Origin: a virus
Length of the DNA: 15,821 nt
Direction: 5' to 3' (one strand)
Virus genome (UHGV): UHGV-1826220
The translations under genes and the position numbers were made by a program. The notes beneath the pieces were generated by a model. The model had not been told where the DNA came from, made no database searches, and saw nothing but the letters and a program-made list of their open reading frames with translations. Below, in pieces: positions 1 to 15,821 of the stretch. Every line of letters begins with the position of its first letter. Within the stretch, counting starts at the first letter, position 1.

Positions 1-189
1 AATCTCACCCTGCATTTCTGCCTGCAGCCAGTCCTCCGGCGACATACGGAAATACGCCTCCGGCTCACCGGAGATATTCACGCAGGGGAAATATCTTTCC
101 CCCTCCGGCGTGCTTACCACGAAGCCGCACGACTCCGCTGGCGCACATCGCCGGGCGTGCGCCAGAATCGCTGATTCTGTCTGTGTCAT
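1..189 (-). CDS. K: Tail tip assembly protein gpK, N-terminal 63 codons only (runs off left window edge)
   Basis: Reverse-complement of 1-189 translates in frame from ATG at 189-187 to MTQTESAILAHARRCAPAESCGFVVSTPEGERYF..., recalled as the lambda gpK N-terminus; lies 5 nt downstream of the L stop codon. Not in the ORF track because truncated. Confidence 0.8.
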   Translation of the reverse strand, partial: MTQTESAILAHARRCAPAESCGFVVSTPEGERYFPCVNISGEPEAYFRMSPEDWLQAEMQGEI

Positions 190-194
190 GGGAT

Positions 195-893
195 TTACTG
201 CGAAAGTTTGTTAATGGAAAGGAAGCCGCCAAAGTTGCCGACGTTATTGCGGAACTTACAACCGCTCAGGCATTTGCTGCATTTATCCTTCGTGATATCG
301 GACGTTGGCTGGTCATATTCATCCGCGACAGCCGGACCGCTATAACCGCACTCGTCACCGCGATAGGTCCAGGTGCAGGTGTTGGCCAGCATGATACGTC
401 CCGGAAAAACAGCGCCATCCGTTTCCGTCGGCGTGGACAGTACAAAAGAGGCACTCACCGCGCTCAGTTCGCTGCACTGCTCAATGCGCCAGCGGCTGAT
501 CACCTCCTGCTCCGGATCGGCGTCACTGTTTCCGTTGACGAAGTTCACCGCATCCAGAAAACGGGCGTAAACCTTACGCCGGACCACCGTTCCTCCGACC
601 AGACTCTGCAGGTCTTCCGCCATCCCGGTGACAAGGCCGAACAGATTGGACACCGTCAGCGACGGTCTGGCACTGCTGCCTTTCCCGTTCATTTCAAAGC
701 CGCTGCCATCAATCGGGTACGCTTGGTACTTCCGCCCCTGCCAGGTGACCGGCTCCCCTTTTTCATTCAGCTCATTACAGAAAAAATACCGCTCACCGCC
801 CTGCACCGTCAGGTCAATTTCCCAGAGCACCACCCGCGGTGACTGCTCTGATTTAACCGACTCGCTCAGACTTTCTTCGTGAATATCCTGCAT
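195..893 (-). CDS. L: Tail tip protein gpL (232 aa), with C-terminal cysteine cluster
   Basis: Track ORF 195..893(-), 232 aa, MQDI...FLSINKLSQ; length and sequence match lambda gpL; start overlaps the M stop (TGATG). Confidence 0.93.
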   Translation of the reverse strand: MQDIHEESLSESVKSEQSPRVVLWEIDLTVQGGERYFFCNELNEKGEPVTWQGRKYQAYPIDGSGFEMNGKGSSARPSLTVSNLFGLVTGMAEDLQSLVGGTVVRRKVYARFLDAVNFVNGNSDADPEQEVISRWRIEQCSELSAVSASFVLSTPTETDGAVFPGRIMLANTCTWTYRGDECGYSGPAVADEYDQPTSDITKDKCSKCLSGCKFRNNVGNFGGFLSINKLSQ

Positions 894-1222
894 CAGTTCA
901 CCACCTGCTTAAACTCCGCGCTGAACTCAACGCGCAACATCCCGACCCGCGCAGACCACCCGGCACAGGTCACCTTTATCTGCCGGTATGCATAGGGTGG
1001 CTTCCACAAAAATGCCTTCCAGCCACCGTGCTCTGCCAGGAACGCTTCCAGATGCCGGGCCTCCTCCCGGGTCACGGAAAGCGTCACCCTGTATGTTTTC
1101 AGGTCAGCATTCAGCCCTGCCGCCATACGCTGTGAGTACCCGTCACCAAAACGCACTTCACGCACCGATGGCTGCGAGTTCACCTCCATATCCGGCTTCA
1201 CTTTCCAGCGAAAGGTTTTCAT
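893..1222 (-). CDS. M: Tail tip protein gpM (109 aa)
   Basis: Track ORF 893..1222(-), 109 aa, MKTFRWKVKP...; same length as lambda gpM; ATGA overlap with the H stop. Confidence 0.93.
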   Translation of the reverse strand: MKTFRWKVKPDMEVNSQPSVREVRFGDGYSQRMAAGLNADLKTYRVTLSVTREEARHLEAFLAEHGGWKAFLWKPPYAYRQIKVTCAGWSARVGMLRVEFSAEFKQVVN

Positions 1223-3780
1223 CCACCGCTCCCTGATAACATACCGCCATCACGCAACTGCAGCCGGAGTTCATCCTGTGCCCCCTTGCGGGCCATCTCA
1301 TACACCGCTTTCATCAGCTGCGGCCCTGCCCGCCCGTTGGGGCCGTCGTTCTGAATCACCACGTGATTGTTCTGATTAAAATTAATGCCTTCAGCCCGCC
1401 GCATCTGCGCCGGACTTCCGGCACCGCCCACATAACCACCTTCCGCATAGCCCCGCATCAGGCGGTACAGGTTGCCGACACCAATCCGGCTGGTTGCCTC
1501 CTTCGTGAAGACAAATTCACCACGGTGAACAATCCCCGCTGGCTCATATTTGCCGCCGGTTCCCGTAAATCCTCCGGTTGCAAAATGGAATTTCGCCGCA
1601 GCGGCCTGAATGGCTGTACCGCCTGACGCGGATGCGCCGCCACCAACAGCCCCGCCAATGGCGCTGCCGATACTCCCGACAATCCCCACCATTGCCTGCT
1701 TAAGCAGAATTTCTGTCATCATGGACAGCACGGAACGGGTGAAGCTGCGCCAGTTCTGCTCACTGCCGGTCAGCATCGCCGCCATATTCTGTGCAATACC
1801 ATCAAAGGTCTGCGTGGCTGCACTTTTTACCTGCGACATACTGTCCGTGGCGCTCTCTTCCCACTCACTCCAGCCGGACTTCAGGCCTGCCATCCAGCTC
1901 CCGCGAAGCTGGTCTTCAGCCGCCCAGGTCTTTTTCTGCTCTGACATGACGTTATTCAGCGCCAGCGGATTATCGCCATACTGTTCCTTCAGGCGCTGTT
2001 CCGTGGCTTCCCGTTCTGCCTGCCGGTCAGTCAGCCCCCGGCTTTTCGCATCAATGGCGGCCCGTTTTGCCCGTTGCTGCTGTGCGAATTTATCCGCCTG
2101 CTGCGCCAGCGCGTTCAGGCGCTCCTGATACGTAACCTTGTCGCCAAGTGCAGCCAGCTGGCGTTTGTACTCCAGCGTCTCATCTTTATGCGCCAGCAGG
2201 GATTTCTCCTGTGCAGACAGCTGGCGACGTTGCGCCGCCTCCTCCAGTACCGCGAACTGACTCTCCGCCTTCCACAAATCCCGGCGCTGCTGGCTGATTT
2301 TCTCATTTGCTCCGGCATGCTTCTCCAGCGTCCGGAGTTCTGCCTGAAGCGTCAGCAGGGCAGCATGAGCACTGTCTTCCTGACGATCGCCCGCAGACAC
2401 CTTCACGCCGGACTGTTTCGGCTTTTTCAGCGTCGCTTCATAATCCTTTTTCGCCGCCGCCATCAGCGTGTTGTAATCCGCCTGCAGGATTTTCCCGTCT
2501 TTCAGTGCCTTGTTCAGTTCTTCCTGACGGGCGGTATATTTCTCCAGCGGCGTCTGCAGCCGTTCGTAAGCCTTCTGCGCCTCTTCGGTATATTTCAGCC
2601 GTGACGCTTCGGTATCGCTCTGCTGCTGCGCATTTTTGTCCTGTTGAGTCTGCTGCTCAGCCTTCTTTCGGGCGGCTTCAAGCGCAAGACGGGCCTTTTC
2701 ACGATCATCCCAGTAACGCGCCCGCGCTTCATCGTTAACAAAATAATCATCCTTGCGCAGATTCCAGATGTCGTCTGCTTTCTTAAACGCAGCCTCTGCC
2801 TTAATCAGCATCTCCTGCGCGGTATCAGGACGACCAATATCCAGCACCGCATCCCACATGGATTTGAATGCCCGTGCTGTCCTGTCTGCCCAGGTCTCCA
2901 GCGTGCCCATGTTCTCTTTCAGGCGGCGGGTCTGGTCATCAAACCCTTTCGTTGCGGCCTCGTTCGCCGCCTGCAATGCCCCGGCTTCATCTCCGGAACG
3001 CTGCAACTGAGCAACATACGCAATCTGCTCCGCCGTCACGTTATGGAACTGGCGTGCCATCGCCGTCAGCCCCGACGTCGGGTCTGTGGTCAGCTTCCCG
3101 AAGGCTTCAGCGACCTTGTCCACCTCCACGCCGGATGCAGAGGAGAAACGCGCCACACTCTGGCTGATCGCCTCAAACTGCTCACCACCACGCACACCGG
3201 CATTCACCAGCGCCGTCAGTGACTCGCTGGTCTGGTTAAACGTCAGCCCTGCCGCCTGCCCGGCTCTGGACAGGACCAGCATACGATCTGCCGTCAGTCC
3301 CGCCTGATTGCCGGAAAGGACCAGCGTTTTGTTGAAATCGGACAGGGTTGAGTTGCCCTGATACCAGGCATACGCCAGCGCACCGGTCGCCACCGCCAGC
3401 GAGGTGGCCCCCACCATCGGCAGGGTGATCGCACCGGCAAGCCCCCTGAACATGGGGATCATCCCGCCGAAGGAGTCCTTAACCTGACCACCCTGTTGCA
3501 GCAGGATCAGCCACGGGCTTTGCCCGCCTGCAAGCTGCGTGGCCACGTCGGTGAACTGTGCAGGCAGCATACGCATGGCGGCTTTATACTGCCCGACGGA
3601 AATCCCCGCTTTCTGTGCAGCCAGCGCCTGTCGGCTCAGCGACTGTTCAACGACTGCCGCTGTTTTTTTCGCATCAGTTTCCGTACCGGAAAAATGACGC
3701 CTGACTCTGGCCATCTGCTCGTCAAATCTGGCCGCATCCAGACTTAAATCAACGACCAGATCGCCTACCGGTTCAGCCAT
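1219..3780 (-). CDS. H: Tail tape measure protein gpH (853 aa)
   Basis: Track ORF 1219..3780(-), 853 aa, same length as lambda gpH; N-terminus MAEPVGDLVVDLSLDAARFDEQ...; long charged coiled-coil middle; Gly-rich hydrophobic segment near the C-terminus. Confidence 0.95.
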   Translation of the reverse strand: MAEPVGDLVVDLSLDAARFDEQMARVRRHFSGTETDAKKTAAVVEQSLSRQALAAQKAGISVGQYKAAMRMLPAQFTDVATQLAGGQSPWLILLQQGGQVKDSFGGMIPMFRGLAGAITLPMVGATSLAVATGALAYAWYQGNSTLSDFNKTLVLSGNQAGLTADRMLVLSRAGQAAGLTFNQTSESLTALVNAGVRGGEQFEAISQSVARFSSASGVEVDKVAEAFGKLTTDPTSGLTAMARQFHNVTAEQIAYVAQLQRSGDEAGALQAANEAATKGFDDQTRRLKENMGTLETWADRTARAFKSMWDAVLDIGRPDTAQEMLIKAEAAFKKADDIWNLRKDDYFVNDEARARYWDDREKARLALEAARKKAEQQTQQDKNAQQQSDTEASRLKYTEEAQKAYERLQTPLEKYTARQEELNKALKDGKILQADYNTLMAAAKKDYEATLKKPKQSGVKVSAGDRQEDSAHAALLTLQAELRTLEKHAGANEKISQQRRDLWKAESQFAVLEEAAQRRQLSAQEKSLLAHKDETLEYKRQLAALGDKVTYQERLNALAQQADKFAQQQRAKRAAIDAKSRGLTDRQAEREATEQRLKEQYGDNPLALNNVMSEQKKTWAAEDQLRGSWMAGLKSGWSEWEESATDSMSQVKSAATQTFDGIAQNMAAMLTGSEQNWRSFTRSVLSMMTEILLKQAMVGIVGSIGSAIGGAVGGGASASGGTAIQAAAAKFHFATGGFTGTGGKYEPAGIVHRGEFVFTKEATSRIGVGNLYRLMRGYAEGGYVGGAGSPAQMRRAEGINFNQNNHVVIQNDGPNGRAGPQLMKAVYEMARKGAQDELRLQLRDGGMLSGSGG

Positions 3781-4611
3781 ACCGGACTCCTCCTGCGATC
3801 CCTTCTGATACTGTCATCAGCATTACGTCATCCTCCGTCATGTCCGCCACATCCGGGGAAGCGGGGATAACTTCATTCCCGTCCGGGCCAAAGCGGACAC
3901 CTCCGGCAAGCCCTGCCGCTTTCTGCATCAGCACATCATCTTCAGGCTCTTCGTCAGCCTCGCGCCGGTTCAGCAGACTGAAATCCAGCGGATGCATATC
4001 CGGATCGCTGAAAAACAGGCTGAGCACGGTGTACGTCAGCCCGGAAAAGTGCATATCCAGCAGAACATCATGAAAATAATGGGTACTGTAAAAGCGGTGC
4101 CAGTCGGCATACTCCGTGGATGACATCCCGGCAAGCATGGCACGCCAGTCGGGTCGCCCCATCTCACGCGCCAGTTTCAGGGCAAAACTCAGCTCACCGT
4201 CGAACACTTTCCCGCAGAAACAGGCTCTGCTGGCCCGGCGTCATCTGCCTGTTCAGGTGCATCATTCACAACAAACTCAGACATACCGGACAGACGCATT
4301 ACCACATTTTCAGCCTGAGCAATTGCCTCTGTGGGCCAGGTGGTAAGCACTTCCTGCTCAATTTGTTTAACGGCTTCATTCATGGACGGCATCTTTGTCT
4401 TCTGCGGATGGCTATGCCACAGGGACATCGCCACCAGAAAAGCACCGGTTCTGACGAGATCTTCCACGCTCACCTGTCGATTGAGACTGGATCCCGCCTG
4501 TTCTGCCTGTCGTTTCAGCAGGGCGAGATGCTCAATTCGCTGCAGGGCTGACAGTTCAGAAAGCGTGACGCTCACACCGTTATATTCAAATGATTCGGTT
4601 TTCAGGAACAT
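3773..4611 (-). CDS. T: Tail assembly chaperone gpGT fusion, made by a -1 programmed ribosomal frameshift from the G frame into the T frame at the slippery heptamer
   Basis: The T-frame ORF (track 3773..4207, minus) has no credible independent start and overlaps the 3' end of G; slippery heptamer G_GGA_AAG lies on the minus strand at 4207-4213 just before the G stop. The G-T frameshift is established for lambda. Confidence 0.8.
4189..4611 (-). CDS. G: Tail assembly chaperone gpG (140 aa)
   Basis: Track ORF 4189..4611(-), 140 aa, MFLKTESFEYNGV...AGKCSTVS; matches lambda gpG. Confidence 0.93.
   Translation of the reverse strand: MFLKTESFEYNGVSVTLSELSALQRIEHLALLKRQAEQAGSSLNRQVSVEDLVRTGAFLVAMSLWHSHPQKTKMPSMNEAVKQIEQEVLTTWPTEAIAQAENVVMRLSGMSEFVVNDAPEQADDAGPAEPVSAGKCSTVS
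4207..4213 (-). other. -1 programmed ribosomal frameshift slippery heptamer GGGAAAG (G to T frame)
   Basis: Plus-strand CTTTCCC at 4207-4213, which is GGGAAAG on the minus strand, in the last codons of G. Confidence 0.8.
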
Positions 4612-4626
4612 CGCTGACTCTCCGGA

Positions 4627-5367
4627 TTAACTGTCGGTGACGGTGATTTCTGCAACCACAGCAAGTTCACCATTACCGGATACAACCGGAATGTTGACCT
4701 TGCCTGCAGCAACACCTTTCACGGTGATGGTCATACCACTGACCGACACGGTGGCTTTTGTTTTATCCGCAGACACCGCACGGAAGCTCTTGTCGGTTGC
4801 GCCTTCCGGCTGGAATGCCACGGTCAGCGTGGTGCTCTGCCCTTTCACCACCGAAGTGCTGGCAGGCGTCACGGTCATGCCGGTTGCCGCTGTTACCGTG
4901 CTGCGATCTTCTGCCATCGACGGACGTCCCACATTGGTGACCTTCACCGTGCGGGTAATCACTTCCTTCGCCGTCACCGCCTTACCGATACTGCTGACCC
5001 AGCCACGGAACACATCGACCGTGCCGTTCGGGAAGCGGATTTTATAGGCACGGGTATCACCTTCATTAAACCACGCCAGCAGCGCCTGCTGCCCCTGCTC
5101 TCCGGGCATCCACGCCAGCGTGAAGCTGGTATCTCCGGCAGATTTCTGCCCCTGCCCGGTCGCAGTCCAGTCTGCATCTTCATCATCGAGATAGCTGTCG
5201 TCATAGGACTCAGCGGTCAGTTCGCCGGGCGTCAGGTCTTTAACTTTTGCCAGACGCGACCAGTCAACGTCTGAAAGCGGGTTCGCATAAGGGTCACCGC
5301 TCCCCTTATAAACCCACAGGGTGGTCCCGGCACCTTTCACCGGCATTGTAGGATTTGGTACAGGCAT
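4627..5367 (-). CDS. V: Major tail tube protein gpV (246 aa) with C-terminal Ig-like domain
   Basis: Track ORF 4627..5397 (256 aa) trimmed to the internal ATG at 5367-5365 ([14 protein letters not shown]...), which is preceded by GAGGA 5 nt upstream and gives the lambda length of 246 aa. Confidence 0.92.
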
Positions 5368-5374
5368 AGCGTCC

Positions 5375-5770
5375 TCACATTTCATAGGTAATGACATAAG
5401 TCAGATCGGCTGAACTCCACAGGCCCGCATCATCGTCGCGCCGGTAGTCATAGCCACTGGCCACCATACTGGTGATCAAATCTGACAGTGCCGGGATATC
5501 GCTCATCACCGGATAAATCCGGGACTCCATCCACGCATCCAGCTCTGAATCCGGCACCTGAGCAGGCAGGAAAACTTCGATATGCAGCTCCGCCTGCCAG
5601 GTATCGCTGTCCAGCTCTTCGCCCGTGTATTCAGCGCCGGTGAGATAAACGGCAATTGCCGGAAAATCTTCCTCATCAAAAACAGCGGGGCGACCATCAA
5701 AAAGCGTCGCCCCGGTGTCATGCTTCTCCAGTGCATCCAGTACGGCTGCACGGAGTTCAGTATGTTTCAT
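5375..5770 (-). CDS. U: Tail terminator protein gpU (131 aa)
   Basis: Track ORF 5375..5770(-), 131 aa, [37 protein letters not shown]...; ATGA overlap with the Z stop. Confidence 0.93.
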
Positions 5771-6345
5771 CGCTTTATTACCATCCTCAGTTGATGCTGC
5801 AGCGCATAGCCCAGCTCTTTCGGAAGACGCTCACGCCGTATCCGCTCAATATTCTGTTTAAACGCCGTGGTCAGCGGCACCGCCATCGGGATTTTCACCA
5901 CATCAATGGGGTAACGGTTTTTCCCGGCCACACGCTGCATGACATGCCAGCGGCCATTTTTCAGTTGCTGAATAAACGCGCCGGGAATACGACGGTTTCC
6001 CACCACAAGCACGCTGCCGCCACCTTTCAGGGCTGAACGCTGCCCCTTTTTACGACGCCTGCGGCGCGAAAGGACAACCCGCGCATTACCCAGCTTGATT
6101 ACGGGCAAATCCCCCCGGTTAACTTTGATTCTGGCCTGCGGATTTTTGACCGTGGCCCTTTTCAGCCTGGCCCTTTCCTTTACCAGTTTCCGGCGTACCT
6201 TTGTCTCACGGGCAACCTGTGACGCCGACTGCGATATCGCGGATGAAGCAACGCGGTTAATGGCCATTGCGGCGGCACCGGGCACCGCCGTTCTGCTGAT
6301 ACGGCTGAGGTTTTCAACGGCCTGCTCAAGACCTTTTATGGCCAT
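5767..6345 (-). CDS. Z: Tail completion protein gpZ (192 aa)
   Basis: Track ORF 5767..6345(-), 192 aa, MAIKGLEQAVENLSRIS...; same length as lambda gpZ. Confidence 0.93.
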   Translation of the reverse strand: MAIKGLEQAVENLSRISRTAVPGAAAMAINRVASSAISQSASQVARETKVRRKLVKERARLKRATVKNPQARIKVNRGDLPVIKLGNARVVLSRRRRRKKGQRSALKGGGSVLVVGNRRIPGAFIQQLKNGRWHVMQRVAGKNRYPIDVVKIPMAVPLTTAFKQNIERIRRERLPKELGYALQHQLRMVIKR

Positions 6346-6356
6346 ACATCCCCCTT

Positions 6357-6710
6357 TCAGCGGCGACGGTTAACGGCAGGCGGTACGCCCCGCCCAAGCC
6401 AGAGATGACAGCTTCCGCCATCATCCGGCGAAATCCGGTCTATCCAGAAGTTTTCCTCACCGATGGTCAGCGTGTCGCCGCGCCGCAGCTGCCGCACATC
6501 ATCAGTCCGGACAAACAGGGACGGGCTGGAGCCTTCAACGCGCACGCCCTGTCCGGCATAGCTGATATTTTCAGGGTCATCAAAAACACCACGTATCACA
6601 GCACCGGACTGCTCACCGGATGTCATGGTGGCTGACGTTCCCATGTACCCGCGTATCGTTTCATCGGCGCGGGCAATGGCAGCATCGAACAGGTTATCGA
6701 AATCAGCCAC
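6357..6710 (-). CDS. FII: Head-tail joining protein gpFII (117 aa)
   Basis: Track ORF 6357..6710(-), 117 aa, MADFDNLFDAAIARADETIRGYMG...; matches lambda gpFII. Confidence 0.93.
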   Translation of the reverse strand: MADFDNLFDAAIARADETIRGYMGTSATMTSGEQSGAVIRGVFDDPENISYAGQGVRVEGSSPSLFVRTDDVRQLRRGDTLTIGEENFWIDRISPDDGGSCHLWLGRGVPPAVNRRR

Positions 6711-6721
6711 AGCGCCTCCCG

Positions 6722-7108
6722 TTATTGCATTCTGGCCAGGCCGCGCTCTGTCATTTCAGCTGCCACACCGGCAGAGACACGGAACGCCGTTCCCGGCAGC
6801 ACAAATGCCACAGCCTCATCCCGCGTGGCGTGAAGTGCATCAGTATGCAGCGTCACCAGTGCCACAACCGTGACCAGATCAGCCGTATCAGTCACGGTAT
6901 CCGGCTGCGCTGATACAACCTCATTTTCATGTCCGGTCAGCGCATTTTCCGGGCTGATAGGGGTATCCTGATCGGCAGTGTCATCAAGCTCCTCTTCCAG
7001 CTCTGCCACACGGAGCGCCAGTTCTTCTTTCGTCCCCGTCAGGCTGACATCACGGTTCAGTTGCTCACCCAGCACCTGAAGACGGGCAATCAGTTCATCT
7101 TTCGTCAT
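6722..7108 (-). CDS. FI: DNA packaging / head assembly protein gpFI (128 aa)
   Basis: Track ORF 6722..7147 trimmed to the ATG at 7108-7106 (MTKDELIARLQ...), which has a strong GGAGGAG Shine-Dalgarno immediately upstream; the longer ORF start lacks one. Confidence 0.88.
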   Translation of the reverse strand: MTKDELIARLQVLGEQLNRDVSLTGTKEELALRVAELEEELDDTADQDTPISPENALTGHENEVVSAQPDTVTDTADLVTVVALVTLHTDALHATRDEAVAFVLPGTAFRVSAGVAAEMTERGLARMQ

Positions 7109-7149
7109 GGACTCCTCCACAGAGAGAAAATGGCCCCGAAGGGCCATGA

Positions 7150-8175
7150 TTACGCCAGTTGTACGGACACGAACTCATCAGGGTCAGCCAGCAGCATCAG
7201 CGGTGCTGACTGAATCATGGTGAACTCACGCGCCGGATCGCCGGTGGTCACCCAGTTTTTCGGGTAACGGGCAGAGGCGTTAATGCCTTCGCGCTGTGCG
7301 TCCGCATCCTGAATGCAGCCATAGGTGCGCAGACCGCGTGCCTGAGTGTTCCCCAGCACCATCGTGTTGTCCGGCAGGAAGTTCTTTTTGACGCCGTTTT
7401 CCACGTACTGTCCGGAATACACGACGATGGCCACATCGCCATACATCCCCTTATAGGACACCGCTTTACCCAGGTCTTTCACCGCTGTCTCCAGCTCGGA
7501 ATGAGAGCCGCGACGGGTATCCAGCTTCTCCCTGACGGCTTTGAAGGAACGGAACAGCGCCCAGCCTTTCGGATCAAACACGATGATATTCACCACGCCG
7601 CTGGCGTTCAGCGCGTAGGCTTCGATATCGTCGGTCGGGTCATACGTGGACTTGTCACGCTTGCTCCACTCCGTGCTGCCGGACTGCGTGATGTTGTTCG
7701 CCGCACTGCGGCCCATATCCACCTCAACCGGATCGAAGGCTTCACCGGTCATGGTGTATTTGCCCTTGAGCACGGCAGAAACTGCCTGCATCTCTTCGAC
7801 CTGAGCAATGGCCAGCTCTTCGTCACGCATGTTCTGCATGATGATGCGACGGCGGCGGTAAGCCGGGTCCGCCAGATTCTGCGGATCTTCATCCGGCAGG
7901 CGACGCAGGGTCATCTGCGGATTCACCTCATGCTTCGGCTTGACATATCCCGGCGTAAATTCAGAGGTGGAGCCGCCACGGGAACGGATAACCTCACCGG
8001 AAACAATCGGCGAAACGTACAGCGCCATGTTTACCAGTCCCGGAATTTGTGAGAGATAGACTTTCTCCGTGGTGAAGGGATAGCTCTCACGGAAAAAGAG
8101 ACGCAGAAACAGCGGATCAAACTTAAATTTCTGCTCATTTGCCGCCAGCAGCTGGGCGGTTGTGTACATCGACAT
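7150..8175 (-). CDS. E: Major capsid protein gpE (341 aa, HK97-fold)
   Basis: Track ORF 7150..8202 trimmed to the ATG at 8175-8173 (MSMYTTAQLLAANEQKFKFDPLFLRLFF...), giving the lambda gpE length of 341 aa. Confidence 0.93.
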   Translation of the reverse strand: MSMYTTAQLLAANEQKFKFDPLFLRLFFRESYPFTTEKVYLSQIPGLVNMALYVSPIVSGEVIRSRGGSTSEFTPGYVKPKHEVNPQMTLRRLPDEDPQNLADPAYRRRRIIMQNMRDEELAIAQVEEMQAVSAVLKGKYTMTGEAFDPVEVDMGRSAANNITQSGSTEWSKRDKSTYDPTDDIEAYALNASGVVNIIVFDPKGWALFRSFKAVREKLDTRRGSHSELETAVKDLGKAVSYKGMYGDVAIVVYSGQYVENGVKKNFLPDNTMVLGNTQARGLRTYGCIQDADAQREGINASARYPKNWVTTGDPAREFTMIQSAPLMLLADPDEFVSVQLA

Positions 8176-8180
8176 AAAAA

Positions 8181-8209
8181 AATCCCGTAAAAAAAGCCGC
8201 ACAGGCGGC
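8181..8209 (-). other. GC hairpin followed by a T-run in the D-E intergenic spacer (terminator-like or attenuator-like structure, minus strand)
   Basis: Minus-strand RNA reads GCCGC-CUGU-GCGGC then UUUUUUUACGGGAUUUUUUU, ending at the E start codon (8175). Confidence 0.35.
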
Positions 8210-8230
8210 CTTTAGTGATGAAGGGTAAGG

Positions 8231-8569
8231 TTAAACGATGCTGATTGCCGTTCCGGCAAACGCGGTCCGTTTTTTCGTCTCGTCGCTGGCAGCCTCCGGC
8301 CAGAGCACATCCTCATAACGGAACGTGCCGGACTTGTAGAACGTCAGCGTGGTGCTGGTCTGGTCAGCAGCAACCGCAAGAATGCCAACGGCAGCACCGT
8401 CGGTGGTGCCATCCCACGCAACCAGCTTACGGGTGGAGGTGTCCAGCATCAGCGGGGTCATTGCAGGCGCTTTCGCACTCAATCCGCCGGGCGCGGTTGC
8501 GGTATGAGCCGGGTCACTGTTGCCCAGCGGCTGGTAATGGGTAAAGGTTTCTTTGCTCGTCATAAACAT
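8231..8569 (-). CDS. D: Head decoration protein gpD (112-aa ORF)
   Basis: Track ORF 8231..8569(-), [43 protein letters not shown]...; matches lambda gpD. Confidence 0.93.
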
Positions 8570-8572
8570 CCC

Positions 8573-9178
8573 TTACACTGGTGTGTTCAGCAAATCGTTA
8601 ACGGCATCAGATGCCGGGTTACCTGCAGCCAGCGGTGCCGGTGCCCCCTGCATCAGACGATCCAGCGCAGTGTCACTGCGCGCCTGTGCACTCTGTGGTG
8701 CTGCGGCCAGAATGCGGCGGGCCGTTTCCACGGTCATACCGGGGGTTTCTGCCAGCACGCGGGCCTGTTCTTCGCGTCCGTGAGCCTCCTCACAGTTGAG
8801 GATCCCCATAATGCGGCTGTTTTCTGCCGCAACCGCAGCGGTGATCTGCGCGTTCACGTCCGGCTGCGCCGCGCTGGCGTTTTCGCCCTCCGTCGCTGGC
8901 ACCACGTCAGTAACGTCAGCCTGCGAAGCAGTGGCTGAAACAGTTGTTGATTGAGTCTCTTTGGTCATTCGCCCTCCTGAGAGACGGGATTTACGTGCAT
9001 CCAGTGCATCACGCATGACGGTGATCGCATCGGTGCTGTTAACAAGTTCATCAGCCAGTCCGGCATCAATGGCCTCCTGACCGCTGTACACTGCAGCCTC
9101 GGTATCCAGCACAGCCTGCACGGACAGGCCGGTATATGCCGACACCTTCTGTGCAAACATCCGGCGGGTTGCATCCAT
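8573..9178 (-). CDS. Nu3: Capsid scaffolding protein gpNu3 (201 aa), translated in frame from an internal start inside C
   Basis: Established lambda arrangement: Nu3 is the C-terminal 201 codons of the C frame. The ATG at 9178-9176 (MDATRRMFAQKV...) sits exactly 201 codons before the shared stop. Not in the track because it is nested in frame. Confidence 0.65.
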   Translation of the reverse strand: MDATRRMFAQKVSAYTGLSVQAVLDTEAAVYSGQEAIDAGLADELVNSTDAITVMRDALDARKSRLSGGRMTKETQSTTVSATASQADVTDVVPATEGENASAAQPDVNAQITAAVAAENSRIMGILNCEEAHGREEQARVLAETPGMTVETARRILAAAPQSAQARSDTALDRLMQGAPAPLAAGNPASDAVNDLLNTPV

Positions 9179-9872
9179 CCGGGACTGCAGTGTTTCCCGG
9201 ACATCATCCGGTAGATGGCTGTAGGGGTTGCCATCCACCTTATGGCTGCCGCTGTAAATCAGCGTGATTTCCACGCCCTGTTTCTCCAGCGCAGCACCGT
9301 AATTACTGTGAGCCATCATGACGCCGATGGAGCCTGTCCGGGCGGTCTGCGTGACCAGACGCCGGGAGGCGGCACTGGCAAGCAGCTGACCTGCACTGCA
9401 GTTCATGTCGTTGGCCAGCGCCCATACCGGTTTTATGTCTCGCACACGGGCGATGATGTCAGCACAGTCAAATGCTCCCGCCACCATCCCGCCCGGTGTG
9501 TCCATATCCAGCAGAATGCCGTCCACCATCGGATCGCTGGCAGCCTGTTGCAGACGGGCGATAATGCCGTTGTAACCGGTCATCCCCGAATACGGCTGCA
9601 GCGCCCGCGTCCGGCTGACCAGCGTGCCGGACACCGGCAGCACGGCGATGCCGTTCATGACCTGATAACTGCGGGCCTGTCGTGGTCCGTCATCATCACC
9701 GGATAACGCCAGCGCCGCGGGTGCCTCTCCGGCAGTCAGGCTGTCGCCGGATACTGCATCCGTCAGGCGGCTGATCCCAAGCTGGCCTGCAAGCGCACAA
9801 AAGAAAACCCGCGCATAGGCGGGTTCAAGCATCAGCGGCTCATTAAAGGCCATGCTGGCAATATGCGGGAGA

Positions 9873-9892
<20 letters not shown>
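8573..9892 (-). CDS. C: Prohead protease / minor capsid protein gpC (439 aa, ClpP-like S49-type peptidase), GTG start
   Basis: Track ORF 8573..10027 (484 aa) trimmed to the GTG at 9892-9890 (reads VTAELRNLPHIASMAFNEPLML...), which is preceded by GGAGAAGAG; gives the lambda gpC length and the usual ~20-nt overlap with the B 3' end. Confidence 0.85.
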
Positions 9893-13573
<3,681 letters not shown>

Positions 13574-13599
<26 letters not shown>

Positions 13600-14119
13600 T
13601 CAGCAACCCCGGTATCAGTTCATCCAGCGCGGCTGCTTTGTTCATGGCTTTGATGATATCCCGTTTCAGGAAATCAACATGTCGGTTTTCCAGTTCCGGA
13701 AAACGCCGCTGCACCGACAGGGGGATCCCGTCGAGAATACTGGCAATTTCACCTGCGATCCGCGACAGCACGAAAGTACAGAATGCGGTTTCCACCACTT
13801 CAGCGGAGTCTCTGGCATTTTTCAGCTCCTGTGCGTCGGCCTGCGCACGCGTAAGTCGATGGCGTTCGTACTCAATAGTCCCTGGCTGGAGATCTGTCTC
13901 GCTGGCCTGCCGCAGTTCTTCAACTTCCCGGCGCAGCTTTTCGTTCTCAATTTCAGCATCCCTTTCGGCATACCATCTTATAACGGCGGCAGAGTCATAA
14001 AGCACCTCATTACCCTTGCCACCGCCTCGCAGAACGGGCATTCCCTGTTCCTGCCAGTTCTGAATGGTACGGATACTCGCACCGAAAATGTCAGCCAGCT
14101 GCTTTTTGTTGACTTCCAT
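13574..14119 (-). CDS. Nu1: Terminase small subunit gpNu1 (181 aa)
   Basis: Track ORF 13574..14119(-), 181 aa, MEVNKKQLADIFGASIRTIQNWQEQGMPVLRGGGKGNEVLYD...; sits immediately next to the cosB R-sites. Confidence 0.95.
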
Positions 14120-14143
14120 TGTTCATTCCACGGCCAAAAACAG

Positions 14144-14159
14144 AGAAAGGAAACGACAG
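14144..14159 (-). promoter_or_regulatory. cosB R1 element (gpNu1 binding site)
   Basis: AGAAAGGAAACGACAG, 25-40 bp upstream of the Nu1 start; perfect inverted copy at 14185-14200. Confidence 0.75.
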
Positions 14160-14184
14160 AGGCCCAAAAGCTCGTTTTCAGCAC

Positions 14185-14200
14185 CTGTCGTTTCCTTTCT
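14185..14200 (-). promoter_or_regulatory. cosB R2 element (gpNu1 binding site), inverted relative to R1
   Basis: CTGTCGTTTCCTTTCT is the exact reverse complement of 14144-14159. Confidence 0.75.
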
Positions 14201-14244
14201 TTTCAGGGGGTATTTTAAATAAAAACATTAAGTTACGACGAAGA

Positions 14245-14258
14245 AGAACGGAAACGCC
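14245..14258 (-). promoter_or_regulatory. cosB R3 element (gpNu1 binding site, degenerate copy)
   Basis: AGAACGGAAACGCC matches the R1 motif AGAAAGGAAACGAC at 12 of 14 positions, in the same orientation as R1. Confidence 0.65.
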
Positions 14259-14296
14259 TTAAACCGGAAAATTTTCATAAATAGCGAAAACCCGCG

Positions 14297-14308
14297 AGGT
14301 CGCCGCCC
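14297..14308 (-). other. cosN cohesive-end 12-mer (reverse complement of GGGCGGCGACCT); terminase nicking site, phage left and right ends joined here
   Basis: Plus-strand AGGTCGCCGCCC at 14297-14308, flanked by sequence I recall as the lambda left end (cosB side) and right end (cosQ side). Confidence 0.9.
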
Positions 14309-14343
14309 CGTAACCTGTCGGATCGCCGGAAAGGACCCGCAAA
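14309..14343 (-). other. cosQ-containing segment (right-end side of cosN); exact cosQ bounds not resolved
   Basis: CGTAACCTGTCGGATCGCCGGAAAGGACCCGC matches the recalled lambda right-terminal sequence with a few substitutions; cosQ is known to lie within about 30 bp of cosN on this side. Confidence 0.55.
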
Positions 14344-14360
14344 ATGATAATAATTATCAT
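14344..14360. promoter_or_regulatory. Perfect 17-bp palindrome ATGATAATAATTATCAT containing a 7-1-7 Fur-box-like inverted repeat (TGATAAT-A-ATTATCA)
   Basis: Reverse complement is identical except for the central base; matches the Fur 7-1-7 heptamer consensus. Function here is not established. Confidence 0.4.
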
Positions 14361-14507
14361 CTGCATGTCACAACGTGCATCTACGCCATCAAACCACGTC
14401 AAATAATCAATTATGACGCAGGTATCGTATTAATTGATCTGCATCAACTTAACGTAAAAACAACTTCAGACAATACAAATCAGCGACACTGAATACGGGA
14501 CAACCTC

Positions 14508-14741
14508 ATGTCAACGAAGAACAGAACCCGCAGAACAACAACCCGCAACATCCGCTTTCCTAACCAAATGATTGAACAAATTAACATCGCTCTTGATCAA
14601 AAAGGGTCCGGGAATTTCTCAGCCTGGGTCATTGAAGCCTGCCGCCGGAGACTGTGCTCAGAAAAAAGAGTTTCTTCTGAAGCAAACAAAGAAAAGAGTG
14701 ACATTACTGAATTGCTCAGAAAACAGGTCAGACCAGATTGA
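14508..14741 (+). CDS. Hypothetical small basic protein (77 aa), ribbon-helix-helix-like DNA-binding fold predicted
   Basis: Track ORF 14508..14741(+). Basic Thr/Arg-rich N-terminal arm, then a strand / helix / G-x-N turn / helix pattern (RNIRFPNQ, MIEQINIALDQ, KGSGN, FSAWVIEACRRRL) typical of Arc/MetJ/CopG proteins. No clear Shine-Dalgarno; coding status uncertain. Confidence 0.4.
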   Translation: MSTKNRTRRTTTRNIRFPNQMIEQINIALDQKGSGNFSAWVIEACRRRLCSEKRVSSEANKEKSDITELLRKQVRPD

Positions 14742-14798
14742 AGCAATTTAGATAATCGTGCAGACTACGCCCCCTCATATCACATGGAAGGTTTATCT

Positions 14799-15209
14799 AT
14801 GGATCAGGTAGTCATTTTTAAACAAATATTTGATAAAGTTCGAAACGATTTAAACTATCAATGGTTTTATTCTGAGCTAAAACGTCACAATGTCTCACAT
14901 TACATTTACTATTTAGCCACAGAGAATGTTCATATTGTATTAAAAAATGATAATACAGTGTTATTAAAGGGCCTAAAAAACATTGTGTCTGTCAAATTTT
15001 CAAAGGATAGGCATCTTATAGAAACGACCTCTAATAAGCTGAAATCCAGAGAGATCACATTTCAGGAATACAGAAGAAACCTTGCTAAAGCAGGAGTTTT
15101 TCGGTGGGTTACAAATATCCACGAACAAAAAAGATATTACTATACCTTTGATAATTCATTACTATTTACTGAAAGCATCCAGAAAACTACACAGATCTTA
15201 CCACGCTAA
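14799..15209 (+). CDS. YbcV-like (DUF1398) prophage protein, 136 aa from the second ATG (track ORF begins at 14784)
   Basis: Track ORF 14784..15209(+). The ATG at 14799 is preceded by GGAAGG 7 nt upstream, whereas 14784 has no Shine-Dalgarno. C-terminal motif ...[36 protein letters not shown]... resembles the YbcV/DUF1398 family as recalled. Strongly AT-rich codon usage unlike the structural genes. Confidence 0.6.
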
Positions 15210-15360
15210 ACCATAACGTCCGGCTTCTCTCACTCCTGAGCCGGACTGCATTGGTTTAATAAAAACCATCAACAATTGTGATTTAGATATTCGGAACCAT
15301 TCAAATATAACAAAACCCCGTAAAAACGAGGTTTATGGATAAATTTTATTATTGAATACA

Positions 15361-15537
15361 TCAGATTAAATTAATCTTGACATCATAGCTTTCAAGACCC
15401 GTCATTTTTTCCCGTGCGGTAAACTGAATACTGGTAACTTCTTTCCCGGTCTTTTTCTTAAGTTCAATAATTTTTTTTGTTATATATTCAGAAATATCTG
15501 CTTCTGCTTTTGTTTTTAAGTTTTCAATATTCATCAT
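15361..15537 (-). CDS. Hypothetical small protein (58 aa; 57 aa if the second ATG at 15534 is used), charged and Lys-rich
   Basis: Own translation of the reverse complement: MMNIENLKTKAEADISEYITKKIIELKKKTGKEVTSIQFTAREKMTGLESYDVKINLI, stop at 15363-15361. AAGAGGAA Shine-Dalgarno directly upstream; a TATAAT hexamer on the minus strand at 15573-15578. Below the 60-aa cutoff of the ORF track. Confidence 0.5.
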   Translation of the reverse strand: MMNIENLKTKAEADISEYITKKIIELKKKTGKEVTSIQFTAREKMTGLESYDVKINLI

Positions 15538-15705
15538 TTCCTCTTTTAGTCTGTTATGACTTTCCAGTTACACAGTAAGTCGATTATATGGTGCAAACGT
15601 GTAAAAGATAAGATGAAACATCGCAATAATCAACATACGATAGTCTAAATTTTACACAAACAGACAAAGAGAATTTTCCTGAATTATCAATGCAATAGCA
15701 TCAAA

Positions 15706-15821
15706 TCAACTCAAGAGCCTTATTGCTGCTTCCAGAATTTCTTCTGAAGTAACATGTCGATCCGCGGCTACATAAATGACTTTATGATCTCCGGTCAGAG
15801 ATGGAAACCCTGCGGCCATTA
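15706..15821 (-). CDS. Unidentified ORF, 3' end only (at least 37 codons, ...MAAGFPSLTGDHKVIYVAADRHVTSEEILEAAIRLLS, stop at 15708-15706); probably continues beyond the right window edge
   Basis: Open minus-strand frame from the window edge to TGA. The ATG at 15819-15817 could be a start, but the preceding partial codon is not a stop, so the frame may extend upstream outside the window. Confidence 0.25.
   Translation of the reverse strand, partial: MAAGFPSLTGDHKVIYVAADRHVTSEEILEAAIRLLS

Follow-up and report, generated by a model that had tools for sequence, protein, structure and literature searches.

The palindrome at positions 14344-14360 of the virus genome UHGV-1826220 very probably serves the host ferric uptake regulator, Fur, as an operator array of high affinity. 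Among the lambda-like phages this array is a conserved component of the cos-proximal module and abuts cosQ. The palindrome itself is already known: it is the nohA/nohB Fur site of the cryptic prophages of E. coli K-12. What appears to be unreported is that a top-ranking Fur array is paired with cosQ in lambda and in most of its relatives. The cos region of lambda contains a Fur box that ranks with the best in the E. coli genome, and this box is among the most widespread Fur sites of the E. coli accessory genome.

The palindrome and its place in the cos region

The window (the whole stretch of DNA that was analysed, 15,821 nt) carries lambda-type morphogenesis genes on its minus strand, the last of which encode the large and the small terminase subunits, and it looks as if it holds a complete lambda-type morphogenesis region. 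The features of the cos region and of the genes on either side of it are collected in Table 1. In alignment, the cosB of the window was near-identical to those of the K-12 prophages Qin and DLP12. The region 14120-14520 aligned over its full length, with 95-99% identity, to many lambda-like Escherichia phages, and its cos-distal half (query positions 190-401) was ~95% identical to the right end of lambda. The cosQ signal has been described, in the N15 paper, as a sequence of 7 bp that is invariant in nature. At the far side of the region, a terminator-like hairpin (15334-15313) follows the GnsA/GnsB-family gene and matches gnsB in Qin.

Table 1. Positions, strands and supporting evidence for the features around cos in the window.
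Feature	Position	Strand	Evidence
Nu1, small terminase subunit gene	13574-14119	-	Pfam Phage_Nu1, E = 2.4e-101
cosB with R-type repeats, cores at 14149, 14189 and 14250	14144-14260	-	repeat and inverted-repeat families, R-core matches
cosN, cohesive-end sequence AGGTCGCCGCCC (GGGCGGCGACCT on the minus strand)	14297-14308	-	lambda right end aligns from 14309
cosQ, packaging-termination signal, AGGACCC (reverse complement of GGGTCCT)	14332-14338	-	homologous 7 bp annotated as cosQ in the phage 434 record
Extended Fur array: 9-1-9 site 14343-14361 plus flanking hexamers	14340-14365	.	conservation in 26 backgrounds
Palindrome ATGATAATAATTATCAT (ATGATAAT-A-ATTATCAT), perfect 8-1-8	14344-14360	.	centre 14352
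Fur core TGATAAT-A-ATTATCA, perfect 7-1-7	14345-14359	.	inside ATGATAATAATTATCAT
Sigma-70-like promoter: -35 GTGACA (14371-14366), 16-nt spacer, -10 TATCAT (14349-14344)	14344-14371	-	10/12 matches
FNR-type box TTGATCTGCATCAA, perfect	14434-14447	.	expected 0.01 per window; between the Fur box and the DUF3950 gene
YlcI/YnfO-like gene, first accessory gene	14508-14741	+	Pfam DUF3950, E = 5e-21; arranged as ynfO in Qin and ylcI in DLP12
YdfO/YbcV-like gene, second accessory gene	14784-15209	+	Pfam DUF1398, E = 1.7e-46
GnsA/GnsB-family gene, beyond the accessory genes	15361-15537	-	Pfam E = 3e-35

The first-pass annotation of this DNA had reported a perfect 17-mer palindrome with a 7-1-7 core, and we found it exactly where it had been placed. 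The palindrome is separated from cosQ by 5 nt, from the cohesive-end sequence by 35 nt and from the ATG at 14508 by 147 nt; for the last two distances the annotation had given about 37 and about 150 nt, values that needed only slight correction (by at most 2 nt where compared closely). From the Nu1 ATG, its centre is 233 nt upstream. The annotation had also named a near-identical palindrome at the same place in lambda, and alignment bore this out: the homologous lambda sequence is GTGATAATGATTATCATC, with a perfect core (TGATAAT-G-ATTATCA), and it differs from that of the window only in the centre base and in the outermost pair. In lambda coordinates the core occupies 48452-48466 and cosQ 48473-48479.

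The 7-1-7 consensus TGATAATNATTATCA was matched at 14 of 14 positions by the palindrome, with no other such match in the window. When 17-mer matches with up to 3 mismatches were counted, 0.01 was expected per window and two were observed, a single site counted once per strand; in 200 shuffles this number was never reached. The 19-bp Fur consensus GATAATGATAATCATTATC was matched at 16 of 19 positions at 14340-14358 (0.01 expected, with a match in 1 of 200 shuffles). By hand count on the sequence, a second, overlapping Fur site, shifted by 6 bp and centred at 14358, scored 9/14. The palindromy alone is weak evidence, because the window contains a second perfect 8-1-8 palindrome, GCGCAGTG-T-CACTGCGC, at 8665-8681, and because at least one was present in 29% of the block shuffles of the window. 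The improbable part is the match to the Fur consensus, rather than the palindromy. The palindrome at 8665-8681 is located inside a 484-aa ORF of the minus strand (8573-10027).

Fur binding at the nohA and nohB sites and in other strains

The first-pass annotation knew of no description of the palindrome. In this it was mistaken: the site stands in the Fur literature as nohB, cited to 1994, and as nohA, in work of 2000 and 2007. Alignment of both K-12 loci revealed that the nohB/nohD locus of DLP12 carries a 17-mer identical to that of the window, and that the nohA locus of Qin carries the lambda allele, whose 7-1-7 core differs from that of the window only in the free centre base. Chen 2007 (PMC2189734) placed the nohA Fur site of prophage Qin at -233 and gave it 22.3 bits, with another site 6 bp from it; the offset of -233 is the one found between the palindrome and the Nu1 ATG in the window. 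That paper cites an earlier in vivo selection for Fur-binding DNA, from which a nohA fragment was obtained (Vassinova and Kozyrev 2000). A nohA oligonucleotide, which represents the Qin allele, gave a gel shift with 150 nM Fur (PMC2189734); the allele shared by the window and DLP12 was itself not part of that shift. The nohB site of prophage DLP12 scored 25.3 bits, ranked third among the strongest Fur clusters of the K-12 genome and formed a cluster of 4 Fur sites in 28 bp (Chen 2007, PMC2189734), and the same paper names a Fur titration study of 1994 (Stojiljkovic 1994) as its source for nohB. When the coordinates of Chen 2007 were converted to NC_000913.3, both fell on the centre base of the palindrome, in Qin and in DLP12 respectively. 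Calibration was done on the K-12 interval 577-627 kb, where the classical Fur operators of fepA-fes, fepD-entS and fepB-entC are located. In this interval the DLP12 box was the only one to score 14/14; entC reached 13, and the entS and fepA-fes regions 11 each.

The nohA/nohB Fur papers treat the site as that of a cryptic-prophage gene promoter, and mention of cos, cosQ or lambda was not found in them. In the literature searched, nothing relevant linked Fur with cosQ, cos or terminase.

An independent case of Fur occupancy next to a cos site comes from a survey of the Fur pan-regulon (Gao et al. 2023, PMC10164565). In strain CFT073 that study placed a ChIP-exo peak at 1424699-1424711, in iron-replete conditions only, at an intergenic position beside a prophage terminase gene. 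We fetched this region and found that the peak sequence, ATTATTCTCGTTT, is the right half of a box, GTGATAATTATTCTCG, located 6 nt from GGGTCCT. The CFT073 box is a diverged allele, and the prophage sequence beyond it is unrelated to that of the window. Deletion of fur in CFT073 raised the expression of C_RS07340 by 2.33 log2 and that of C_RS07370 by 2.13 log2, two genes on opposite sides of the box (PMC10164565). C_RS07370 is a head gene, encoding a gpC-like S49 peptidase. Beside iss, ~0.7-1 kb from the cos-adjacent Fur box, CFT073 also carries an iron-uptake-related accessory gene, C_RS07335 (1155-1481 in our locus L125), whose 108-aa product has a TonB C-terminal domain (Pfam E = 7e-13).

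The same data contain no Fur ChIP-exo peaks assigned to nohD, nohA, ynfO or ylcI in MG1655 or W3110 (PMC10164565). In BL21(DE3) there was no Fur ChIP-exo peak between gpmA and fiu. This is the interval that we take to hold the DE3 lambda prophage. In K-12 and DE3 the near-identical copies may have lost their uniquely mapping reads, and the box may be under-called in ChIP studies for this reason. Two Fur ChIP-exo peaks of strain Sakai, P34 and P50, were considered as cos-adjacent and rejected, their positions being in the early region and in tail genes.

The effect of fur deletion on the neighbours of the box differed between strains, with expression rising on either side of the box in CFT073, falling in W3110 and staying the same in MG1655. 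The cos-flanking genes of MG1655 are almost silent in that strain (PMC10164565). In W3110, the DLP12 and Qin genes beside cos fell 4- to 40-fold, ybcV, ybcW, nohD, ynfO and ydfO at p < 0.05 and ylcI not significantly (p = 0.12; PMC10164565, Dataset 3). One possible cause of the W3110 drop is a reduced FNR activity in the fur mutant. The same dataset shows appY down ~17-fold.

With alleles of the palindrome bound in published work, and the window copy tied to them by sequence identity, Fur very probably binds the palindrome. The proposal of a Fur operator in the first-pass annotation is supported by the consensus match, the identity to the DLP12 site, the published selection, gel shift and information scores, the 1994 titration study cited for nohB, and the ChIP-exo peak of CFT073.

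Conservation of the array next to cosQ

IMG/VR was scanned for cosQ-N20-cosN, with nothing else constrained, which gave 98 unique sites. In these, the best 7-1-7 score just upstream of cosQ was bimodal, either 11-14 or 5-8. The box was present in 65 of the 98 sites, and the distance between its centre and the first base of cosQ was 11-15 nt, in most cases 13-14 nt. The box always adjoins cosQ where it is present, yet the spacing is not rigid and varies by 4 nt. A match of at least 11/14 was seen in 74 of 100 unique cos-upstream sequences, against 0.003 expected per sequence, an expectation based on the frequency of such matches in the same loci (2.3e-4 per position). Grouping the sites by the sequence beyond the box yielded 42 independent backgrounds, 26 with the box and 16 without it.

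Even in sites whose cosQ-cosN spacer departs from that of lambda at up to 10 of its 20 positions the box is retained, and it is better conserved than this spacer. Across the 26 backgrounds, conservation extends from 13 nt distal of the centre through cosQ and is near zero beyond the edge of the array. The conserved pattern, T-G-y-A-A-w-T GATAAT n ATTATC a/g-T-T-T, has the conserved bases of the Fur logo (T-7, G-6, A-5, T-4, A-3, T+3, T+5 and C+6), a free centre base, and A or T at positions 8-9. A T at -13 (21 of 26 backgrounds) and a G at -12 (16 of 26) mark the second Fur site, shifted by 6 bp; overlapping Fur sites 6 bp apart constitute a multi-dimer arrangement (Chen 2007, PMC2189734). The sequence-specific pattern, maintained without compensating changes, points to Fur itself as the selected feature and argues against an RNA hairpin. 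Extra hexamers of the GATAA/TTATC type were observed 15-40 nt distal of the box in several unrelated backgrounds (L018, L021, L027, L033 and L047 among them), which suggests longer Fur arrays in some phages.

The box occurs in Escherichia, in two Citrobacter species and in Kluyvera, and among the named phages in lambda, phi80 (with a perfect core) and N15 (11/14); the cos of Gifsy-1 has no box. In a genome-wide scan with the pattern, the usable hits among the matches listed were those in Citrobacter (two loci) and Kluyvera, most of the others being chance matches in high-GC genomes. A 91-nt segment containing the box was found in 4485 of 5426 complete E. coli genomes, in up to 8 copies per genome. 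Two metagenome-assembled contigs that the pattern scan also brought up (L191 and L210, one of them labelled Chromatiales) carried the exact right end of lambda up to the cohesive end, followed by unrelated sequence; this lambda DNA looks like control or vector contamination of the assemblies. In the phi80 record, a feature named 'cosQ; aka R4 region' (46084-46138) spans the Fur box. The phi80 gene ABF05_gp51 (L248, 11-241), ~0.9 kb from the box, encodes a 76-aa protein annotated as 'putative Fur-regulated protein', with no Pfam match.

Promoters, neighbouring genes and possible roles of the array

In the window, the minus-strand promoter-like site faces Nu1 across cosQ and cosN, with the Fur box lying over its -10 and spacer; this overlap is common to the lambda family, to which the window belongs. 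A promoter scan found 2 sites versus 3.7 expected, no more than in shuffles, and the minus-strand site is not statistically notable alone. Its GTGACA -35 was not conserved in the other backgrounds, and no plus-strand promoter was predicted near the box in the window. Two candidate partners of the box were tried across the backgrounds and rejected: a cos-directed promoter, for which 6 of 26 backgrounds had a -35 matching at 4/6 or better, versus 14% of controls (no enrichment), and an accessory-directed one, in 1 of 26 backgrounds versus 1% of controls. As no promoter accompanies the box on either strand, the classical promoter-operator pair is not the conserved unit. According to mechanical ORF calls, the gene next to the box is either divergent (the window and CFT073) or co-directional and ending at the box (N15 and phi80).

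The perfect FNR-type box is centred ~67 nt before the ATG at 14508, and the Fur box lies ~88 nt further out. This FNR sequence is the ChIP-chip and gel-shift site of nohA/ydfO and nohB (PMC1802558), and a nohA/nohB promoter fusion was weak and FNR-independent in the same work. For the accessory genes, the FNR box is more likely than the Fur box to be the control element. An FNR/CRP-type identity (TTGAT-N4-ATCAA) was considered for the palindrome and rejected, the geometry being 7-1-7 and the true FNR box being separate. Myers 2013 grouped nohA with operons in which Fur is thought to mask FNR control. The FNR ChIP-seq summit given there for nohA (old Qin coordinate 1634625, equivalent to 14352-14353 in the window) falls on the centre of the Fur box, ~88-89 bp from the FNR box, and all ten loci in that table are Fur-repressed operons; the offset might reflect cross-reaction of the antibody with Fur, or co-occupancy. 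A paper on ydfO and ionic liquids has no bearing on Fur. The accessory genes are swapped between phages and the box stays with cos, also where those genes are absent. The lack of a conserved promoter, the mixed neighbours and the accessory genes' own FNR box together indicate that the box belongs to the cos module rather than to the accessory genes.

How might such an array act? In iron-replete cells, Fe2+-Fur dimers would sit on the 9-1-9 site and on the overlapping site 6 bp away, with a predicted footprint of ~14337-14367 that would extend over the -10 and spacer of the minus-strand promoter. This putative promoter, the sole sigma-70-like one between cos and the accessory genes, would read into the terminase genes. 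Fur would then shut off transcription starting at or crossing the cos boundary in lysogens, and iron limitation would lift the block. Such silencing of transcription into the terminase genes is a tentative reading, which we consider quite possible; it fits the promoter overlap in the window and the derepression of a head gene in CFT073. By analogy with IHF at cosB, Fur could also be a recruited host factor of the cos module itself, a proposal that we regard as unlikely. As such a factor it might silence or insulate the terminase operon in lysogens, leaving the chromosomal cos uncut, it might make cosQ and cosN easier to recognise as packaging ends, or it might act on the right DNA end. If this were true, one step in the development of a lambda-like phage would depend on the iron status of the cell. 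A connection of this kind was found neither in the Fur literature nor in the lambda packaging literature searched.

The main rival to Fur silencing is that the box is an accessory cos element, at which bound Fur or a phage protein aids terminase at cosQ and cosN or at the right DNA end, transcriptional control being incidental. The first-pass annotation had named an element of packaging termination as its alternative. Several observations speak for it: the constant neighbourhood of the centre and cosQ (11-15 nt) in 65 unique sequences, the persistence of the box with cos while all beyond 13 nt distal of the centre is replaced, its higher conservation than the cosQ-cosN spacer, the lack of a conserved promoter alongside, and its position in N15 and phi80, where a co-directional gene ends at the box and there is no divergent gene that it could regulate. 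The phi80 feature that includes the R4 region spans the box as well, and so does a published cos fragment (lambda 48446-182); as this fragment contains the box, the construct would not have revealed a role for it. However, 16 of the 42 backgrounds have no box, that of Gifsy-1 included, so it is not found at every functional lambda-type cos. The distance to cosQ, moreover, varies by 4 nt, and the palindrome is unmentioned in the packaging literature searched. Wieczorek and Feiss reportedly found in 2001 that the cosQ-cosN spacing is strict, and their saturation mutagenesis is said to have defined cosQ as only 7 bp. On balance we think a cos element of this kind improbable. An operator of the accessory genes at 14508-15209, giving iron-dependent expression in lysogens, was what the first-pass annotation had proposed, and here the results did not support it. 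In CFT073 the loss of fur derepresses the gene unit that lies across the box from the terminase genes, a promoter-like site (TTACAG-18-TATTAT) abuts the CFT073 box, and the grouping of nohA by Myers 2013 with Fur-masked FNR operons would agree with such an operator. Against this, the box of the window is 147 nt from the ATG and ~88 nt beyond the nearer FNR box, with no plus-strand promoter predicted nearby; the loss of fur brought no rise in K-12, where ynfO, ydfO and ybcV went significantly down and ylcI non-significantly down in W3110 and nothing changed in MG1655; and the box is kept where the accessory genes are absent. We rate an accessory-gene operator as distinctly improbable.

Still less probable, and in our view very unlikely, is that the palindrome and the adjoining T-run form a weak intrinsic terminator or RNA hairpin, which would stop transcription that is not Q-antiterminated from entering the terminase genes. 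A TTT(T) after the palindrome is conserved on the cos-directed strand, two of the backgrounds that lack the box have a strong hairpin (~-13 kcal/mol) directly at cosQ, and a weak hairpin with a T-run occupies this place in the Gifsy-1 type. The stem in the window, however, is A/U-rich and weak: a 51-nt fold had z = -1.4 versus shuffles, and a terminator scan made no call. Variant boxes lose pairing without compensating changes yet stay near the Fur consensus, positions +8 to +10 of the Fur site account for the T-run equally well, and most backgrounds without the box have no terminator there. An alternation of box or terminator at one position was likewise rejected, a strong terminator being present in only 2 of the 16 backgrounds without the box, besides the weak hairpin of the Gifsy-1 type. 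At the locus L006 (1129-1175, minus strand), in ~11 related IMG/VR loci and in L100, the terminator GGCCGGAGAAATCCGGCTTTTTT lies against cosQ, with no Fur box; its 47-nt segment folds at -14 kcal/mol, and its orientation is such that it stops transcription heading into cos. That the palindrome is a functionless product of AT-rich sequence can practically be dismissed. Perfect 8-1-8 palindromes are not rare, as the second one in the window and the shuffles illustrate, but chance does not account for so close a fit to the Fur consensus, for the Fur binding in published work, or for a box that recurs at one position in 26 unrelated backgrounds where 0.003 are expected per sequence. A Fur operator array is the reading that we prefer, and we see in it a modestly interesting and easily tested lead, which might show whether host iron sensing touches terminase expression or DNA packaging.

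Among the known systems, the closest are nohB/nohD of DLP12 and nohA of Qin, which represent the homologous locus, with the same 233 nt to the Nu1-type gene and the same flanks of cos and ylcI/ynfO. These two sites belong to cryptic prophages, whereas that of the window lies in a seemingly complete lambda-type morphogenesis region. The fepA-fes, fepD-entS, fepB-entC and fhuF operators share with the window box the consensus and the overlapping arrays with 6-bp spacing. Classical Fur operators, however, overlap defined iron-acquisition promoters and are strongly derepressed in fur mutants, while the window box has no conserved promoter, lies beside a packaging signal and shows no consistent effect on expression. 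With cosQ, earlier called the R4 region, the box has in common its place, 5 nt away, and its inheritance together with cosQ and cosN; cosQ is an invariant 7 bp, whereas about one third of the cos contexts lack the box, and its distance from cosQ varies by up to 4 nt. The IHF site I1 in cosB is likewise a site for a host DNA-binding protein that is built into cos, but for IHF at cosB an architectural role in the initiation of packaging has been demonstrated, whereas for Fur a packaging role is hypothetical.

What the first reader, a model, noticed from the sequence alone, without database searches (positions are those of the whole stretch)
14460..15700. AT-rich accessory segment between cos and the (unseen) lysis region, with convergently arranged small genes
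Base composition changes sharply here. The morphogenesis genes are GC-rich, while 14780-15700 is conspicuously AT-rich with A/T-ending codons. The segment carries a YbcV/DUF1398-like ORF (plus strand) facing a 58-aa ORF (minus strand). By my memory of the lambda map, gene order right of cos differs from lambda even though the first ~300 bp next to cos match lambda closely. This is the typical signature of horizontally acquired moron or lysogenic-conversion cargo, and it is the only part of the window where function is unknown.
Basis: partly seen in the sequence, partly recalled or inferred. Interest (0 to 1): 0.5.

Follow-up and report, generated by a model that had tools for sequence, protein, structure and literature searches.

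The report
Known Qin-type prophage accessory gene cassette
The AT-rich stretch next to cos is real, but it is the well-known ynfO–ydfO–gnsB–ynfN accessory cassette of E. coli lambda-like prophages (as in K-12 prophage Qin), found in about a fifth to two fifths of complete E. coli genomes, so it is ordinary.

Summary
GC falls from 0.572 in the head/tail/terminase genes to 0.320 in 14780-15700. GC3 is 0.29-0.31 there against 0.56-0.69. A plus-strand DUF1398 gene faces a minus-strand small gene.

The segment is already known. It matches K-12 prophage Qin (99.4%), inducible phage PhiR42_1 (99.8%) and 1037 of 5426 complete E. coli genomes over 14100-15821.

Compared with lambda there are three modules:
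- cos to ynfO codon 54, 97% identical.
- A ydfO module (14721-15228), 84% identical. Lambda's ybcW is absent.
- A cargo slot after a conserved hairpin, where gnsB-ynfN(-cspI) replaces bor.

Lambda's own ybcV is equally AT-rich (GC 0.337).

gnsB looks like a moron. It has a conserved TATAAT, its own terminator, and strong expression in lysogens of prophage Tritos, whose gnsB module is 99.8% identical. The known phenotype is that overexpression raises unsaturated fatty acids. The functions of ydfO and ynfO remain unknown. The 'addiction toxin' label is not supported, because no YmcE homologue is present.

The parts
14297..14308 (.). cosN cohesive-end sequence (AGGTCGCCGCCC, reverse complement of lambda's left end). 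It anchors the map: everything to its right corresponds to lambda's right end.
   Evidence: Read directly from the sequence. The region 13500-14670 is 97.4% identical to lambda and 98.0% to DLP12.
14508..14741 (+). ynfO (77 aa), YlcI/YnfO family, DUF3950. Residues 1-50 are nearly invariant and the C-terminal tail varies between homologues. It is possibly a ribbon-helix-helix DNA binder.
   Evidence: PF13132 scores 74.7 bits against a cut-off of 25; NF041551 scores 35.6 against 30. It is annotated ynfO in Qin and ECONIH5. Alignment A1 shows the invariant N-terminus and variable tail. The AF2 model has pLDDT 69. The best Foldseek hits are RHH-type proteins, but with E values of 2.7-9.4.
14670..14721 (.). 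Mosaic joint with lambda/DLP12, inside ynfO (codon 54 onward). About 50 bp here stand in place of about 614 bp in lambda, which hold the YlcI C-terminus and ybcW.
   Evidence: Pairwise BLAST coordinates; lambda and DLP12 annotation.
14722..14738 (+). PdhR-box-like palindrome AACAGGTCAGACCAGAT, at the left edge of the ydfO module and 46-62 bp upstream of the 14784 ATG.
   Evidence: Single exact match in the window, with 0 expected by chance. The same sequence is listed as a gSELEX PdhR site between ynfO and ydfO in K-12. ybcV and ybcW mRNA fell about 10-fold in a pdhR mutant (PMC7660256).
14799..15209 (+). ydfO (136 aa from the RefSeq start; the ORF can also be read from 14784 as 141 aa). DUF1398. 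It lies antisense to the phage late transcript.
   Evidence: PF07166 scores 157.5 bits against a cut-off of 22. It is 140/141 identical to PDB 2HH8 'ydfO'. dN/dS against lambda and DLP12 ybcV is 0.18-0.22. A GGAAGG Shine-Dalgarno-like motif lies 6-11 nt before the 14799 ATG (sequence).
15218..15246 (+). Stem-loop just after the ydfO stop codon. Its left arm (..CATAACGTCCGG) is the last sequence shared by all relatives, so it marks the right edge of the ydfO module and the start of the cargo slot.
   Evidence: RNA fold of -21.9 kcal/mol, z = -5.6. The junction alignment of window, lambda, DLP12, PhiR70_1, PhiR49_1 and Tritos shows where they diverge. BLAST similarity to lambda ends at 15228.
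15313..15334 (-). Intrinsic-terminator-like hairpin followed by a U-run, 27 nt downstream of the gnsB stop codon.
   Evidence: Terminator scan: 9-bp stem, then TGTTATATTT.
15361..15534 (-). gnsB (57 aa). GnsA/GnsB family.
   Evidence: PF08178 scores 120.2 bits against a cut-off of 27. E = 5.8e-20 to the GnsA structure 4XO2. The DNA is identical to K-12 gnsB. dN/dS is 0.14-0.15. The AAGAGGAA Shine-Dalgarno motif is spaced for the second ATG.
15583..15588 (-). Perfect TATAAT (-10-like) in the 168-bp spacer between ynfN and gnsB. There is no canonical -35. Candidate gnsB promoter.
   Evidence: Sequence. It is invariant, and lies within a nearly fully conserved block, in phage 2H10, whose module is only 85% identical overall. 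The consensus promoter scan did not call it.
15706..15821 (-). 3' part of ynfN, cut by the window end. It is 76 aa in PhiR42_1 and ECONIH5 and 51 aa as annotated in K-12.
   Evidence: Annotation of collinear relatives. Translations and dN/dS of 0.2 are. No Pfam family was found.

Best explanation

It is built from three exchangeable modules:
1. cos plus the conserved N-terminal 54 codons of ynfO. These travel with the terminase genes.
2. A self-contained ydfO unit (14721-15228). It starts at a PdhR-box-like palindrome and ends at a hairpin.
3. A cargo slot after that hairpin. It holds bor in lambda and DLP12, other genes in other phages, and here the gnsB-ynfN end of a cold-shock-type cassette.

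Mechanism. Shown steps:
- The gene identities, the mosaic breakpoints, purifying selection, and the terminator after gnsB.
- High gnsB mRNA in a lysogen of a near-identical module.

Inferred steps:
- gnsB is transcribed in the lysogen from its own promoter (TATAAT at 15588-15583) and stopped by its own terminator.
- During lytic growth, Q-antiterminated late transcription reads through that terminator.
- GnsB shifts membrane lipids toward unsaturated fatty acids. This is the published overexpression phenotype of GnsA and GnsB. Together with the neighbouring csp genes, this would help the lysogen at low temperature or under membrane stress.
- ydfO is a separately regulated gene, responsive to host regulators (PdhR, stress), whose biochemical role is still unknown.
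- ynfO probably encodes a small DNA-binding protein.
For: Identity:
- 99.8% to phage PhiR42_1, 99.7% to the ECONIH5 prophage and 99.4% to K-12 Qin, collinear to the window end.
- Family matches are far above their cut-offs.
- YdfO is 140/141 identical to PDB 2HH8. gnsB DNA is identical to K-12 gnsB.

Prevalence: 1037 of 5426 complete E. coli genomes carry at least 80% of 14100-15821. 2112 of 5426 carry the gnsB-ynfN part.

Modules:
- BLAST breakpoints fall at 14670/14721 and at 15228.
- All relatives share ..CATAACGTCCGG and then diverge.
- Alternative cargo is seen in lambda and DLP12 (bor), PhiR70_1 and PhiR49_1.
- Tritos combines a lambda-type ybcW/ybcV with a 99.8%-identical gnsB module.
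- In phage 2H10 gnsB lies about 400 bp from the genome end, with no annotated ynfO or ydfO.

Real genes: dN/dS is 0.14-0.22.

Expression signals:
- gnsB has a terminator and a conserved TATAAT block.
- The PdhR-box sequence is present, and published data show a PdhR effect on ybcV and ybcW.

Expression in a lysogen: in LF82 prophage Tritos the 174-bp gene (gnsB by size and coordinates) reads log2 fpkm 7.6-12.3. The 426-bp ybcV reads 2.8-5.2, at terminase background.

Phenotypes from the literature:
- gnsA or gnsB overexpression raises unsaturated fatty acids and suppresses fabA6(Ts), secG null and relA fadR cold-sensitive growth.
- ydfO was induced by an ionic liquid, and its overexpression is reported to increase oxidative-stress resistance.
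- ynfN, ynfQ and cspI are co-induced after AZT treatment.

Cassette logic: the K-12 locus cspG-ymcF-ymcE-gnsA is a paralogous copy of cspI-ynfQ-(ynfR)-ynfN-gnsB. ymcF and ynfQ are 66% identical.
Against: - The physiological role of GnsB at native expression level is not established. All functional data are overexpression phenotypes, and the papers read say the molecular basis is unknown.
- The candidate gnsB promoter lacks a recognisable -35, and the consensus scan did not call it.
- The lysogen RNA-seq comes from a different prophage (Tritos), not this one. The assignment to gnsB relies on gene length and coordinates, because the labels in that paper's S1 table appear shifted by one gene.
- The ydfO homologue was near background in those data, so 'expressed from the repressed prophage' is not shown for ydfO.
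- The RHH assignment for YnfO is not statistically supported.
- The window ends inside ynfN, so the csp part of the cassette is inferred from relatives.
Confidence: 0.8

Rival explanations
1. gnsB is the toxin of a type II toxin-antitoxin (addiction) module that stabilises the prophage, as the RefSeq and Pfam names imply. ynfN, or the RHH-like ynfO, would act as the antitoxin.
For: The Pfam and RefSeq names are 'GnsA/GnsB toxin' and 'addiction module toxin'. ymcE-gnsA is listed among E. coli type II TA pairs. ynfN occupies the position that ymcE holds in the paralogous cassette. YnfO has weak RHH- and HicB-like signals, and RHH domains are typical of antitoxins.
Against: YnfN shows no similarity to YmcE (BLASTP finds nothing). 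PF15939 matches YmcE at 188.9 bits but not YnfN. ymcE overlaps gnsA by 11 nt as in an operon, whereas ynfN and gnsB are separated by 168 bp holding a separate promoter-like element. ynfO travels with ydfO and cos in phages that lack gnsB, such as lambda, PhiR70_1 and PhiR49_1. ASKA gnsB plasmids rescue growth rather than kill. gnsB mRNA is high in LF82 lysogens without apparent harm, and the 156-bp ynfN mRNA is much lower.
Confidence: 0.1
2. ynfO and ydfO serve the phage itself, in DNA packaging or cos function or as virion components. The database labels 'head protein' and 'putative envelope protein' suggest this. Their AT-richness would then be incidental.
For: They sit immediately next to cos in lambda, DLP12, Qin and many phages. 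PHROG 413 is labelled 'head protein'. Lambda records call ybcV 'putative envelope protein'. The ynfO N-terminal coding DNA is as conserved as the terminase genes, at 97%.
Against: Both genes are antisense to the late operon that expresses all morphogenesis genes (orientation, plus established lambda transcription). Phage 2H10 has gnsB about 400 bp from its genome end and no annotated ynfO or ydfO. ydfO is retained and regulated by host factors in cryptic prophages that cannot package. No evidence for the 'head' or 'envelope' labels appeared in any paper read.
Confidence: 0.05
3. ydfO, with ynfO as its regulator, is an anti-phage or superinfection-exclusion gene, or an anti-defence gene. Many AT-rich prophage accessory genes at module boundaries have such roles.
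For: The context is an accessory gene at a mosaic junction, antisense to the late genes, under purifying selection. It is widely spread among lambdoid prophages: 4844 of 5426 genomes match some part of the query.
Against: No PADLOC model matches any of the six proteins, apart from one weak chance-level hit for lambda YbcW. No literature link was found. The homologue is nearly silent in LF82 lysogens under five conditions, which is unusual for a constitutive exclusion gene.
Confidence: 0.08
4. The AT-rich stretch is decaying, silenced DNA without function, and its ORFs are left over from former genes.
For: Very low GC. The ydfO homologue is near background expression in LF82. The cassette also persists in defective prophages.
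Against: All ORFs are intact. dN/dS is 0.14-0.22 between diverged copies. Copies at or above 99% identity occur in more than a thousand genomes and in an inducible phage. gnsB is highly transcribed, and there are published phenotypes.
Confidence: 0.03

Closest known systems
E. coli K-12 cryptic prophage Qin, nohA-ynfO-ydfO-gnsB-ynfN-ynfR-ynfQ-cspI region (b1548-b1552)
   Same: Same genes, order and strands. 99.4% nucleotide identity from 13591 to the window end, and gnsB DNA is identical.
   Different: Qin is defective: nohA is fused to tail-fibre genes and there is no terminase A or head genes. The window carries an intact lambda-type Nu1-A-W-B-C-...-H-M-L arm. YnfO differs by one residue, D30 here and E30 in K-12.
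Escherichia phage PhiR42_1 (PV340562.1), an inducible lambda-like phage
   Same: The only one of 50,697 phage records that covers the whole 14100-15821 query (99.8%). It covers the whole 15.8-kb window at 97.2%.
   Different: The morphogenesis genes are slightly more diverged than the accessory segment. In that record the genes are annotated mostly as hypothetical.
Phage lambda right end (YlcI-like ORF, ybcW = lambdap79, ybcV = lambdap78, bor) and K-12 prophage DLP12 (ylcI-ybcW-ybcV-borD)
   Same: The same slot between cos and Rz. The cos to ynfO-codon-54 stretch is 97-98% identical. ybcV and ydfO are orthologous (84-85% nucleotide identity), share the upstream palindrome and the post-gene hairpin arm, and are similarly AT-rich: lambda ybcV has GC 0.337.
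   Different: Lambda and DLP12 carry ybcW, which is absent here. They carry bor after the hairpin where this phage has gnsB-ynfN. The YnfO C-terminal tail also differs.
Chromosomal cspG-ymcF-ymcE-gnsA locus of E. coli K-12
   Same: A paralogous cassette with the same gene order and direction: csp, YmcF-like zinc-ribbon small protein (66% identity), a 76-aa middle gene, then gns.
   Different: The middle genes ymcE and ynfN are not detectably homologous. ymcE overlaps gnsA, whereas gnsB has a 168-bp upstream spacer with its own -10-like element.
Prophage Tritos of AIEC strain LF82 (OV696610.1)
   Same: Its gnsB-ynfN module is 99.8% identical to 15229-15821. It provides lysogen RNA-seq data for this module.
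   Different: It keeps ybcW and a lambda-type ybcV. Identity over 14721-15821 is 92.6% overall.

Membership tests
GnsA/GnsB family (Pfam PF08178) | Profile match above the curated cut-off over the full ~54-residue domain, in a ~57-aa protein | tested here: met
   120.2 bits against a cut-off of 27, profile positions 1-54 of 54. E = 5.8e-20 to the GnsA crystal structure 4XO2. DNA identical to K-12 gnsB.
GnsA/GnsB family (Pfam PF08178) | Overexpression raises unsaturated fatty acids and suppresses fabA6(Ts) and the secG null mutation | not testable with these tools
   Known for K-12 gnsB, cited as Sugai et al. 2001. It applies by sequence identity only.
Type II toxin-antitoxin module of the YmcE-GnsA kind | An adjacent, co-transcribed antitoxin gene of the YmcE family (PF15939) | tested here: not met
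   The position-equivalent gene ynfN has no BLASTP similarity to YmcE and no PF15939 match, whereas YmcE scores 188.9 bits. A 168-bp spacer replaces the overlapping arrangement.
Type II toxin-antitoxin module of the YmcE-GnsA kind | The toxin arrests growth and the partner neutralises it | not testable with these tools
Papers read report growth rescue by gnsB plasmids, not toxicity.
DUF1398 (Pfam PF07166; YdfO/YbcV) | Full-length profile match above the cut-off | tested here: met
   157.5 bits against a cut-off of 22, profile positions 1-119 of 119. 140/141 identity to PDB 2HH8.
YlcI/YnfO family (Pfam PF13132 DUF3950; NCBIfam NF041551) | Profile match above the cut-off on the conserved N-terminal segment | tested here: met
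   74.7 bits against 25 and 35.6 bits against 30. Residues 1-50 are nearly invariant among homologues.
Ribbon-helix-helix DNA-binding superfamily (proposed for YnfO) | Significant sequence-profile or fold match to solved RHH proteins (strand-helix-helix, dimeric) | tested here: inconclusive
   The profile search against PDB found no RHH hit. The AF2 model has pLDDT 69, with two helices after an extended segment at residues 13-18. The top Foldseek hits are RHH-type (TCP domain, ParD2, ArtA), but with E values of 2.7-9.4 and probability of 0.33 or less. There is a weak match to a HicB-like PHROG, E = 0.0078.
Moron (an extra gene unit in a prophage, in the sense of Hendrix and co-workers) | Present or absent, or replaced, between genes that are adjacent in related phages | tested here: met
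   After the shared ..CATAACGTCCGG junction, relatives carry bor, gnsB-ynfN-cspI, a 253-aa ORF, or KilA-N genes.
Moron (an extra gene unit in a prophage, in the sense of Hendrix and co-workers) | Base composition distinct from the neighbouring phage genes | tested here: met
   GC 0.30-0.32 against 0.57, and GC3 0.29-0.31 against 0.56-0.69.
Moron (an extra gene unit in a prophage, in the sense of Hendrix and co-workers) | Own terminator | tested here: met
   A minus-strand hairpin with U-run at 15334-15313, 27 nt after the gnsB stop codon.
Moron (an extra gene unit in a prophage, in the sense of Hendrix and co-workers) | Own promoter | tested here: inconclusive
   A perfect, conserved TATAAT at 15588-15583, but no canonical -35 and no call by the consensus scan.
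Moron (an extra gene unit in a prophage, in the sense of Hendrix and co-workers) | Transcribed in the uninduced lysogen | not testable with these tools
   Only by proxy. The 99.8%-identical module in LF82 Tritos shows high gnsB mRNA and background ybcV mRNA.

The most novel reading that the evidence does not exclude
Two untested ideas survive.

(a) The csp / YmcF-like / X / Gns cassette is a mobile cold- and membrane-adaptation operon. Its variable middle gene (YmcE in one copy, YnfN in the other) would be a specific partner or modulator of the Gns protein. Phages would shuttle the cassette between strains through the cargo slot behind the ydfO hairpin.

(b) YnfO is a cos-adjacent ribbon-helix-helix regulator functionally coupled to YdfO. 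The two ORFs are in the same frame with a single TGA between them, and a TGA-to-TGG fusion variant exists (P0122). They would form a conserved two-gene unit of still unknown, possibly conflict-related, function present in most lambdoid prophages, including lambda itself.
Probability: 0.12. Interest if true: 0.45.

Novelty: already known. Interest (0 to 1): 0.12.

Why it matters
As a discovery it matters little. The cassette is annotated in E. coli K-12 and is present in a large fraction of sequenced E. coli.

Three things are still useful:
1. It gives a clean, coordinate-level example of how the slot between cos and the lysis genes is assembled from exchangeable modules. The junctions fall at a regulatory palindrome and at a hairpin.
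2. It shows that the 'addiction module toxin', 'head protein' and 'envelope protein' labels on these genes lack support.
3. ydfO/ybcV and ynfO/ylcI are carried even by phage lambda, and ydfO has a solved structure, yet neither has a known function.

Tried and rejected
- Rfam scan of 13900-15821 at E up to 1. The only hit was a spurious mir-578 match (24 bits against a gathering score of 98) on the inverted Nu1-binding repeats of cosB. No RNA family was found in the segment.
- PADLOC defence models. No hit for YnfO, YdfO, GnsB, YnfN or YnfQ.
- Consensus promoter scan. Two sites found against 5.9 expected from shuffles, so no enrichment. The only site is on the minus strand at 14371-14344 and points toward cos.
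- YnfO profile against PDB sequences. Nothing relevant.
- YnfN as a YmcE homologue (antitoxin hypothesis). No similarity.
- The two large homologue searches returned only close relatives in the listed top 120, at 68% identity or more. Many came from ~3.5-kb ENA contigs that look like noisy lambda control DNA. They added little depth.
- Sugai et al. 2001 (PMC95442) is not held in the library. The GnsA/GnsB phenotypes are therefore cited through papers that describe them.
Full report
**1. What the window is**

The window is the left (morphogenesis) arm of a lambda-like phage or prophage, read as the reverse complement. The minus strand carries lambda-type L, M, H, tail and head genes. It also carries terminase A (11674-13599) and Nu1 (13574-14119; Phage_Nu1, 336.7 bits). 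The whole window is 96-97% identical to lambda and its closest relatives. The cosN sequence AGGTCGCCGCCC, the reverse complement of lambda's left cohesive end, lies at 14297-14308. Everything to its right therefore corresponds to lambda's right end, between cos and the lysis genes.

**2. Check of the observation**

The composition claim holds.
- GC is 0.572 for 1-14119 and 0.320 for 14780-15700.
- No 921-bp window in the morphogenesis part falls below 0.532 (mean 0.574, sd 0.020).
- Third-position GC is 0.310 for the DUF1398 gene and 0.288 for the small minus-strand gene. It is 0.555-0.689 for eight morphogenesis genes.

The drop comes in two steps. The first is at the Nu1 start/cos (change points after 14102 and 14340, to about 0.43). 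The second is at about 14791 (to about 0.33). The finding's left coordinate (14460) is not itself a boundary.

The convergent pair of ORFs exists: 14784-15209 on the plus strand and 15361-15537 on the minus strand. One is a 77-aa plus-strand ORF at 14508-14741. The other is a minus-strand ORF that runs off the window end from 15706.

**3. Gene identities**

- *14508-14741 (+), ynfO.* DUF3950, YlcI/YnfO family: 74.7 bits against a cut-off of 25, and NF041551 at 35.6 against 30.
- *14784/14799-15209 (+), ydfO.* DUF1398: 157.5 bits against 22. It is 140/141 identical to the NMR structure 2HH8, 'ydfO'. The RefSeq start at 14799 is preceded by GGAAGG at a proper distance. The 14784 ATG has no such motif.
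- *15361-15534 (-), gnsB.* PF08178: 120.2 bits against 27, and E = 5.8e-20 to GnsA structure 4XO2. Its DNA is identical to K-12 gnsB. The 58-aa ORF includes one extra ATG; the AAGAGGAA ribosome-binding site fits the second ATG.
- *15706 to the window end (-), ynfN.* This is the 3' part only.

Diverged copies give dN/dS of 0.18-0.22 for ydfO, 0.14-0.15 for gnsB and 0.2 for ynfN. These are constrained protein-coding genes.

**4. How common and how well known the segment is**

The 1722-bp stretch 14100-15821 is collinear with three records: phage PhiR42_1 (99.8%), the prophage of strain ECONIH5 (99.7%) and K-12 cryptic prophage Qin (99.4%, from 13591 on). RefSeq annotates nohA-ynfO-ydfO-gnsB-ynfN in these records. 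The following genes are ynfR, ynfQ, cspI and the lysis genes.
- 1037 of 5426 complete E. coli genomes carry at least 80% of the stretch.
- 2112 of 5426 carry the gnsB-ynfN part.
- Only 7 of 50,697 phage records carry the gnsB-ynfN part.

This is an already known, very widespread cassette.

**5. Mosaic structure relative to lambda**

Pairwise BLAST and the annotations show three units.

(i) *13500-14670.* This is 97.4% identical to lambda and 98.0% to DLP12. It covers Nu1, cos and the first 54 codons of ynfO. Lambda has an unnamed 64-aa YlcI-like ORF at the same place. The N-terminal 50 residues of this family are nearly invariant and the tails differ. The joint therefore lies just after the conserved domain.

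(ii) *14670-14721.* About 50 bp here replace about 614 bp of lambda that hold the YlcI tail and ybcW (lambdap79). Similarity then resumes at 84-85% from 14721/14725 to 15228, across ydfO (= lambda ybcV, lambdap78).

(iii) *Beyond 15228.* There is no similarity to lambda or DLP12, which carry bor there.

The junction alignment shows that lambda, DLP12, PhiR70_1, PhiR49_1, Tritos, Qin and the window all share ..CATAACGTCCGG and then diverge. That sequence is the left arm of a strong stem-loop directly after the ydfO stop codon (15218-15246; -21.9 kcal/mol, z = -5.6).

Behind this hairpin different phages carry different cargo:
- bor in lambda and DLP12;
- gnsB-ynfN-csp here and in PhiR42_1, Tritos, Qin and 2H10;
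- a 253-aa ORF in PhiR70_1;
- KilA-N genes in PhiR49_1.

Tritos combines a lambda-type ybcW/ybcV with a gnsB module 99.8% identical to this one. In phage 2H10 gnsB lies about 400 bp from the genome end, with no annotated ynfO or ydfO. The units therefore move independently.

Lambda's own genes in this region are also AT-rich: ybcV 0.337, ybcW 0.391, bor 0.432. Low GC is a property of the whole accessory slot in lambdoid phages. It is not a peculiarity of this phage.

**6. Signals and expression**

By the established lambda map, the late transcript from pR' runs S-R-Rz, through this region and cos, into Nu1-A. In window orientation that is the minus strand. gnsB and ynfN are thus co-directional with late transcription. 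ynfO and ydfO are antisense to it, as bor is in lambda.

*gnsB.* A terminator-like hairpin plus U-run lies at 15334-15313, 27 nt after the stop codon. A 168-bp spacer lies upstream and contains a perfect TATAAT (15588-15583). That element sits in a block that is almost fully conserved in phage 2H10, whose module is only 85% identical overall. No canonical -35 is present, and the consensus scan did not call it.

*ydfO.* The left edge of the ydfO unit is the palindrome AACAGGTCAGACCAGAT (14722-14738; unique in the window). A gSELEX study lists this sequence as a PdhR site between ynfO and ydfO in K-12. The same study found ybcV and ybcW mRNA about 10-fold lower in a pdhR mutant (PMC7660256).

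Data exist for LF82 prophage Tritos (PMC9928086).
- The 174-bp gene LF82_0907 reads log2 fpkm 7.6-8.5 in overnight LB and 9.7-12.3 in the other four conditions (B1, B6, MB1, MB6).
- The 426-bp ybcV homologue reads 2.8-5.2, like the terminase genes.
- By length and coordinates, and by the phage record, LF82_0907 is gnsB.
- The paper's Table 1 and S1 table call it YnfN. Those labels appear shifted by one gene. S4 labels it GnsB.

**7. What the genes do**

*GnsB.* Papers read here state that overexpression of gnsA or gnsB increases unsaturated fatty acids. It also suppresses fabA6(Ts) and the cold-sensitive secG null mutation (Sugai et al. 2001, cited). gnsA or gnsB plasmids rescue the low-temperature growth defect of relA fadR strains. 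The molecular basis is unknown.

The K-12 chromosomal locus cspG-ymcF-ymcE-gnsA is a paralogous copy of cspI-ynfQ-(ynfR)-ynfN-gnsB. The csp, YmcF-like (66% identical) and gns genes align, but the middle gene does not. The linkage of gns genes to cold-shock genes in both copies, together with the lipid phenotype, makes a cold/membrane-fluidity role for the lysogen the best-supported function. This is an inference, not a demonstration.

*YdfO.* The structure is solved but the function is unknown. It is reported to be strongly induced by an ionic liquid. One paper states that overexpression increases oxidative-stress resistance. It is among four Qin genes that respond to DicC induction.

*YnfO.* No function is known. 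Its pattern (a basic N-terminus, then a segment at residues 13-18 with no assigned secondary structure, then two helices) and the best fold hits (TCP domain, ParD2, ArtA) point to a ribbon-helix-helix DNA binder. None of the matches is significant.

**8. The 'toxin' label**

RefSeq and Pfam call GnsB an addiction-module toxin by analogy with ymcE-gnsA. The defining partner is missing here.
- YnfN has no similarity to YmcE.
- It is not translationally coupled to gnsB.
- ynfO is linked to cos and ydfO rather than to gnsB.

I therefore do not file this as a toxin-antitoxin module, though toxicity was not testable. Likewise, no evidence was seen for the labels 'head protein' (PHROG 413) or 'putative envelope protein' for DUF1398.

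**9. Verdict**

The 'accessory/moron' reading is right in outline, best for gnsB. But the segment is the already annotated Qin-type cassette.
- About half of it (ynfO, ydfO) is shared with lambda itself.
- The 58-aa ORF is gnsB.
- Gene order differs from lambda only by the absence of ybcW and the bor-to-gnsB-ynfN swap.

Interest is low. The residual open question is the function of ydfO/ybcV and ynfO/ylcI, which is a general gap for lambdoid phages and not specific to this window.

Noticed in passing
window 15361-15534; literature PMC9928086, Table 1 and S1 table versus S4 table: In the LF82 prophage paper the moron listed as 'YnfN' (LF82_0907, 27-fold above background) is a 174-bp gene at 1610202-1610375. 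By length, by the S4 table and by the Tritos phage record it is gnsB. The product labels in S1 and Table 1 appear shifted by one gene.
   Followed up: yes
window 14508-15209: ynfO and the 141-aa reading of ydfO are in the same frame, with a single TGA (14739-14741) and no other stop between them. A database protein (P0122, 233 aa) is exactly the TGA-to-TGG read-through fusion. Lambda's 177-aa ybcV annotation also reads through the equivalent 'VRPDW' position.
   Followed up: partly
L007 1962-2741 (K-12 cspG-ymcF-ymcE-gnsA) versus L003 6262-7321 (cspI-ynfQ-ynfR-ynfN-gnsB): The chromosomal gnsA locus and the prophage gnsB locus are paralogous four-gene cassettes. Only the middle gene (ymcE versus ynfN) is non-homologous.
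   Followed up: yes
window 14146-14161 and 14186-14201: A perfect 16-bp inverted repeat, AGAAAGGAAACGACAG / CTGTCGTTTCCTTTCT, lies between the Nu1 start and cosN. From memory, it sits where lambda's cosB Nu1-binding R sites lie. It explains the spurious Rfam mir-578 hit and the self-inverted BLAST hits at 14144-14200.
   Followed up: partly
window 14344-14371, minus strand: A promoter-like site (GTGACA, 16-nt spacer, TATCAT; 10 of 12 matches) points toward cosN and Nu1. The scan as a whole found fewer sites than shuffled sequence, so this is probably chance.
   Followed up: no
protein hits P0024-P0116 and P0140-P0240 (ENA contigs of about 3.4-3.6 kb): Dozens of slightly aberrant YlcI and YbcV variants come from ~3.5-kb contigs. 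They look like error-rich assemblies of a lambda right-end control fragment rather than natural diversity (inference). They inflate the apparent family diversity.
   Followed up: no
window 14784-15209; PHROG 413 and lambda/DE3 records: DUF1398 proteins carry the labels 'head protein' (PHROG 413, RefSeq phage records) and 'putative envelope protein' (lambda, DE3). No supporting evidence was found. The gene is antisense to the late operon.
   Followed up: partly
L004 4955-5185 (K-12 ynfN) versus L003 6607-6837: K-12 ynfN is annotated as 51 aa, while PhiR42_1, ECONIH5 and 2H10 have a 76-aa form. The K-12 upstream sequence still encodes most of the longer N-terminus in frame but has lost the MKKII start (it reads HEKNHSFFNSEPA...). 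The K-12 gene may therefore be an N-terminally truncated version.
   Followed up: partly

Follow-up and report, generated by a model that had tools for sequence, protein, structure and literature searches.

The prophage gene ynfO, next to cos in a lambda-type right end, most likely encodes a small ribbon-helix-helix regulator

The 77-codon open reading frame (ORF) found just inside the right end of a lambda-type prophage segment is the prophage gene ynfO, the orthologue of Escherichia coli K-12 ynfO (Qin prophage, b4533), and is clearly a real gene under purifying selection. Profile comparisons and structural models indicate that the first ~50 residues of its product most likely form an Arc-like ribbon-helix-helix (RHH) domain, and YnfO would most likely act as a sequence-specific and probably self-regulating repressor. 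As a gene ynfO is not new, being already catalogued in E. coli. What is new here is that the DUF3950 or YlcI/YnfO family is placed, most likely correctly on sequence and model evidence, among the RHH DNA-binding proteins, together with predicted specificity residues and sites. This placement provides a plausible and testable function for a family to which none had been assigned, and it makes specific predictions: residues 11, 12 and 14, together with the invariant R16, would determine specificity, and the sites would be 14-bp palindromes. Lambda is the best-studied phage, yet its reference annotation lacks its ynfO homologue. Furthermore, the family points to a likely regulator at the divergent promoter of widespread enterobacterial phage satellites. 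For the window (the whole stretch of 15,821 nucleotides that was analysed) the consequence is modest, namely a small regulator of ynfO-ydfO that would be expressed in the lysogen, and not a cos-related function.

The prophage gene ynfO and its setting

The window is a segment of a lambda-type prophage with its head and tail ORFs on the minus strand. The features around ynfO are as follows.

11674 to 13599, minus strand: terminase A (ORF listing)
13574 to 14119, minus strand: Nu1 (ORF listing)
14297 to 14308, minus strand: cosN cohesive-end sequence AGGTCGCCGCCC, the reverse complement of GGGCGGCGACCT (read from the sequence and from the lambda right-end alignment)
14508 to 14741, plus strand: ynfO coding sequence, ATG start, 77 codons and a TGA stop (ORF listing)
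14508 to 14657, plus strand: codons 1-50, the conserved domain (homology block, dN/dS, AlphaFold, entropy pattern), with a basic arm (1-12), a predicted beta-strand (13-18, KxIRFP), helix A (19-32), a loop (33-36) and helix B (37-50)
14658 to 14738, plus strand: codons 51-77, a lineage-specific tail of mixed charge (alignments, full-length AlphaFold model)
14784 to 15209, plus strand: ydfO (DUF1398), 42 nt 3' of ynfO (Pfam PF07166, E=1.7e-46)
15361 to 15537, minus strand: gnsB-like gene, convergent, annotated as addiction-module toxin family

In the alignment, lambda base 48502 corresponds to window position 14309, the start of the lambda-type right end. Since the cohesive end occupies 14297-14308 and the right end begins at 14309, ynfO starts 199 nt inside the right end. 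The gene runs away from cos, opposite to Nu1, terminase A and the other morphogenesis ORFs, and the ~200 nt from cos to the ATG are nearly invariant across lambda, Qin and the window. The original prediction had described a 77-residue ORF in this orientation with no clear Shine-Dalgarno sequence. The ORF listing gives the same coordinates, an ATG start and an identical protein, the orientation agrees with the coordinates of Nu1 and terminase A, and the Shine-Dalgarno sequence is indeed weak in the lambda/Qin lineage (3 of 6 matches to AGGAGG in the window). The prediction had also presented the segment as one normally treated as non-coding. This holds for the lambda records NC_001416 and J02459 only, whereas RefSeq E. 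coli genomes annotate ynfO or a YlcI/YnfO family protein. The cosN site is context only and is outside ynfO's own unit. On the minus strand of the right-end DNA, a sigma-70-like site, GTGACA-16-TATCAT (14344-14371), reads across cos towards Nu1; its -10 falls within the palindrome ATGATAATAATTATCAT (14344-14360), the lambda counterpart of which is ATGATAATCATTATC. This palindrome resembles the Fur-box consensus, GATAATGATAATCATTATC.

The identity of the protein is established by matches to Pfam DUF3950 PF13132 (74.7 bits against a cut-off of 25), to NCBIfam NF041551, YlcI_YnfO_N (35.6 bits against a cut-off of 30), and to phrog_949 (E=9.5e-34). The family motifs NFSAWV and the IRFP strand are present; among 49 diverse members R16, F37 and V41 are invariant, and I15, F17, P18, N36, S38, W40, A44 and C45 nearly so. 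Over 401 nt, the DNA of this region is 99.5% identical to that of K-12-lineage ynfO, and the two proteins differ by a single residue (D30 in place of E30). The K-12-lineage Qin prophage has the order nohA, ynfO, ydfO, gnsB, with the same neighbours as in the window (Nu1/nohA on one side, ydfO and gnsB on the other). In contrast to Qin and to DLP12, which carries YlcI, the window prophage retains full-length terminase and morphogenesis genes. Window DNA 14400-14800 matches 3791 of 5426 complete E. coli genomes, in which the gene is annotated as ynfO, ylcI or 'YlcI/YnfO family protein'. YlcI/YnfO genes are counted among the uncharacterised y-ome genes (PMC11551758), and no functional study of ynfO, ylcI, DUF3950, PF13132, b4533 or b4589 was found in the literature.

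Lambda itself carries an intact copy of 64 residues (NC_001416, 48109..48303 complement), which is unannotated in the RefSeq and J02459 records; several newer records of lambda-like phages name it hypothetical protein or YlcI/YnfO family protein. The lambda product differs from the window protein at one of the first 49 residues, and similarity ends near codon 50. In the lambda, DLP12 and BP-4795 versions, unrelated sequence stands in place of the window's codons 51-77. Dozens of near-identical lambda right ends were also met in assemblies labelled Streptomyces, Bacillus relatives, Flavobacterium, Pseudomonas, spider and Staphylococcus, many of them on contigs of ~3.5 kb or 48 kb. These copies look like contamination by lambda control or spike-in DNA, which inflates homologue lists and adds noise to them; many 'homologues' returned by the first protein search were noisy lambda copies of this kind, from unrelated assemblies. 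A scan of viral contigs gave only near-identical E. coli prophage copies, which were of no use for divergence tests.

Purifying selection on ynfO

Intact homologues of 50-95 residues were found by a species-level genome scan in ~40 species across the Enterobacterales, in genera that include Salmonella, Citrobacter, Klebsiella, Enterobacter, Serratia, Pectobacterium, Brenneria, Xenorhabdus, Pantoea, Tatumella, Buttiauxella, Leminorella and Rouxiella. A comparison of substitution classes among homologues had been proposed with the original prediction as a check on coding status, and nonsynonymous changes proved the rarer class, with dN/dS of 0.02-0.25 in eight enterobacterial clades (Nei-Gojobori method, pairs with unsaturated dS). 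Synonymous and nonsynonymous differences number 17 and 5 in Tatumella, 8 and 1 in Salmonella, and 9 and 1 in Pantoea. In the comparison with the Stx phage BP-4795, synonymous differences outnumber nonsynonymous ones by 17 to 8 over codons 1-50 (omega 0.088), and 16 of 25 differences fall at third positions. Homology to BP-4795 runs from precisely the ATG to about codon 50, and the DNA before the ATG is unrelated; the BP-4795 copy has a good ribosome-binding site, and the packaging module of that phage differs from that of the window. Length variation and indels in the family are confined to the inter-helix loop. Other relatives also have stronger Shine-Dalgarno sequences (AGGAGG in Klebsiella and in one Pantoea lineage, AAGGAG in Tatumella). 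No direct evidence of YnfO translation was found.

A predicted ribbon-helix-helix domain

The reading of the ORF as an RHH regulator, put forward in the original prediction, is supported by several lines of evidence that are individually sub-threshold and converge. A search of the PHROG profiles with 20 diverse family members gave matches to the HicB-like phrog_497 for 8 of them (best E 8e-5), and other members matched three 'Arc-like repressor' PHROGs (best E 7e-4). When the family was aligned to the Arc family with hhalign, the match was co-linear and in the expected register (P=4.5e-4, probability ~30%), a score reached by 0 of 400 column-shuffled controls, and N-I-R-F-P of YnfO was placed on N-L-R-W-P of Arc. 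Pfam RHH models gave one weak match only (RHH_6, E 0.09, 1 of 20 members), and Arc, PF03869, was matched neither by the window protein at E<=1 nor by the 20 family members at E<=5; we therefore class the protein as RHH-like in its mechanism but keep it out of the Arc family of Pfam. Neither the protein on its own nor either of two profiles yielded a significant match among PDB sequences; of the RHH-type proteins, CdbA came closest (E 0.59).

AlphaFold models (single-chain, pLDDT 74 and 76.5) have an extended N-terminus, a helix at 19-32, a four-residue loop and a second helix from 37. This agrees with the segments described earlier, the region of the arm and putative strand being modelled as coil (1-18) and the loop falling at 33-36. 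Structure prediction had been suggested as a check on the fold, and the best Foldseek matches of the model are almost all RHH or RHH-like domains, with E values of 0.4-5: NikR, the TCP domain, NikA, MazE9, MatP, Arc, ParD and HicB. In the full-length model helix B continues through the tail (helix 37-73, pLDDT ~70-77). The tail had been called acidic, which is not borne out by a direct reading of the sequence, as residues 50-77 hold 6 acidic and 7 basic residues.

Variation within the family has an alternating pattern along the predicted strand. Computed over 104 distinct sequences, entropy reaches 2.7, 2.5 and 2.1 bits at the hypervariable positions 11, 12 and 14, and positions 13, 15, 16, 17 and 18 are nearly fixed (0.36, 0.14, 0, 0.16 and 0.29 bits). 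A beta-strand that turns one side to the DNA would produce such an alternation. Positions 12, 14 and 16, the last of them the invariant arginine, align to Q9, N11 and R13, the base-contacting residues of Arc.

The Arc repressor of phage P22, like Mnt, is a small phage RHH repressor, its strand motif and helix A are in register with those of YnfO, and Arc structures are among the YnfO Foldseek matches. The candidate YnfO-type operators, 14-bp palindromes with 5-bp arms and a 4-bp spacer, are unlike the Arc operator, which is 21 bp long, and in the window, unlike the P22 setting, there is no antirepressor gene under control. The RHH DNA-binding domains of AmrZ, NikR (N-terminal domain), PcfF, MazE9 and HicB (C-terminal domain) are also among the closest known systems. 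These proteins have additional ligand-, toxin- or relaxase-binding parts, whereas YnfO has only a short, lineage-specific charged tail.

Relatives in phage satellites

Many of the homologues outside E. coli are located in integrase-AlpA-AntA-...-primase elements, that is, PICI-like or capsid-forming satellites such as the 16.5-kb 'phage' vB_KppS-Ant, and among Enterobacter cf-PICIs a YlcI/YnfO protein has been recorded in a published survey (PMC13612085). The DUF3950 gene is, in the satellite loci examined, on the strand opposite to its flanking genes, and the upstream layout of these loci is constant: two (G)GTG-N6-CAC(C) boxes, the second followed by GTCAA, then ~25 T-rich nt, TAT(A/G)GT, a third box, a ribosome site and the ATG. 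The only sigma-70-like promoter found by scanning this region is on the opposite strand, TTGACG-17/18-TAT(A/G)GT; box 2 falls within the spacer of this promoter and box 1 covers its -10.

L125-L161 (a subset) and L166-L223: three-box operator-like regions of satellites, for example 4915-4987 in L140 and 4914-4943 in L133

A comparison of 55 non-identical loci shows that the six central bases of box 2 vary together with residues 11-14 of the protein (Mantel r=0.41, p=0.0005) and do not co-vary with the rest of the protein (r=0.08). The partial correlation is r=0.29 (p=0.0005) when two linked DNA spacers are controlled for as well as residues 3-10 and the remainder of the protein; linkage may add to this covariation, but control spacers beside or between the boxes co-vary much less. 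Typical pairings of residues and hexamers are xYKG with TTTAAA, AKKN with TGCGCA, AKKH with TG(C/A)ACC, TTKG with CA(C/T)ATA, and ATKK with CGGCCA. As far as these sequences go, the box types and residues 11-14 look like a set of immunity types. The covariation alone suggests that the DUF3950 protein would repress the satellite operon, in which case it would also shut the divergent replication-operon promoter.

The master repressors of phage satellites, Stl of the SaPIs among them, provide a functional analogy for this gene. The satellite DUF3950 gene is a single-gene unit, transcribed away from the DUF4222/primase operon across the three operator-like boxes. Its product is related to Stl neither in sequence nor in fold, and the window copy, unlike Stl's gene, resides in a helper-type lambdoid prophage and not in a satellite.

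Annotation of these loci is uneven. In vB_KppS-Ant, an induced element (LR881103; L164, 7364-7537), the DUF3950 gene is unannotated, and a 975-nt minus-strand 'hypothetical protein' is annotated over the gene and its operator region. The equivalent long ORF elsewhere ranges from 63 to 430 residues (for instance 4634..5608, minus strand, in L140) and is probably spurious over most of its length. Another satellite homologue, P0188 (L003, 4714-5103), is a fusion of 129 residues in which the DUF3950 domain is followed by a small-terminase-like segment that matches Terminase_2 (Pfam, E 1.7e-6) and phrog_641 (E 1.6e-17). We take this segment to be the N-terminal DNA-binding part of a small terminase subunit; if it does bind DNA, two DNA-binding modules are combined in one protein.

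Candidate operator and proposed mechanism

Two features upstream of ynfO are relevant to its possible regulation.

14434 to 14447, no strand assigned: candidate operator TTGATCTGCATCAA (TTGAT-CTGC-ATCAA), a perfect 14-bp palindrome, 74 nt upstream of the ATG
14388 to 14410, plus strand: three (A/G)TCAA half-site-like repeats, starting at 14388, 14397 and 14406, with 9-nt phasing

The palindrome occurs once in the 15.8-kb window, where 0.01 copies are expected. TTGAT-N4-ATCAA is also present at -76 in two other places, ahead of the DUF3950 gene in Salmonella diarizonae (L123) and in Citrobacter amalonaticus (L153), where the upstream DNA is otherwise unrelated to that of the window, and the 602 kb of loci scanned contain only one further, unrelated match. 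When four sequences are aligned, no upstream columns other than those of the palindrome arms are invariant; in an O145 prophage, one arm is altered to GTCAA. More generally, of 84 loci 42 carry a perfect 5-N4-5 palindrome no more than 150 nt ahead of the gene, the figure for control windows being 12.7 +/- 3.0, and in Buttiauxella and Leminorella the sequence ATGGT-N4-ACCAT stands at -58 to -62. No such palindrome is present upstream of the gene in BP-4795, and GTG..CAC boxes of the satellite type are absent from the window. The shorter repeats read ATCAA at 14388 and 14406 and GTCAA at 14397. ATCAA occurs four times in the 60 nt from 14388 to 14447, against once per ~416 nt window-wide, an enrichment that is weak evidence because the motif was chosen after the fact. 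A promoter scan detected no sigma-70-like site on the plus strand upstream of ynfO. Among manual candidates, TTGATC-15-TAAAAA is poor and is not claimed as a promoter.

With moderate confidence, we favour the reading that YnfO acts as an RHH dimer which reads a 14-bp palindrome and represses its own ynfO-ydfO unit. If YnfO resembles Arc in this respect, the N-terminal strands of two chains (residues ~12-18) would come together as a two-stranded ribbon and insert into the major groove of DNA. Residues 12 and 14 and the invariant Arg16 would then face the bases, with further contacts from the basic, Thr-rich arm (residues 1-11). The likeliest target in the window would be the palindrome TTGATCTGCATCAA upstream of ynfO itself; YnfO bound there would repress the ynfO-ydfO unit, and hence its own synthesis. 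We infer dimerisation, physical binding to DNA, repression and the genes that would respond.

Probable co-expression with ydfO

Orientation against the late operon is typical of prophage-expressed genes, and because ynfO-ydfO is transcribed against the phage late operon its activity is expected in the lysogen. No terminator-like site was found between ynfO and ydfO, and their co-transcription is probable; 'ynfO, ydfO' are given as an operon in a published data set (PMC12218254). The window ydfO product is near-identical to PDB 2HH8, 'hypothetical protein ydfO'. Strong responses of ydfO to ionic-liquid stress (PMC4077768) and to DicC induction (bioRxiv 10.1101/2024.09.21.614188) have been reported, and in K-12 RNA-seq the transcription of ybcW and ylcI overlaps (PMC12288877). 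The last codons of ynfO (14722-14738) contain AACAGGTCAGACCAGAT, which has been reported as an in-vitro PdhR site (SELEX-chip) at K-12 position 1635002, between ynfO and ydfO (PMC7660256).

Alternative roles

YnfO could instead be an RHH transcription factor with its main targets in trans, be they phage genes, host genes or a co-resident satellite, in which case the palindrome would be a promoter element or just one site among several. The gene is retained in BP-4795 and other Stx phages, in which the palindrome is absent and the upstream spacer is only 41 nt long, the predicted dimer-interface core is nearly identical in phage and satellite versions, and Qin-encoded DicC has been reported to bind hundreds of host regions (bioRxiv 10.1101/2024.09.21.614188). 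Nevertheless, we regard this reading as rather unlikely: palindrome and gene keep a constant spacing in three unrelated contexts, as would most simply be expected of a cis-acting site, and there is no second TTGAT-N4-ATCAA in the 15.8-kb window.

A more speculative view, which we consider quite improbable, is that phage YnfO is a relative of the satellites' repressor, with the same dimerisation core and other DNA-reading residues, and could form mixed dimers or compete with it. Were this so, such interactions would switch a satellite on (helper sensing) or hold it off (a phage counter-measure), and residues 11, 12 and 14 with the 14-bp palindromes would define 'immunity types' shared by helper phages and their parasites.

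The position of the gene raises the question of a role in DNA packaging, either by binding near cos or by working with the small terminase subunit. The gene does lie between lysis and terminase genes in lambda-type phages and BP-4795, and the satellite homologue P0188 carries a small-terminase-like C-terminal extension. This association with cos and terminase holds in lambdoid phages and fails in satellites and at chromosomal loci: equally selected homologues are found far from either, in the PICI-like regulatory region, in the SPI-5 sopB-pipD spacer and after cyd operons in Pantoea and Rouxiella. In addition, transcription against the late operon means that poor expression is expected when packaging occurs, and the palindrome travels with the gene and not with cos. 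As gene and palindrome occur without cos, we find a packaging role very doubtful.

An RHH antitoxin paired with YdfO (DUF1398) as its toxin is another conceivable role. An RHH gene followed 42 nt on by a same-strand gene is the usual type II layout, the best profile matches include HicB-like antitoxins and the best structural matches MazE9 and ParD, and the neighbouring GnsB is annotated as addiction-module toxin family. The pairing is, however, not conserved. DUF1398 adjoins the gene in the Qin type only, an opposing ORF separates the two genes in lambda, a convergent ybcW-ylcI pair is reported for K-12, no DUF1398 homologue was found in the clustered neighbourhoods of satellite and chromosomal homologues, and a terminator-like hairpin directly follows the gene in the Klebsiella locus L140. 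Moreover, PADLOC returned no defence-system match, and the tail that would bind the toxin is swapped wholesale between lineages. Since no partner gene is conserved, the antitoxin role is highly improbable.

Finally, a chance open frame, conserved through constraint on terminal or cos DNA and not on protein, would fit the nearly invariant 200 nt from cos to the ATG in lambda, Qin and the window, the weak Shine-Dalgarno sequence and the omission from the lambda reference annotation, but we give it practically no credence, because it is excluded by the substitution pattern (synonymous excess and third-position bias) and is further contradicted by intact homologues in ~40 species at loci that share no gene clusters with the window, terminase included, by homology to BP-4795 that begins precisely at the ATG, and by indels restricted to the inter-helix loop.

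Other genomic contexts

In BP-4795 the gene is located between Rz and HNH-TerS-TerL, against the late operon, with a 41-nt upstream spacer; Stx phages other than BP-4795 likewise carry it without the palindrome. In Salmonella enterica diarizonae and arizonae (L123, L124), a DUF3950 gene of 56-58 residues with the TTGAT-N4-ATCAA palindrome lies between sopB/sigD-like and pipD-like ORFs, recognised by eye as SPI-5. In Rouxiella (L122) and Pantoea (L154-L163), two genera, chromosomal DUF3950 genes are directly 3' of, and co-directional with, genes for membrane proteins, judged by eye to be a cytochrome bd oxidase (cydAB-like) or a CydDC-type ABC transporter. In a lambda-cos prophage of E. coli O145:H28 (L224, 1915-2229), a convergent gene for a PerC-family transcriptional regulator adjoins the YlcI/YnfO gene in the place of ydfO, so that the cargo beside ynfO appears to be freely exchanged.
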